Assembly (NCBI GenBank): GCA_963847705.1
Contig: CAWKBC010000027.1
Coordinates: forward strand, 192,001 to 256,000
Source of the DNA: an uncultured Pseudomonadota bacterium
GTDB lineage: Bacteria > Myxococcota_A > Polyangia > Fen-1088
Direction of reading: 5' to 3'
Length of the DNA: 64,000 nt
The notes under the pieces are model-generated. The model did not search any database. It saw only the letters and a program-made list of their open reading frames with translations, and was not told where the DNA came from. Numbering within the stretch: position 1 is the stretch's first letter; every line of letters starts with the position of its first letter. A program made the position numbers and the translations under genes. Of this stretch, positions 1 to 64,000 are shown piece after piece.

Positions 1-337
1 CCAGGCCGTCGAGGTTGGTGCCGTCGGTCTTCCCTTCGCGCACGGCCACCGGCGCGTGACAGTTCACGCAGAACGTGCCGAGGGCGTTGTTGCTCTCGCG
101 CTGGGCACGCTGGTTCATGGCGCGAAACACCGGATCGTCGGTGGCGTAGGCGTGCATGCTCCCCGACCAGTCCTGGTACTGCGCCGGGTGGCAGGTCCGA
201 CAGGTGAGGGGATCCATGAGCTCGGTCTCCGACAGCGTCGACGTGCCGGAGCCCGACCCGCAGCTCGAGGCGATCAAGCTGGTCGCGGTCAGCCCGACAG
301 CGAGCGTGATCCGTGCAACATGAAGCGGCGACCTCAC
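1..337 (-). CDS. Multiheme cytochrome c lipoprotein (cytochrome c554/c552-like), 5' part; runs off the window
   Basis: Not in the ORF track. Manual translation from GTG at 337: VRSPLHVARITLAVGLTATSLIASSCGSG...PLTCRTCHPAQYQDWSGSMHAYA...FCVNCHAP. Lipobox-like Cys and two CxxCH motifs; frame open to the window edge. Confidence 0.8.
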   Translation of the reverse strand, partial: MRSPLHVARITLAVGLTATSLIASSCGSGSGTSTLSETELMDPLTCRTCHPAQYQDWSGSMHAYATDDPVFRAMNQRAQRESNNALGTFCVNCHAPVAVREGKTDGTNLDGL

Positions 338-341
338 CTGT

Positions 342-815
342 ATGAAGTATGTCCTCGTGGTTCTCGCGTGTCACAATTCGACCGTGAGCGCACGCCGCCC
401 AGCACCGGTAGGCGTCCTGGCGCTCGCGCTGGCGGGCTTGGCGGTGACCGTGTCGGGCTGCAAGAAGGCAGCGGGGGTCGATTGCACGCCGCCGCCCGCG
501 AACCCGACCTGCCCCGAGGCCGGCGCGCCGAGCTTCGCCGACGTCTACCAGGCGGTCTTCCGTCCGGTCTGCGACAACTGCCACGCTCCGGACGGCTCGG
601 AGGCGGTCATGCCCCTCGCGAGCTATGCGCAGATCTACGGGACCAACGGGACGGAGGCGCGCGAGATCTTCAACCAGGTCTTCGAGTCGTGCCTCATGCC
701 TCCCAGCAACGCGCCCGCGCCGCTCGGCGAGAGCGAGCGGCAGACCTTGCTCGACTGGTTTGCCTGCGGCGCGCTGGACGACAGCCCATCCGTCGACGCC
801 GCTGCGGCCGACTAG
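342..815 (+). CDS. Mono-heme c-type cytochrome lipoprotein (true start probably GTG at about 385)
   Basis: Signal peptide with lipobox VSGC, heme motif CDNCH, distal MPP Met ligand. Confidence 0.7.
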   Translation: MKYVLVVLACHNSTVSARRPAPVGVLALALAGLAVTVSGCKKAAGVDCTPPPANPTCPEAGAPSFADVYQAVFRPVCDNCHAPDGSEAVMPLASYAQIYGTNGTEAREIFNQVFESCLMPPSNAPAPLGESERQTLLDWFACGALDDSPSVDAAAAD

Positions 816-1486
816 GGCACCTTCACGAAGAAGGCGGCGTGGCCGTGGGGCGAGTCCTCGCGCACGTCGCTGCACTCCTCGAAGAAGTGAAAGCGCACGG
901 TCCAGGTCCCCGGCGCGTCGAACTTGATCGGGCCGACCTGGTAGACGCCGGGGGCGATCTCCGTCGAGGGTTTCGCCGGCGCGGGCGCGCCGTGGCTGAT
1001 GCTGAGCGAGACGTCCGGGCGGACGCCGGCGCAGCTGACGGGCATCATGTCGGCCAGTCGGAGCGCGCTGACGGTGAAGTAGGTGGCGGTGTTCTCCGTG
1101 ATGGGGGTCGCCGTCCAGCTCACGTAGTATTTGCAGTCGTCGTCGTCGCCGGCCGCACCGTACATCGTCGGACCGTAGTCGGTGCTGGTGACGCCGCCGT
1201 CCCCGGCCCCCGCGCCGCCGTCCGTGTCGAAGGAGACGTTGCAGCTCGCGGTGTTCGCCGGCACGGTCGTCGGATCGATGACCTGACAGACGCCGACGGT
1301 CTGGACGATGAGACCGCCGTCCCTCGCCGTGCAGTGGTTGTCGAGAGGGCCAATCACCACGCCCGAGGGTGAATCGGCGCCCGTCCTGCTGGGGCTGCCG
1401 GCGTCCGGCGCAGCGGCGGTGCCGTTGCACCCCGCTGCGGTCAACCCCGCAGCGATGAAGAAAACGACAACGATGGTCTTCGCCAA
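812..1486 (-). CDS. Lipoprotein with a C-terminal YtkA/FixH-like Ig-fold domain
   Basis: Lipobox AAGC; GVYQVGPIKFDAPGTWTVRFHF resembles YtkA-like domains; Cys/His-rich C-terminus (EECSD...PHGH). Confidence 0.6.
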   Translation of the reverse strand: MAKTIVVVFFIAAGLTAAGCNGTAAAPDAGSPSRTGADSPSGVVIGPLDNHCTARDGGLIVQTVGVCQVIDPTTVPANTASCNVSFDTDGGAGAGDGGVTSTDYGPTMYGAAGDDDDCKYYVSWTATPITENTATYFTVSALRLADMMPVSCAGVRPDVSLSISHGAPAPAKPSTEIAPGVYQVGPIKFDAPGTWTVRFHFFEECSDVREDSPHGHAAFFVKVP

Positions 1487-1532
1487 TGGCTTCTCCTTGG
1501 GCGGTAGGCTAGTTGCGTTTGTCGGCTGAGGT

Positions 1533-1553
1533 GCTGTGTAAAATTTTCACAGC
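1533..1553. promoter_or_regulatory. Inverted repeat, candidate operator
   Basis: GCTGTG-TAAAATTTT-CACAGC between the regA stop and the start of the YtkA-like gene. Confidence 0.45.
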
Positions 1554-1589
1554 CGAACGCGGTGACGGGGACGCCCCTCGCGCGGCCGC

Positions 1590-2129
1590 TCAGGTCCGGG
1601 GGGGATACTTTTTCAACTTGAGCTGCAGCGTGCGGCGGGTGATCCCCAGCCGCCGCGCCGCCTCGGAGATGTTCTGCCGGCAGTCGGCCAGGATGCGTTG
1701 AATGTGCTCCCACTCGGCGCGCGCCAGCGTGGGGGAGGGGGTGGGCGCCGCTTCGGCCGGGCGGGCCGGCTCTCCGGTGAGGGCGCCGATGATCTGATCG
1801 GCGTCGACCGGTTTGCTGAGATAGTCGTGCGCGCCGGCCCGCAGCGCCTCCACCGCCGAGGTGATGCTGCCGTAGCCGGTGAGGACGACGATGCGCGCGC
1901 CCGGCGCGAGGGCGTGGAGCGGTCCGATCAACGCCAACCCGGAAAGCCCCGGCATCCGCAGGTCGACGATCGCGAAGTCAGGCCTGCGCGCGCGGGCCGC
2001 CGCCACGGCGCCGTCGTGATCGGCGGCGGTCGCGACCTCGTAACCCCGCTCGCGCAGCGCGCGGCCCAGCCGTTCGCGGAACACCTCGTCGTCGTCGACG
2101 AGCAGGATGGTGCCGCCGACCGCCTTCAC
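1590..2129 (-). CDS. regA: RegA/PrrA/ActR-family response regulator
   Basis: GTG start overlaps the regB stop (GTGA). Receiver domain (LLVDDD, VDLRMP, TGYGSI, KP) and Fis-type HTH signature AEWEHIQRILADCRQNISEAARRLGITRRTLQLKL. Confidence 0.9.
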   Translation of the reverse strand: MKAVGGTILLVDDDEVFRERLGRALRERGYEVATAADHDGAVAAARARRPDFAIVDLRMPGLSGLALIGPLHALAPGARIVVLTGYGSITSAVEALRAGAHDYLSKPVDADQIIGALTGEPARPAEAAPTPSPTLARAEWEHIQRILADCRQNISEAARRLGITRRTLQLKLKKYPPRT

Positions 2130-3400
2130 GGCGCCCCTCCGACCGGCAGCCAGAGCGTGGCGGTCGTCCCCGCGCCCGGCGCGGAACGGATGGAGAGCTC
2201 GCCCCCCAGCCGCTCGACGATGGCCCGGGCCAGGAAGATCCCCAGGCCCATCCCCTGGCCCGCCGGCTTGGTGGTGAAGAACGGCTCGCCGACCCGGGCC
2301 AGGAGCTCGGGCGAGATCCCGGGGCCGCGATCGGCTATTTCGAAGACCAGCCGCCGGCTGTCGTCGACGGCGGCCACCCGCAGGGTGACCGGCGCGCCGC
2401 GGGGTGAGGCCTGGCGGGCGTTGTCGACCAGGCCACGCAGCGCCTGCCCGAATGCATGCCGGGGCAGGGCGGTGGTCGCGGCGGCCGTCGTCTCGTCGAG
2501 GCTGACCGTGACGGCGCGAGCGGGCTCCGTCGAACAATCGTCCAGGCAGTCGTCGACCAGCTCACGGACCGAGACCCGGGCGAACCGTTCGCCGGCCGGG
2601 TCGCCGGCGTCGACGCGCATGCGCGCCAGGATGCGGCGGCAGCGCTCGACCTCTTCCCGCATCAGCCGGACGTCGTCGGCCGCGGCGGCAGGGGCGCCGG
2701 CGGCGATCACCGCGCGCTCCAAATCCTTGGCCACCACCGCGATGGTCGACAGAGGCGTGGCCAGCTCGTGCGCCGCCCCCGCGGCCAGCGTCGCCAGGGA
2801 GGCCAGCCGCTCCTGCCGCGCCGCCAGGCTGCGCGACGCCACGAGCTCCTCGTCCCGGGCGCCGAGCGCGCGGCGCACGCGCATCAGGAAGTAGACGATG
2901 AACGCCGAGGCCACGCCGAACGCCACCCACATCCCGCGCAGGTGCAGCGCCATGTGCCCGGCGTGTCCCCCCGCCGCCGGCAGCGGCTGGTGGCGCACGA
3001 ACAGCACCAGCGACGACGCCAGCGACAACAGCACCAGCATCCAGGTCCAGGCGGAGCGCAAGGTGATGGCGGCGATGGCGATGGGGACCAGATAAAGAAA
3101 ACTGAACGGGTTCTCGGGACCGCCGGTGAAGTAGAGCAGGCCCGAGAAGATCAGGACGTCCAGCGCCATCACCGCCAGCAGCCACCAGTCCTGGGGCGTC
3201 CAGGCCCGCGCGCAGGCGATGCACGCCAGGTTGGAGAGCAGCGCCACCCCGACCAGCGCAAACAGCGGCGCCAGGGGAATCTCCAGGTTCATCCCGAAAC
3301 GGACACCCACGATGGTCAACGCCTGCCCGGCCACGGTCGCGAACCGCAACCGCACCAGCCAGCCGAAGTTGATCCGCGAGGGCGAGACCGGCTCAACCAT
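2126..3400 (-). CDS. regB: RegB/PrrB/ActS-family redox sensor histidine kinase
   Basis: Multiple TM helices, quinone-binding motif GGPENPF, H-box AAHELATPL, redox Cys in ERCRRIL, G-boxes DRGPG and GMGLG. Confidence 0.9.
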   Translation of the reverse strand: MVEPVSPSRINFGWLVRLRFATVAGQALTIVGVRFGMNLEIPLAPLFALVGVALLSNLACIACARAWTPQDWWLLAVMALDVLIFSGLLYFTGGPENPFSFLYLVPIAIAAITLRSAWTWMLVLLSLASSLVLFVRHQPLPAAGGHAGHMALHLRGMWVAFGVASAFIVYFLMRVRRALGARDEELVASRSLAARQERLASLATLAAGAAHELATPLSTIAVVAKDLERAVIAAGAPAAAADDVRLMREEVERCRRILARMRVDAGDPAGERFARVSVRELVDDCLDDCSTEPARAVTVSLDETTAAATTALPRHAFGQALRGLVDNARQASPRGAPVTLRVAAVDDSRRLVFEIADRGPGISPELLARVGEPFFTTKPAGQGMGLGIFLARAIVERLGGELSIRSAPGAGTTATLWLPVGGAP

Positions 3401-3406
3401 GCCGGA

Positions 3407-3808
3407 CTAACTATATGCCGGCGGCGTCCCTTTCACCTGAGCGAGCCGCGCCAGCGTGCTCAGCAGCTCCGCGGGCTGAATCGGCTTGGGGCAGAGCTCG
3501 ATCGGGCCGAGCTGGCTGCGCATCGAATCGGGGCTGAATCCCGCCGCCGTCACCAGAACGACCGGGACCGACGCAAACGTCGGGTCCTCCAGCTGCTCGC
3601 GCCGAAAGTCCCAGCCGTCGCAGTTGGGCATCATCAGGTCCAGCAGGATCACCGCCGGGCGCAGTCCCCCGCGAAGCGTCTTCAGCGCCTCGCCGCCATC
3701 GGCGGTGGCGGCCACCTTGTATCCCTCGCTGGCCAGGAGCTCGGTCAGCGCCCTTCGCACGTCGGGATCGTCCTCGACGACCAGAATGGTGTGGGCCGAA
3801 TGGGACAC
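3407..3808 (-). CDS. Single-domain response regulator (receiver only)
   Basis: ILVVEDD...LLDLMMP...VTA...KP; probable GTG start at 3808. Confidence 0.85.
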   Translation of the reverse strand: MSHSAHTILVVEDDPDVRRALTELLASEGYKVAATADGGEALKTLRGGLRPAVILLDLMMPNCDGWDFRREQLEDPTFASVPVVLVTAAGFSPDSMRSQLGPIELCPKPIQPAELLSTLARLAQVKGTPPAYS

Positions 3809-3980
3809 GTCAAAGATCAAGATTGGCAGCGCCACGCCTCCGTCAAGGGGCACCGGGCCCGAAAACGTACAAGATCGTCGCGGATGAGCCTGGCGGGCGC
3901 CACCTCCTGACCGGCGGACCGACCGAGATCCAGGAATCGGGGGGTTCAAGCTGTCGGCCCGGCCCGTCGATGAACGGTCC

Positions 3981-4580
3981 ATGAGCGTTGCGCTCGCCCG
4001 CCAAGCTCCCTACCCGACACGGGTCCAGCAGAGACGTTGCAGCAAGTGTGGAAAGCTGGTGTCGCGCTCGGCCTACGCCTGTCGGCGCTGCGGAAAGACC
4101 CAGCGGATCCGGTCCCGGACCATCCTCCTCTGCCTGGCGGCGGGCTTGATCGTCGGGATGTTCGCGGTGGCCAGCGCGGGCTCCCTCCTGCCGCAAGCCC
4201 ACACGGGAGAGGCGGCGGCGGCGAAGGCGGCACCCGATCTCCACCGCGGCTCGGTGACGGTGTCGGGACGGACGCCCGAGGTGAGCGCGACCGAGCTCTG
4301 GATGAGCTACTCGCGAGACAGGGCCGGGGCTGATCTTCTCTACCGCGAGCATTCGGTCCTGGTGACAGGGAACATCCGCTCCATCGAGCGCAACTACGAG
4401 GGCGAGATGGTGGTGCGGCTCGGGACCGGCGACGCCTTCGAGACCGTCAACGCCACGATGGCCACCCGGAACAATCCGGTGCTCGGGTCGCTGGCCAAGG
4501 GGCACCCGGTCTCCCTGCTCTGCGTGGGGCGCGGGGCTCTGATGGGCGCGCCGCTCCTCGGCGGCTGCTTCGTCAGATAG
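3981..4580 (+). CDS. Zinc-ribbon + TM + tRNA_anti-like OB-fold protein
   Basis: CSKC...CRRC ribbon, one TM helix, then VSATELWMSY...ADLLYREHSVLVTG...SLAKGHPVSLLC...L.GC typical of OB-fold putative lipoproteins. Confidence 0.65.
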   Translation: MSVALARQAPYPTRVQQRRCSKCGKLVSRSAYACRRCGKTQRIRSRTILLCLAAGLIVGMFAVASAGSLLPQAHTGEAAAAKAAPDLHRGSVTVSGRTPEVSATELWMSYSRDRAGADLLYREHSVLVTGNIRSIERNYEGEMVVRLGTGDAFETVNATMATRNNPVLGSLAKGHPVSLLCVGRGALMGAPLLGGCFVR

Positions 4581-4652
4581 CGGCGCCGCTCCTCGGCGGC
4601 TGCTTCGTCAGATAGCAGCGCCGCTCCTCGGCGGCTGTTTCGTCAGACCGCG
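4548..4652. repeat. 35-bp tandem repeat x3 between convergent genes
   Basis: Unit gcgccgctcctcggcggctgcttcgtcagatagcg at 4548, 4583 and 4618; contains a gccgc/gcggc hairpin. Confidence 0.85.
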
Positions 4653-5386
4653 GCGCTGCTCGAGCGCTGGCGGCGTTCGGCGTAGCGCGGCGATGCGGCC
4701 AAGAGCCGCGCCTGCAGCGCCTCCGCCGAGACCTGACCGGGGGCGGTGGCGCCGGCGATGAACCCGTACGCCAGCAGCGACCCCGCGGCGGCGAGCTCGA
4801 CGCGCAGCCCGTCGTCAACGGAGCCCATTCCGATCACCGCCGTGCGCTCCGGCCGGCGCGCCAGCAGGGTCCGCAGCGCCGCGCGGTCATCTGCGCCTGT
4901 CACCGCGGTGGCGACCTTGGCGATGGCGCCCGGTGCGGCGGCGTGGCACCGGTCGACCACGCCGAGGAGCGGAGCGAGCGGCGGTGTGGCCGCGAAGTCG
5001 TGGTGCGAGACGATGAGCTGACCCGCCGGCCGCGCGCGCACCAGCGCAGCGACGTCGTCGATGATGGCGGCGTCGTCCTCGACGTCGGCCCAGGAAGCGA
5101 CGGCCAGCGCTGCGCGAAAAACCACCAGTCGCGCGGCGTCTCCCCTGGCGAACTGTCCCCCCTGGCTCTCGCTGCGGATCGTGACCAGCACCGGCGTCCC
5201 GCTTGCCTCGAGCCGCGCGCAGGCGTCGAGGTCGCCGCCATCGAGCCGCTGTCCGGAAAACAGATCGATCCGCGCCTCCACCAGATCGAACGGACGCACA
5301 GCGGGAGCGAGGGTCACGCAGGCCGCCAGCGCCTCGGCCCGGTCGGCCACGCCGACGATGAACGGCCCGCGCGCAAGATCCAGCAT
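4643..5386 (-). CDS. aroD: Type I 3-dehydroquinate dehydratase
   Basis: DLVEARID, TIRSESQGG, SHHDF (catalytic His), AKVA (Schiff-base Lys), IGMG, APGQ. Confidence 0.85.
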   Translation of the reverse strand: MLDLARGPFIVGVADRAEALAACVTLAPAVRPFDLVEARIDLFSGQRLDGGDLDACARLEASGTPVLVTIRSESQGGQFARGDAARLVVFRAALAVASWADVEDDAAIIDDVAALVRARPAGQLIVSHHDFAATPPLAPLLGVVDRCHAAAPGAIAKVATAVTGADDRAALRTLLARRPERTAVIGMGSVDDGLRVELAAAGSLLAYGFIAGATAPGQVSAEALQARLLAASPRYAERRQRSSSAAV

Positions 5387-5454
5387 TCCAGAGTGTATCC
5401 TAGCAGGATCTCGGGGACGGCCCGGCCGCGAGGCGCCGGCGATCGGAGGCAGCT

Positions 5455-5763
5455 TCAGCGGTCGGCGCCGAGATCGCTGCTCGCGCCGTCTGCGTGTGCG
5501 GCGCCGTGGTCGGCGGCCGCGTCGGTGGTCGCGGGGCCATCCGCCGCGCTGTCCGTCGATCCGTCGACTGCAGCGCTGGCGCCGTCGACGGGGAAGGGTC
5601 GGTTGGGCTCGACGAACTTTCCGTTTCCGCTGTTGTCGGTGCAGCCCGAGGCGAGCAGGGCGCCCGCCAGCGCTCCCACCAGCGCCAACGCTCCAGCCAT
5701 CGTGGTGGTCCTCTTGGTCGCCGGCATGGTCGCTGATTTCGGGACGAAACGGACATCCGCCAT
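5455..5763 (-). CDS. Small lipoprotein with an Asp/Ala-rich tail
   Basis: Hydrophobic signal with lipobox ASGC; DGA/DAA low-complexity tail. Confidence 0.55.
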   Translation of the reverse strand: MADVRFVPKSATMPATKRTTTMAGALALVGALAGALLASGCTDNSGNGKFVEPNRPFPVDGASAAVDGSTDSAADGPATTDAAADHGAAHADGASSDLGADR

Positions 5764-5901
5764 GTGCGATCTCTCCTCGGCCGATAAGGGGCCGCCCAGC
5801 AGAGTACGTCAGCCCGAAGGGGCCCGGCAAGTTCAGGGCGCGGGGCGCGCCGTCAGAGATCCGTCACTCGGTCGCGTCCGTCAGGCGGTCAGCCGGCCAA
5901 G

Positions 5902-6453
5902 TCAGCCCTGGGTCGCGGCGTCGACGTTCGTCCCGCCGGATCCGGACGCGCCGCCTGTGGCCGGTGTGCCACCGGTGCCGCCGGTGGCGGGTGTTCCGCC
6001 GGTACCCGTCGTGCCGCCGGTGGCAGGCTTCCCGCCGGTGCCGCCGGTGGCAGGTGTTCCGCCGGTACCCGTCGTGCCGCCGGTGGCAGGCTTCCCGCCG
6101 GTGCCGCCGGTGGCAGGTGTTCCGCCGGTGCCGGTGGCAGGCTTTCCGCCCGCGCCCCCGGTGGCCGGCGTTCCGCCGGTGCCGGTGGTGCCGCCGGTGG
6201 CGGGCTTTCCGCCGGTCCCGGTGACACCGCCAGTCCCGGGCGTTCCCCCGGTCGCGATGACCCCCCCGGTGCCGGGCATCCCACCGGTCCCGGGCGCATC
6301 GGTCGCGGCATCCACGATGCCGGTCGCCCCCGCCGCGCCGTCGAGCGTGTCGTTCTGGAACGTCGACGGCCCTTCCTTGTAAGCCGAGTCGTCCTCGCAG
6401 GAGATCAGCAGGCCCAGGCCGAGCAGAGGCGCGAGGAGGGCCAGCCGTCGCAT
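5902..6453 (-). CDS. Lipoprotein with Gly/Thr/Pro repeats (TGGTPA/TGGKPA)
   Basis: MRRLALLAPLLGLGLLISC lipobox; repetitive body. Confidence 0.7.
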   Translation of the reverse strand: MRRLALLAPLLGLGLLISCEDDSAYKEGPSTFQNDTLDGAAGATGIVDAATDAPGTGGMPGTGGVIATGGTPGTGGVTGTGGKPATGGTTGTGGTPATGGAGGKPATGTGGTPATGGTGGKPATGGTTGTGGTPATGGTGGKPATGGTTGTGGTPATGGTGGTPATGGASGSGGTNVDAATQG

Positions 6454-6540
6454 CGCCTCATTTTAGTTCAGTCCGGGGTGGCCCAACAGAAAAAGGCGCG
6501 CCGGCGCGCGTGGCGCAGACGGCCATCGAGACGGCGTCTG

Positions 6541-6915
6541 CTACGCGCCGCCGGCGCCCGCGCCACCGGTGGTGCCTGCGCCGCCGGTGGTGCCAGCAGC
6601 GCCGGTGGTGCCTGCGCCGCCGGTGGTGCCAGCGGCGCCGGTGGTGCCCGCACCCCCGGTGGTTCCCGCGCCGCCACCTTTGCCGCCTGCGCCGCCAGTG
6701 GTGCCCGCGGCACCGGTGGTGCCCGCGGCACCGGTGGTGCCCGCACCCCCAGTGGTTCCTGCGCTGCCGCCGTTGCCTCCGGCGCCGGAGCCGCCGGTCG
6801 CGCTGGAGCCGCCGGTTGCAGTGGAACCGCCGGTTCCGCTGATGGGCGTGGTGCTGCTCGAACAGCCGAAGGTCGCGAGCGCGAGGGTCAAGAACGGGAC
6901 GGCAAGCTTCTTCAT
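6541..6915 (-). CDS. Lipoprotein with Gly/Thr/Ala repeats (AGTTG)
   Basis: MKKLAVPFLTLALATFGC lipobox; RBS GGAG upstream of ATG at 6915. Confidence 0.7.
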   Translation of the reverse strand: MKKLAVPFLTLALATFGCSSSTTPISGTGGSTATGGSSATGGSGAGGNGGSAGTTGGAGTTGAAGTTGAAGTTGGAGGKGGGAGTTGGAGTTGAAGTTGGAGTTGAAGTTGGAGTTGGAGAGGA

Positions 6916-6967
6916 CGTGGTGGTCTCCGCGAAGTCACCGCAGCGTAATGGACCTGGAGACCGGCGT

Positions 6968-7603
6968 CTATTGACCGTCGGTGGCGCCGCGCAGCCCGAG
7001 ATCGAGCCCACGCACCTTCTCGAACCGCTGCCCGACGTCCACCCAATTCCAGATATTCCACACCGCCTCGAAGAAGCTCTTCTTGTCGGGGCCGTACTGC
7101 AGATAGAACGCGTGCTCCCAGGCATCGAGCACCAGGATCGGCACGCCGCCCTGATGGATGTTGGTTTGATGGTCGTAGATCTGCGTGGTCACCAGCCGCT
7201 TGGCGACCGGCTCCCAGGAGAGCGCCGCCCAACCAGAGCCCATGATGGTCATCGCCGCGTTGGTGAGCTGGGCGCGGAACTGGGTGAACCCGCCGAAGTC
7301 CTGGGTGATCTGCGTGCCGAGCGCGCCGGTCGGCTCGCCGCCCGCCTTGGGCGCCAGGTTCTGCCAGAACAGCGAGTGCAGGACGTGGCCGGAGGTGTGA
7401 AAGGCCAGCGCCTTCTCCAGCGCCGCGATCTTGGCGAAGTCGTTCTTGGCGCGTGCCTCGGCGAGCCCGTCGGTCGCCGTGTTGGCGCCAGCGACGTAGG
7501 CCGCGTGGTGCTTGTCGTGGTGCAGCTGCATGATCTTGCCCGAGACGTGCGGCTCGAGGGCGCCGTAGTCGTAGGCCAACTCCGGGAGGGTGTACTTTGT
7601 CAT
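6968..7603 (-). CDS. sodA: Fe/Mn superoxide dismutase
   Basis: YTLPELAYDYGALEP, HHDKHH, GHVLHSLFW, GSGW, DAWEHAFYLQY. Metal preference not determined. Confidence 0.95.
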   Translation of the reverse strand: MTKYTLPELAYDYGALEPHVSGKIMQLHHDKHHAAYVAGANTATDGLAEARAKNDFAKIAALEKALAFHTSGHVLHSLFWQNLAPKAGGEPTGALGTQITQDFGGFTQFRAQLTNAAMTIMGSGWAALSWEPVAKRLVTTQIYDHQTNIHQGGVPILVLDAWEHAFYLQYGPDKKSFFEAVWNIWNWVDVGQRFEKVRGLDLGLRGATDGQ

Positions 7604-7720
7604 GGGGCGAATATGACAACCTCACGCCGCAGCGCAAGTGCGGATGAGCAATGGGGGCAGACCCCGATTCGCGGAATTTCCGGAGGCCGTCCGCCGGGGC
7701 TTCTCAGATCTGGAGGGAAT

Positions 7721-8680
7721 CTACGGGCGGATCAGGCGTTTTTCGCGGCGCAGCCGCTTGCGGACGACCGCGGCGGCGCGCTTGTCGATGGTCGCCTGGG
7801 TCGGCTTGCGCCCCGCCATCGGCTCCTGTTCGGCGTGGTGCTCGACGAAGTCGCCCGGGGCGCAGCCGAGCTCGAACATCGTCACCTCGCGCTTGCCGCG
7901 ATCGCCGAGGCGGAACGGCACCACCGCGGCGCCGATCCCGGCGCCGACGTAGACCGCGCCGGCCGGCTCGCCCTTCGCTTGGGCGCCGGCGTGATCGCGG
8001 GAGCCATAGAGGCCGTGGACGTAGCGGTGGCCGGCGACGATGCCGACCGCCAGCTCGTGGAGCCGCGCCAGCGTCACCTGTCCGCCGTGGGTGTGCCCCG
8101 ACAGAACCAGCGGGATGCCGTGCCGCCACAGACCGTCGGCCTCCTCGGCGATGTGCGACAGCGCGATGGCCGGCAGGTCCCGGCGCAGGCCTTTGACGGC
8201 GGCGTCGCGCTGCGCGTGGCCGGTGTACGCGTCGTCGAGTCCCACCACCTGCAGGCGCTCGGAGCCGAGGGTGATGGTGGTGTTGCGGTTGCGCAGCACC
8301 TCGGCGCCTCCGTGCTGGAGCGCTTTTTCGACCTCGTCCGCCCCCGACCAGTAGTCGTGGTTGCCGAGCACGGCGATCACCGGTGCCTGAAAAAGCCGGA
8401 TCACCTCGGCGAGCTGATCCAGATAGAGCTGGCTGTGGCAGACGAAGTCACCGGAGAGGAGAACGAGGTCGGGACGCTCGGCGTTGGTCATCTCCACTGC
8501 GGTCCGCTGCACCTCGAAGGGGGTGATGCGGCCGACGTGCAGGTCGGTGAGGTGCGCGATCCGCAGATGGCTCACCTGGCTGCGGTAGGTGGCTGGCCCG
8601 GCGAAGCGGCGCAGCGCGATCCCGTAGCGACGGGCGCCGTTCGAAGGACGCCAGGTTGCGTGCGCACGACGAGCCGCCAT
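7721..8680 (-). CDS. Metallophosphoesterase (calcineurin-like, YkuE/YaeI type)
   Basis: DLH, GDFV, GNHD, SGHTHGGQ motifs; start uncertain. Confidence 0.85.
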   Translation of the reverse strand: MAARRAHATWRPSNGARRYGIALRRFAGPATYRSQVSHLRIAHLTDLHVGRITPFEVQRTAVEMTNAERPDLVLLSGDFVCHSQLYLDQLAEVIRLFQAPVIAVLGNHDYWSGADEVEKALQHGGAEVLRNRNTTITLGSERLQVVGLDDAYTGHAQRDAAVKGLRRDLPAIALSHIAEEADGLWRHGIPLVLSGHTHGGQVTLARLHELAVGIVAGHRYVHGLYGSRDHAGAQAKGEPAGAVYVGAGIGAAVVPFRLGDRGKREVTMFELGCAPGDFVEHHAEQEPMAGRKPTQATIDKRAAAVVRKRLRREKRLIRP

Positions 8681-8858
8681 TCGAGCGGCCCAAGCCGCAG
8701 CATCCTCGACCGTCGAAGGCACTGTCACAGTCGGATGAGAGCCGCTCACGGAACACCTCCAATATAACCCCAACGAAGCACCCCGGCCGTCGAATCGACC
8801 AACCACCTCGACCTACAACCCACTTCGGGACGGCGGGAGGGGTCTCACCCGCGCTCCA

Positions 8859-8948
8859 GGCGCTCTCGCCGCTTCAGTCGTGGGCGCCCTGCGGGACCAG
8901 CTGGGCGCTCTCGCCGCTTCAGTCGTGGGCGCCCTGCTGGACCAGCTC
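8859..8948. repeat. 45-bp direct tandem duplication spanning the lysR stop codon
   Basis: ggcgctctcgccgcttcagtcgtgggcgccctgc(g/t)ggaccagct(g/c) at 8859 and 8904. Confidence 0.85.
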
Positions 8949-9803
8949 GAGGAAGGCGCGGGCGGCGTGGCTGAGGGTGCGGGCCTTGGCGTAGAGGAGG
9001 CGGACCTTGCGCTCGACGTGCAGCTCCTTGACGTTCACCTCGCGCAGGACGCCGCTCTCCACGTCCTGGCGGACGCACATCCGCGGCAGGAAGGCGACCC
9101 CTTCGTCGTTCTGAACCAGGCGGCGGATCGTCTCCAGCGTCGGCATCTCGACGTCCATGCGCAGCGGGACCTTGTGCCGGCGAAACTCGCGCAGGACCAC
9201 CTCGCGGTAGGGCGACAGGACGTTGTGGGCGATGAAGGTCTCCTCGCCGAGCTCGGTGATCGAGACGGAGCGGCGGCGGGCCAGGCGATGCTTGGGCGAC
9301 ACGATGAAGGCCAGCGCGTCGGTGTAGATGACCTTGGCGACCAGGCGATCGTCGCCGGGATCGTAGCTGGCGACACCGAGCTCGAGGTCGCCTTCCAGGA
9401 GCTCGACCGGGATGCGGCTCGATTGCGCGCGCCGGATCTGCACCTTGATCTTGGGAAACTGGCCCCGGTAGCGCTGGATGTACGGGAGGAGATAGAGCGT
9501 CGAGGACTCGTTGGCGCCCACGACCAGGCGGCCGGCCGACTTGTCGCGCAGCTCGGCCAGGGCGCCCTCCAGCTCCTCCTCGAGGTTGCGGAAGCGGCGG
9601 GCGAAGTCGAGCACCGTGCGGCCAGTGTCGGTCGGCACCAGCTCCTTGGCGCCGCGGTCGATCAGCTTCTCGCCGATCTCGCCTTCCAGCCGCTGGATCG
9701 CCAGCGAGATGGCCGGCTGGGTCCGGTAGAGCTTCTCGGCGGCGCGCGAGAAGCTGCGCTCGCTGACGACCGTGGCGAAGACCTGCAGCGCGTGGAGCTC
9801 CAT
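8919..9803 (-). CDS. LysR-family transcriptional regulator
   Basis: N-terminal HTH (SFSRAAEKLYRTQPAISLAIQRLE) plus substrate-binding domain; divergent from leuA. Confidence 0.95.
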   Translation of the reverse strand: MELHALQVFATVVSERSFSRAAEKLYRTQPAISLAIQRLEGEIGEKLIDRGAKELVPTDTGRTVLDFARRFRNLEEELEGALAELRDKSAGRLVVGANESSTLYLLPYIQRYRGQFPKIKVQIRRAQSSRIPVELLEGDLELGVASYDPGDDRLVAKVIYTDALAFIVSPKHRLARRRSVSITELGEETFIAHNVLSPYREVVLREFRRHKVPLRMDVEMPTLETIRRLVQNDEGVAFLPRMCVRQDVESGVLREVNVKELHVERKVRLLYAKARTLSHAARAFLELVQQGAHD

Positions 9804-9819
9804 GGGGGTATGGCAGAGT

Positions 9820-9834
9820 ATAACGAACGCTTAT
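9820..9834. promoter_or_regulatory. Candidate LysR binding site (T-N11-A dyad)
   Basis: ATAA-cgaacgc-TTAT in the AT-rich spacer between lysR and leuA. Confidence 0.55.
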
Positions 9835-9892
9835 CTGGCCAAGAACAATTATAAATTTGCGATATCAGCACCCCAGACCCAAGGTTGAGGCC

Positions 9893-11077
9893 ATGGCCCT
9901 GACTCCGACCCCCGACCGAGTTCATATCTTCGACACCACCTTGCGCGATGGCGAGCAGGCCCCCGGCTGCAGCATGACCGTGGGTGAGAAGCTGCGCATG
10001 GCCCACAAGCTGGCCGAGCTGGGCGTGGACATCATGGAAGCGGGGTTCCCCATCGCGTCGGCCGGCGACTTCGAGGCGGTGCAGAAGGTGAGCCGCGAGG
10101 TCTCGGTCAAGGTGGCGGCGCTGGCGCGCGCCACCGCGCTCGACGTCGAGCGGGCGGCCAAGGCGCTCGAGGGGGCGAAGTCGGCGCCGCGCATCCACGT
10201 CTTCCTGGCCACCAGCGACGTTCACCTCAAGTACAAGTTGAAGAAGACGCGGGCGCAGGTGCTGGACGAGGCGGCGGCCGCGGTGGCGCTGGCCCGCAAG
10301 CACGTCGGCGACGTCGAGTTCTCCGCCGAGGACGGCGGGCGGACGCCGGTCGAATATCTGATCGAGGTCTCGCGCGCGGTCGTCGCCGCGGGCGCCACCA
10401 CGGTCAACATCCCCGACACGGTCGGTTACGGCATCCCGGAGGAGTACGGCGCGCTCATCGGACAGGTCGCGCGCGCGCTCGGGCCGTCGGCCATCGTCAG
10501 CGTCCACTGCCACAACGATCTCGGGCTCGCCGTCGCCAACTCGCTCAGCGCCGTCCAGAACGGCGCCCGCCAGGTCGAGTGCACGGTCAACGGCATCGGC
10601 GAGCGGGCCGGCAACTGCTCGCTCGAGGAGATCGTCATGGTCTTGAAGACCCGGGCGGACAAGCTCCCCTACACGACCGGCATCAACGCCCAGCATCTCT
10701 TTCCGGCCAGCCAGCTCCTCACCGAGATCATCGGCGTCGGCGTCCAGCCGAACAAGGCGATCGTCGGCGCCAACGCCTTCGCGCACGAGGCCGGCATCCA
10801 TCAGGATGGCTTCCTCAAGGAGCGCACCACCTACGAGATCATCGAGCCCAAGAGCGTGGGCGTACCGGAGAGCCGCCTGGTGCTGGGAAAGCACAGCGGC
10901 CGCCACGCGCTCGGCGCGCGCTGCAAGGACCTGGGCCTGGCGCTCGACAAGCCCCAACTCGACGAGGTGTACACCCGCTTCACCGCGCTGGCCGATCGCC
11001 AAAAAGGGATCACCGACGACGAGATTCGCCGCCTCGCCACGCAGGTGCAGGAAGATCTAGGAAGAAAAATAGCGTAA
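9893..11077 (+). CDS. leuA: 2-isopropylmalate synthase, short form lacking the C-terminal regulatory domain
   Basis: DTTLRDGEQ, EAGFP, HCHNDLG, GIGERAGN, HEAGIHQDG, GKHSGRH; ends after about 394 aa. Confidence 0.9.
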   Translation: MALTPTPDRVHIFDTTLRDGEQAPGCSMTVGEKLRMAHKLAELGVDIMEAGFPIASAGDFEAVQKVSREVSVKVAALARATALDVERAAKALEGAKSAPRIHVFLATSDVHLKYKLKKTRAQVLDEAAAAVALARKHVGDVEFSAEDGGRTPVEYLIEVSRAVVAAGATTVNIPDTVGYGIPEEYGALIGQVARALGPSAIVSVHCHNDLGLAVANSLSAVQNGARQVECTVNGIGERAGNCSLEEIVMVLKTRADKLPYTTGINAQHLFPASQLLTEIIGVGVQPNKAIVGANAFAHEAGIHQDGFLKERTTYEIIEPKSVGVPESRLVLGKHSGRHALGARCKDLGLALDKPQLDEVYTRFTALADRQKGITDDEIRRLATQVQEDLGRKIA

Positions 11078-11155
11078 CTACGGTTACTTAAACGAACTTA
11101 TAGAAAGTTTGTAACTACGCTAAAGTACTAGAAGTCGGCAGCCGATGCTTGAGTC

Positions 11156-12049
11156 ATGGTTGCCAATCGTGTGGCCCGCGGTCTGGGTTTCTTTTGGCTC
11201 GCCACCGGCGCGGTCGCCTGCGCAGGCGCCGGCGAAGAACCGGCGGCGCCAGTAGGCGTCGCCGCGGTTGTCGACAACGGGCTGTCCGCCAACGGCCTGT
11301 CGGCGAACGGCTTGTCCGCCAACGGGCTGTCGGCGAACGGGCTGTCGGCGAACGGCTTGTCGGCCAACGGCTTGTCGGCGAACGGCCTGTCGGCGAACGG
11401 CCTGTCGGCGAACGGCCTGTCGGCGAACGGGCTGTCGGCGAATGGGCTGTCGGCGAACGGGCTGACCGCCGCCGGTTTTCTCGGCAACGGCTCGACGGTC
11501 CTCACCGATCCGCTGACCCAGCAGTTCCTCGCCTATGTCGTCTCCTGCGCCCTCAACGACCAGCAGAGCCTGACGTTCACGGTTGGCACGACGACCTACA
11601 CCTTCCCGGGCGGGCTGGGGCTCGCGCCTCAGTGGGGAGCTGCGCACGGCTCGTGCGACGGTTCGTGTCAGCGCTGGGTGTCGGCCTGCGTGCTGGCGCG
11701 CGTCGACGCGGCGGGGGTCCACCGGGAGATCTCGGTCCGCGGTCCCAGCTTGGCGCTGCTGCCGACCTGGAGTGAGCTCCTCCAGTACACGCAGCGCGAG
11801 GCGACCTACTTCGGCAACCTCTTCATCCCCGGCCAGCCGCGCTACCTCTGCCTGTCGCCCGGGCAGACCGAGGACGAGCGGGCCTGCGGCGACTCGCTCA
11901 GCGATTGCCCGATGACGGTCCTCGGGTCCTGCTCCAAGGTCTGCGCCTTCCAGGGCCTGTTCGGCGACTTCGACTTCTGCAGCGATGCCGGGCGCTTCGG
12001 GACCGGCCAGACGTACGCCGAAAGCGTAACCGTCTATCTGCCGAAGTAG
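11156..12049 (+). CDS. Exported/lipoprotein with NGLSA pentapeptide repeats and a Cys-rich domain
   Basis: Signal with AVAC; 12x NGLSA plus NGLTA (11276-11470); then YVVSCAL...GLGLAPQW...CQRWVSACVLARV...EATYFGNLF. Confidence 0.75.
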   Translation: MVANRVARGLGFFWLATGAVACAGAGEEPAAPVGVAAVVDNGLSANGLSANGLSANGLSANGLSANGLSANGLSANGLSANGLSANGLSANGLSANGLSANGLTAAGFLGNGSTVLTDPLTQQFLAYVVSCALNDQQSLTFTVGTTTYTFPGGLGLAPQWGAAHGSCDGSCQRWVSACVLARVDAAGVHREISVRGPSLALLPTWSELLQYTQREATYFGNLFIPGQPRYLCLSPGQTEDERACGDSLSDCPMTVLGSCSKVCAFQGLFGDFDFCSDAGRFGTGQTYAESVTVYLPK

Positions 12050-12054
12050 CGGAT

Positions 12055-15000
12055 GTGATCGAGCAGGTCGTCGCCGGCCGGTTCCAGCTCCTCGCCCAGG
12101 CGGGCGCGGGAGGGATGGGCGCGGTGTATCGCGCCCGCGATCTCGCCACCGGGGCCACGGTGGCCGTCAAGATCCTGACCGGGCGCGAGGTGCGCGAGGC
12201 GCAGCGGTTCGAGCAGGAGGCCGCCATTCTGGCCGGCCTCGTTCACCCGGCCATCGTTCGCTACATCACGCACGGCATCGCCGACAGCGGGGCGCGCTAC
12301 ATCGCGATGGAGTGGCTGGACGGCGAGGACCTGGCCACCCGCCTCGAGCGCGAGCACCCGACGATCGCCGAGACGGTGGCCCTGGCCCGCCGCACCGCCG
12401 AGGCGCTGGCGTACGCGCACAGGCGGGGCGTCGTCCACCGCGACATCAAGCCGGGGAACCTGTTCCTGTCCGGCGGCGCCATCGATCGGCTGAAGGTGCT
12501 CGACTTCGGCATCGCCCGGCTCACCAGCGGGGCGGGGCGGCTGACCCGGACCGGCAAGGTGATCGGCACGCCCGGCTACATGGCTCCCGAGCTGGTGCGC
12601 GGCGCGCGCGAGATCACCCCGCGCGCCGACGTCTTCTCCCTCGGGTGCGTGATGTTCCAGTGTCTGACGGGCCGCGCGGTGTTCGAGGCCGAGGCGCCGA
12701 CCGCGCTCTTGGCCAAGATCCTCCTCGTCGAGGCGCCTCGCGTCCGGGAGCTCGCGCCCCACGTGCCGGCCTCGGTCGACGACTGCGTGGCCCGCATGCT
12801 GGCGAAGAATCCGGAGGATCGGCTGGCCGACGCGGCGGCGGTCCTCGAGCTCTTGGGCGCGCTGGGACCGGTCGGCGACGGGCGGGCGGTCGGCGCCGCG
12901 GGCGCCGGCGGGGCGACGATCGCGCTGACCGCCAGCGAACGCCGGATCGCCTGCGTCGTCATCGCCGGGCCCTCGGCGACGGGAGAGCGGCGCTGGAGCG
13001 GTGACGGCCCGCCGGCCGGCGACGCGTGGACGGAGCCGGGCTCCGCCCGGCGGAGCCCATCGCGCGGGGGAGCGGGGACCCTCTCAGGGTCCCCGGAGTT
13101 GTTGGACGAGGATGCCGTGCTGGCCGGGCAGCTTCGCCGGCTGATGGCGATCGAGGAGGAGCTGGCGCGCCGGCACGGAGCCCGCATTCACCCGCTGCCG
13201 GATGGATCGGTGGTCGTCTCCCTGCCGGAGCAGGAGCGCGCGACCGATCAGGCGGCGCGCGCGGCGCGGTGCGCGCTGGCCATGCGCAGCGCGCTGCCGG
13301 ACGTGGCGTTCGTGGTGTCGACCGGGCAGGGGCGCTTTTCGGCCTGGTCGGCGGTGGGGGAGGTGATCGACAACGGGATGCGGCTCTTGCGGGGGACGCC
13401 GCCAGGCAGCATCCGCCTCGACGACGTGGCCGCCGGGATGCTCGGCGCGCGCTTCGAGGTCCGGCGCGACGGCACCGCGCCCTATCTGCGCGCGGAGCGG
13501 GATTCGATCGGCGTCGAGCGCCAGCTGCTCGGCAAGGCGACTCCCTTCGTGGGCCGCGGCCGCGAGATGTCGATGCTGACCAACCTCTACGCCGGCACGG
13601 TGGCCGAGTCGGCCGCCACCCCGGTGCTGGTCATCGGCTCGGCCGGGGTGGGAAAGTCGCGGCTGCGGCAGGAGCTGATCGAGTGGGTGCAGCGCCAGCC
13701 CGATCGCGCCGAGATCCTGTTCGGCGGCGTCGATTCGGTCGGCGCCGGGTCGCCCTTCGCGATGCTCGCCCGGGCCATCCGGCGGACCGCGGGAATCGTC
13801 GACGGCGAACCGCTGGAGACCCGGCAGGAAAAGCTGGCGGCGCGCGTCGCCCGTCACGTCGATCGGGAGGCGCGCGCGCGGGTCACGGAGTTCCTGGGAG
13901 AGATCGCCGACGTGCGGTTCGCCGAAGAGGGCGAAGGGGCCAGCGAGGCCCTGCGGACGGCCCGCGCCAACCCTCAGCTGATGGGCGACGGGATGCGGCG
14001 CGCCTTCGAAGACTGGCTGATGGCCGAGTGCGCGGCCCACCCGGTGCTGCTGGTGCTGGAGGATCTGCACTGGGGCGATCTGGGGACGGTGAGCTTCCTC
14101 GACAGCGCGCTGCGAAACCTGCATGAGCAGCCGTTCATGGTGCTGGCGCTGGCGCGTCCCGAGGTGGAGGAGCGGTTCCCGGAGATCTGGACGGCGCGCC
14201 ACCGGCAGACCATCCGCCTCGGGCCCCTCTCGCCGCGCGCCAGCGAGCAGCTGGTCCGGCAGGCGCTGGGTGCGATCGGCGACGAGCTGCTGGCGCGGCT
14301 GGTGGAGCGCGCCGACGGCAACGCCTTCTATCTCGAGGAGTTGATCCGGGCCACGGCGGCCGGCCGCGCCGACGCGCTCCCCGACTCCGTGCTGGCCATG
14401 GTGCAGGCGCGGCTCGACACCGAGGGGCCCGAGGGCAAGCGCGTGCTGCGGGCGGCGGCCATCTTCGGCGAGCGATTCTCCCGCGCCGGTCTGGCCGCGC
14501 TCCTGGGCGGCGAGGCGGGGATGGACGATGTGTCGGACGCCCTGGAGCGCCTGGCGGCCCACGAGCTGGTGACGCGCGCGGCGACGCCCGCGCTGGCCGG
14601 CGACGTCGAGCTGGTGTTTGCCCACGCCCTCATCCGCGAAGCGGCCTACGCCATGCTCACCGACGAGGACCGGCTCTTGGGCCACCGGCTGGCGGGCGGC
14701 TGGCTCGAGCAGGCCGGGTCGGCCGATGCGATCGTGCTGGCGGAGCACTTTCGCCGGGGGGCCGAGCCATCGCGCGCCGCCCGCTGGTACGAGCGGGCGG
14801 CCGCGCAGTCCTTGAGCGCGAACGATCTGGTCGCCGCGATCGGGCGGGCGGAGCTGGGGATCGCCGGGGGCGCCTCGGGCGAGCAGGCCGGCAAGCTGCG
14901 CCTGATCGCCGCCGAGGCCCACGTCTGGCGCGGCGAGCTCGCCGAGGCCGAGCGGTTGGCCCTGGCCGCCGCCGTCGATCTCCCGGCCGGCGGCGCCGCC

Positions 15001-16083
15001 TGGCTGCGCGCGCTGGCGCAGGCGATCGTCGCGGCCGGCAAGCACGGCCGGCTGGAGTCGGTCGAACGCGAGGTCGCCGAGGTGGAGGCCTCGCCGCTCA
15101 CCGCCGATCCGGCCATCCGGAGCGCGCGCATCATCTCGCTGGCCTGGGGCGCACACTTCCTGGTGTTCGGCGGGCGGTACACCATCGCCGATCCGCTGAT
15201 CGCCACCATCGGCGCGCTGGCCGGCGAGAAGGATGCCGCGCTCGATCCGCAGGCGCTGGGGCTCCTGCACCAGGTGAGGGCGGTGCGGGCCTCCGCGGCC
15301 GGCGACCTCGGGCGCTGCCTGACCGGTCTCGAATCGGCGCTGCAGGCCTTCGAGCAGGCGGGAGACCTGCGCAACGCCTGCGCCGTCCGCAACAACCTGG
15401 GCTACATGTACTCGGAGCTGGGCGACTTCCAGCGCGCCGAGGCGGCGCTGCGCCAGGCGCTCGGCTCCTGCGACCGCATGGGGCTCCACGATCTGTCGGC
15501 CGCCGTGCAGCACAACCTCGGCCGCGTTCTCGGCTATGGGCCCGAGCTGGCGGAGGCCGAGCGCCTCGAACGGATGGCCATCGAAGCGTTTCGACGGCAG
15601 GGGGAGCCGCGCCTCGAGGGTCTGGCGCGAATCTACCTGGCCGAGATTCTGATCGCCCGCGGTGAGCTGGCGGCCGCGGGCGAAGAGGCTGCGGCGGCCG
15701 TGGCCGCGCTGGTCGTGGCGCCGGCGATCCGGGTGGCGGCGCTGGGCGCGTTGGCCCGCGCCCGGTTGGGCGGCGGAGATCGCGACGGCGGGCTGGCGGC
15801 GGCCGGCGAGGCTCACGCGGCGCTCGAGCGGCTCGGCGAGATCGAGGAGGGCGAGTCGATGGTTCGGTTGACCTACGCTGAGGCGCTGGCGGCGGCCGGC
15901 CAAGAGGCAGCGGCGCGGGCGACGCTGGCCCTGGCCCGTGCCCGCCTGCTGGCACGCGCCGACCGGGTCGCCGACCTCGGCTGGCGGCACCGCTTCCTGC
16001 ACGAGGTCCCGGTCAACGCCCGCATCCTCGCTCTCGCCGGTGAACCACCCCCGCCGGCAGCGGGATCGAGCGCCGCCGCGTAG
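12055..16083 (+). CDS. Ser/Thr protein kinase + AAA ATPase (STAND-like) + TPR protein
   Basis: GAGGMG, VAVK, HRDIKPGN, DFG, GTPGYMAPE; Walker A GSAGVGKS, Walker B LVLEDLHW; C-terminal TPR-like repeats (NNLGYMY, HNLGRVL). Confidence 0.9.
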   Translation: MIEQVVAGRFQLLAQAGAGGMGAVYRARDLATGATVAVKILTGREVREAQRFEQEAAILAGLVHPAIVRYITHGIADSGARYIAMEWLDGEDLATRLEREHPTIAETVALARRTAEALAYAHRRGVVHRDIKPGNLFLSGGAIDRLKVLDFGIARLTSGAGRLTRTGKVIGTPGYMAPELVRGAREITPRADVFSLGCVMFQCLTGRAVFEAEAPTALLAKILLVEAPRVRELAPHVPASVDDCVARMLAKNPEDRLADAAAVLELLGALGPVGDGRAVGAAGAGGATIALTASERRIACVVIAGPSATGERRWSGDGPPAGDAWTEPGSARRSPSRGGAGTLSGSPELLDEDAVLAGQLRRLMAIEEELARRHGARIHPLPDGSVVVSLPEQERATDQAARAARCALAMRSALPDVAFVVSTGQGRFSAWSAVGEVIDNGMRLLRGTPPGSIRLDDVAAGMLGARFEVRRDGTAPYLRAERDSIGVERQLLGKATPFVGRGREMSMLTNLYAGTVAESAATPVLVIGSAGVGKSRLRQELIEWVQRQPDRAEILFGGVDSVGAGSPFAMLARAIRRTAGIVDGEPLETRQEKLAARVARHVDREARARVTEFLGEIADVRFAEEGEGASEALRTARANPQLMGDGMRRAFEDWLMAECAAHPVLLVLEDLHWGDLGTVSFLDSALRNLHEQPFMVLALARPEVEERFPEIWTARHRQTIRLGPLSPRASEQLVRQALGAIGDELLARLVERADGNAFYLEELIRATAAGRADALPDSVLAMVQARLDTEGPEGKRVLRAAAIFGERFSRAGLAALLGGEAGMDDVSDALERLAAHELVTRAATPALAGDVELVFAHALIREAAYAMLTDEDRLLGHRLAGGWLEQAGSADAIVLAEHFRRGAEPSRAARWYERAAAQSLSANDLVAAIGRAELGIAGGASGEQAGKLRLIAAEAHVWRGELAEAERLALAAAVDLPAGGAAWLRALAQAIVAAGKHGRLESVEREVAEVEASPLTADPAIRSARIISLAWGAHFLVFGGRYTIADPLIATIGALAGEKDAALDPQALGLLHQVRAVRASAAGDLGRCLTGLESALQAFEQAGDLRNACAVRNNLGYMYSELGDFQRAEAALRQALGSCDRMGLHDLSAAVQHNLGRVLGYGPELAEAERLERMAIEAFRRQGEPRLEGLARIYLAEILIARGELAAAGEEAAAAVAALVVAPAIRVAALGALARARLGGGDRDGGLAAAGEAHAALERLGEIEEGESMVRLTYAEALAAAGQEAAARATLALARARLLARADRVADLGWRHRFLHEVPVNARILALAGEPPPPAAGSSAAA
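13034..13095. repeat. 62-bp double-hairpin palindromic element, copy 1, inside the kinase CDS
   Basis: agccgggctccgcccggcggagcccatcgcgcgggggagcggggaccctctcagggtccccg; 57/62 identical to 49545-49606. Confidence 0.8.
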
Positions 16084-16135
16084 CCATCAAGACGTTGAAA
16101 CTTTGGCGCGGGCGATTATGCTGCGCGACGATCCC

Positions 16136-16939
16136 ATGGCCACCGTCGACGTTCCGCTGAAGAGAGTTCGTTTTGGCCACACCGCGCGCAAGGACGGGTG
16201 GTGGGTCATGCCGCTGACCACCCTGGTGGTGTTCAGCTCCTTCATCGCCTACACCACCTGGGCGCTGTTCCAGGGGGACAATTATTCCTACGGCAACTAC
16301 CTGTCGCCGTTCTACTCGCCCGAGATCTTCGGCAACTCGCCGCACGCCTGGTTCGGTCCCTGGCACTGGCCCTGGCCCTCGTTCATCAAGTACTCGCCGG
16401 CGATGCTGATCCTGGTCTTCCCGCTGGCCTTCCGGATGACCTGCTACTACTACCGCGGCGCCTACTACAAGGCGTTCTGGGCCGACCCGCCCGCCTGCGC
16501 CGTCGGCGAGCCGCGCCACAATTACCGGGGCGAAGCCAAGTGGCCGCTCCTCATTCAGAACGTTCACCGCTACGCGCTCTACTTCGCGCTGGTCTTCATC
16601 GTCCTTCTGTCGATCGACGTGGTGAAGGGGTTCACCTTCAATGATCCGAAGACGGGGCACGCCACCTTCGGCGTGGGCGTCGGCTCGCTGGTGCTGCTGC
16701 TCAACGTGGTGCTGATCGGCGGCTACACGCTGGGCTGCCACTCGTTCCGCCACCTGGTGGCTGGCATCATGGACACCTTCTCGAAGTCACCGTTGCGCAA
16801 GAAGGTCTACGACTGCGCCAGCTGTCTCAATCGGCATCACCCCAAGTGGGCCTGGTGCTCGCTGGTCTGGGTGGCGCTCACCGACGTCTACATTCGACTG
16901 TGCGCCAGCGGCGTCATCGTCGATCCGAGGATCTTCTAA
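16136..16939 (+). CDS. Succinate dehydrogenase membrane anchor, mycobacterial Sdh1 type
   Basis: YLSPFYSP, FRMTCYYYRGAYY, QNVHRY, GCHSFRH, VALTDVYIRL...DPR; directly upstream of sdhAB. Confidence 0.8.
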   Translation: MATVDVPLKRVRFGHTARKDGWWVMPLTTLVVFSSFIAYTTWALFQGDNYSYGNYLSPFYSPEIFGNSPHAWFGPWHWPWPSFIKYSPAMLILVFPLAFRMTCYYYRGAYYKAFWADPPACAVGEPRHNYRGEAKWPLLIQNVHRYALYFALVFIVLLSIDVVKGFTFNDPKTGHATFGVGVGSLVLLLNVVLIGGYTLGCHSFRHLVAGIMDTFSKSPLRKKVYDCASCLNRHHPKWAWCSLVWVALTDVYIRLCASGVIVDPRIF

Positions 16940-18769
16940 ATGCCCGTTCACGAGACCCACGAGCACGACGTTCTGATCATCGGCGCCGGCGGCGCCGGCC
17001 TGCGCGCGGCCATCGAGGCCTCGGCCGCCGGGGTGTCGGTCGGCCTGGTCTGCAAGTCGCTGCTCGGCAAGGCCCACACGGTCATGGCCGAGGGGGGGAT
17101 GGCGGCGGCGATGGCGCACGTCGACGATCGCGACAGCTGGAAGGTCCACTTCTCCGACACCATGCGCGGCGGGCAGTACCTCAACAACTGGCGGATGGCC
17201 GAGCTGCACGCCAAGGAGGCGCCCGACCGCGTGCGCGAGCTCGAGGCCTGGGGCGCGGTCTTCGATCGCACCAAGGACGGGCGCATCCTGCAGCGCAACT
17301 TCGGCGGCCACCGCTACCCGCGCCTGGCCCACGTCGGCGATCGCACCGGCCTGGAGATGATCCGCACGCTGCAAGACCACGGCGTCCATCAGGGCTTCAA
17401 GGTCTACATGGAGCACACCATCACCAAGCTGTTCGTCGACGCCGGGCGGATCGCCGGCGCCTTCGGCTACGACCGCGAGCGCGGCAACCTGCGCGTCTTC
17501 AAGGCCAAGGCGGTGGTGCTGGCCACCGGCGGCGTCGGCCGCGCCTTCAAGATCACCAGCAACAGCTGGGAGTACACCGGCGACGGCTACGCGCTGGCCT
17601 ACGACGCCGGCGCCGATCTGATGGACATGGAGTTCATCCAGTTCCACCCGACCGGGATGGTCTGGCCGCCGTCGGTGAAGGGAATCCTCGTCACCGAAGG
17701 GGTTCGCGGCGAAGGCGGCGTCCTGCGCAACAAGGACGGCAAGCGCTTCATGTTCGACGACATCCCGGAGAACTACAAAGCGCAGACGGCGGACAGCGAG
17801 GAAGAGGGCTGGAAGTACACCCAGGGGGACAAGAACTCGCGCCGCCCGCCCGAGCTCCTCACCCGCGACCACGTGGCGCGCAAGATCATGAACGAGGTGC
17901 GCGAGGGGCGCGGCAGCCCGCACGGCGGCGTCTTCCTCGACATCGCCTGGATCAAGGAGCGCCTCCCCAAGGGGGCCGAGCACATCAAGAAGAAGCTCCC
18001 CAGCATGTACCACCAGTTCAAGGAGCTGGCCGACATCGACATCACCGCGGTGCCGATGGAGGTCGGCCCGACCACCCACTACACGATGGGCGGCGTGCGC
18101 GTCGACGGCGATACACAGATGTCGACGGTCCCCGGCCTGTTCGCGGCGGGCGAGTGCGCGGCGGGCCTGCACGGCGCCAATCGCCTGGGCGGCAACTCGC
18201 TGTCGGACCTGCTGGTGTTCGGCAAGCGCGCCGGCGAGCACGCCGCCAAGTTCGCGCGCGAGCGCGCCGCCGCCAACATCGACCCGTCGGCGATCGAGGC
18301 CGCCGAGCGGATGGCGCTGGCGCCCTTCGAGCGGGCCGCCACCGCCACCGCCGGCGACGCCGAGGCGCCCTACAAGATTCAATACGAGCTGCAGGACCTG
18401 ATGCAGGACAACGTCGGCATCGTGCGCAACGAGGGGGACATCCGGAAGGCGCTGGAGGGGATCCAGGGGTTGAAGGCGCGCGCGGCCAAGGTCGCCAGCG
18501 TCGGCAACCGCGAGTACAACCCCGGCTGGCACACGGCGCTCGATCTGGCCAGCCTGCTGACCTGCGCCGAGGCGATCGCCAGCTCCGCCCTCGAGCGCAA
18601 GGAGAGCCGGGGCGGTCATTTCCGTGAGGACTTCCCGGAGAAGGATCCGAATTTCGCGACCTTCAACCACGTGGTGCGCAAGGGGGCAGGGGGCCGGCCC
18701 GAGCTGCGACGCGAGCCGATTTCACCGCTGCGCGACGATCTGAAGCAGGTCATCGAGGAGAACAAATAA
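16940..18769 (+). CDS. sdhA: Succinate dehydrogenase/fumarate reductase flavoprotein subunit
   Basis: GAGGAG, AHTVMAEGG (FAD-binding His), QFHPTG, TEGVRGEGG, HYTMGG, HGANRLGGNSL, ESRGGH. Confidence 0.95.
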   Translation: MPVHETHEHDVLIIGAGGAGLRAAIEASAAGVSVGLVCKSLLGKAHTVMAEGGMAAAMAHVDDRDSWKVHFSDTMRGGQYLNNWRMAELHAKEAPDRVRELEAWGAVFDRTKDGRILQRNFGGHRYPRLAHVGDRTGLEMIRTLQDHGVHQGFKVYMEHTITKLFVDAGRIAGAFGYDRERGNLRVFKAKAVVLATGGVGRAFKITSNSWEYTGDGYALAYDAGADLMDMEFIQFHPTGMVWPPSVKGILVTEGVRGEGGVLRNKDGKRFMFDDIPENYKAQTADSEEEGWKYTQGDKNSRRPPELLTRDHVARKIMNEVREGRGSPHGGVFLDIAWIKERLPKGAEHIKKKLPSMYHQFKELADIDITAVPMEVGPTTHYTMGGVRVDGDTQMSTVPGLFAAGECAAGLHGANRLGGNSLSDLLVFGKRAGEHAAKFARERAAANIDPSAIEAAERMALAPFERAATATAGDAEAPYKIQYELQDLMQDNVGIVRNEGDIRKALEGIQGLKARAAKVASVGNREYNPGWHTALDLASLLTCAEAIASSALERKESRGGHFREDFPEKDPNFATFNHVVRKGAGGRPELRREPISPLRDDLKQVIEENK

Positions 18770-19518
18770 TGTCCGAAGCGACGTCCGCGACTTTTCGGGT
18801 CTGGCGTGGCGAGAAGGGGGAGGGCGAGTTCCGCGATTACAAGACCCCGGTCTCCGAGGGGATGGTCGTCCTCGACGCCGTCCACCAGATCCAGGCCGAG
18901 CAGGCCAACGATCTGGCGGTGCGCTGGAACTGCAAGGCCGGCAAGTGCGGGTCGTGCTCGGCCGAGGTCAACGGCATGCCCAAGCTGATGTGCATGACGC
19001 GCCTGTCGGACCTGCCGCTCGACCAGCCGGTCACGGTGCAGCCGATGCAGACCTTCCCGTCGATCCGGGACCTCGTCACCGACGTGTCGTGGAACTTCCG
19101 GGTGAAGAAGGAGATCAAGCCCTTCAAGCCGCGCAAGCCCGACGCCCCCGACGGCACCTGGCGGATGCAGCAGGAAGACATCGAGCGCGTGCAGGAGTTC
19201 CGCAAGTGCATCGAGTGCTTCCTCTGCCAGGACGTCTGCCACGTCCTGCGCGATCACCACAAGCACGAGGAGTTCATCGGCCCGCGCTTCCTGGTGCACG
19301 TCGCCGCGCTGGAGATGCACCCGCTCGACACCGAGGACCGCGTCCCCGAGCTCAAGAAGGCGCACGGCATCGGCTACTGCAACATCACCAAGTGCTGCAC
19401 CAAGGTCTGCCCCGAGCACATCACCATCACCGACAACGCCATCATTCCGCTCAAGGAGCGGGTGGTCGACCGGTTCTACGATCCGGTGGCGCGCCTCTTG
19501 CGCAAGCTCAAGCCGTAA
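18769..19518 (+). CDS. sdhB: Succinate dehydrogenase iron-sulfur subunit
   Basis: CKAGKCGSC...LMC, CIECFLCQDVC, CNITKCCTKVCP. Confidence 0.95.
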   Translation: MSEATSATFRVWRGEKGEGEFRDYKTPVSEGMVVLDAVHQIQAEQANDLAVRWNCKAGKCGSCSAEVNGMPKLMCMTRLSDLPLDQPVTVQPMQTFPSIRDLVTDVSWNFRVKKEIKPFKPRKPDAPDGTWRMQQEDIERVQEFRKCIECFLCQDVCHVLRDHHKHEEFIGPRFLVHVAALEMHPLDTEDRVPELKKAHGIGYCNITKCCTKVCPEHITITDNAIIPLKERVVDRFYDPVARLLRKLKP

Positions 19519-19592
19519 CGGCCCGCCCGCAGCGCGGTCAGCCTCGCCGCAGCCCATCGCGGGAGGCGCGGGATCGTTTGAGCGTGACGAGC

Positions 19593-20180
19593 TCAGTTGC
19601 CGGAAGGTGCGTCGGCGCCGGCGTCGCGCGCGCCGCTGTCACCGGCGTCGGCGCCTCCGTCGTGGAGGATGAAGATCGCGTCGTACTCGCGGTTACCGCC
19701 GTCGATGGTGGCGTAGATTCCACCGCCGGCCGGGTGGTCGGGGATGATGTACGTCGACGGGCCGAGCACCGGGTAGCCCTTGCAGCAGGTCCCCGGCGCG
19801 CTGGTGCGCGCCCCGAACTCGAGCTGGATGACCTCCGAGGGGCGCCCGTCGGTGTAGGGATCGAATTGCACCAGGACGTCGCAGCGGCCGGGACCCACTC
19901 CCGTGACGGTGGTGTGGGTGCAGTAGGTGGTGCTCTCATCGCCGGTGCAGAGGACCGCAGAGGCCGGGGGGCAGGCCGGTCCGTTGACGTCGAAGCCGAT
20001 CGACAGCTCGGCGTCGTCGTTCGACCCGATGTAGACGGTGGCGGCTGGGCAGTTGCTGGCGCAGTTGCTGGCGCAGCCGTGCTGCGCGGTGAAGACGGCC
20101 AGCAGAAATCCGACGAGCGCGGAGGCGGTCAGCGACGAGAACAGCTTAAGCGACGAGAAAGGCTTCCAAAAAGGCTTCAT
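19593..20180 (-). CDS. Cys-rich exported/lipoprotein, hypothetical
   Basis: ATG at 20180 (MKPFWKP...), hydrophobic signal, HGC, multiple Cys, DGG/DAG tail. Confidence 0.6.
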   Translation of the reverse strand: MKPFWKPFSSLKLFSSLTASALVGFLLAVFTAQHGCASNCASNCPAATVYIGSNDDAELSIGFDVNGPACPPASAVLCTGDESTTYCTHTTVTGVGPGRCDVLVQFDPYTDGRPSEVIQLEFGARTSAPGTCCKGYPVLGPSTYIIPDHPAGGGIYATIDGGNREYDAIFILHDGGADAGDSGARDAGADAPSGN

Positions 20181-20324
20181 GATTGGCGGCGGATCATATC
20201 TCCGGAAGTGACCGCGCGAGACTAATTCACCCCGCGCCCAAAAGCCGGTGACCGGGCACACGGCTCGTTTCTTTTGGGCGGCGGCTTGGTCTATGCTCGC
20301 CGCCCTCGGAGGGGCAAAAGGAAA

Positions 20325-21527
20325 ATGACGCGTCTCAATTCGTTGGTTCTTGGTCTCGGTCTCGGTCTCGGTCTGGGCGCGATGTCGTGCGCCGGCTCCG
20401 GTGCGGCGTCGATGAAGCCGGTTCCGGTGGTGCCGGCCACCACGCCCCACGCGCCCGACGTGAATCCGTTCGTCGGCGCGAAGATGTATGTGAACCCCGA
20501 ATATCATGCCACGGTCGAGGCGCTGGCGGCCAAGCACCCGGCCGAGGCGGCGAAGCTGAAGAAGCTGGCCGCCTTCCCGACGGCGATCTGGTTCAGCAAG
20601 ATCGCCGACCTGGGGACGTTGCCGCACACGCTCGACGACGCGATGGCGCAGCAGACCGCGGGCGGCCAGCCGGTGGTGCCGGTGTTCGTCGTCTACAACA
20701 TGCCGGGGCGCGATTGCGCCGCCGCCGCCTCGGCCGGCGAGCTCGGCCCGAACGACGCGGGGGAAGCGCGCTACCAGAAGGAGTACATCGACGTCATCGC
20801 TGCGGCCCTGGCGGCGCACCCCAAGCTGAACACGGCCCTGATCGTCGAGCCAGATTCGCTGGCCAACCTGGTGACCAACCTCGAGAAGCCCAACTGCGCG
20901 GCGGCCGAGGGGATCTACAAGCGCGCCATCGCCTACGCGATCGCCAAGCTCTCGCTTCCGAACGCCTTCCTCTACGTCGACGCTGCGCACGCCGGCTGGC
21001 TCGGCTGGCCGCGCAACCTGGTGAAGAGCCTGGCCGTCTACAAAGAGGTGCTGGCGATGGCGGGCGGCCCGGAGCGCATCCGCGGCTTCGCCACCGACGT
21101 CTCGAACTACGACCCCTCCAAGGACCCCACCGCGCCCAAGCGCGATCCGGCCGCCGCGCCCAACGACGAGCTCGGCTACGTCGAGGATCTGGCGAAGGGG
21201 TTGCCGACGGTGGGGATCACGGGCAAGGGGTTCGTGATCGACACCGGCCGCGACGGCGTCGCCAACGTGCGGACCTCGCCGGGCAACTGGTGCAACATCA
21301 AGGGCGCGGGTCTGGGTGAGCGCCCGCAGGCCGCCCCGGCGCCCAACGTCGACGCCTATCTCTGGATCAAGGTCCCCGGCGAGTCTGACGGAACCGCCGA
21401 CGCCAAGGCGGCGCGGTTCGACGAGAACTGCGTCTCCGACGACGCCTCTCCCGGCGCCCCCGAGGCCGGTCTCCTGTTCGAGCCGTATCTGCTCGACCTC
21501 GTCAAGAACGCGAATCCGCCTCTCTAG
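20325..21527 (+). CDS. Glycoside hydrolase family 6 (cellobiohydrolase/endoglucanase) lipoprotein
   Basis: VYNMPGRDC, EPDSLANLVTN (catalytic Asp), HAGWLGW, DTGRDG, GNWCN, WIKVPGESDG; lipobox AMSC. Confidence 0.9.
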   Translation: MTRLNSLVLGLGLGLGLGAMSCAGSGAASMKPVPVVPATTPHAPDVNPFVGAKMYVNPEYHATVEALAAKHPAEAAKLKKLAAFPTAIWFSKIADLGTLPHTLDDAMAQQTAGGQPVVPVFVVYNMPGRDCAAAASAGELGPNDAGEARYQKEYIDVIAAALAAHPKLNTALIVEPDSLANLVTNLEKPNCAAAEGIYKRAIAYAIAKLSLPNAFLYVDAAHAGWLGWPRNLVKSLAVYKEVLAMAGGPERIRGFATDVSNYDPSKDPTAPKRDPAAAPNDELGYVEDLAKGLPTVGITGKGFVIDTGRDGVANVRTSPGNWCNIKGAGLGERPQAAPAPNVDAYLWIKVPGESDGTADAKAARFDENCVSDDASPGAPEAGLLFEPYLLDLVKNANPPL

Positions 21528-21600
21528 GCGACGGAGTTTTGCAGAGCCCGTGAGCGCGTCCGCGCGCGCGGAGTGACAGGTTCGCGTAGGCTGCGCGCCG

Positions 21601-22890
21601 ATGCGACGGCAGTCGTTCTCGGCGCTCGCCGTTCTTCTCGCGCTGGGCGCGGCGACCACGGCGCGTGGCCAGTCGGCGCCGTCGGACCAGTCGGCGCCCG
21701 GCGCTCCGGCGCCGCCGCAGTGGACGCCGGCGGCGCGGCTGTCGCTGGTGGTCGATGCGCGCGGCGAGCTCGGTCAGGGGAGCGTCAAGGGGATCGACCT
21801 CGGGCTGGTGGGCGCCGGGATCGAATGGCGCGCCACCCCGACGCTGCGCCTGCAGGCCAGCGCGCTCTTGCTGGGCGCCACCGGAAGCGATGAGGTGGGC
21901 GAGGCCGCCAGCGGTGGCGCCGGCGGTGAGCTGGCGATGCGCCTGCTTCCGTTTCCGCGCGGTCCCCTGCGTCCCTACCTGCGCGCCTCGGGAGGGTTGC
22001 TGCTGTTCCTGCGGCATCCGTTTCTTCCCGGCGGCGACGCCTACGATTTCATCCTGCAGCTGGGGGCCGGCCTGGAGGTGCCGCTCGGCGCGCGGCTGTC
22101 GCTGTTCGCCGATCTGCACGCGGTTCATCTCTCGAACGGGCAGGGGCTCGGCCCCTTCAACCCGGCGTTCACCGGCGAAGGCGGGTTGATCGGCGCGGCG
22201 TACGCCCTGGCGGCGCCTGGACCCGCCGAAGCGCCCGCGCCGGTCGCGACCGTCGACGAGGCGCGGCCGGACTGGCGCCCGGGCGCGACGTTCGACGCCG
22301 GGGCCGGGCAGGCGGCCGGCGCGACGGAGTGGGCCGTGCGCGATCGCGTCGCCCAGAAGCTGACGCGGCACACGCTGGCGCTGATGGACATCGAATCGGG
22401 GATGGTCGATGCGGCGCACTTCGTCGAGGCGGGGCTCGATCTGGCCGGCCACTGGACCTTCGTGTCGGCGGGCGTCCACAGCGGGTACCGGCACCTCGCC
22501 GGCAGCGGGACCTTCGTCGAGTCGGCGCAGGTCGAGGCTGTGCTCAGCCGCGAGGCCTCGCTGGTGCTGGTGGGGCAGCTGGACCTCCCGCGCTCCGCGC
22601 CGGACGCCCTGGTCACCGCCGCGGTCCTGCGGCTGTTCCCCCTCGAGACCCTGCTGCTCGAGCTCGGCGGTGGCGTCAGGCACGTCGGCGGGCCATCGGC
22701 CGGCGATGCGTTCAGCCCCTATCTGGCGGTCGATTGGCAGCTCCCGTTCGGCGTGCGGACCTGGCAGGCCTCGCTGTTCATCGAGCGCCAGCTCGACGAG
22801 CTCCAGATCGCCGGCGCGCGCATCTCCTGGGACATGGGGCGCACGCTCTACAATCTGGTTCGCCGCACCGGGTGGCGTCGCCTGCGCTAG
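21601..22890 (+). CDS. Outer-membrane beta-barrel protein with a PagL-like (lipid A deacylase/acyloxyacyl hydrolase) domain
   Basis: Signal peptide; F..Q.GAG...HLSNG His-Ser dyad; Pro/Ala linker and a second beta-rich domain. Confidence 0.6.
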   Translation: MRRQSFSALAVLLALGAATTARGQSAPSDQSAPGAPAPPQWTPAARLSLVVDARGELGQGSVKGIDLGLVGAGIEWRATPTLRLQASALLLGATGSDEVGEAASGGAGGELAMRLLPFPRGPLRPYLRASGGLLLFLRHPFLPGGDAYDFILQLGAGLEVPLGARLSLFADLHAVHLSNGQGLGPFNPAFTGEGGLIGAAYALAAPGPAEAPAPVATVDEARPDWRPGATFDAGAGQAAGATEWAVRDRVAQKLTRHTLALMDIESGMVDAAHFVEAGLDLAGHWTFVSAGVHSGYRHLAGSGTFVESAQVEAVLSREASLVLVGQLDLPRSAPDALVTAAVLRLFPLETLLLELGGGVRHVGGPSAGDAFSPYLAVDWQLPFGVRTWQASLFIERQLDELQIAGARISWDMGRTLYNLVRRTGWRRLR

Positions 22891-22897
22891 ACCGCTT

Positions 22898-23500
22898 TCA
22901 AATTGACCCGAGGGAATAGCCGGCGAAGGTGAGCCAGGCTCTGACGTCGGCGTTGGAGATGGTGGTCATGGCGAAGGCGACGGCGTCGTCGAAGGCCTCG
23001 CGGGAGAGCGTGGGCAAGCGTCGGAGGAGGTCCTTGAGCTTGGCCCATGCCTTCTCGATGGGGTTGTACTCGGGGGAGTACGGCGGAAGGAAGAGGGCCT
23101 CCGCGCCAGCGGCGCGTATCGCCGCGAGGGCCGCCGGGCCCTTGTGGACGCCCAGGTTGTCCATCACGACGATGTCGCCGGGCCGCAGGTTCGGGACGAG
23201 CTGCTGCTGGACGTAGGCCAGAAAAACGTCGCCGTCGGTGGGTGCGTCAATCGTCACGAAGCCGCGCCAGCCATCGAGAGCAAGAGCTCCGATCATCGTC
23301 ATCGTGCACCAGTCCCCGTGTGTCGCTTTTCCCGGTGCTTTCTCACCGATCGGCGCCCAGCCGTAGTTCTGGGGCGTCCCCAATCGGAAGCCGGACTCGT
23401 CGAGAAAAATCAGCCTCGTCGGGTCGAGCTGGTGCTGCTGAGCGACGAAGGTCGCCCGCTTCGCTTGGACGTCCCAGCGGTCTTGTTCGCGGGCGACCAC
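22898..23500 (-). CDS. IS630 transposase, DDE part (orfB)
   Basis: IFLDESG, VVMDNL..HK, FLPPYSPEYNPIE..WAKLK; stop codon lies inside the left IR. Confidence 0.9.
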   Translation of the reverse strand: MVAREQDRWDVQAKRATFVAQQHQLDPTRLIFLDESGFRLGTPQNYGWAPIGEKAPGKATHGDWCTMTMIGALALDGWRGFVTIDAPTDGDVFLAYVQQQLVPNLRPGDIVVMDNLGVHKGPAALAAIRAAGAEALFLPPYSPEYNPIEKAWAKLKDLLRRLPTLSREAFDDAVAFAMTTISNADVRAWLTFAGYSLGSI

Positions 23501-23846
23501 TGCTTTTTTTATGAGTCCATCCGCAGGCGCGGACCGCCAACCACATCGTCCCCAGACTCACCCGTTTCCCCGCGTGCTCCTGCCACGCAGCGATGCGGTC
23601 AATGAGTCGCCCATCCGGATTCGCTGCCAGGTGCTCCCGCAGCCATCCCAGGTCGATCTCTCGCTTCCGGTTTCCGCCTCTCGGCTTGTGCTGGACGTCG
23701 CCCGTCTCTCGCTGTCGTCGCAAGAGACGACTCACCGTCGCCTCGCCCACTCCGAACAGTGCCGCCGTCGCCGCGTAGGAACCGCTCTTCTTCGAGCGAT
23801 ACGCCGCTACCAGGCGCCTCCGAAGATCGATCGATGTTTCCGCCAT
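23501..23846 (-). CDS. IS630 transposase, HTH part (orfA); joined to orfB by a frameshift at an A7 run
   Basis: SIDLRRRLV...AALFGVGEATVSR...GWTHKK; orfA frame stays open to 23343, orfB is in the +1 frame. Confidence 0.85.
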
Positions 23847-23924
23847 CCCGATGTTTGATCACGCCTGATCGATCGGGTCAATTCAAAAGCGGTCTAGGCG
23901 CGGCGCGACGCCGTCGCCCGCCGC

Positions 23925-24410
23925 TCACGAATAAAGCGGGAGCGCCCAGGTCGATGTCGGCGTGGGCTTCGACTTCGGCCCATCCCAGGCGCCCGGCTGG
24001 ATGCCGAACCGCGACAGACAGGTGTCGAGGTGGCAGGCATGATCCTCGATGATCTGACACTTCTCGTCGTGGCAGAGGCCGGTGCAGGGTCCGTCGATCA
24101 GCGCCAGCACGGTCGCCCGGAACAGCAGGACCTTGCGCCGTTGTTCGATGGGAAGATCGTGGTAGTCGACCTTGAACATCGCGCCCGGAGAATCGAGCGG
24201 CTTCGTCTGCCGCGTCCAGACCTCGTGGAGGCGCGCACCGCTGCTCGCCGCGCCGCACAGCACCGCCTCCACGCCGGCCAGCGCCTCCTCGCGCTCCTGG
24301 GGTGAAGCCTCGTCCCAATCGGGCAACCCGTACTCGCCCAGCGCCCGCGCGTAGACCCGGCGCGCCTCGTAGGCGATGCGCGCGATGGCGGATGGCGCGA
24401 CGACGCTCAT
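23925..24410 (-). CDS. Hypothetical protein with a degenerate RyR-like domain
   Basis: IARIAYEARRVY...WDEA...LHEVW...VDYHDLPIEQRRKVLLFRA resembles prokaryotic/phage RyR domains; ATG overlaps the upstream stop. Confidence 0.5.
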   Translation of the reverse strand: MSVVAPSAIARIAYEARRVYARALGEYGLPDWDEASPQEREEALAGVEAVLCGAASSGARLHEVWTRQTKPLDSPGAMFKVDYHDLPIEQRRKVLLFRATVLALIDGPCTGLCHDEKCQIIEDHACHLDTCLSRFGIQPGAWDGPKSKPTPTSTWALPLYS

Positions 24411-24784
24411 TGCAGCGCCCACAGGTTGCCGGTTTCGCTCATGCGGGCGTGCCACAGAACGAACGAGGGGCCACCGGCGGCCACGGCGCACAGCTCCTGC
24501 TTCGCGCCCACCTCGACATGCGCGCTCCTCGTCACCCACTGCGCGAAGGGGGTGAGGTGGCAATCGCGATCGTCGCCGTGGACCCGGTCGACCAGGAAGA
24601 GCTTCACGCCGTGCGGGCCGTCCACGCTGGTGTGGACGCTCTCCGCGGGGCCCGCGACCAGCATGCGCCCGCCGTCGCCCACCTGCGCCGAGCCGCGCAG
24701 CTCGTTCGGCTGGCTGCGGCCGCTCGAACCGTGCGCGCACCCGGCCGCCATCGCCAGCCCCAACACCATCAACTTCAACTTCAT
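24407..24784 (-). CDS. Small lipoprotein, hypothetical
   Basis: RBS AAGGAG; MKLKLMVLGLAMAAGC lipobox. Confidence 0.7.
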   Translation of the reverse strand: MKLKLMVLGLAMAAGCAHGSSGRSQPNELRGSAQVGDGGRMLVAGPAESVHTSVDGPHGVKLFLVDRVHGDDRDCHLTPFAQWVTRSAHVEVGAKQELCAVAAGGPSFVLWHARMSETGNLWALQ

Positions 24785-25001
24785 GATCCGCTCCTTTGTC
24801 TCGTCGGTTTTCATCTCGGGTTCGCATCCATTACGGAGCGGGCGAAGAAAGATTTCTCGCGCGGGCAAAAAAAAGAATCGCAGCTTGCGAAGCGTGCGCG
24901 GCCTACCCAGCGTGCGCCGGGCACGTCGTCGGCGCAGCGTGCGATTGAACAATTTTTTGCTCCTTGAGAAACTGCCGGCGGCCACGGCCGTAGGGGAGAG
25001 C

Positions 25002-25619
25002 ATGCTGAGCAAAGCTGAGGTGGTGGCCGGGGCGGGGGGCATGAGCGCCGACGAGGCGATGAGTCAGTACGCCCAGGGGGACGCGGCGGCGTTCGAGATC
25101 GTCTATGAAGTGGTGGCGCCCCGCATCGAGGGGTACGTGCGCCGCAAGGTGCGCGACAGCGCGCGGGTCGAGGACATCGTCCAGCAGACCTTCGAGAATA
25201 TGCACCGGGCGCGGGGCCGCTTCATTCCCGGGTCGGACGTCCTCAACTGGGCCTTCGCCATCGCGCGCAATCTGGTGATCGACACCGGGAAGAAGGCGGG
25301 GCGCGAGTCGTCCGCCGACATGAGCGAGGAGAACGACACGATGGGGGCCGTCCTGGCGGCCGCCGTCGCCGGCGGCGAGGAGCTGTTCTTCGCGCGCGAG
25401 ACCGGCGCGCTGCTGGTGCGCAGCTTCGGGCGGCTCAGCAAGCTGCAACAGGAGGTGTTCGAGCTGGTGAAGCTGGAGGGGCTGTCGTACCAGCAGGCGG
25501 CGGCCACCCTGGGGATCACCGTTCCCAGCGTCCGGATGTACGCCCATCGCGCGTACCTCGCCTTGCGCGAGGCAGCCGGCGGCGAGCGAATGCCTGATGC
25601 ACCTGTGGTCACTGCCTGA
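25002..25619 (+). CDS. ECF RNA polymerase sigma factor
   Basis: Region 2 (VEDIVQQTF...WAFAIARNLVID) and region 4 (EGLSYQQAAATLG...HRAY). Confidence 0.9.
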   Translation: MLSKAEVVAGAGGMSADEAMSQYAQGDAAAFEIVYEVVAPRIEGYVRRKVRDSARVEDIVQQTFENMHRARGRFIPGSDVLNWAFAIARNLVIDTGKKAGRESSADMSEENDTMGAVLAAAVAGGEELFFARETGALLVRSFGRLSKLQQEVFELVKLEGLSYQQAAATLGITVPSVRMYAHRAYLALREAAGGERMPDAPVVTA

Positions 25620-25651
25620 GCTGTTACATTTCTCCATCCGAAGGAATCCCC

Positions 25652-26305
25652 ATGCCCCTCTCTCCTGATTTCAAGCGCCGTGTGCTCGCCTCGGTGCGCG
25701 ACGTTCCGGCACCGACGCGCAAAGAGACCTTGCAGCGTCAGGCCTGGCTGGTGGCCGCCGGCCTGACCGGCGCGCTGCTGCTGTTCTGGAGGCAGGGGGG
25801 CGTGCGCGCGACGTCGCGGCCGCCCTCGCTCATCGCGCTCACCAGCGTCGGCACGGCGATCTTCGTGGGGGTCGGCATGTGGCTGCTGTTCACCCGCGGC
25901 CCCACGGGGCTGCGCCGCCCCCGCACGGTGCTGCTGGGCGCTGCGATCCTTTCGGCCGCGGGCTTCGTCACCTGGCGCTACGGCATCAGCTCGCTCTATG
26001 GCCGCGCCGGCGCCTGGCCGGGGCGCGTCGGTCTGCGGTGCCTGGTGCTCAGCGTGGGGACGGGGGGACTGATGCTCTTCGCCGCGCTGATGTCCTGGCG
26101 CCGGAGCGATCCCATCACCCCGCGCGCCACCGGCGCCGCCTTCGGGGCCGGCGCCGGCCTGGGCAGCGCGCTCCTGGTCGATCTCTGGTGCCCGGTCGGG
26201 TACGTGCCGCACCTGCTGCTCGGCCACGTCCTGCCCATCGCCATCCTCGCCGTGGCCGGCGGGCTCATTGGTGATCGCGTCCTCAGCATCGTCCGCCGGC
26301 GCTGA
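25652..26305 (+). CDS. nrsF: NrsF-family (DUF1109) membrane anti-sigma factor
   Basis: Six TM helices, conserved Cys pair (LRC; DLWCP...HLLLGH); directly after the ECF sigma. Confidence 0.7.
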   Translation: MPLSPDFKRRVLASVRDVPAPTRKETLQRQAWLVAAGLTGALLLFWRQGGVRATSRPPSLIALTSVGTAIFVGVGMWLLFTRGPTGLRRPRTVLLGAAILSAAGFVTWRYGISSLYGRAGAWPGRVGLRCLVLSVGTGGLMLFAALMSWRRSDPITPRATGAAFGAGAGLGSALLVDLWCPVGYVPHLLLGHVLPIAILAVAGGLIGDRVLSIVRRR

Positions 26306-26340
26306 GCCGGTCCAGCTGAGCCGGTCCAGCTGAGCCGGTC
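26301..26340. repeat. 14-bp tandem repeat (about 3 copies) starting at the nrsF stop codon
   Basis: gctgagccggtcca x2 plus gctgagccggtc. Confidence 0.8.
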
Positions 26341-26409
26341 GTCGAGGCTTGCCGATACGGCCGAGCCGGAGCCGGGCCGGTCGCTGTTTGAGGCACGCGC
26401 CGCAGGTTG

Positions 26410-27645
26410 ATGCTAAACCGAGGGGCCTTGTCCGAACCGAGCACGCCCAAGCAGAGGATTGGACCCCGGCGCCGCGGCCGGTTCATCGTCATGGTCTTCC
26501 TGATCGCCTTCGGCGTGCAGGTGCCACTCTGCGCCGCGCTGATGCACCTGACCGGCCGCCCCGGGCCCGTCTTGGCCGTCGCCGGCGCGATCACCTTCGG
26601 GTTCATCGTCTCGCTGTTCGGTGGGCGGAGCAGCATGGGGGCGCCCGGACGGTTGCGCCTCTACCTGGTCCTCTGGCCGTTCTTCATCTGGTGGACGCTG
26701 GGGCTGTTGTTCGCGGCCCTGGCGCCGCTGGCGTTCATCGCGGCGGCCCTGCTTCACGCGCCGCTCGGTGCCGCCTGGACGGCCGGGCTCGGGGCCGCGC
26801 TGGTCGGCACCCTGATGGCGTTCGTGGGCGGCCCGCGCCTGCGCGAGCACGAGATCGAGATCGCCGGGCTCCCGAACCAGTTCGACGGCTATCGGGTGGC
26901 GCAGATCTCCGACCTGCATTGCGGTCCGTTTGCCGACGGCGCGCGCGTCGATCGCTGGGTGGCCGCGGTCAACCGGCTGGAGGTGGATCTGGTGGCGGTC
27001 ACTGGCGACCTCATCGCCAGCGGCTCGACGTTCGTGCCGGTGGTGGCGACCTCGCTCGGCAAGCTGCGCGGCCGCGACGGCGTCTTCGCCTGCATGGGCA
27101 ACCACGACTACTTCACCGACGGGGAAGAGATGGCCTCCGCGCTGGAGCGGGCCGGGTTGACGCTGCTGCGGAACCGCGGGGTCTCGATCCGGCGCGACGA
27201 CGCCGTGCTCTACGTGGCGGGCGTCGACGACACCTGGACCAAGCGGAACGATCTCGACCGCGCGCTGGCCGACCGGCCGGCCGCCGCGTCGACCCTGCTG
27301 CTGGCGCACGATCCGGTCCTGTTTCCCGACGCGGCCAAGCGCGGCGTCGATCTGACGCTCTCCGGGCACACGCACGGAGGACAGATCGGCGTCCCGTTTT
27401 TTGCGCGGCGGTTCAACCTGGCGCGCGTCATCACGCGCTTCACGACCGGGCTCTACCGAATGGGGACGGCGGCGCTCTACGTGAACCGCGGCCTCGGCAC
27501 CACCGGCATGCCGATCCGTCTGTCGGTCCCGGCCGAGATCGCCGTGCTGACGCTTCGCCGTGCCCCGCCAGGGGTGGGGGCCGAAACCAGCGCCGCCTCG
27601 GACACGTCCGAAATTGCCATGCCGGACGGCCTGTTACGGGCCTGA
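26410..27645 (+). CDS. Membrane-anchored metallophosphoesterase (YkuE-like)
   Basis: N-terminal TMs; SDLH, TGD, GNHD, AHDP, SGHTHGGQ, YVNRGLG. Confidence 0.9.
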   Translation: MLNRGALSEPSTPKQRIGPRRRGRFIVMVFLIAFGVQVPLCAALMHLTGRPGPVLAVAGAITFGFIVSLFGGRSSMGAPGRLRLYLVLWPFFIWWTLGLLFAALAPLAFIAAALLHAPLGAAWTAGLGAALVGTLMAFVGGPRLREHEIEIAGLPNQFDGYRVAQISDLHCGPFADGARVDRWVAAVNRLEVDLVAVTGDLIASGSTFVPVVATSLGKLRGRDGVFACMGNHDYFTDGEEMASALERAGLTLLRNRGVSIRRDDAVLYVAGVDDTWTKRNDLDRALADRPAAASTLLLAHDPVLFPDAAKRGVDLTLSGHTHGGQIGVPFFARRFNLARVITRFTTGLYRMGTAALYVNRGLGTTGMPIRLSVPAEIAVLTLRRAPPGVGAETSAASDTSEIAMPDGLLRA

Positions 27646-27709
27646 GACCGCGCTCACAAAGTTAGAAATTCAGGCGATCCCCTAGAAACCCCCTTCCCAG
27701 AAGGGGGAA

Positions 27710-28867
27710 ATGGTACTCTCGCCCACGGTGCCCCCCCGCTACTCCCCAAGCTCGGAGTTTAGGCGCGATCTCGAAGCACGTGTGGCTGGGTATTTCGATA
27801 CCAGCCAGCGCTGCCGCCAAGGCTCCGGGAGGATGTACATCAAGACGGCGATCTTGATGGCTTGGCTGATCGGCTCGTACGTGGGCCTGGTCTGGGCCGC
27901 GACGGTCTGGTGGCAGGCGGTGCCCCTCGCCGTCTCGCTGGCGCTGGCGATGGCGGGCGTCGGGTTCAACGTCCAGCACGACGGCAACCACGGCGCTTAT
28001 TCACGCCACTGCGCCATCAACAAGCTCGCGGCGCTGACGCTGAACCTGCTGGGGGGCGACGCCTACTTCTGGCACTTCAAGCACAACATCGCCCATCACA
28101 CCTATCCGAACGTGACGGGCTCCGACGACGACATCCGTCTCGGCCCGCTGGCGCGCCTGTCGCCCCATCAACGGCGCTACTGGTTCCACCGCTTCCAGCA
28201 CCTCTACGTCTGGGGCCTCTACGCGCTGCTGGCGCTCAACTGGCAGATCTCGGGCGACTTCCGCTCGATCATCAGGCCGGGGGTCGGTGACACGGCGGTC
28301 TCGCGGCCGCGCGGATGGGACCTGGTCTGCTTCTGCCTGGGCAAGGCGAGCTTCCTGACCTTGGCCCTGGTCATCCCGCTCTTGCACCACCGGGTGATCA
28401 CGGTGGTCGCGGTCTACCTCTTTACCGACGCGATCCTGGGTCTGGTGCTGGCGACGGTCTTTCAGCTGGCCCACTGCGTGGAGGAGGCGGACTTCCGCGC
28501 TCCGGCGACCGCGGCCACGCGCATCGACCGCGAGTGGATGGTTCACCAGCTGGAGACCTCCGTCGACTTCGCGCGCGACAACCGGGTTTTGACCTGGTAC
28601 CTGGGCGGCCTCAACTTCCAGGTCGAGCACCACCTGTTCCCCAAGACCTGCCACATCCACTACCCGGCCATCTCGCCGATCGTCGAGGCGACCTGCCGCG
28701 CGCACGGGATCTCGCACCGGTCGCACCGGACGATGCGGGGCGCCTTTCGCTCGCACGTCCGCTGGCTGAAGCGGATGGGGCGCAAGGTCGACAAGCTCAA
28801 CAAGGTCGAGGTTGCGGTTGACGCCGCGGCCGAGGCCAAGGCCGCGGCCGCGCTTCAGCCCGCCTGA
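27710..28867 (+). CDS. Membrane fatty-acid (acyl-CoA/acyl-lipid) desaturase
   Basis: His boxes HDGNH, HNIAHH, QVEHHLFP. Confidence 0.92.
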   Translation: MVLSPTVPPRYSPSSEFRRDLEARVAGYFDTSQRCRQGSGRMYIKTAILMAWLIGSYVGLVWAATVWWQAVPLAVSLALAMAGVGFNVQHDGNHGAYSRHCAINKLAALTLNLLGGDAYFWHFKHNIAHHTYPNVTGSDDDIRLGPLARLSPHQRRYWFHRFQHLYVWGLYALLALNWQISGDFRSIIRPGVGDTAVSRPRGWDLVCFCLGKASFLTLALVIPLLHHRVITVVAVYLFTDAILGLVLATVFQLAHCVEEADFRAPATAATRIDREWMVHQLETSVDFARDNRVLTWYLGGLNFQVEHHLFPKTCHIHYPAISPIVEATCRAHGISHRSHRTMRGAFRSHVRWLKRMGRKVDKLNKVEVAVDAAAEAKAAAALQPA

Positions 28868-29679
28868 AGCTTGAAGTCGAACCCCACGCGCGGCGGCTCC
28901 CTGTCGGGATCGCAGCGGTAACGGGTAAAGTCGGTCACGCCCTCGGCGCGCAGGAAGTCCTCGTCGATGAGCGCCTGGCCGGTCATGGTGTCGGGCGGCT
29001 TGGCGAAGATCGCCACCACCGCGTCGGCCACGATCTCCGGCGTCCGCCAGAGGGTGCGGTCACCCAGCCCCCAGCGGATCGTCGCCTGGCTCTCGATCAT
29101 GGTCGCGGGCCAGAGCGCATTGGCCGCCACGCCCTTGCCACGGACCTCCTCGGCGACCCCCTGGGCCACCAGGGTCATCCCGAACTTGCTGAGCGCATAG
29201 GCGACCTTGCCGGCCCCGGCGCGCGGGTCGACCGGCGGCGACAGCATCAGGATGTGCCCGAACTTGCGGGCCAGCATCGAGGGGAGCACGTGGCGGGTGC
29301 AAGCAAAGGCCCCGCGCGCGTTCACCCCCATCACCAGGTCGAACCGCTTCATCTCGGTCTCGGCGACGGAGCGCCAGTAGAGCGCGCCGGCGTTGTTGAC
29401 CAGAAAGTCGACCTGGCCGAAGCGCTCGAGCGCCTGTTTCACGACGCGCTCGACCGCGACGTCGTCGCGCACGTCCAGCTCGGCGGCCAGGGCGCGGCGC
29501 CCCAGCGCCTCGATCTCGCGCACGGTCTCGTGAATCGTCCCCGGCAGCTTGGGATCGGGGGCCACGGTCTTGGCGGCCACCACCACGTCGCATCCCTCGG
29601 CCGCCAGCCGCAGCGCCAGCGCCTTGCCGACGCCGCGCGAGGCGCCCGTGACCATCGCGACCCGACCGGCGAACTTCAT
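28855..29679 (-). CDS. SDR oxidoreductase (HSDL2-like)
   Basis: TGASRGVG, AAKT...KLPGTI, NNAG, YALSK, NALWP. Confidence 0.9.
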   Translation of the reverse strand: MKFAGRVAMVTGASRGVGKALALRLAAEGCDVVVAAKTVAPDPKLPGTIHETVREIEALGRRALAAELDVRDDVAVERVVKQALERFGQVDFLVNNAGALYWRSVAETEMKRFDLVMGVNARGAFACTRHVLPSMLARKFGHILMLSPPVDPRAGAGKVAYALSKFGMTLVAQGVAEEVRGKGVAANALWPATMIESQATIRWGLGDRTLWRTPEIVADAVVAIFAKPPDTMTGQALIDEDFLRAEGVTDFTRYRCDPDREPPRVGFDFKLQAG

Positions 29680-29727
29680 CGCACCAGCTTACAGCAGGCA
29701 GCAAGTGCTTGCTCTGCGGCGCCGTCC

Positions 29728-30858
29728 GTGGGAAACGAGCCCGTGGCCGCCGCTGAGACCCTGGTCCGTGAGCTGTTCGAGCACGCTGGCATCAAGATCG
29801 GGGGGTCGGGGCCGGGCGACATCGTCGTCCATGACCCGCGCTTCTACGGCCGCGTCATTCGCGAGGCGTCGATCGGCTTCGGCGAGTCGTACATGGACGG
29901 CTGGTGGGACACCGACGCGCTCGACACGCTGCTGGAGAAGATCATGCGCGGGGGGCTGCGCGAGAAGGTCACCGGCAGCACCCGGATGAAGCTGCTGACG
30001 GCCAAGGCGCTGCTCATGAACCTGCAGTCGAAGGCGCGCTCGGGCAAGTCGGTCGAGGCGCACTACGACATCGGCAACGACCTCTACACCAAGATGCTCG
30101 ACCCGCGGATGGTCTACACCTGCGCTTACTGGAAGGGCGCCACCACGCTGGCCGAGGCCCAGGAGAACAAGCTGGACCTCATCTGCCGCAAGCTGGGGCT
30201 GCAAAAGGGGATGCGCGTGCTCGATCTCGGCTGCGGGTGGGGCGGCTTCGCCGGCTTCGCCGCCGAGCGGTACGGCTGCTCGGTGGTCGGCGTGACGCTG
30301 TCGAAGGACCAGCACGCTCTCGGGCGCGAGCTCTGGAAGAACCTCGACGTCGACCTGCGCCTGTGCGACTACCGCGACGTGACCGGGACGTTCGACCGCG
30401 TGTCGTCGATCGGCATGATGGAGCACGTGGGCCCCAAAAATCACCGCCACGTCATGGAGGTGGTCCACCGCAGCCTGGTCCCCGACGGCGTCGCCGTCAT
30501 CCACACCATCGCCAATAACCGCAGCCGCCTGCACGGGACGGCCTGGATCGAGAAGTACATCTTCCCGAATGCCGTGGCGCCGTCGATCGCCCAACTGGGG
30601 CGCGCCATCGAGGGTCTGTTCGTGCTGGAGGATCTCCAGAACATCGGCCCCGACTACGACCGCACGCTGATGGCCTGGTGGGAAAACTTCGACCGCGCCT
30701 ACCCGGAGCTGAAGGCCAAGTACGACCAGCGCTTCTACCGGATGTGGAAGTTCTACCTGCTGGCGGCGGCCGGAGCGTCGAGATCGCGCGACGGCCAGCT
30801 CTACCACCTGGTCCTGACCAAGATCGGGCGCAAGCAGCCCGACTGCCGGGCCAGCTAG
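29728..30858 (+). CDS. cfa: Cyclopropane-fatty-acyl-phospholipid synthase
   Basis: GESYMDGWW, HYDIGNDLY, YTCAYW, LDLGCGWG, SIGMMEHVG, WIEKYIFP, FYRMWKFYL. Confidence 0.92.
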   Translation: MGNEPVAAAETLVRELFEHAGIKIGGSGPGDIVVHDPRFYGRVIREASIGFGESYMDGWWDTDALDTLLEKIMRGGLREKVTGSTRMKLLTAKALLMNLQSKARSGKSVEAHYDIGNDLYTKMLDPRMVYTCAYWKGATTLAEAQENKLDLICRKLGLQKGMRVLDLGCGWGGFAGFAAERYGCSVVGVTLSKDQHALGRELWKNLDVDLRLCDYRDVTGTFDRVSSIGMMEHVGPKNHRHVMEVVHRSLVPDGVAVIHTIANNRSRLHGTAWIEKYIFPNAVAPSIAQLGRAIEGLFVLEDLQNIGPDYDRTLMAWWENFDRAYPELKAKYDQRFYRMWKFYLLAAAGASRSRDGQLYHLVLTKIGRKQPDCRAS

Positions 30859-31254
30859 CATAGACCGTCGTGAAGCGACCGCGCGAACGCGCGCGTAGCT
30901 AATCGTCAAGAATTCCCAATTCGGTCAGCGGATCGCGTTCATTCGGTCTGTCAACGTGAACCTCAAGAGGGAGGTTCACGATGCACGATCCGATGCTCTC
31001 TGGCTCCCTCCGCCAGTGGCGTAACGTCCTATCGGCACACCAGTTGTTGGTCTGCTCGATGAGGGCCGCTTCGTCTCCTGGAAGAATAGTGGAAATCCTT
31101 CGGCGGGCCATTCGCGGGTGGTGGAAACGGCGGCTGCGTCCGTCCAGACGACCGCGTCGAGCTCCCCCGCGTTGGTCGAGACCGAGATTCAGACGAGCGC
31201 AATGGAACCGACGTCGGCCGGCCGCCTTTTCTTTGCTGGTCCGCTCCGAGTGCC

Positions 31255-31282
31255 TTGAATTCGGTACCGGATACGGTACCAT
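31255..31282 (+). promoter_or_regulatory. hicAB sigma70-like promoter with a palindromic operator
   Basis: TTGAAT-N16-TACCAT; inverted repeat GGTACCG-gata-CGGTACC (31263-31280) overlaps the spacer and -10. Confidence 0.55.
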
Positions 31283-31288
31283 CGATCG

Positions 31289-31549
31289 GTGGGGCGCACG
31301 ACGGCGGAAGTCCTGGAGCAGGCTCGGCGGAGTCCCGCCAACGTCCGCTTTCGGGACCTCTGCCGGCTCGTGGAAGCGATCGGATACAGGCTCAGGCGGC
31401 AGAAAGGGTCCCACCACGTGTTCACGCACGCGGCGCGATCCGAGCTGCCGATCGTGAATTTGCAGAGCGACGGAGCCACGGCGAAGGTGTACCAGGTGCG
31501 GCAGGTCGTGCGATTCATAGACGAGCACAAGCTGGGGGTGAAGCCATGA
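31289..31549 (+). CDS. hicA: HicA-family toxin (type II TA)
   Basis: NVRFRDL...RQKGSHHVF...NLQ...AKVYQVRQV. Confidence 0.9.
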   Translation: MGRTTAEVLEQARRSPANVRFRDLCRLVEAIGYRLRRQKGSHHVFTHAARSELPIVNLQSDGATAKVYQVRQVVRFIDEHKLGVKP

Positions 31550-31953
31550 AGAAGGGAACGTTTCGATATCGAATTGTGGTTGAGTGGAGCGACGAAGATC
31601 AGGCGTTCATCGCGCGCGTGCCGGCGCTGCCGGGCTGCCTGGCGCACGGAACGACAGCAGAGAAGGCGACGCACGAGGCCGAGGTGGCCGCAGGATTGAT
31701 CCTCGACGTGATCGAGGAGGACGGCCGAACGCCGCCGCCTGTCGACGCAGTGGCCGACTACTCGGGGCAGCTGCGGTTGAGGCTGCCGAAGTCGTTGCAT
31801 GAAGCCGTGTCTCAGCTCGCGACGGCCGAGGGTGTGTCGCTCAACACGCTCATGCTTTCGCTGATTGCCGAAGGTTGCGGTCGGCGCGAGGTTCAGTCGT
31901 CGGCGACAGCCCCAAAGGCCGGTAGGGCCAGCAAGCGGAAGGCTGTCGCGTAG
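31546..31953 (+). CDS. hicB: HicB-family antitoxin with a C-terminal RHH
   Basis: YRIVVEWSDED..F.A.VP.LPGC.AHG.T; YSGQLRLRLPKSLH...EGVSLN; ATGA overlap with hicA. Confidence 0.9.
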   Translation: MKKGTFRYRIVVEWSDEDQAFIARVPALPGCLAHGTTAEKATHEAEVAAGLILDVIEEDGRTPPPVDAVADYSGQLRLRLPKSLHEAVSQLATAEGVSLNTLMLSLIAEGCGRREVQSSATAPKAGRASKRKAVA

Positions 31954-31959
31954 GTCAAC

Positions 31960-32532
31960 GTGGGCACTGAAAAGTACATCCGAGAGAGCCTGTTCTGGGC
32001 GGGCAGGAGCAGTGGAGCCGGTCTTCTAACGGTTTTCTTCGCCGCTCTGGCGCTCGTGCTGGCCGGGGCCTGCGGCCCCGTCGTCGGCGGCTGTCACAAC
32101 GGAACCTGCTCCTGCCCACAGGGCGACGACTGCCGGTTCGTCTGCACCGCGCCCCCCTGCCACGCGACCTGCGATGGGAACAACCACAGCTGCCAGGCCG
32201 TGTGCGCCAACGGCACCTGCACCTGCGGCAGCGGAAGCTCCTGCGACTTCTCCTGCCAGACGCCCCCCTGTCACGTCACGTGCGAGTCGAACAGCAGTTG
32301 CTCGGGAACATGCGCGAACGGGCAGTGCGTCTGCGAGGCGGGCAGCACCTGCACCTTCACCTGTTCGGCCTCCCCCTGCCACACCAGCTGCGACACCGGC
32401 GCCGCCTGTGTGGTCCACTGCCCGGCCGCGCTGGCCGGCACCGCGGGGTGCGACATCGTCGACTGTGCGGCGGGCGCGCCGGTCATCTGCCCGAGTGGCG
32501 ACGTCATCACCTGCGGCGCGGCTTGTCCCTGA
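31960..32532 (+). CDS. Cys-rich repeat lipoprotein
   Basis: Lipobox AGAC; three repeats of C.NG.C.C..G..C.F.C...PCH..C. Confidence 0.7.
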   Translation: MGTEKYIRESLFWAGRSSGAGLLTVFFAALALVLAGACGPVVGGCHNGTCSCPQGDDCRFVCTAPPCHATCDGNNHSCQAVCANGTCTCGSGSSCDFSCQTPPCHVTCESNSSCSGTCANGQCVCEAGSTCTFTCSASPCHTSCDTGAACVVHCPAALAGTAGCDIVDCAAGAPVICPSGDVITCGAACP

Positions 32533-32618
32533 AGGCGGCTCGGCTCGGCGGCGGGAGGTGAGGAGGGTTGACGGACGGCAGACCGGTAGCGTAAGAACCG
32601 GTGCCTCATTCAAGGTTC

Positions 32619-32690
<72 letters not shown>

Positions 32691-32759
32691 CAGGGATTTA
32701 AGCAGGAAACCAGCGAGAAAAGCGCCGGCGGTCGGCATCTCGGGCCGATCGCGATCTGC

Positions 32760-32990
32760 CTACCGCGGCACCCCGGCCGCCTGCATCGCCCTCAGAAAGG
32801 CGGTGTGAGCCGTGGAGACGGCGGTGTACGTCTCGGAGTCGTCGTCCGGATCGACCTCACCGTCGGTCGGCGGCCCGGCATCCATCGTGTCGATCTTCAG
32901 GACGTTCCCCAAGAGCTCGTCGAGCTGGTCGTTGATGGCCTGGAAGGCTGGGAAGAGGTCGGCGTACGGGTTTCGCGTCTTCGGCGGCAT
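32760..32990 (-). CDS. Small acidic hypothetical protein
   Basis: 76-aa ORF with GC3-biased codons and protein-like composition. Confidence 0.45.
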   Translation of the reverse strand: MPPKTRNPYADLFPAFQAINDQLDELLGNVLKIDTMDAGPPTDGEVDPDDDSETYTAVSTAHTAFLRAMQAAGVPR

Positions 32991-33060
32991 GCCGAAGATC
33001 GTAGCGCGCAGATCGGCGACGTGCAGAACGTAGGGCCCTGACCGAGGGCGCCCAGCCGCC

Positions 33061-34503
33061 CTACTGCCATGTCTCGGCGCCCGGCTGCATGAAGAACGGC
33101 GCCGCCGTATTGGCGTTCTTGCCGAGCGGCGGGAAGCGCGCGTGCAACGAGTAGACGGCCACCAGCGCCAGCCCGCCCAGCGCGACCACGGCGGCGACGT
33201 GCCAGCGCCGGCGTCCCCGCCGCCACATCCACGCGACGCCGACGCCGAACATCGCGCACAGCACCGGCGCGACGAACTGCAGGTAGGCCCCCTTGATCGG
33301 ACCGAAGTCGTCGTTCGGATACTTGATCGCGAAGTGGAGCTGGCCGAGGAGGCCGATCAGCGGAACGAGCAGGAGCGCGAAGCGGGGGTCGGGCTCGCCG
33401 TCGGGGCGGCGGCGCCAGAGCCGGCGGACCGCGCCGAACCAGGCCATCGTGGTCACCAGCGCGATGAGCGTCCCGCCCACCACCGACAGGCAGCCGAGGG
33501 TGACGCCGGCCGCCGACACCCGGCGCAGCTGGCCGTACTTGCCGCCCCCGGAGTAGCCATAGACGTAGTAGTCGTTGAAGGTCGTCGCGATCAGGACCGG
33601 AAGGAAGCGCGCGTTCGGCTTCAGGCCGGTGGGGACCACCGCATGGAGGTAGATCTGCGGTGTCCAGCCAACGTAGAACGCGAGCGGCCGGCGCTTGAAG
33701 TACGGGATCCCTTCGTAGACTGCCTGGTTCGGCTTGAGCGCCCCGTCGTACCCGGTCGGCGACATCTTGCCGTAGAGGATCTGGTTGCGGACGAAGAACG
33801 GACCCGTCAGGCAGGCCAGGACCATCCCACCGCCGACGATCGGCAGCGCGCGGGCGCGCAGCGCGCGCCACCAGGACGGCCGGGCCCGGACGATCTCCAG
33901 CGCGAGCGCGGCGCCGACCGACACCGCCAGCACCGACGCCGAGATCTTGCTCATCATCGCCAGCGCCGTCAGCAGCCCGAGCCCGACCATCGGCCCGACG
34001 CGCCCGGCGCGCGCCGCCGTGATCGCCGCAGGCGCGAGGACCAGCACGGCAGCCGACAGCAGCAGCAGCAGCGTCTCGTTCGTGATCATGCCGTCCTCCT
34101 GGACGGCGGGCGGGATGACGGCGGCCAACGCCAGCGCGACGACCCGGGCGAGGCGGGATTCGGGAAGCCATCGCTCGAGGCCGACCCAGACCAGCCCGAG
34201 GCGGGTCATCCCGCACAGCGCCGCCAGCCACCCGAGCGCCCCCGCGCCCAGGCCGTGCGCCACCAGGAACGCCGCCACCAGATAGTAGAGCGGAGGGTGG
34301 TAGGAAGACGCGTTGTAGGACAGCGGCGGCAGCCGGTGGTGCGCGACCAGGTACTGGATGTACGGCCAGTGCGAATTGAAGTCGTAACCGATGCGCGCGT
34401 CGTACGTGAGCGCCATCGAGAGCCGGAGCAGGACGCCGACGCCCAGCACGATCAGCTCGGGCTCGCGGGCCCGAGCCCAGCGGCCTATCTTGTCGATTCC
34501 CAC
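33061..34503 (-). CDS. GT-C fold membrane glycosyltransferase (ArnT/PMT, GT39-like)
   Basis: YD...H..Y, YHPPLYY, many TMs, TNE, SK; start uncertain. Confidence 0.7.
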   Translation of the reverse strand: MGIDKIGRWARAREPELIVLGVGVLLRLSMALTYDARIGYDFNSHWPYIQYLVAHHRLPPLSYNASSYHPPLYYLVAAFLVAHGLGAGALGWLAALCGMTRLGLVWVGLERWLPESRLARVVALALAAVIPPAVQEDGMITNETLLLLLSAAVLVLAPAAITAARAGRVGPMVGLGLLTALAMMSKISASVLAVSVGAALALEIVRARPSWWRALRARALPIVGGGMVLACLTGPFFVRNQILYGKMSPTGYDGALKPNQAVYEGIPYFKRRPLAFYVGWTPQIYLHAVVPTGLKPNARFLPVLIATTFNDYYVYGYSGGGKYGQLRRVSAAGVTLGCLSVVGGTLIALVTTMAWFGAVRRLWRRRPDGEPDPRFALLLVPLIGLLGQLHFAIKYPNDDFGPIKGAYLQFVAPVLCAMFGVGVAWMWRRGRRRWHVAAVVALGGLALVAVYSLHARFPPLGKNANTAAPFFMQPGAETWQ

Positions 34504-34865
34504 TTCATTGCCGCTCGCTTGAGCCTGGCAACGATACCGCTCCATGGACTTCTTGCACAGTTCGGCCGTGCAAGTCTGATCCTCACACGCGCCCGGGGCG
34601 GATCTGGATCGTCGGCTTGTTTCGCCGCCACCGGCGCGCTTTAAAAAGACAGAGGACGTGTTGCGATACTGCGGCATCCGAGAACTGGGTCATGATTGCA
34701 GAGCCCGGTGCGCTCCCTGGGCAGCTCGTCCTCTTGGGAGAAACGATAAGGCTTCCTCCTACGGATGGCGTCCGGATCAAGCCGCAAATGGACCCTTCCA
34801 AGGGAATCAGACAATGCCTTACGACATGGGGCCCTTCATCGAACCGACGGGCCCCCAGACGCCGG

Positions 34866-37769
34866 CTACCCGCGCGCCCGGGCGGTCTGCATCAGGGTCT
34901 GCAGCAGCTTCGGGTCGACGGGCTTGGTCAGGTGGTGATCGAAGCCGGCCTCGGCGGTGCGCGCGCGGTCCTCGGCCTGGCCGAAGCCGGTGATGGCCAC
35001 CAGCAGGGGGCGCGGCCCGTCGATGCGGGCGCGCAGACTCTTCGCCACCTCGAATCCGTTCAGCTTGGGGAGACCGATGTCGAGCAACACCACGTTGGGG
35101 TTCATCTCGCGCGCGGCCGCCAGCGCCGACAGCCCGTCGTGGGCCACCCGCACCTCGTGGGCGGAGAGGCGCAGCAGACGCGACAGGGTCTCGGCAGCGT
35201 CGACGTTGTCGTCGACGACCAGGATCCGCTCGGGGTGCGGTCCGCGTGCGGCGTCGGGCGCGGCGTCGTGCGCGCCTCGGGCGCCCGCGTCCCCGATCGC
35301 CCGGTCATCCTCCTCCGCGAGCGGCAGCCGCACCACCAGCTCGCTGCCGCATCCCGCCCCCGCGCTGCGCGCCTCGATGTCGCCGTCGTGCATCGCGACC
35401 AGCTGCCTGACGAGCGCCAGCCCGATCCCCAGCCCCTCTTGCTTGCGCTGGCCCGGCGACTGGATCTGCGTGAACATCTCGAACACGCGCTCGCGCATGT
35501 CGGGCGGGATGCCGATGCCGTCGTCCTTCACGGAGAGGACGACGCGGGTGCCCTCCCGCCGCGCCGCCAGCGCGACGTGGCCTCCCTCGGCGGTGAACCG
35601 GGCCGCGTTGTTGAGCAGGTTCGAGATGATCTGCGTCAACCGCGCGCCGTCTCCCCGGATCGGCAGCGGCTCCGGCGACATGTCGATCGCCAGCTGGTGA
35701 TGGCGGGCGGTGAAGAGGGGCTGGACCGCCTCGACCGCCTGCGCGACGATCGGACGGAGGTCGAGCGCGGACCGGTTCAGGGTGATCTTGCCCAGCGTGA
35801 TGCGCGAAACGTCCAGCAGGTCGTCGACCAGGCGGGTGAGCTGCGCGGTCTGCCGGGCGATGATGTCGCGCGCCCACACCATTGCCTCGTCGGCCGGTTC
35901 CCGCAGCCGCATGATCTCGACGGCCATCGTGATGGGCGCCAGCGGGTTGCGCAGCTCGTGGGAGAGCACGGCCAGGAATTCATCCTTGCGGCGGTCAGCC
36001 TCGCGCAGCGCCTCGGCCACCCGGGCCTGCGCCAGCAGCCGCCGGTGCTCCTCTTCCGCGCGCTTTCGCTCGGTGATCACCTCGGTGAACATGATGATCC
36101 CGCCGATCTCGTTGCGCGCGTTTCGCCAGGGCCGGATCTCCCAGCGCAGCCACTCGGTGGAGCCGTCGGTCCGGGCGAACGAGTCGTCCCCGTGGACATC
36201 CACCGTCCCCTCCAGGCAACGATGGTGCACCTCCTTCCAGTGCGCGGGGATCCCGGGGAAAACGTCGTAGTGACTGCGGCCGATCAGGTCCTGCTCGCCG
36301 AGGTTGTAGTCGGTCAGCCAGCGGGGACTGTAGATGAGGTAGCGCATGTCGCGGTCGAACATCGCGACCGCCGCCGGGACGTGCCGCACGAAATGCCGCA
36401 CCTGCTCCTCGCTCTGCCGGATCACCTGCTCGGCACGCTTGCGATCGGTGATGTCGTGCCCGACGGACTGGAATTCGATGACCCGGCCCCGCTCGTCGAA
36501 GAACCCGCGGTCGGCCCACTCCATCCAGCGCACCTCGCCCCCTGCACCCGACACCTGGTGCTCGCTCGACGCGACGGGGCTCTCGGGGGTGATGGTGGCC
36601 AGGAACGCCTCCGAGAGCGAGCGCGGATACGGGGAGGGGAACTGCCGGCGGTTCTTCCCGATCAGCTCTTCGGCCGAGCGCTGGAAGTGGCGACAATAGG
36701 CGCCGTTGACGAAGGTGTAGGTCCCGTCGGCCAAGAAACGACAGATGAGATCGGTTTGATCTTCGACCACCGCGCGGTACTGCTCCTGGCTGCGCCGCAG
36801 GCTGGCCGCCGCCTGCGTGTTTTGCCAGACCAGCGCCGCCAGCAGCATCAGCGGAATGGAGATGAAGAGGAAGAACCCCTGCAGCGCGACGATGATCTGG
36901 GCGACCGAGCCGATGGCGAACGGGCCCCGACCGGCGCGCGTGCACAGGAGCGCCACCAGGACGACGACCAGCAGGTGGAGGCCCAGCGCGCCGGGGCCGA
37001 AGCGAACCGCCGACCAGAGGAGAAATGGCAGCGGCACGATCACCAGCCACTGATGAGGCGGCTGGCCCGGCTTCCAGGCGAAAAGCAGGGGGAGCGTCAG
37101 GCACAAGCACGCGGTGAGCAACACGAGCTCGGCGACCTGGCGCGGCCTGCGGCGGATCCCCTGCAGGCCGTTGGCCGCGAAGGAGAGGATCGGCGCCCCG
37201 ACGATGACCGAGCCGGAGATCCGCGCCAGCACGCGCTGCTGCCAGGGGGCCCAGAAGTCGTGCACGAAACCGCTGGCGAGGTAGATGCCGACGACCACCG
37301 CCTGGACGACGAACGGCACCAGGAACGTCCCGCCGAAGATGAAGGCGCCCATGCGGCGCAGGCTGTCGAGGCGGGGCGGTTGACCGAGAATTGGCCGCAG
37401 GAGCGCGGCGGCCACCGCGGCCTGCACGAACTGACTGGCGATCTGGACCAACATCATCGATACCGACACGTGCGGACTGAGGGTGGCCGTCAGCTGCACG
37501 TGGGTCGGCAGCAGCGCCACGGCGTAAAGCCACCAGCGGCGGACCGGGGTGATCAGCAGCGCGGCCAGCAGGATCCCTTGCGGCAGCCAGATCTCGGTCG
37601 GCCCGCCCGGCACCAACCGCAGCTCCATCCCGAGCGCGCCGCCGGCGTAATACCCGGCGCACACGAGGAGCGTCGCGAGCAGCGCTCGGCGCACCGGATG
37701 GAGCTGAGCGGGCGCCGCCGCGTCGCCCGCGGGCGCGTCCGTTGCTCCCAGAGAAAGGAAACTGTGCAT
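34866..37769 (-). CDS. Hybrid sensor kinase MASE1-PAS-PAS-HisKA-HATPase-REC
   Basis: MASE1 (IWLPQG, WSAVRFG), two PAS/PAC domains (DITDRK, ITERK), SHELRNPL, NLLNNA, GLGIGL, receiver VVDDN...LDIGLP...KP. Confidence 0.92.
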   Translation of the reverse strand: MHSFLSLGATDAPAGDAAAPAQLHPVRRALLATLLVCAGYYAGGALGMELRLVPGGPTEIWLPQGILLAALLITPVRRWWLYAVALLPTHVQLTATLSPHVSVSMMLVQIASQFVQAAVAAALLRPILGQPPRLDSLRRMGAFIFGGTFLVPFVVQAVVVGIYLASGFVHDFWAPWQQRVLARISGSVIVGAPILSFAANGLQGIRRRPRQVAELVLLTACLCLTLPLLFAWKPGQPPHQWLVIVPLPFLLWSAVRFGPGALGLHLLVVVLVALLCTRAGRGPFAIGSVAQIIVALQGFFLFISIPLMLLAALVWQNTQAAASLRRSQEQYRAVVEDQTDLICRFLADGTYTFVNGAYCRHFQRSAEELIGKNRRQFPSPYPRSLSEAFLATITPESPVASSEHQVSGAGGEVRWMEWADRGFFDERGRVIEFQSVGHDITDRKRAEQVIRQSEEQVRHFVRHVPAAVAMFDRDMRYLIYSPRWLTDYNLGEQDLIGRSHYDVFPGIPAHWKEVHHRCLEGTVDVHGDDSFARTDGSTEWLRWEIRPWRNARNEIGGIIMFTEVITERKRAEEEHRRLLAQARVAEALREADRRKDEFLAVLSHELRNPLAPITMAVEIMRLREPADEAMVWARDIIARQTAQLTRLVDDLLDVSRITLGKITLNRSALDLRPIVAQAVEAVQPLFTARHHQLAIDMSPEPLPIRGDGARLTQIISNLLNNAARFTAEGGHVALAARREGTRVVLSVKDDGIGIPPDMRERVFEMFTQIQSPGQRKQEGLGIGLALVRQLVAMHDGDIEARSAGAGCGSELVVRLPLAEEDDRAIGDAGARGAHDAAPDAARGPHPERILVVDDNVDAAETLSRLLRLSAHEVRVAHDGLSALAAAREMNPNVVLLDIGLPKLNGFEVAKSLRARIDGPRPLLVAITGFGQAEDRARTAEAGFDHHLTKPVDPKLLQTLMQTARARG

Positions 37770-38020
37770 CCCCGATCGTGCCCTGGCGTCGGGGCCAGAT
37801 GCACACGTACCGCAGCGTACATCGAGAGGGAAACGGATCAACCCGTGACCCAAGATTCGCCGGCGCGATGCTCCGGGAGGTCTTCCGCGTCTCTAGGGGT
37901 TCGTACGAGGGACATCGCGCCAGATCGCGCCTCGAAAGTAGGAATTTCCCTAGCGCCAGCCCGTGCGCGATCGGGCAGGTTGAATCCTTCGTTCAACCCC
38001 AACGCGAAGGAGACCGAGAG

Positions 38021-38248
38021 ATGGCAGTGAGGACACACGCTGGCTGCAAGGCCGGCATCACGAGGACCTGGAAAGCGACCGCGCGTTACCTGAAGGGCGC
38101 TCCGGTGTCCATCGTCGCCCCGGTGCACGGGGTCTTCCAATCGATGATCGCCCTGATCGAGACCAAGAACGTCTGCCCGCTGCACCCCGAGGATCTCCCC
38201 GACGCCGTCGTCGCGGCGACGACGAAGAGAAAGCCCGCGCGCGCCTAG
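38021..38248 (+). CDS. Small hypothetical protein (75 aa)
   Basis: RBS AAGGAG upstream of ATG at 38021; GC3-biased codons. Confidence 0.5.
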   Translation: MAVRTHAGCKAGITRTWKATARYLKGAPVSIVAPVHGVFQSMIALIETKNVCPLHPEDLPDAVVAATTKRKPARA

Positions 38249-38317
38249 GACGCGCGCGCCTGGAGTCGGGGGGCCGCCCGATTGACCGGCGGCCTGTTGT
38301 CGCGCAGACCCTAGGGT

Positions 38318-39124
38318 GTGAACCGCGCCTACGGCATCGCGTTCGTCCTCCTGCTGGTGACCGGCGGCGGGCTGCTCTGGTGGTGGCATCAGCGCTCCGC
38401 GGCGGAAGTGGTGGCGACGCCGGCGCCCACCGTCGCTCCGGCGGCGCCTCCGGCGCCCGCGGCGCCGCCTGCCGCTCCGGTGATCCGCCATCCCCTGTCG
38501 GCAGCGCCGGCGGGCAAGTTGCCGTCGCTCGACAGCTCCGATTCCTACTTCGACAGCGCGCTCTCCGAGCTGCTCGGGCACCAGAAGCTGCGGGCGTTCT
38601 TTCAGCTGGACGGTGTAGCCCGCCGGTTCGTCGCCACGGTGAACAACCTCGCCACCGACGACGCGTCCCCCTCGCTCTGGCCGGTCAAGACCACGGAGGG
38701 CCGGTTCGAGACCGAGTCGCGCGCCGGCGAGACGACCATCGCCTCCCGCAACGGGGATCGCTATCTCCCGTTCGTGCGCCTCGTCGAGGGGATCGACGCC
38801 CACCGGGCGGTGGCGCTCTATCTGCGCGTCTATCCTCTGCTGCAGCAGGCCTACGAGGATCTCGGGTACCCCGGGAAGTACCTCAACGATCGCGTGGTCG
38901 AGGTGATCGACAACCTGCTCGCCACCCCCACGCCCGCGGGACCGATCGCGGTCAAGCGGTTCACGGCGGACGGCGGGTCTCCGACCGGCCTCTACGTCTA
39001 CGCAGATCCCGCGCTCGAGGCCAGCCCGGCGGGCCAGAAGATCCTGCTGCGCATGGGGCGCGACAACGCCGCGCTGCTCACGGCCAAGCTCCGGGAGATC
39101 CGGGCGCTGATCGCGGCCCGTTGA
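38318..39124 (+). CDS. DUF3014-like membrane-anchored protein
   Basis: TM, Pro-rich linker, LPSLDSSD, RRFVATV.NL, YPLLQQAYEDLGYP, Y.YADP.LE....QKILLRMG. Confidence 0.8.
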   Translation: MNRAYGIAFVLLLVTGGGLLWWWHQRSAAEVVATPAPTVAPAAPPAPAAPPAAPVIRHPLSAAPAGKLPSLDSSDSYFDSALSELLGHQKLRAFFQLDGVARRFVATVNNLATDDASPSLWPVKTTEGRFETESRAGETTIASRNGDRYLPFVRLVEGIDAHRAVALYLRVYPLLQQAYEDLGYPGKYLNDRVVEVIDNLLATPTPAGPIAVKRFTADGGSPTGLYVYADPALEASPAGQKILLRMGRDNAALLTAKLREIRALIAAR

Positions 39125-39131
39125 CCTTGGG

Positions 39132-39290
39132 CTACATCGCGCTCTGGATGTTGTTGAAGGTGTTGCTGATCTTGCCGCCCAGGACGAACACCACGGCAAT
39201 GATGAGTCCGGCGATGGCGGCAACGATGAGCCCGTACTCGACGGCGGTTGCGCCCTGCTCGTCCCGAAGTAAGTGAAGAAGCGCTCGCAT
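39132..39290 (-). CDS. flp: Flp-family type IVb pilin
   Basis: Manual translation MRALLHLLRDEQG|ATAVEYGLIVAAIAGLIIAVVFVLGGKISNTFNNIQSAM; RBS AGGAG. Confidence 0.9.
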   Translation of the reverse strand: MRALLHLLRDEQGATAVEYGLIVAAIAGLIIAVVFVLGGKISNTFNNIQSAM

Positions 39291-39456
39291 GCTTTGCTCC
39301 TGAGGTTTTGCCCGCGACAGGCGCCGACACTAACGCCGCGCCGGATCGACTTTCCAGGGCGAAGTTGGGGCCTCACCAACGTCGTGACGCGGGTCGCCTC
39401 GCGCCGTTTCGCCTCGGTCAAGACGAGGCCGCGCCCGGTCAATCCCCGGAGGGAAC

Positions 39457-39787
39457 TCAGGTGGGCGGGCCGGGGACCTCGAGCTCGGGCTGGCGACCGC
39501 TGGCCAGCGCTCGGCGAGCGTGGCGTCGGGGGCGCGCATCAACTCGGGCGTCGTCCGGGCGAAGATCTGCATCAGCGCCGGGATGACCGCGGTCCATCCG
39601 GTCTGGTGGCTGGCGCCGCTGCCGGCCCCGTGGTCGCCGCGGACGTACTCGTAGAAGGGGATGGCATCGCGGAAGCGCGGATCGTCGGGGGCCCACTCTT
39701 TCCAGGGCGCTCCCGCCGCGCTGCCTCCGCCAGACGTGTCTGCTCCGCCTTCGCTGCTCGCTCCGTCTGTCGTTACTCGTCGCTCAT
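39457..39787 (-). pseudogene. Internally deleted MGH1/GH63-like glucosidase pseudogene
   Basis: N-terminal motif AEQTRLAEAARR/PWKEW fused to C-terminal DPRFRDAIPFYEY.GD.GAG.GASHQTGWT; early TAA and a frameshift. Confidence 0.7.
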
Positions 39788-39911
39788 CAGAAGCAATATG
39801 GGTTTCGGCGATCGGTCAGGCGTGTAAGGCGGGCTCCCGAATTGGCGTCCGGCGAGGGGGCGCCGCCGGCGGCCGTCCGAAGCAGTCTTAGGTTTAGCCT
39901 CGGGAGGGGGT

Positions 39912-40697
39912 GTGACGATCGTGAAGGTGGAGGCGGTGTTCTTCTCGGTGCTGGCGTTGTTGTTCCTGGGGATGATCGCGATGCAGATCGCCGGTCATCG
40001 CTACGGGATTCGCCGCGGGGGCGACGAGCTGTTCGGCAGCTCGGAGGGGACGGCCGCGGTCGAGGCGGCGCTCTACGCGCTCCTGGGCCTCTTCGTCGCT
40101 TTCACCTTCAGCGGCGCCTCGGACCGTCTGGAGGCGCGGCGGCAGTTGATCGTCGAGGAGTCCAACGCGATCGGCACCGCCTACCTGCGCCTCGATCTCC
40201 TCCCGGCGGCCGACCAGCCGCCCATCCGCGTCGAGATGCGCCGCTACCTCGAGTCGCGCCTGACGTTCTACGACCGCCTGCTCGACTTCCGGGGGGCGGC
40301 CGAGGAGCGGGAAGGTGCCGACCGGATCCAGCAACAGATCTGGACCCACGCGGTGACCGCCGCGGCCCGCGCGCCGGACACCCGCGCCACCCTGCTGGTG
40401 TTGCCCAGCCTGAACGCGATGTTCGACGCCGCGAGCAAGCGTTACGCCGCGCTGCGGATGCACCTGCCGGTGGCGATCTTCATCCAGCTCCTGCTGATCG
40501 CGCTTGTCTGCGGGTTCTTCGCGGGGATCGGGATGTCCAAGCGAAAACGGCCGAGCTACCTGCACATGGTGATGTTCGCGGGCGTCATCGCGGTCACCGC
40601 CTACGTCATCCTCAACCTCGAGTATCCGCGGGTGGGGTTCGGACGCCTGCGGGCCCTCGACGTCGTCCTGCGCGAGCAGCTGGCCGCCATGCGCTGA
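39912..40697 (+). CDS. DUF4239/bestrophin-like membrane protein
   Basis: LLGLFVAFTFSGA..R...RR.LIVEESNAIGTAYLR, LEYPR.G. Confidence 0.75.
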   Translation: MTIVKVEAVFFSVLALLFLGMIAMQIAGHRYGIRRGGDELFGSSEGTAAVEAALYALLGLFVAFTFSGASDRLEARRQLIVEESNAIGTAYLRLDLLPAADQPPIRVEMRRYLESRLTFYDRLLDFRGAAEEREGADRIQQQIWTHAVTAAARAPDTRATLLVLPSLNAMFDAASKRYAALRMHLPVAIFIQLLLIALVCGFFAGIGMSKRKRPSYLHMVMFAGVIAVTAYVILNLEYPRVGFGRLRALDVVLREQLAAMR

Positions 40698-40772
40698 TCC
40701 GCGGGCGACCGGCGGCCAGCCGGTGAGGCGATCGTCCGGGCCGAGTGACTGTTCGCGAGGTAAGGTCCGGGC

Positions 40773-41300
40773 GTGCGGATCTTGGCGTTGCTGGCCTGCC
40801 TCCTCGGGGTGGCGTCCGTCGCTCGGGCGCAGATGGCCCCCCCGGACTTGACCCCTGGGCAGGTCGCCGCGGCGCGGGCGTACGAGGCGCAGAAGAAGAG
40901 CGTGGCCCTGGCGGTGACGCTGGAGGCGCTGTCGCCGATCGCCGGCGTCGGCGGGTTTTACGCCCACGACACGGACCGGGCGACCTTCCTGGCGATCATG
41001 AGCGGGCTCGCGGCGGGCGCTGGCGTCGGCTCGGCGTTCTGGCTCATTCACCTCGACGGCCAGCACTCGAGCGGGGTCGATCGCGTGTTCCAGGACGCGG
41101 AGCAGGGGGCGGCCATCACCGTGCTGGCCACGGCGGCGGTCGTCTACCTGGTGGCGCGGATCTCGGGACTGGTGGCGGCGCCCGAAGCGACGGCGGCCTT
41201 CAACGAGAATCTGCGTCAGGGGCTGGGCGCGCCGCCCTCCGAGCCGGTGGTCCCGTTCCATGCGCTCGCGCCGGGGGCCATGTTCACCCTCCGCTTTTGA
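40773..41300 (+). CDS. Exported/membrane hypothetical protein
   Basis: Signal peptide, hydrophobic segments, C-terminal Phe. Confidence 0.55.
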   Translation: MRILALLACLLGVASVARAQMAPPDLTPGQVAAARAYEAQKKSVALAVTLEALSPIAGVGGFYAHDTDRATFLAIMSGLAAGAGVGSAFWLIHLDGQHSSGVDRVFQDAEQGAAITVLATAAVVYLVARISGLVAAPEATAAFNENLRQGLGAPPSEPVVPFHALAPGAMFTLRF

Positions 41301-41318
41301 CGCCTCCGGGTCTGACGC

Positions 41319-43838
<2,520 letters not shown>

Positions 43839-43864
43839 GGGCGTCCGAATATATACTGCGCCGC

Positions 43865-44896
43865 ATGAAGATCCTGTTCATCGGTGGTACGGGGAACATC
43901 AGCTCGACGCTGAGCAAGCTGGTCGTCGAGCGGGGCCACGAGTTGCACCTGCTCAATCGCGGCAAAAGCAGCAAGCACCCTCTGCCCGCCGGCGTCCGGG
44001 TCATCAACCACGACATCCACAGCGGCGGACCCGGCTCCCTTCCGGCCGAGCTGCGCGGCGCCCGCTACGACGTGGTGGTCAACTGGATCGCCTTCCTGCC
44101 GTCGGACGTCGAGCGCGACCTGGCCTGGTTCGCGGGGGGGGCCAAGGGCGCGACCACGGGCGCGACCGAAGCCGCCACCACCGGCCAGTACATCTTCATC
44201 AGCTCGGCCTCCGCCTACCAGAAGCCGCCCGCCCACCCGATGATCACCGAGTCGACGCCGCTGGCCAACCCCTACTGGGAGTACTCGCGCAACAAGATCG
44301 CCTGCGAGGAGACGCTGATGCGCGCCCACCGGGCGACCGGTTTCCCGATGACGATCGTGCGCCCGTCCAACACCTACGACACCATCGTGCCGGTGGCGGT
44401 CAGCAAGTCCGACTTCACCATCATCGACCGCATCCGGCGCGGGCTGCCGATCATCATCCACGGCGAGGGGACGTCGCTCTGGACGCTGACCCACGCCGAC
44501 GACTTCGCGCGCGCGTTCCTCGGCCTCTGCGGCAACCCGCGCGCCATCGGCCACGCCTTCCACATCACCTCGGACGAGTGGCTGACCTGGGACCAGATCC
44601 TGCGCCTGGTCGGGCGCGCGGCGGGCGCCGAGCCGAACCTGGTTCACGTCCCGAGCGAGTTCATCGCCAAGCTCGACCCCGACACGGGCGCCGGCCTGCT
44701 GGGCGACAAGAGCTGGTGCGCGCTCTTCGACAACAGCAAGATCAAATCGTTCGTCCCGGGCTGGCACGCCGAGATCCCCTTCGCCGAGGGGATCCGGAGG
44801 ACCGTCGCCTGGTTCGACGCCGACAGGTCGCGCCAGGCGATCGACGCGGCGGCCAACACGCGCGTCGACGAGATCCTGGCCGCCTGGAAGCGCTAG
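43865..44896 (+). CDS. NAD-dependent epimerase/dehydratase (extended SDR)
   Basis: GGTGNIS, ISSASAY, YSRNK, RPSNTY. Confidence 0.9.
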   Translation: MKILFIGGTGNISSTLSKLVVERGHELHLLNRGKSSKHPLPAGVRVINHDIHSGGPGSLPAELRGARYDVVVNWIAFLPSDVERDLAWFAGGAKGATTGATEAATTGQYIFISSASAYQKPPAHPMITESTPLANPYWEYSRNKIACEETLMRAHRATGFPMTIVRPSNTYDTIVPVAVSKSDFTIIDRIRRGLPIIIHGEGTSLWTLTHADDFARAFLGLCGNPRAIGHAFHITSDEWLTWDQILRLVGRAAGAEPNLVHVPSEFIAKLDPDTGAGLLGDKSWCALFDNSKIKSFVPGWHAEIPFAEGIRRTVAWFDADRSRQAIDAAANTRVDEILAAWKR

Positions 44897-44948
44897 CGAC
44901 CATGCCGAGGGACTGGGCTCCGCGGGTCACCGGGCGGGCCGGACGCGT

Positions 44949-45404
44949 ATGACGCCGGAGAGACAGCTCGCGTCCTTCATCGACGCCTACTCGCCGGAGG
45001 TCGCCGCGGTGGCGAAGGCCACGCTGGTCACGATGCGGAAGCGCCTGCCGGGCGCCGTCGAGCTGGTGTGGGACAACTACAACGCCCTGGCGATCGCCTT
45101 CGGGTCATCCGAGAAGCTGGCCGATGTCATCTTCTCGATCGCGCTCTACCCGCGTTGGGTCAGCCTCTTCTTCAAGCACGGGGCGACGCTGGCCGATCCC
45201 GAGAAGCTGTTGAAGGGGAGGGGAGATGCGATGCGCCACATCGTTCTCGAGGGTGCCGCCAGCTTGAACCGCGCCGCCGTTCGGAAGCTGATGGACCAGG
45301 CCCAGGCGTCGGCGAACAATCCGATCGATCCCCAGGGCAAGCACCGGATCGTCATCAAGGCGATCTCCGCGAAGCAACGTCCACGACGGCCTGGTCGGCC
45401 GTAA
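44949..45404 (+). CDS. DUF1801-like protein
   Basis: ELVWDNYNAL...SIALYPRWVSLFF..GA.L.DP.KLL.G.G..RHI. Confidence 0.7.
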   Translation: MTPERQLASFIDAYSPEVAAVAKATLVTMRKRLPGAVELVWDNYNALAIAFGSSEKLADVIFSIALYPRWVSLFFKHGATLADPEKLLKGRGDAMRHIVLEGAASLNRAAVRKLMDQAQASANNPIDPQGKHRIVIKAISAKQRPRRPGRP

Positions 45405-45445
45405 GGCCCACGCCGCGGCCGGCTCAGCATCCGCCCGGCGCGGCC

Positions 45446-45607
45446 TTGGCAGAGAGACTGCTGGACCGCGTGCGCGGCGTGCTCCGCGCTCGTCATTACA
45501 GCCCACGCACAGAAGAGAGCCACGCGGCCTGGATTCGCCGGTTCATCCTCTTTCACAGCGTCGGCGAGATGTCGTGCGATCCGGCGGCCGACGCCGCCGG
45601 GCGGTGA
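45446..45607 (+). pseudogene. intI: Truncated integron integrase (N-terminal SAM-like fragment)
   Basis: RLLDRVRGVLRARHYSPRTEESHAAWIRRFILFH is the IntI N-terminal signature; frame stops shortly after. Confidence 0.8.
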
Positions 45608-45726
45608 GCTCGTGCCGCCGGGCCGCGGGCTGCCCCGGGGCCCCGCGCGGCCATGATACGCTCGGGCGCGAACCTCGCGTTCGCTGCTGGACGGCAGGTT
45701 CATTGGGCGCACGGTCGAGGGTCGCA

Positions 45727-46212
45727 GTGGGAGAACGTTCTACGAACCTGAGCCTTCAGCATCTTCCCCCTGGACAGGCATGGATCGCATCCGAGCTTGT
45801 GATGCGATCCTATCGGGCAGCAACGACGACCAACGACTCCGAAGAAGGTGTCGAAGAGTTCACGAGATACGCGTCCGCCGCTGGCATCAGCAGTCGAATG
45901 GGCCAAGGCAGTATCGTGGTGATGGCTCTTCTCGGTGCCGTCGCGATCGGCGTCGCAGAGGTCAGGAGGCCCGGACACATTGGACTCCTGTTCGTCTGTC
46001 CCGATCACCAAGGCCGCGGCGTTGGCCGCAGCCTGTGCGAGGCAGCCTTTGAGGCCGCCGCGCGAATGCTCCCTCTCCCGCCGAAGGTGACGGTGAACTC
46101 CGCCCCTGGAGCGGTGGCTTTCTACGAGAAGCTGGGCTTTCTGGTGAGCGGCGCGCTGACCGAGCTCAAAGGCATACGGTTTGTTCCCATGGAGAGGGAA
46201 GTCGGCGTCTGA
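45727..46212 (+). CDS. GNAT N-acetyltransferase (integron cassette-like)
   Basis: HIGLLFVCPDHQGRGVGR, TVNSAP.AV.FYEKLGF, GIRFVPM; lower GC than flanks; stop codon in the attC-like site. Confidence 0.85.
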   Translation: MGERSTNLSLQHLPPGQAWIASELVMRSYRAATTTNDSEEGVEEFTRYASAAGISSRMGQGSIVVMALLGAVAIGVAEVRRPGHIGLLFVCPDHQGRGVGRSLCEAAFEAAARMLPLPPKVTVNSAPGAVAFYEKLGFLVSGALTELKGIRFVPMEREVGV

Positions 46213-46265
46213 GCGTGCAACAGCGGACGGGCCTGCGCCCGTCGCTGCACACGATGGCGCTGAAC
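46207..46265 (+). other. Degenerate attC site (59 bp)
   Basis: Decayed R'' GTCTGAG and R' GCTGAAC; stem CAGCGGACGGGC-ctgc-GCCCGTCGCTG with one unpaired G. Confidence 0.65.
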
Positions 46266-46581
46266 GGACCCGCCTCGAACACGCGGTCCGCCAGCACCCG
46301 CGGGCGGTCCGAGGCGACGCAATCGTCTTCGCGGACCACGCGTGTGGTGTTGGGCCTATGCGGCGGAGCTCGACACTGAGAGCGAGCGCCTGGTTGTGCG
46401 CATCGTCGGAACCGGCACCGGCTGCTGGGGCAGGAGAGATGATCGCAGGAGGCGTCGAAGGCCGCGGGGAAGCCGGCCGTGTACCACCAGGCGCAGCTCC
46501 CAGGCGGATGCTGCTGGTCAGCTCGAAGAGGTCGGACGAAAACGCATAGGTCCCGTGCGCCGCGGAAGAGCGCTCCCCCCT

Positions 46582-47406
46582 TCAGCCCAGGCCGTGGCGC
46601 TTGAGCGCCTGCTGGCGCAGCGAGACGTTCAGGAGGTGGTGACGCACCACCGCGAACATGGCCGTCGCCGTGAGCACCGAGACCGCCAGATCGTGGAGGT
46701 GGCGGTCCTCGCGTCCGGGCGTGTGCAGCATCAACGCAAACCCGAGCAGCGGGATCACCAGGACCACCGACAGGAGCTGCCAGTAGCCCCGGACCTTTTG
46801 CCCCTTCAGCGTCAGCCGGGTGCAGGCGGTGTCCTCCACGGCGAGATCGCGCAGCGTCGCCTCCCGGACGACCAGGTTGCGTTCGTTGCAGAACTCCTCG
46901 ACGTTCCGCCGGTGGCGGCCGAGCAGGTCGACGACGTCGACGTTCTGAACCTCGGCGCGCCGATAGCGCGGGCCGACGTCCCCGGACAGGCCGGCGCCCG
47001 GGCAGGCCGTCTGCACCATCCCGCCGCCGTGCAGCAGGGTCACCGCGCCGAATCTGACCGGCTCGTCGAGGACGACCCGGTGCAGCGCGACGAAGGTTCT
47101 CCCATCGGCGGCGGCCAGCCAGCGCTCACCCTGCAGGGACTGCCGGTGCCAGCGCAGCGGCGTGTTGAACCAGCAGGTCTCCGTCGTCGTGCCGAGCGGC
47201 TTGAACCCGGCCGCGACCAGCTGACTGAATCGCAGCCGATAGCTCGGATCACCCGGGCCAGGCTCGACGCTGAACGGGTCCTCGAGCACAACCACCCGGA
47301 CCGGCCGCCACCCGATGCTCACCATCAACAGAGGGACGAGCATCCAGATCAGCCCCAGCGCGGCGGCGGCGCAGAGGATCCAGTCGATGGCGACGGTCGC
47401 GGGCAC
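46582..47406 (-). CDS. Hypothetical membrane protein
   Basis: 274-aa ORF with N- and C-terminal TM helices. Confidence 0.6.
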   Translation of the reverse strand: MPATVAIDWILCAAAALGLIWMLVPLLMVSIGWRPVRVVVLEDPFSVEPGPGDPSYRLRFSQLVAAGFKPLGTTTETCWFNTPLRWHRQSLQGERWLAAADGRTFVALHRVVLDEPVRFGAVTLLHGGGMVQTACPGAGLSGDVGPRYRRAEVQNVDVVDLLGRHRRNVEEFCNERNLVVREATLRDLAVEDTACTRLTLKGQKVRGYWQLLSVVLVIPLLGFALMLHTPGREDRHLHDLAVSVLTATAMFAVVRHHLLNVSLRQQALKRHGLG

Positions 47407-47433
47407 CGTGCCCTCAGCCCCGCAAGGAATGCA

Positions 47434-47586
47434 TCAGCGGATCGCGCGGAACCACGCATCGATCAGGAACTGGCAGACGACCAGGAGCAATCCCGCGAAG
47501 AGGCCGATGCCCACCATCTTCACCGCGAAGCCAGCGCTCCCCATCAATCGCCGCTCAACCCCGAACCGCCGCGCCAGGACAGACAT
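47434..47586 (-). CDS. Small single-TM protein (50 aa)
   Basis: Strong RBS GGAGG; MSVLARRFG...MVGIGLFAGLLLVVCQFLIDAWFRAIR. Confidence 0.5.
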   Translation of the reverse strand: MSVLARRFGVERRLMGSAGFAVKMVGIGLFAGLLLVVCQFLIDAWFRAIR

Positions 47587-47603
47587 CTTTCTTTACCTCC
47601 AGA

Positions 47604-47619
47604 TGGCACGAAGGTAGCT
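47604..47619 (+). promoter_or_regulatory. Putative sigma54 (-24/-12) promoter of the kinase/activator operon
   Basis: TGGCACG-AAGG-TAGCT (GG-N10-GC). Confidence 0.6.
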
Positions 47620-47721
47620 CGGGCGTCGTCAAGGGGTGGTTTCGGAGCGGAGCAAGGTGTGTAAAACCTGGCTGGCGGTGCTAGCGTTCGAGTCCTGACT
47701 CTCCGGACCGAGCTCTCGCTG

Positions 47722-49613
47722 GTGCTGTCGTCGCTGCTGGTCGTGTCGATCGGCCTCGCGGGCGGGACCACCATCTACCAGTCGGCGCGCACCATGCGCC
47801 GCGAGCTGACCACCGAGTACCAGCTGTTCGCCGAGAACCGCGCCTTCGCGCTGCGCGACAACTTCGAGATCCTCGAGGACGAGCTCAAGCGCCTGGCGCT
47901 CTTGCCGGAGATGAACCCGACCGATCCCGATCTGCTGCAAGAGGAGCAGATCCTGGCCGGCGCGCACGCCCACTCGGTCCTCTACAACGCGGCGGTGCTG
48001 CTGCTCGACCGCAACGGCCACTGCGTGCGTTCGGTCCCCGACCAGTCGGCCTTCGGCGGCCAGTCGTTCGGGGATCGCTCCTGGTTCCGCTCGGTGCGGG
48101 GCGGGGAGGCGGGGCCGCTCTTTCGCATCACCGACGAGCCGACGCTGGGACAGACGCTGAAGATCGTGCAGCCGATCGTCCGCGGCGGGACCTTCACCGG
48201 CGCGCTGGTCGGGGTCATCGCGCTCGCCGAGAACAACCTGATCGCGCCGACCTTTCGCGAGAACCTGCCGCGCGACACCGACGCGGTCCTCATCGACGAG
48301 GACGCGCAACTCGAGCGGGCAGGGGGCGTCATCTATCCACCCGGCCGGCCGCGGGTGATGGGCGGCTCCAGCTGGGCTGAGGCGATCACCGCCGCCTCCT
48401 ACGGACAGAGCGGGACGCTGATCGGCGAGGCCAATGGCCAGAAGGCGCTGTTCGCCTACGCCCCGGTCGGCGGCGGGACCCGGTACGCGGTGGTCTTCTC
48501 CTGGCCCTGGCGGACGCTGACCGCCAACATCGAGCAGCAGGGAGCGACCCTGGGCGGGATCCTGGTGTTCGGCATCCTGGTGGCGACCATCGCCGGCGTG
48601 CTGCTGTCGGCCTACCTGACCCGGCCGCTGCAGGCGCTGGCCGCCGGGGCGATCCGCATCGCGCGCGGCGAGCACCTCCCGGCGGCCTCCACCCCGCGCC
48701 CGGCGGGGACCGAGGAGATCTCCACGCTGCTGGGCGCGTTCGAGCAGATGGAGGACTCGATCCAGAAGCGCGACCAGGAACTGCGCGAAGCGGCCGGAAT
48801 GCTGGAGCAGCGCGTCCGTGACCGCACGCAGGAGCTGGTGGCGACGCAGGCGGCGCTGGTCGAGGCCGAGCGCTTCGCGGCGATGGGCAAGACCTCGGCG
48901 GCGATCGCGCACGAGCTGAAGAACGCGCTCAACGGCCTGGGGATGGCGGTCGAGCTCATCGCCCAGGATCCCTCCAACACCACGCGGGTGGCGCGCTTGC
49001 GCCCGCAGGTGGTCGGCGAGATCGCGCGCCTGCGCGACGTGGTCGATTCGCTGCTCTCGTTCTCGCGCTCGCCGCGCATCGAGCGCGCGCCGGCGGATCT
49101 GGCGGCGGTGGTCGCGCGCGCGTCGGAGGCGGTCACCGACCTGGTCGCCGACCGCAGCGTCGTCCTGACCGTCAACGCGCCCCCCACGCTGCCGTTCCGC
49201 TGCGACGCCCACAAGATCCAGGGGGTGATGGTGAACCTGATCAAGAACGCCGTCGAAGCGGGGCGCACCGTCCTGGTCTCCGTGGGGGCGCGCGGCGGCG
49301 AGGCGCGCATCGAGGTCTCCGACGACGGCCCGGGGCTGTCGCCCGAGGCGCGCGCCCACCTGTTCGAGCCGTTCTTCACCACCAAGCCGAACGGCACCGG
49401 GTTGGGGCTGCCGACCTCGCGGCGTTTCGTGGAGGCGCACGGCGGGGCGATCGACGTCGGCACCTCCGAGCTGGGGGGCGCTCTCTTCCGCGTGCGGCTG
49501 CCGCTCGAGGTAGAACCCAACCTGGAGAGCGATCGCGCGGAGGCAGCCGGGATTCGCCCGGCGGAGTCCGTCGCGGGGGGGAGCGGGGACCCTCTCAGGG
49601 TCCCCGAAAACAG

Positions 49614-49617
<4 letters not shown>
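47722..49617 (+). CDS. Sensor histidine kinase (Cache-like periplasmic domain + HAMP)
   Basis: Two TMs, HAMP, AHELKNAL, NLIKNA, DDGPG, FFTTK..GTGLGL; start approximate. Confidence 0.9.
49545..49606. repeat. 62-bp double-hairpin palindromic element, copy 2, in the kinase C-terminal tail
   Basis: agccgggattcgcccggcggagtccgtcgcgggggggagcggggaccctctcagggtccccg. Confidence 0.8.
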
Positions 49618-51008
<1,391 letters not shown>

Positions 51009-51033
51009 CCGGTTGCCCGCCGCCGTTCGTGGT

Positions 51034-51786
51034 CTACCCGCCGCTGGGGATCATGTAACTGGTCAGCTCCTCCAGGTGCCCCGTGGTGTTCGACTCGCGG
51101 ATCTTGCCGACGCCGGGCACGAACCACTGGCTCTTGGCGGTGCCGTCGGAGGTGTCGGTGCGGGTGATCTTGAGCGCGCTGAACGTCCCGGCCGGCACGG
51201 TGACCGTCTCGTTGACGGCGTCGGTGGTCCAGTTCTCGGTGATCGTCTTGTTGGTGGCCGGCTTGCTGGCCGAGGTGTGGGCGTCCATGTAGCTCAAGGT
51301 CCAGGCCGCGCCCGCCATGAGGTGGTCGGGTGATTCGTCGACCCGCAGATCGTACGGCGTGTACCAGTCCTCCGACGACATCACGCCGTTGGCGTCGACC
51401 TGCTGGTCGTGGTGGCGGCGCACGTCGGTGGCGGTCGACTCGTACCAGGTCAGCTGGGTGCTGGTCTTGATCGTCTCGCTGACCTTGTAGCCCATGATCC
51501 CCGCGGCGATGCCGCCGATGTCCTCGTACGACTCGACGGCGCTGTTCTTGACGTAGGCCACCCCGGTGTCGGTGACGTTGTAGACCCAGGTCGTCCCCAC
51601 GACCAACGGCTGGTAACGACCGCTCGTCACCAGCGGCACCGCGCCGTCAGCCGCCAGCGCTCCGCTGCTTCCGCCGCTGCCGCTGGTGCTCCCCACGCTT
51701 CCGCCACTTCCGCTGCTGCTGCACCCGGCCCCCGCCACCGCCGCCAGCGCGGCGAAAGGAATGATCTTCACCACCAAGAAACGCAT
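51034..51786 (-). CDS. Beta-rich lipoprotein
   Basis: Lipobox GAGC; YQPLVVGTTWVY...ETVTVPAGTF...WFVPGVG. Confidence 0.75.
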   Translation of the reverse strand: MRFLVVKIIPFAALAAVAGAGCSSSGSGGSVGSTSGSGGSSGALAADGAVPLVTSGRYQPLVVGTTWVYNVTDTGVAYVKNSAVESYEDIGGIAAGIMGYKVSETIKTSTQLTWYESTATDVRRHHDQQVDANGVMSSEDWYTPYDLRVDESPDHLMAGAAWTLSYMDAHTSASKPATNKTITENWTTDAVNETVTVPAGTFSALKITRTDTSDGTAKSQWFVPGVGKIRESNTTGHLEELTSYMIPSGG

Positions 51787-51845
51787 GCTCGTGCTCCTTC
51801 CTACGTTGCCCCCATTGCCCCGTTCCCCTCGGGCCCGCGCCGCGG

Positions 51846-52535
51846 CTATGTGGCGGCGGGAGCCATCTTCCCTTCGTCGACCGTGACGGCGTGGATGCCG
51901 GCGATCTGCGTGTCGGCCAGCTGCCGCAGCACGGTGGAGGCGTCCATCGTCTCGCCGAGGACGGTCTCCATCACCAGCCGCCCCGGGCCTGGATTCCCGG
52001 TGGGGAGCTCCAGCACCCGCGCGCCCGGAAACGCCAGCTTGATCTGGTCCCAGGCGCTGCGCGGGTCGTCGAGCTGCACCGAGACCCGCACCAGGCGCAG
52101 CCGCGCCCGCCGGCCGAGGTCGAAGAGAGCCAGCACCACCCCTGCGAACAGCGTCGCCACCACCGCCATGGGGACGGCACCGAGACCGCAGGCCATGCCG
52201 ACGCCGATCATCACGAACATCACCGCGGCGTCGCGGGTGTCCTTGATCCCCGAACGAAACCGGATGAAGCCGCCCAGACCGACCAGGCCGAAGGCGCGCG
52301 CCGTGCTGTGGCCGATGACCACCACCATGAGCGCACCCGCCAGCGCGATCAGCGTCTGCGCCTGGGCGACCTCGCGCGCGGGCGGCAGCGCGTTGGGCAG
52401 GAGGCGCCGCCAGGGGCGAAAGCCCAGGAAGGCGCCCAGCAGCGACGCGATCACCATCCGCACCAGCACCACCTCGAACCTCGAGGTGCCCATCGTCTCG
52501 AGCCCCAGCGTGTCGTTGAGGTCGAAGGGCGACAT
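51846..52535 (-). CDS. DUF4956/MgtC-like membrane protein
   Basis: ARAFGLVGLGGFIRFRSGIKDTRD...GMACG; four TMs plus soluble C-terminal domain. Confidence 0.8.
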   Translation of the reverse strand: MSPFDLNDTLGLETMGTSRFEVVLVRMVIASLLGAFLGFRPWRRLLPNALPPAREVAQAQTLIALAGALMVVVIGHSTARAFGLVGLGGFIRFRSGIKDTRDAAVMFVMIGVGMACGLGAVPMAVVATLFAGVVLALFDLGRRARLRLVRVSVQLDDPRSAWDQIKLAFPGARVLELPTGNPGPGRLVMETVLGETMDASTVLRQLADTQIAGIHAVTVDEGKMAPAAT

Positions 52536-52537
52536 AC

Positions 52538-54247
52538 TCAGGCCGCCATCACGGAGAGCGTGAGATTGGCGCCGGTGGCGATGATGGCCGCCTGCTTGAG
52601 CAGCGAGATCTGGCCGGCGAATCCGGCCAGGGCGCGGTCGAGGAGCTCGCGCCCGCGCGCGCCGTTGACCAGGACGCCCAGGCTCTTGACCACGCTGGGG
52701 GGCCAGATCTCCAGGCAGGCCTCGCGGATCTCCCAGGCGGTGTCGTGATCGAGGCCGATCATCGAGTCGAGCGCCTCGCGGCAGCGCATGGCGGTTCCGG
52801 TGCGCAGCGCCCAGGCGCGCGCGTCGTCCATCCCGGCGATGGTCGAGAGCACGGCCTTGGGGGCGCGCCCGACCGCGCGCTCGCGCCAGAGCCAGGCCTT
52901 GTCGCTGCAGAGCCCTCGCAACGACGCGATGGCGGCCACCGGTGCCACGTCGCGCGCCGACTTGCGCAGCTTCCAGGCCTCCGGTCTGTCGAGCCCGGTC
53001 ACCGAACGGGCCAGGGCGCGCGCCCGGATATAGTTGCCGGCGGCGCGCCCGGGGCCGCCCTGCTCGGCGATCCAGCGCGCGCGAAGATCCCAGGCGCGTG
53101 GCACGTCGAGCAGCGCCAGCGAGGCCACCACCGCCTCCGGCACGCGCTCGAAGAGCTCGGCGCGCAGGGCCCAGGCGGTCTCGTCGTCGAGACCCTCGAG
53201 GCTGGAGGCCACCTCGGCCGGCGCGATGTCCGCCAGGAGCTCACGCATGGCCCAGGCCTCGGTGGCCTCGGCGGCCATGTCGGTGAGCGAGCTCGCGACC
53301 TCGGCGGGGGCCGATTCGACCAGCGCCCGGCGCAGCTGCCAGGAGGTGGCGTCCGACAGTCCGCGCAGCCCGCGCGCCACGATCCGGGGGACCGTCGCGG
53401 AGAAGGCGAGGCGGCGCTGGTCGATCCCTGGTCCCGCCGTTCCTGACAGCACGTAAGCCGCCAGGCCGGGCTCCGAGCGCGCGCGCCGATCGACCCAGGC
53501 CAAGAAGGCGTCCAGCGCCGAGCGAGGGCCGTCGACCTGCGGGACCGCGGACGGTGGGGCGAGGGTGGCCAGACGCGCGCGCGCCTCCTTGATCGCCGCC
53601 TCGCGGTCGATCATGGCGCGCGCGATGGCGTCGACGATCGCGCCGACCACCTGGTCCAGCGCGGCATCGCTGTTCTCGACGATGATCCAGCGCGCGCTGT
53701 CACGCCCGGCCAGGGCGCGGTAGCCAGCCCGCAGGCGGGTTTGCAGACCGCTGCCGGTCAGCCCCTTGCGCGACACCGGCCGGCGGTCGGGCGAGAGGAT
53801 CTTGGCCACCTTGCGCCGCCCCCGCGCCACCGACGGGTCGACGTCGATGAGGAAGGCCAGCTCCGGCCAGAGTCCCCCCGCGGCCGTGGCCAGCACCGGG
53901 TCGATCTCCTGGCTGGGAAGATCGCGCCCCGCCTGCGCCAGCACCTCGGCGGTGTAGAGGTAGCGATCCGCGATGACCACGTCGGCGCGTCCGAGCGCCG
54001 GGCGCAGCACCTCGTCGGCCAGCTGGACCTCGCGGGCCACGTAGAGCATCAGCTCCGCCCGCGGGGAGAGCGCCATGTTGCGGGCGTCCCGGCAGAAGTC
54101 GCGAATCCCTTGCGTCACCTTGGAGGCGAAGGCCCCCTCCTCGCGCAGATGCTCGACCGTGAGGCCGCGCTCGCGCAGCATCTTGGCGACGCGATTCGAG
54201 ATCGTCGTCTTGCCACTGCCGTCGATCCCCTCGAATACGACAAACAT
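52538..54247 (-). CDS. tmk: Thymidylate-kinase-family protein fused to helical (HEAT-like) repeats
   Basis: FVVFEGIDGSGKTT, RE.G, ELMLY.AR, VIADRY; C-terminal half of about 28-aa repeats. Symbol reflects the fold; function unproven. Confidence 0.8.
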   Translation of the reverse strand: MFVVFEGIDGSGKTTISNRVAKMLRERGLTVEHLREEGAFASKVTQGIRDFCRDARNMALSPRAELMLYVAREVQLADEVLRPALGRADVVIADRYLYTAEVLAQAGRDLPSQEIDPVLATAAGGLWPELAFLIDVDPSVARGRRKVAKILSPDRRPVSRKGLTGSGLQTRLRAGYRALAGRDSARWIIVENSDAALDQVVGAIVDAIARAMIDREAAIKEARARLATLAPPSAVPQVDGPRSALDAFLAWVDRRARSEPGLAAYVLSGTAGPGIDQRRLAFSATVPRIVARGLRGLSDATSWQLRRALVESAPAEVASSLTDMAAEATEAWAMRELLADIAPAEVASSLEGLDDETAWALRAELFERVPEAVVASLALLDVPRAWDLRARWIAEQGGPGRAAGNYIRARALARSVTGLDRPEAWKLRKSARDVAPVAAIASLRGLCSDKAWLWRERAVGRAPKAVLSTIAGMDDARAWALRTGTAMRCREALDSMIGLDHDTAWEIREACLEIWPPSVVKSLGVLVNGARGRELLDRALAGFAGQISLLKQAAIIATGANLTLSVMAA

Positions 54248-54257
54248 CCTTCTCACC

Positions 54258-55124
54258 TCACGCGGCCACGAAAGACCCGACTGCGAACAGCGGTGACGCC
54301 GGGGCGGCTGGCGCCAGGCCGTCGCTCTCTTGACTCACCTCGCCGGTGTGACCGAGCGCGGTCATCCCCATGCGGAACTTGGAGAAGCTGTCGGCTGGCT
54401 GCAGTGACTCCAGCGCCGGCCCCAGCCAGAACGGCATCTCGCCGCTGTGTTTGATCTCCAGGACCCGGGCCGGAAACATGGCGATCACCTCCCGGTCGCG
54501 CGGCGCTGCCAGCGAGCCCGGGTCGCCGATCAGTTGCGGCCGGCAAAACGTCAGATTCTCGTCGAGGGTGATGCGGATGCGGCGGGCGTCGGCCGTCAGG
54601 CAGAGACGCCGGTACCAGGTCGCCAGGCGCGGGGCCATCGTGGGAAGCGCCAGCTCGCGGGCAAGCTCGGTCTGCCCGGCGGTCATGTTGGACGAGGGCC
54701 CCACGGCACGCGCGGCCAGCATCCGCGCGATCTCGGCCGGCGAGGCGGCCAGGCGCACCTTGCGGCGCACCGGGCCGTCATGCTCTTTCAGCTCCACGAA
54801 CGCCACGCCCGAGAGGATCGGCGCGTCCTTGGGGCTGGCCGCGATGGCGTACTCGCGGATCCGGAGCCGCCGCGCCGGCGCCCCCTCGCCGGTTCGAAAG
54901 TACGTCAGGTCGTCGGTGTCGAGATAGGTCGTACGTGTGTACGAGATGGGCCGGGCGGGATCGTAGATCTCGATGGCCGTCCGCGCGGCGATCGTGTTGA
55001 GGAAGCGGCGCATCTCTCCGTGGGAGAGCAGGAAGCGCAGCTCGTGATCGAACGGGTCGCTGTTCGCTGCCTTTGAGCCCGCTGTCTTTTGGCTCGGCGT
55101 AGACGTTTCGACGGCACCACCCAT
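54258..55124 (-). CDS. VTC-domain (CYTH, polyphosphate polymerase-like) protein
   Basis: ELRF, TTYLDT, RLRIREY, FVELK, YRR, RITLDENL, VLEIK, FSKF; RBS GGAGG. Confidence 0.85.
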   Translation of the reverse strand: MGGAVETSTPSQKTAGSKAANSDPFDHELRFLLSHGEMRRFLNTIAARTAIEIYDPARPISYTRTTYLDTDDLTYFRTGEGAPARRLRIREYAIAASPKDAPILSGVAFVELKEHDGPVRRKVRLAASPAEIARMLAARAVGPSSNMTAGQTELARELALPTMAPRLATWYRRLCLTADARRIRITLDENLTFCRPQLIGDPGSLAAPRDREVIAMFPARVLEIKHSGEMPFWLGPALESLQPADSFSKFRMGMTALGHTGEVSQESDGLAPAAPASPLFAVGSFVAA

Positions 55125-55187
55125 GTCGTTTCACCTCCGCTTGAGATATCCGCCGGACGGGAAGCCGGTCGCACGAGCGTGAGCATG

Positions 55188-55203
55188 TGCAAGTCAAATG
55201 CCG
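55188..55203 (-). promoter_or_regulatory. Putative sigma54 (-24/-12) promoter of the VTC operon
   Basis: Minus strand CGGCATTTGACTTGCA (GG-N10-GC with TTGCA), about 65 bp upstream of the VTC ATG. Confidence 0.65.
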
Positions 55204-55287
55204 ATTGCCGCGCCGCAAGGCACGGGGGGTTGGCCCATCGCCGGCGCCCGGCCGTTACCGCGGCGTAATCCGCTCAACCAGGGGCGG

Positions 55288-57213
55288 TTACCGATCGTCG
55301 ATCGCGTCGAGCGCGCCGAATCCACCCCGCGCGGCGAGGCGCGGGGCGAGGCCGGACGAGCGCTCGAGGGGCCTGCCGGCCGCCTGTGCGAGCAGCGCGC
55401 GTCGCCCCACGACGACGATCGATCGACGGGCGCGGGTCACGGCGGTGTAGATCAGCTCACGCGAGAGCAGGGGCAGGTCAATCTCGGGCAGGATCAGCGC
55501 CGCCTGATCGAGCTCGCTCCCCTGCGCCTTGTGGACCGTGGTGGCGTAGGAGATCGCCACCGCGCCGCGCAAGGTGGCGGCCGGGAAGAGCGCCAGCGTC
55601 GACTGATGCGGGAAGGCGAACATCGCCGTCGGCGCGCCGTCATTCTCGGCCTGCGCGACCAGCAGGGCGACCCCCTGGTCGCCGTTCATCAAGCCGCGAT
55701 CGTAGTCGTTCTCGATCATCATCACCGGCGTGCCGGGCGGAAGAGCGTCGGGAGTGGCTTCGTCTCCCAGCTCATGCGCGGCGCGGCGGACGAGCAGCTC
55801 ATTGATGCGATCGGCCCCCGCCTGACCAACGCGGGTCACCGTCAAGAGGCGCGCGCGGCGGTGGCGAGCGAGGAGCGCGTTCGCCAGCGCGGTGCCGGCC
55901 TCGTCGAGCACGCCGCGCGCGACCTGAGGGATCCGGCGGGGCTGCAGCATCGCCAGGGTGGGGTGAACGTGCCGCGCATACCAGTGGTCGACGAAAGAAC
56001 CCAGCAGGCGGTGGCCGTGACCGTCGCGGGTGTCGGGCTCGCACTGCTCGAACCCGACGAAGGTGAGCGCCTCGATTCCGGCCAGGCCCGCCGCAGCCTG
56101 CCGCGCGGGCGGGGCCTTGCCGGCGGCGATCTGCCGGGCGGCCTCCAGGATCTCGGCGCCGGCGGGATCGTCGGGGCTCATGCGGTGGCTCTCGGGCAGG
56201 CGGAGCGCGAGGGGCCCGAGGTCGCGCAGGACGCTGCCGGCCTGGATCGCGGGCAGCTGATCCGCATCGCCGATCAGCACCAAGCGCGCGTCGGGACGCA
56301 GCGCCCGCACGAGCTGCTCCACCAGCATCAGATCGACCATCGACGCCTCGTCGACGATGACGCCGGCGTGGGGCAGCCGGTTGTTCTCGTGGTGGCGGAA
56401 CGCGCCGCCGTGCAGCGCGCGGCGCGCGGAGAAACCCAGCAGGCGGTGCAGCGTGCTCGGCGCCGGTGTCTCGAGTCCATCGGCGACGAGCCCCTCGGCG
56501 ATCCGGTTGGCCGCCTTGCCGGTCGGGGCGGCGACGGCGATCATCTCCGCCGAGAGCCCCGCCGCGCGCCAGGCGCGGACGATCCCCCCGATGAGCGCGG
56601 TCTTCCCGCTGCCGGGCCCGCCGGTCACGACGGTCAATGGCCGCGCCAGCGCTGCGGCGATGGCGGCGCTCTGCGCGGCGGTCCAGGGACGGCTGGGGAG
56701 CGCGGCCGCGGCCAGCGCGGTCGCCGCGTCGACGGCCTGGTCGCCGAAGGGGGGAACGGCGGTGGCGATCCGCGCGGCCAGCGCGTCGGCCAGGCGCTCC
56801 TCCAGCCGGAGGTCACGTTCCTGATAGAGACAGCCGTCGTCGACGATGAAGGGACGGTGGTCCCCCAGACGTCCGACGAGTGGTGCCAGCGCAGGCTCCA
56901 GGGCGAGACGGTCGGCCAGACGACCCGCCAGGGCAGCGGCCGCCGCGCGATCGGCGAGGGTGGCGCCCAGCCGCTCGAGCCGCGCCTCGAGCCCGCTTCC
57001 CGTCCCACCGGTGAGCGCCAACCGCGTCGCTCCCTCCGCCCGCGCCTCGCACGAGGCGAGGACCAGCAGCGCGAACGCACGGCGCTCGGTCCCGGGAAGC
57101 TCCCGTGGCCAGCCGGCGGCTTCGAGCGCGAGAAAGAGCGCCTCGCGATCGACGTCGCCCCCGGTCAGCGCCGCGGCCCAGGCGGGCGGCCAGCTTCGGT
57201 CGGGCGCGCTCAC
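55288..57213 (-). CDS. recD: Exodeoxyribonuclease V alpha subunit
   Basis: GGPGSGKT, APTGKAA, TLHRLL, VDEASM, GDADQL, NGDQG, TVHKAQGSE, YTAVTRAR; GTG overlaps the recB stop. Confidence 0.92.
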   Translation of the reverse strand: MSAPDRSWPPAWAAALTGGDVDREALFLALEAAGWPRELPGTERRAFALLVLASCEARAEGATRLALTGGTGSGLEARLERLGATLADRAAAAALAGRLADRLALEPALAPLVGRLGDHRPFIVDDGCLYQERDLRLEERLADALAARIATAVPPFGDQAVDAATALAAAALPSRPWTAAQSAAIAAALARPLTVVTGGPGSGKTALIGGIVRAWRAAGLSAEMIAVAAPTGKAANRIAEGLVADGLETPAPSTLHRLLGFSARRALHGGAFRHHENNRLPHAGVIVDEASMVDLMLVEQLVRALRPDARLVLIGDADQLPAIQAGSVLRDLGPLALRLPESHRMSPDDPAGAEILEAARQIAAGKAPPARQAAAGLAGIEALTFVGFEQCEPDTRDGHGHRLLGSFVDHWYARHVHPTLAMLQPRRIPQVARGVLDEAGTALANALLARHRRARLLTVTRVGQAGADRINELLVRRAAHELGDEATPDALPPGTPVMMIENDYDRGLMNGDQGVALLVAQAENDGAPTAMFAFPHQSTLALFPAATLRGAVAISYATTVHKAQGSELDQAALILPEIDLPLLSRELIYTAVTRARRSIVVVGRRALLAQAAGRPLERSSGLAPRLAARGGFGALDAIDDR

Positions 57214-60200
57214 GGCGCCTGCTCCGCGCCGAGTCTGGCGGCGATCTCGACGCCCCAGACGGAGAGCTCGGCGAAGGTCGGGCGGCGGCTGCGGACGGCG
57301 CCCGCGCCCGGCAGGCCGCGCACGAACAGGTAGAGCGTGCCGCCGAAGCGGGCCTGGTACTCGGCCTCGCTGGCGATGCCGAGCATGCGGACCAGCGCCA
57401 GCGCGTAGAGCTGCTCCTGCAACGCGTAGTTCTTGGCGACGTGGGCCTCGACGACCGCCTGGTCCCAGCTGGGGAGGCGATCGGTCTTCCAGTCGCCGAA
57501 GTAGACCCGCCCCTCGTGCTCGAACAGCAGGTCGACGAACCCCTTGACGTAGCCGCGGTCGGCGCCGCCGGCCGCCTCGGGGAAGGGGAACAGGAACTCC
57601 ATCTCGCGCGCCTCGCGCCTGGCGTGGGCCAGTCCGGGAAGAACGCCACCGACGACCGGGAGCGGCGTGGTGAGCGCGGCGTGGGCCAGGCGCGCGGCGG
57701 CCAGCAGGTGCCGCGGCTCGCGCCCGTGCCGGCGCAGCGTCGCCTCGAGCAGCGCACGGATGTCGTCGCGCGCGGCCCAGGCCTCGAAGCCGTCGGTCGC
57801 CCGCAACGTCTCGAGCGGCACCCGCTCCAGCAGATCGTGGACGAAGACCCCCGCCCGCGCGCCGCCCGGGAGATCGTCGTCGGCGAGCGGCGGCGCATCG
57901 TTCGTCTCGTCGTGAATCTCCGTCGGTGGACGGTAGCCCCCTTCGGACTGCTTGATGCGGCTGTAGGAGGTGAGGGTGGGGCCGGCCCGGCGTCGCCGCA
58001 GCTGCGCCAGCTCCGCCTCGGGGACGGCGGTGGTCGAGGCCGTCGGCGCTCCGGGCTTCGAGGTCGTCTTCGACGCCGTTTTCGAGGCACCTGGCTTTTC
58101 GACGTCGGGCCGCCAGCCGACCAGACCCAGCAACGCCAGGCGCGGCCGTCCGCCGTCGCCCGAGCCACGCGGATCGATCGGCACGTCGCGCATCTCGAAG
58201 TGCCGCCGCTGCCCCTCGTCGGCCCGCAGCGCGCGCAGGCGGCGGTTCACGTGGCTGTAGCCGCCGCTCAGCTTCCAGTTGATCTCCCGGGTTCCCCCCT
58301 CGATCGGGGCGTCGCTCTCGCCTTCGCCGGAGAACGGCAGGTAGAGCCGCCGCCGGGCGCGCGTGAGCGCCACGTAGAAGAGCCGCTGATCCTCGCTCTC
58401 GCGCTCGCGCTTGATGAGCGCGGCCAGCGCGTTGGTCCTGGGACGGCCCGCCATCGCCACCCGCGAGCCGGCGTCGGTGTAGTGACGAACCCCCTTGTTC
58501 GGCGACGGGCTGTAGCCGCCGTACAGAAAGACCACCTCGGCCTCCAGCCCCTTCGCCTTGTGCATGGTCATGATCTGGACGGCGTCGTGGTCGCTCTCCA
58601 GGCGCTGGACGTTTCCCTCCTCCGCCTCGGGCACCAGCAGCTTCTCGCACAGCGCCGAGAGGCGGCGGACGACGTCGCCCAGAGGCCGGGCGGCGCGCGC
58701 GGCCTCGGCGGAGAGGACCTCGAACAGGTGGCGGATGTTCACCAGCCGGCGCGCGCTCTCACCCATGAAGAGCTCGCGTGAGATGACGCCGCTCTCGTCG
58801 AGGATGCGCGCATAGAGGCGACCGAGCGGCTCGCGCGTGGCGGCCGCGTGCCAGGAAAAGAGACGCGCGAAGAGGGGGTGATCGCCCTCGGCTCCCGCGG
58901 CCGCCGGGAGATCGGCCAGCGAGAGCCCGAAGAACGGCGTCAGCCAGGCGCGCAGCCGCTTGGCCGGATCGCGTGGGTCGGCGACGGCGCGCAGGAGATC
59001 CCGGACCTGCCGCGCCTCGGGCGAGGCATAGAGGCCCTCCTGGTTGTAGATGACGGCGGGAACCCCGCGGGCGCCGAGCGCGCCGGCGACCGCCTTCGCC
59101 TCGACCCAGGTTCGGGTCAGCACGAAGATGTCGCTGGCGCGCAGCGGCTCCGCGCCTGGCAGCGGCTCTGCGCCAGCCAGGAGGTCGACGATCTCCCGCG
59201 CCACGGCCTGGGCGAGCCCCTCGCGAACCGCGCGCATCGGCAGCCGGGCGACATCCTCGTCGGCGGTCACGCGCAGGAGCGTGACGGGTGCTGGCGCGGG
59301 GATCGGCGCCGGTGTGGGCGGCGGGTCGTCTTCGGGGCCGTACGTGACCGGCGGGTCGTACTTGATGTCGCCGTGGTTGAAGAAAGGGTCCGCCGCCGTC
59401 TGATCGAGGATGGCGTTGTAGGCGTCGATGACGGCGCGGGTGGAGCGAAAGTTGCGCGTCAGGTGGTGTGCCTCGTCGGACGCCGCCACGGTCTCGCGGG
59501 CCTCGACGTAGGTCGCCACGTCGGCCCCTCGAAATCCGTAGATGGCCTGCTTCGGATCGCCGACCAGATAGAGCGGCCTGGCTGCGCGCTCATCGAAGAT
59601 CCTTCGAAAGATCTCCCACTGGATCTGGTCGGTGTCCTGAAACTCGTCGACGATCGCCAGCCGGTACCGCTGCCGCAACGTCGCGGTCAGCTCGCTGCCG
59701 CGCGGGCCGTTGAGCGCGTCGTTCACCAGCGTGAGCATGTCGTCGAAGTCGTAGAGCCCCGCGGTCCGCTTGCGCGCCGCCAGCCGGGCGGCGACGGGCG
59801 GGACGAAGAGCTGCGCCACCGCGGCCTCGAGCGGAATCGCCGCGTCGGCCAGCTCCGCGACCGCGGCGACGACCGGCCCCGTTCGCCGCTCGAGCCGCTC
59901 GCTGACGAAGGCCAGCAGGTCGTCCTTCCCCGAGGGCAGATCGAGGGCGGCCAAGAATCGCCCGGTGTGGCCGTCGCTCTCGAACCGGCGCGTGGCGGCG
60001 TGGAGCGTGCGCAGCCGCGCGCTCACCGCCTTGGCCGTCGAGCCGTGCATCCCGGTCGTGCTCGCGTCGAGCTCGGCTGGCGTGAGGCGCGCGAAGGCCC
60101 GCGCCGCGGCGGCGATGCGCTGGGGATCGAACGGCGTTCCCCAGCGGGCGCGCAGCTGGTGCGCCCGGTAGAGGAGCGCCTCCAGGCTGTCGACCGTGGC

Positions 60201-60743
60201 GGCGCTTCCCCCCCGGGCCAGGTAGGCCTCGAGGTAGGGGGTCTGCGCGCCGTCGACGGCCAGCTCCTGGCGCAGCACCTCGGCGAAGGCGGCGGCAAAC
60301 GCCGCGCGGCTCTCCACGCTCTGCTGGAGGAGCAGACGCCCGCCGGCGAAGGCCTGCTCGGTGAGCACCCGCTGGCAAAAGGCGTGGATCGTCGAGATCG
60401 GCGCGCTGTCGAGGCTGCGCGCGGCAGCGTCCAGCCGGGCGCGCGCCTGGTCGTCGATCGTCCAGACCGACGTGGCGCGCGCCGTCGATTCGCGCGCCGT
60501 CGCCACCTTCTTGATCAACGCGCCGATGCGGCGCCGCAGCTCGGACGCCGCCCGGTCGGTGAAGGTCACGACCAGCATCTCTTCCAGCCGGGCGTCGCCG
60601 CGGACCATGCGATCGACGACCAGGTGCTCGATCAAGAACGTCTTGCCCGTCCCGGCCGACGCCTCGATGACCGCCGAGCGCGCGCGCGCGATCCGGCCCA
60701 GCTCGGCGGGGAAGGGATAGAGGACCTTCGTCGGGGCGCTCAT
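57210..60743 (-). CDS. recB: Exodeoxyribonuclease V beta subunit
   Basis: EASAGTGKT, DEFQDTD, GDPKQAIYGFRG, TMHKAKGLE, YVALTRA; nuclease motif GFVDLLF...DWKT...Q..LY. Confidence 0.95.
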   Translation of the reverse strand: MSAPTKVLYPFPAELGRIARARSAVIEASAGTGKTFLIEHLVVDRMVRGDARLEEMLVVTFTDRAASELRRRIGALIKKVATARESTARATSVWTIDDQARARLDAAARSLDSAPISTIHAFCQRVLTEQAFAGGRLLLQQSVESRAAFAAAFAEVLRQELAVDGAQTPYLEAYLARGGSAATVDSLEALLYRAHQLRARWGTPFDPQRIAAAARAFARLTPAELDASTTGMHGSTAKAVSARLRTLHAATRRFESDGHTGRFLAALDLPSGKDDLLAFVSERLERRTGPVVAAVAELADAAIPLEAAVAQLFVPPVAARLAARKRTAGLYDFDDMLTLVNDALNGPRGSELTATLRQRYRLAIVDEFQDTDQIQWEIFRRIFDERAARPLYLVGDPKQAIYGFRGADVATYVEARETVAASDEAHHLTRNFRSTRAVIDAYNAILDQTAADPFFNHGDIKYDPPVTYGPEDDPPPTPAPIPAPAPVTLLRVTADEDVARLPMRAVREGLAQAVAREIVDLLAGAEPLPGAEPLRASDIFVLTRTWVEAKAVAGALGARGVPAVIYNQEGLYASPEARQVRDLLRAVADPRDPAKRLRAWLTPFFGLSLADLPAAAGAEGDHPLFARLFSWHAAATREPLGRLYARILDESGVISRELFMGESARRLVNIRHLFEVLSAEAARAARPLGDVVRRLSALCEKLLVPEAEEGNVQRLESDHDAVQIMTMHKAKGLEAEVVFLYGGYSPSPNKGVRHYTDAGSRVAMAGRPRTNALAALIKRERESEDQRLFYVALTRARRRLYLPFSGEGESDAPIEGGTREINWKLSGGYSHVNRRLRALRADEGQRRHFEMRDVPIDPRGSGDGGRPRLALLGLVGWRPDVEKPGASKTASKTTSKPGAPTASTTAVPEAELAQLRRRRAGPTLTSYSRIKQSEGGYRPPTEIHDETNDAPPLADDDLPGGARAGVFVHDLLERVPLETLRATDGFEAWAARDDIRALLEATLRRHGREPRHLLAAARLAHAALTTPLPVVGGVLPGLAHARREAREMEFLFPFPEAAGGADRGYVKGFVDLLFEHEGRVYFGDWKTDRLPSWDQAVVEAHVAKNYALQEQLYALALVRMLGIASEAEYQARFGGTLYLFVRGLPGAGAVRSRRPTFAELSVWGVEIAARLGAEQAP

Positions 60744-63700
60744 CGCGGCTTCCGCCTGGGGGGAGGATCTCGGGGCGCGAACGCCGCGAAGTAGGGGCCG
60801 AAGCGCCGGGTGACCATCTCGACGGCTTCGGCTTCGGGCGGCACGGGGTAGTCGCGCGGGTCGGGGATGGGCCCGTGATCGGAGGCGAAGCGGGTCCAGT
60901 TGTCGTCGCGCAGGACCAGGATCGACTGGCGCACCCCGACCGTCTCGCCTTTGTCGGAGTGGTCCTTCCAGTAAAAGACCCCCTCGCAGGGGAGAAAATA
61001 GGCGTGCACCTCGCGCAGCAGCTCGGAGGCCAGCCCGCCCAGGTAAACGCGGGCCGCCTCCCCCGTGGTGGGCAGGAAGAGGCGCTCCTCGACGGACGGC
61101 GTCCCGTCTTTCTCCGGCCTGATGACGACGGCGCGCGTCGGTGGTGACGCGCCGTCGTCTCTCAGCGCCGCCAGCGCGAGGTGGGTGAGGAAGGGGCCCA
61201 GCAGATCCCGTTCCAGCTTGTCCTGGCTGGTCGAGCTGGCCAGCGCGAGCACGATGCGCGATTCGTCGGCCGCCCGCGCCTGGAGCTCGGTGCGCCCCCC
61301 GATGGCGACCGTGGCACCCTCCGCGAGCGGGACCACCAGGGCCGGGCCAATCAGCACGTCGCGGCGGTGCTCGGGCGCGGCGCCCAGCCAGAGCGGCGCC
61401 GGCGCGGTCACGAGGCCCCCGGTCGCTTGCAGGAATCCGTCGCGCCAGCAGCGGAGGAGACCCAGGTGACGCTCGCGCAGCGCGCGGCCGAAGAGGCCGT
61501 CGGGGAGCTTCCCTGCGAGCGTCTCGAGGGTGGCGGCCCGGTCGTACGCTTCGACCAGCTGCTGATCGTTGTCTCGGTCCTGGCCGCCCTGAGCGGACTC
61601 GGCCAGGAGACCCGTGAGCACGTTGCGCAGAAACGGGATCGTCGAGGCGCGCGCCTCGTCGAGCGGCTCGTGCTCGCGGAGCGCCGCTTCGGCGTCGGCC
61701 ATGGCGTCGGCTTCATCGCCGACCGGCAGGAGCACGCGCGCGGAGGCCTGCAGCGGGCACTCCAGGAAGCGGCGCAGATCGAAGAGCGTCAGCCCGCGGC
61801 GGGCGCGCGTCGCGGCGAGCGCCGGCGGGGGCGCGACCCAGTCGAGCTCGGCGGCCACGCTGGCCCAGGCGTCGGGGCCGAGCGCGCCGCGCAGCTCGCT
61901 GAGCGCCGGGAGCTGGCGCACGCCGCCGCCGGCCCGGCGCAGCGAGGCGCCGAGCGCCGCCGCCCGCCGCTCGCGCGCGGCGGCGGGGATCACCGCGCAG
62001 GCCGCTGGGTCCTCGTGCCGCGCCAGAGGCGGCCGCGCCCGCAAGATCTCGAACGGCGCTCCCGCCGGCGGCGATTTCGAGGCGTCCTCTCGGGCGCGGT
62101 CGGGCTCGGCCAGAGCAAACAGCGCCTCGACGACGGACGACGGGGCGCGCGGCTCGCCGGTGACCGCGTCGCGGGCCACGTACGAAAGGGTGATCCGCTC
62201 GCGCGCCGCCAGCAACGTCTCCAGGAACATGTGCTGGTCCTGCTCGCGCGGGGTGACGTCGCCGGCGCGCGGCGCGAAGGAACGAAGATCGAGCGCCCGT
62301 GTCTCGACAGGTGTGGGAAAGACCCGCTCGTCGAGACCGGCGACGAAGATCATCCGGAACGGCAGCGCGCGCATCGGGACGAACGAGGCGACGGTGACCC
62401 CCTCGGGCGAGCGGTGCCGCCGCGGCGTCCCCCCGAGGCGCGCCTTCACCAGCTCGGCGGCGACGCGGAAGCTGACCGGCAGCTCGGCGGGCAGGAACGC
62501 CGCGATGTCGACGAGCGCGCGGAGCGCGTCGCCCAGCGCCGCCTCCTCGTCGCCGGGCTCGGGGAAGATCGTCTGGGCGATGGTGCGCCGCAGGAGCGCC
62601 GCGTGGGTCTCGAAGGGCGCCGGAGCGCCGCGCGCCGCGTCCGCGAAGGCGATCAGCTCCCGGGCGATGATCCCCAGCGCGCGGGCGGCCGGCTCCAGGC
62701 CGGGGGGCAGATCGAACGGCAGCACCGCCTCACCGTCGAGGACGAAGGCGCGCTCCTCGCCGCTCCGCGGCCCGGACAGAAACGCGCCCAGCGCCAGCCG
62801 CCGCAGCCCCTGCTCCCAGCTGGTCCGATCGCGCGTCAGGTAGCTCGCGGCCTGATCGGAGCGGTCGGCGCCGCGGACGATCTCCAGCGCCTCGCACAGC
62901 GCCAGCCAGTCCTCGGGATCGACCTCGGGGAAGCGGCGCGCGACGGCGGGGTGCATCGCCACGCGCAGCAGATCCGGCCGCCCCAGAGAGCCGAGCGGCA
63001 GCTCCAGCAGGAGCCCGACCACGTCGAGGATCCGCCGCTCGGCGGGGCGGGGGAGATCGACGATCGTGTGCGGCAGGCGGGACGCCGCCTCGAACACCGC
63101 CTGCGCGAGCGGCAGGTAGACCGGCGCGCTGGCGGCCGGCACGATGACCGCGAAGTCGGCGAAGGTCAGGGTCTCGTCGGCCCGGATGCGCGACCAGATC
63201 TCGGCGGCGATCGTCTCCAGCTCCCGGCGCGGATCGGCCGCGGGGACGACGGTCAGGCTGTCGTCGTCGGGGCGCGCGGTCCGCGGAGAGACCGACCGGC
63301 GCTCGAGCACCGCCGCTTGAAACGCCGCCAGCCGCGGCGCGCGCGCGCCTGAGGGCGGGGCCACGAAGCGCGCGTCGACCTCGCCGCCGGCCAGGCGCGT
63401 GAGCAGCTGCACGTTGTCGCGCCCCGGACGCGCCCAGGCATCCAGCGGTGACTCGTCCGGCCCCGCCGTCGCCTCCGCCTCGCCCGCGGTGACGCCGTTG
63501 GGGCTGAGGGTGTAGACGTGCAGCTCGGTCGCGCGCGCCAGCGTCTCGAAGATCGAGCCGTAAAGGCGGGCGACGTACGAGATCCCGAACAGGTGCACCG
63601 CAGGCGGCGGTCGAAGCTCTTCGGCCGGCGTCCGGGCGAAGAACTCGGGCAGGGTCACCATCCCCTTGGCGGCAAAGAGGCCCCGCGGACCGTGCAGGGC

Positions 63701-64000
63701 CAGCCAGAGCGCGCTTTGCCAGCGCTGCAAGGCCTGGTCGGCCTCGGGGACCAGCGCCCCCTCCCGCCAGGCGGCCAGCATTTCGGGGCGCGAGAACGCG
63801 TACTCGTCGAACAGCGCCGCCAGCTCGGCGGCCAGCTGGACCCGCTTGCGATCGCGCGCGTCCCCGTCGGAGCTGTGCAGATAGTCACGCACCGGGCCCA
63901 GCTCGGGCCCATTCAACCATGCAAAATCATGGAACAAGCCCAGCAACGCCCCCTCGATGAGATCGCGGTCGACGATGGTGGCGTCGGGCGCGCTCTGCGC
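60740..64000 (-). CDS. recC: Exodeoxyribonuclease V gamma subunit; 5' end beyond the window
   Basis: LFDEY...RPE, RELE, W..GLRRL.LG, PMRALPF, FLETLLAARE, L.RFLECP; frame open to 64000. Confidence 0.92.
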   Translation of the reverse strand, partial: AQSAPDATIVDRDLIEGALLGLFHDFAWLNGPELGPVRDYLHSSDGDARDRKRVQLAAELAALFDEYAFSRPEMLAAWREGALVPEADQALQRWQSALWLALHGPRGLFAAKGMVTLPEFFARTPAEELRPPPAVHLFGISYVARLYGSIFETLARATELHVYTLSPNGVTAGEAEATAGPDESPLDAWARPGRDNVQLLTRLAGGEVDARFVAPPSGARAPRLAAFQAAVLERRSVSPRTARPDDDSLTVVPAADPRRELETIAAEIWSRIRADETLTFADFAVIVPAASAPVYLPLAQAVFEAASRLPHTIVDLPRPAERRILDVVGLLLELPLGSLGRPDLLRVAMHPAVARRFPEVDPEDWLALCEALEIVRGADRSDQAASYLTRDRTSWEQGLRRLALGAFLSGPRSGEERAFVLDGEAVLPFDLPPGLEPAARALGIIARELIAFADAARGAPAPFETHAALLRRTIAQTIFPEPGDEEAALGDALRALVDIAAFLPAELPVSFRVAAELVKARLGGTPRRHRSPEGVTVASFVPMRALPFRMIFVAGLDERVFPTPVETRALDLRSFAPRAGDVTPREQDQHMFLETLLAARERITLSYVARDAVTGEPRAPSSVVEALFALAEPDRAREDASKSPPAGAPFEILRARPPLARHEDPAACAVIPAAARERRAAALGASLRRAGGGVRQLPALSELRGALGPDAWASVAAELDWVAPPPALAATRARRGLTLFDLRRFLECPLQASARVLLPVGDEADAMADAEAALREHEPLDEARASTIPFLRNVLTGLLAESAQGGQDRDNDQQLVEAYDRAATLETLAGKLPDGLFGRALRERHLGLLRCWRDGFLQATGGLVTAPAPLWLGAAPEHRRDVLIGPALVVPLAEGATVAIGGRTELQARAADESRIVLALASSTSQDKLERDLLGPFLTHLALAALRDDGASPPTRAVVIRPEKDGTPSVEERLFLPTTGEAARVYLGGLASELLREVHAYFLPCEGVFYWKDHSDKGETVGVRQSILVLRDDNWTRFASDHGPIPDPRDYPVPPEAEAVEMVTRRFGPYFAAFAPRDPPPRRKPR

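Follow-up and report, generated by a model that had tools for sequence, protein, structure and literature searches.

We found that a minus-strand operon of a soil myxobacterium, located in the window analysed here (the whole stretch of DNA, 64,000 nucleotides long), codes in order for a VTC-domain tunnel enzyme, a thymidylate kinase (TMK)-repeat fusion, a DUF4956 membrane protein and a lipoprotein, and that the fusion is not the housekeeping tmk. Our best reading of this operon, which we hold tentatively from sequence comparisons, is that it may direct synthesis and export of polyphosphate (polyP), tuned by a polyP-linked kinase. The features are:

54258..55124, minus strand: VTC-domain triphosphate-tunnel enzyme, Vtc4-like, 288 aa (PF09359, 75 bits)
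52538..54256, minus strand: TMK-derived domain fused to a helical repeat solenoid, 572 aa, or 569 from the ATG at 54247 (Pfam, alignment, model)
53612..54247, minus strand: TMK-fold domain of the fusion, residues 4-215 (alignment; Z 25.3, rmsd 2.0 to P. aeruginosa TMK (VIA))
52577..53524, minus strand: solenoid of ~27-residue two-helix repeats, about residues 245-560 (W-x-x-R periodicity, helical model)
51846..52535, minus strand: DUF4956 (MgtC-like) inner-membrane protein (PF16316, 43 bits; hydropathy, alignment, model)
51034..51786, minus strand: DUF3108-like lipoprotein, 250 aa, Cys22 (DUF3108_like, 24 bits, below cut-off; hydrophobic N-terminus)
55188..55203, minus strand: sigma54-type -24/-12 promoter site (stricter-pattern match, conserved in relatives)
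55254..55292, minus strand: predicted enhancer (activator-binding site) GGTAAC-N14-16-RATTAC-N5-GGTAAC (conserved with the sigma54 site in relatives)

A sequence-only reading had described four co-oriented, closely packed genes, and this is borne out by the open reading frames and their gaps. VTC and the fusion are separated by 1 bp with the GTG start and by 10 bp with the ATG at 54247, and the next two gaps measure 2 bp and 59 bp. The Pfam scores for VTC, Thymidylate_kin (72 bits, fusion residues 8-195) and DUF4956 all exceed the cut-off, whereas that of DUF3108_like does not. The gene order that it had proposed to check across relatives proved to be conserved, and the polyP-linked envelope context that it had suggested is also supported.

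The VTC domain spans residues 27-257 of the first protein, in which Pfam and hydropathy revealed no SPX domain, fused membrane domain or hydrophobic segment. The VTC family profile matches Vtc4 (3g3q) at an E value of 4.8e-19, and residues R30, R86, R88, K113, Y171, R173, E223, S248 and K249 align with Vtc4 K200, R264, R266, K281, Y359, R361, E426, S457 and K458, respectively, which are triphosphate and Mn ligands according to the available text of 10.1101/2023.01.27.525886. The tunnel motifs are indeed kept as claimed earlier, with all nine catalytic positions present here and conserved or R/K-exchanged in 76 of 76 aligned VTC homologues, the K200 equivalent being an Arg. Residue E28 is invariant in bacterial VTC proteins, where Vtc4 has T198, and a Glu at this type of position is typical of hydrolytic tunnel enzymes. 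Overall, we regard a polymerase rather than a hydrolase as the somewhat more probable assignment.

The fusion is very probably no dTMP kinase. The TMK domain of the fusion, whose model reaches pLDDT 90 and for which hydropathy predicts no membrane segment, keeps the P-loop, R38, R52, D97-R98, R147 and R163 and has a remodelled thymidine pocket and a basic lid. Specifically, comparison of 81 fusion with 104 canonical TMK domains shows that position 76 goes from Arg (99%) to Glu/Asp (91%), position 106 from Tyr (99%) to Leu/Met (87%), position 107 from Gln (100%) to Ala/Gly/Ser (94%) and position 56 from Leu (94%) to Arg/Lys (95%), that R75 is new in 95% of fusions, and that the lid charge is +5.8 relative to -0.8 in canonical domains. 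The Arg, Tyr and Gln, which are 99-100% conserved in the control set, we take to be thymidine-binding residues. The DR motif is retained in 94% of the 81 fusion domains. The kinase also keeps R38, R52 and E68 of the nucleoside-monophosphate (NMP) site and has an acidic residue at 76. In the solenoid, W-x-x-R recurs at 26-27-residue or doubled spacing; this repeat, uncatalogued in Pfam, is also seen in transglutaminase-like and stand-alone proteins.

The DUF4956 protein has an invariant G-F-x-R-F-R and a C-terminal ACT-like domain, with an MgtC Pfam match below cut-off. Its model (pLDDT 74, pTM 0.56) has its best score, Z 8.0, to unrelated helical proteins and a weak match to MgtC C-terminal domains (Z 6.4-6.5); VTC membrane subunits did not appear among the matches to this model of only pLDDT 74. 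As for the lipoprotein, the earlier suggestion that polymer is handed over to it is not supported; a homologue occurs at only 11 of 22 GTDB fusion loci, and the protein carries no phosphate-related annotation.

Sequence comparison also supports a sigma54-dependent promoter architecture, comprising the -24/-12 site and a predicted upstream palindromic activator site. With 12.7 occurrences per kb per strand in a genome of 69% GC, the bare GG-N10-GC pattern previously noted is uninformative. The complete site at 55188-55203, however, fits a stricter sigma54 pattern that has just 22 matches in 6.1 Mb. The strict enhancer core occurs only once in the genome, and the distal half-site of the predicted enhancer overlaps the recD stop codon. 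Enhancer and sigma54 site are both found in 21 of 22 VTC-first upstream regions (some are near-duplicates or close kin), with a distance from the enhancer to the downstream promoter of 49-54 bp in 20 of these 21 loci and of 32 bp in one. The combined pattern has 42 matches, in 30 of 89 genomes, and the reversed-pattern control has none in the 89. Downstream of these matches are VTC (23 cases), CotH lipoproteins (six) and pel operons (three), with no phosphate-uptake gene among the 42 as classified. When one mismatch is allowed, the arrangement is present at 12 of 17 evaluable pel promoters versus 4 of 221 sigma54-like sites genome-wide. A common enhancer-promoter switch is thus predicted for this operon, pel operons and CotH lipoprotein genes. 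In four genomes without the operon, however, five of the 42 matches stand before a sigma70-factor gene, which counts against our best reading. The convergent NtrC-type gene, a candidate for the cognate activator, is present in 45 of the 89 genomes, many of which lack the motif, and the query used did not find it in four motif-bearing genomes.

Among genomes of the order, VTC is present in 38 of 38 that contain the fusion versus 19 of 51 others, and pelG in 33 of 38 versus 7 of 51, counts that are not independent given that the genomes are kin. VTC lies within 6 kb of 38 of 41 fusion copies, and the fusion stays beside module genes through many rearrangements. Many genomes have VTC-DUF4956 without the fusion, and of 10 VTC loci fetched from fusion-less genomes (19 such genomes in all), 8 have the order VTC, DUF4956, HlyD and a TolC-type channel, ducts that suggest export. 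Fusion loci have a porin gene in 11 of 22 cases (a Porin_O_P match in one of four scanned), a purple acid phosphatase in five and a Na/Pi cotransporter in two; the latter adjoins the module throughout one subtype among close relatives, which points to uptake. A DUF47/PhoU-like gene is present at locus L025, and an alkaline phosphatase gene lies beside one fusion-less VTC. The statement that CotH is missing holds for the operon but not for the genome, which has 11 CotH matches in nine ORFs. The related idea that the TMK-fold protein stands in for CotH is not supported, because CotH and the fusion occur together at 5 of 22 loci; moreover, CotH lipoprotein genes elsewhere in relatives sit behind the same predicted enhancer. 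CotH and PPDK_N partners have lipoprotein-like N-termini as judged by eye.

In our best reading, the VTC enzyme would make polyP from ATP and the DUF4956 protein would pass it to the cell envelope, where lipoprotein kinases such as CotH may use it as their phosphoryl donor or the Pel matrix may take it up as a counter-ion. We lean slightly toward DUF4956 being a translocase and the module a split version of the yeast VTC complex. The fusion would be a cytoplasmic polyP-linked phosphotransferase that tunes the flow, with its solenoid putatively docking the kinase on VTC or DUF4956. We put just short of an even chance on the fusion binding polyP beneath its basic lid and transferring phosphate between this polymer and an adenine nucleotide, so that it would prime the chain or recover ATP from polymer that is not exported. 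Several observations run counter to the best reading, namely that the genome has its own two PPK1 and at least one PPK2, that there is no outer-membrane channel in this operon, that 8 of 22 fusion loci lack DUF4956, and, within the proteins, the invariant E28, the retained NMP-site residues, the acidic 76, the lid-placed charge and the repeat in unrelated proteins.

The main rival, which we consider unlikely, is phosphate scavenging, where polyP or phosphate enters via a porin and an inner-membrane carrier, either the Na/Pi cotransporter or DUF4956. The tunnel enzyme would then hydrolyse short polyP or build up a cytoplasmic phosphate store, with the fusion harvesting the phosphoanhydride energy. 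The porin, phosphatase, cotransporter and DUF47/PhoU-like genes described above, the Na/Pi subtype and the invariant E28 all agree with this. However, the HlyD and TolC-type ducts suggest the opposite direction, the predicted regulon holds pel and cotH, with no phosphate-uptake gene among the 42 matches as classified, and all of the Vtc4 polymerase residues are retained, among them the equivalent of K458, which, in the part of the literature available to us, is missing from inactive Vtc2/Vtc3. Also unlikely is export as in the best reading with the fusion being a nucleotide sensor, or an amino-base ribonucleotide (AMP/CMP type) kinase, that switches VTC like SPX does in yeast. The fusion retains the arginines for the acceptor phosphate and, at position 72, an aromatic residue for stacking (Tyr in 70%), and an Arg to Glu/Asp change at 76 with loss of Tyr and Gln suits an amino base with ribose. 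The solenoid likewise suits protein docking, and there is a precedent in plant TTM1 with its tunnel domain and P-loop kinase (accessible portion of PMC9582702). On the other hand, the base pocket is occupied by the new basic residues 56 and 75, the lid has six conserved basic positions, more than nucleotide binding needs, and many genomes have VTC-DUF4956 without the fusion.

More doubtful still is a role in modifying Pel or another envelope polymer with a phospho-substituent that is not free polyP, which the module would either supply or attach. Such a role would fit the pelG co-occurrence, the enhancer common to pel and the Gram-positive pel clusters (the available text of PMC7112168), but pelG has no match in five fusion genomes and is lacking in most VTC genomes without the fusion, the operon codes for no transferase, and co-regulation does not imply a common substrate. 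Finally, we give very little credence to the fusion being a spare dTMP kinase with an incidental operon position. It does pass TIGR00041 (86.8 vs 83.25 bits), and its closest structures are canonical TMKs. Nevertheless, a separate canonical tmk, sought as the earlier reading had advised, is present elsewhere (C17, 144 bits), leaving the fusion as a non-housekeeping TMK paralogue. The thymidine residues are lost family-wide, and the fusion keeps to module genes, which are found at 0 of 125 canonical tmk loci.

Modules of this type are candidates for how bacteria place polyP outside the cytoplasm, a relevant case being B. cereus, for which the available text of PMC13484657 reports extracellular polyP without PPK1/PPK2 and states that there is no VTC4 homologue. 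They are also candidates for the phosphoryl-donor source of secreted CotH-type kinases, and since VTC, CotH and pel are linked by Gram-positive gene clusters and here by a predicted regulon, a functional tie across phyla can be argued. Hundreds of proteins annotated as dTMP kinase are probably mis-annotated (845 matches at E<=1e-10 among candidates of 314-1001 residues). At its broadest, and as an improbable proposal taken whole, a split bacterial VTC machine in myxobacteria and some planctomycetes may, under a single sigma54 regulon, export polyP that supplies secreted kinases and the Pel matrix with phosphoryl groups, with the TMK-solenoid fusion being a further polyP-kinase family, a second TMK recruitment apart from PPK3, docked on the polymerase. 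No publication on the fusion turned up in a literature search. It is carried by cultured strains of Archangium, Cystobacter and Corallococcus, so experimental work is feasible.

Regarding known systems, PPK3 is a TMK-derived polyphosphate kinase described in 2026 (Sulfolobus Saci_2019/2020, STK_15430; PMC12995831), with catalytic PPK3 recognized by lost dTMP residues, a basic cleft and a kept DRX Arg (PMC12995831). Both PPK3 and the fusion are TMK paralogues beside a separate canonical tmk, with lost dTMP residues, the DR Arg, added basic charge and polyP-related neighbours, and the fusion scores Z 19.5 to 2plr. However, its mean identity is 22% to PPK3 versus 30% to canonical TMKs, its added charge is mostly in the lid whereas that of cPPK3 is in the NMP region (+4.3), and it keeps R38, R52 and E68, which PPK3 has largely lost. 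PPK3 is a cPPK3/rPPK3 pair in a PPX/SixA/CHAD (Pst) context, while the fusion is a single chain with a solenoid in a VTC context, whose host has PPK1 and PPK2, unlike most PPK3 hosts. The motifs EWNSS, HATDFADR, FARD and EAGM, taken from 11 bacterial cPPK3/rPPK3 pairs (whose identity is backed by PPX/CHAD/SixA genes nearby and, for one member, by a score of 198 bits to 2plr/5h70), are absent from the fusions, and the fusion loci scanned have no tandem TMK pair, frameshift pieces aside. A tree of 57 of 93 rows places fusion and PPK3 in separate clades (96/89 and 100/99), although a joint clade is not rejected by the AU test (38 rows, p 0.545).

Canonical bacterial TMKs have the fold (Z 23.5-25.3), P-loop, DR motif and lid Arg in common with the fusion, in which the thymidine-pocket Arg, Tyr, Gln and Leu and the lid Asp/Glu are replaced and a solenoid of about 340 residues is added. 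PPK2 enzymes, which the sequence-only reading had invoked, also combine a P-loop kinase core with a Lys/Arg-rich lid region, and they bind polyP between core and lid via Lys/Arg (PMC8776046). This comparison is an analogy only, because the domain descends from TMK (Z 23.5 versus 10.5-11.8 to PPK2); no PPK2 (PF03976) match occurs at this locus, those of the genome being elsewhere.

The eukaryotic VTC complex (Vtc4/Vtc3/Vtc1; PDB 3g3q, 8i6v, 7ytj) has a homologous tunnel domain with the same nine catalytic positions and a small membrane protein with conserved basic residues, here coded by an adjacent gene; in contrast, the putative polymerase described here has no SPX or fused membrane domain and has the extra invariant Glu28. 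Arabidopsis TTM1/TTM2 likewise combine a triphosphate-tunnel domain, a P-loop kinase and a membrane anchor, but as far as the accessible portion of PMC9582702 goes they do so in one chain with a dead tunnel and a uridine-kinase-like kinase, whereas here the tunnel looks intact and the chains are separate, with putative contact. Lastly, the available text of PMC7112168 and its preprint describe streptococci, clostridia and bifidobacteria in which the pel genes directly adjoin cotH, polyphosphate-polymerase and DUF4956 genes; the words 'thymidylate' and 'Myxococc' are absent from the PMC7112168 main text. The same VTC and DUF4956 families are thus tied to CotH and pel in these Gram-positives, while in the myxobacterium the predicted link is in trans, by way of a common sigma54 enhancer, and the operon additionally contains the TMK-repeat fusion and the lipoprotein.

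The sequence-only reading had described four tightly packed, co-oriented genes as a candidate polyphosphate (polyP)-linked system, and all four reading frames were recovered on the minus strand, with gaps of 1 or 10, 2 and 59 bp. These genes and their surroundings in the window are as follows.

47722-51008, convergent with the operon: dCache histidine kinase and NtrC-type sigma54 activator
51034-51786, minus strand: lipoprotein
51846-52535, minus strand: DUF4956 protein
52538-54256, minus strand: fusion, a 572-aa protein with a thymidylate-kinase (TMK)-derived domain and a C-terminal helical repeat solenoid
54258-55124, minus strand: VTC protein
55188-55203, minus strand: predicted sigma54 site
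55254-55292, minus strand: predicted activator site (enhancer)
55288-63946, immediately upstream of the operon: recC-recB-recD

Pfam assigned VTC, Thymidylate_kin (residues 8-195 of 572) and DUF4956 to the first three genes of the operon, and the lipoprotein has a DUF3108_like match below the cut-off. The distal half-site of the enhancer overlaps the recD stop codon, and many genus members likewise have the downstream kinase and activator genes next to the operon. Close homologues carry Polyangia names. The window's own genome (6.1 Mb, 85% complete) contains one VTC, one DUF4956, nine CotH ORFs, two PPK1 and at least one PPK2, and a separate canonical tmk, the presence of which the earlier reading had left to be checked, is found elsewhere in it (144 bits). 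In this tmk (L001:1477-2115, a locus on G000:C17 of the same genome) the Lys of the P-loop is replaced by Thr (GSGTTT), as in 6% of control TMKs. In one soil metatranscriptome 5% of the words were present, and contigs of relatives extend over recD as well as the operon and might be DNA.

Fusions occur in Myxococcota and Planctomycetota, and a phylum sample of 300 other genomes yielded 3 with a full-length fusion. Loci were scanned with P-loop patterns because the repeat-only alignment is too divergent for a pattern search, which yielded a sample rather than a census of at least 22 GTDB loci and at least 13 mostly short metagenome loci. Among the 22 GTDB loci listed, neighboring genes code for VTC (18), DUF4956 (14), the lipoprotein (11), a porin (11), CotH (5), purple acid phosphatase (5), PPDK_N (3) and a Na/Pi cotransporter (2), and VTC is present in 11 of the 13 metagenome loci listed. 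The presence of both CotH and the fusion in 5 of the 22 loci led us to reject the idea that the TMK-fold protein stands in for CotH. Canonical tmk loci were checked with profiles built from fusion loci, which very distant homologues could escape, and 0 of 125 (73 with 10 kb or more of sequence) had a module gene. Neighborhood conservation also held in the window's order, where VTC lies within 6 kb of 38 of 41 fusion copies; the fusion occurs in 38 of 89 genomes and VTC in all 38, counts that reflect linkage among kin rather than independent tests. Since VTC is also present in 19 of the 51 remaining genomes, the fusion is a VTC-dependent add-on. One relative (G434) has three fusion copies (on contigs C17, C26 and C27), and a separate VTC gene lies near each of them.

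Gene order in the module is variable, with a co-oriented DUF4956 gene directly 3' of the fusion. One subtype has the window's arrangement of VTC, fusion, DUF4956 and lipoprotein, and a second has an optional porin followed by fusion, lipoprotein, VTC and Na/Pi. VTC loci that lack the fusion (L214-L222) read VTC, DUF4956, HlyD and a TolC-type channel in 8 of 10 fetched, and in 6 of those 8 VTC is preceded by a gene for a PPDK_N protein whose N-terminus is lipoprotein-like. Such N-termini are seen in the PPDK_N (ATP-grasp dikinase) proteins at L029:4357-6312, L108:5530-7551 and L222:2776-4875, and these are probably extracytoplasmic dikinase domains associated with VTC modules.

A VTC profile built from 76 homologues matches yeast Vtc4 (E 4.8e-19). 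A cryo-EM preprint describes nine Vtc4 residues as triphosphate and Mn ligands (10.1101/2023.01.27.525886), which correspond to R30, R86, R88, K113, Y171, R173, E223, S248 and K249 of the window's VTC protein. Across the 76 homologues seven of these positions are invariant and the other two only exchange Arg and Lys, so the tunnel motifs are kept as had been claimed. K249 corresponds to Vtc4 K458, a position that lacks this residue in the inactive Vtc2 and Vtc3.

The fusion model is confident (pLDDT 90), and its N-terminal domain ranks canonical TMKs (Z 23.5-25.3) above the PPK3 subunit cPPK3 (19.5) and PPK2 (10.5-11.8). We set 81 dereplicated fusion domains against 104 domains from canonical TMKs. 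Fusion domains retain R38, R52, E68, D97-R98, R111, R147, R163 and the P-loop, which in the controls is identical by construction given that they were found by a P-loop pattern. They have lost Arg76 (to Glu/Asp), Tyr106, Gln107, Leu56 (to Arg/Lys) and Gln19, as well as lid Asp162 and Glu/Asp165. R75 is new, as are basic residues at positions 145, 148, 149, 152, 159 and 164, and the lid charge is +5.8 versus -0.8 in canonical TMKs. The lost residues are ones that we take, from TMK structures, to bind thymidine, and these replacements thus make it very unlikely that the fusion is a dTMP kinase.

The C-terminal solenoid is built from an uncatalogued repeat of ~27 residues with 603 representatives at E<=1e-3. 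Large transglutaminase-like proteins and stand-alone proteins of ~340 aa also contain this repeat (P0166, P0177, P0217, P0204 and P0232), which suits a generic docking role. For the repeat, folded as part of the fusion, the only one among the matches listed is PSMD2 (Z 11.5, rmsd 6.2, 299 residues), a similarity no greater than generic helical repeats can give; the ESM Atlas gave no usable match. The DUF4956 protein contains several hydrophobic helices and an invariant G-F-x-R-F-R motif, and its ACT-like tail weakly resembles that of MgtC. Fold searches with its model gave nothing at E<=1e-3 and Z values of 8 at most, and the absence of VTC membrane subunits among the matches listed is not evidence for a different fold. 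From context we infer a channel role for DUF4956. The lipoprotein is optional in the module, with a distant paralogue elsewhere on the window's contig.

The claimed sigma54 promoter was confirmed as a predicted site with a palindrome upstream. Specifically, GGTAAC-N14-16-RATTAC-N5-GGTAAC followed by a sigma54 site precedes VTC in 21 of 22 VTC-first loci, which include duplicates and close kin, the one miss being a Na/Pi-type locus. Across 89 genomes the composite pattern matches 42 times, in 30 of them, and a reversed control pattern 0 times. The matches lie before VTC (23, by coordinates), CotH-MopE lipoproteins (6), pel operons (3, own C25 included), a sigma70-factor gene (5), contig ends (3) and others (2). 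The sigma70-family cases (L265, L266, L267, L269 and L273) come from four genus members that lack both the operon and pelG. Overall, pelG is present in 33 of 38 fusion genomes versus 7 of 51 others. The own pel-like operon (L254; G000:C25:77968-85118) codes for a TPR protein, a DUF3492/GT4 PelF-type protein and PelG, is preceded by the same enhancer and a sigma54 site, and is followed downstream by lexA; a GH114 gene is divergent from it. Among 20 pel regions from relatives plus our own, the first gene was covered in 18 and its upstream DNA in 17; a sigma54 site is found in 16 of these 17, and the palindrome (at most one mismatch) in 12 of 17 versus 4 of 221 sigma54-like sites in the own genome. 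A CotH-MopE lipoprotein gene of this genome (L255; G000:C21:64797-66374) has a strong sigma54 site and a single GTAAC half-site ~40 bp upstream, unlike relatives where full palindromes precede such genes. Occurrence across the 89 genomes did not tie the convergent kinase/NtrC pair to the enhancer, and one motif could be common to paralogous activators.

Our best reading, tentative and drawn from sequence, is that a split VTC machine would export polyP to serve the envelope, while the fusion would act as a cytoplasmic polyP-linked phosphotransferase. The machine could instead serve phosphate uptake and hydrolysis, which we consider rather unlikely even though E28 of VTC is invariant where Vtc4 has Thr198. 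Glu at this position is typical of hydrolytic tunnel enzymes, and VTC could for this reason be hydrolytic. It is unlikely that the fusion is a sensor or an amino-base NMP kinase, and modification of a polymer is quite improbable. That the fusion is simply a spare tmk is hardly credible given the loss of thymidine-pocket residues across its family.

The VTC/DUF4956/CotH set is already in print without an assigned function: cotH, a polyphosphate-polymerase gene and DUF4956 are described as adjoining pel in Gram-positive bacteria (PMC7112168). C. perfringens loci with a VTC domain and CotH are reportedly covered in another paper (PMC2879425). Literature searches, mostly without subscription papers, found no paper on the fusion, operon or regulon. 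There is a precedent in PPK3, described as a TMK paralogue that became a polyP kinase and is recognized by its missing dTMP residues, basic cleft and retained DRX Arg (PMC12995831). Data S1 of that paper gives PPK3=0 in 59 of the 60 Myxococcota rows checked, which include Archangium, Cystobacter and Corallococcus strains that differ from those of the fusion loci. Of 61 genomes taken from the phylum to which an Acidobacteriota-type locus belongs, 11 have PPK3 pairs (L180-L190); in these pairs the second subunit keeps the DR arginine and has Arg for the P-loop Lys, which differs from the description of archaeal rPPK3 (PMC12995831). Relative to these 11 bacterial pairs, the fusion has none of the PPK3 motifs and shows 22% identity, versus 30% to canonical TMKs. 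Fusions form their own clade in a tree whose deep branches we do not trust, since the own canonical tmk groups beside PPK3 there. By an AU test, a joint clade of fusions and PPK3 is not rejected (p 0.545). As motifs and operon differ, we rejected assignment of the predicted kinase to PPK3. Most of its added charge is in the lid, which resembles the polyP site described for PPK2 (PMC8776046), and by sequence the fusion may work like PPK2 or PPK3.
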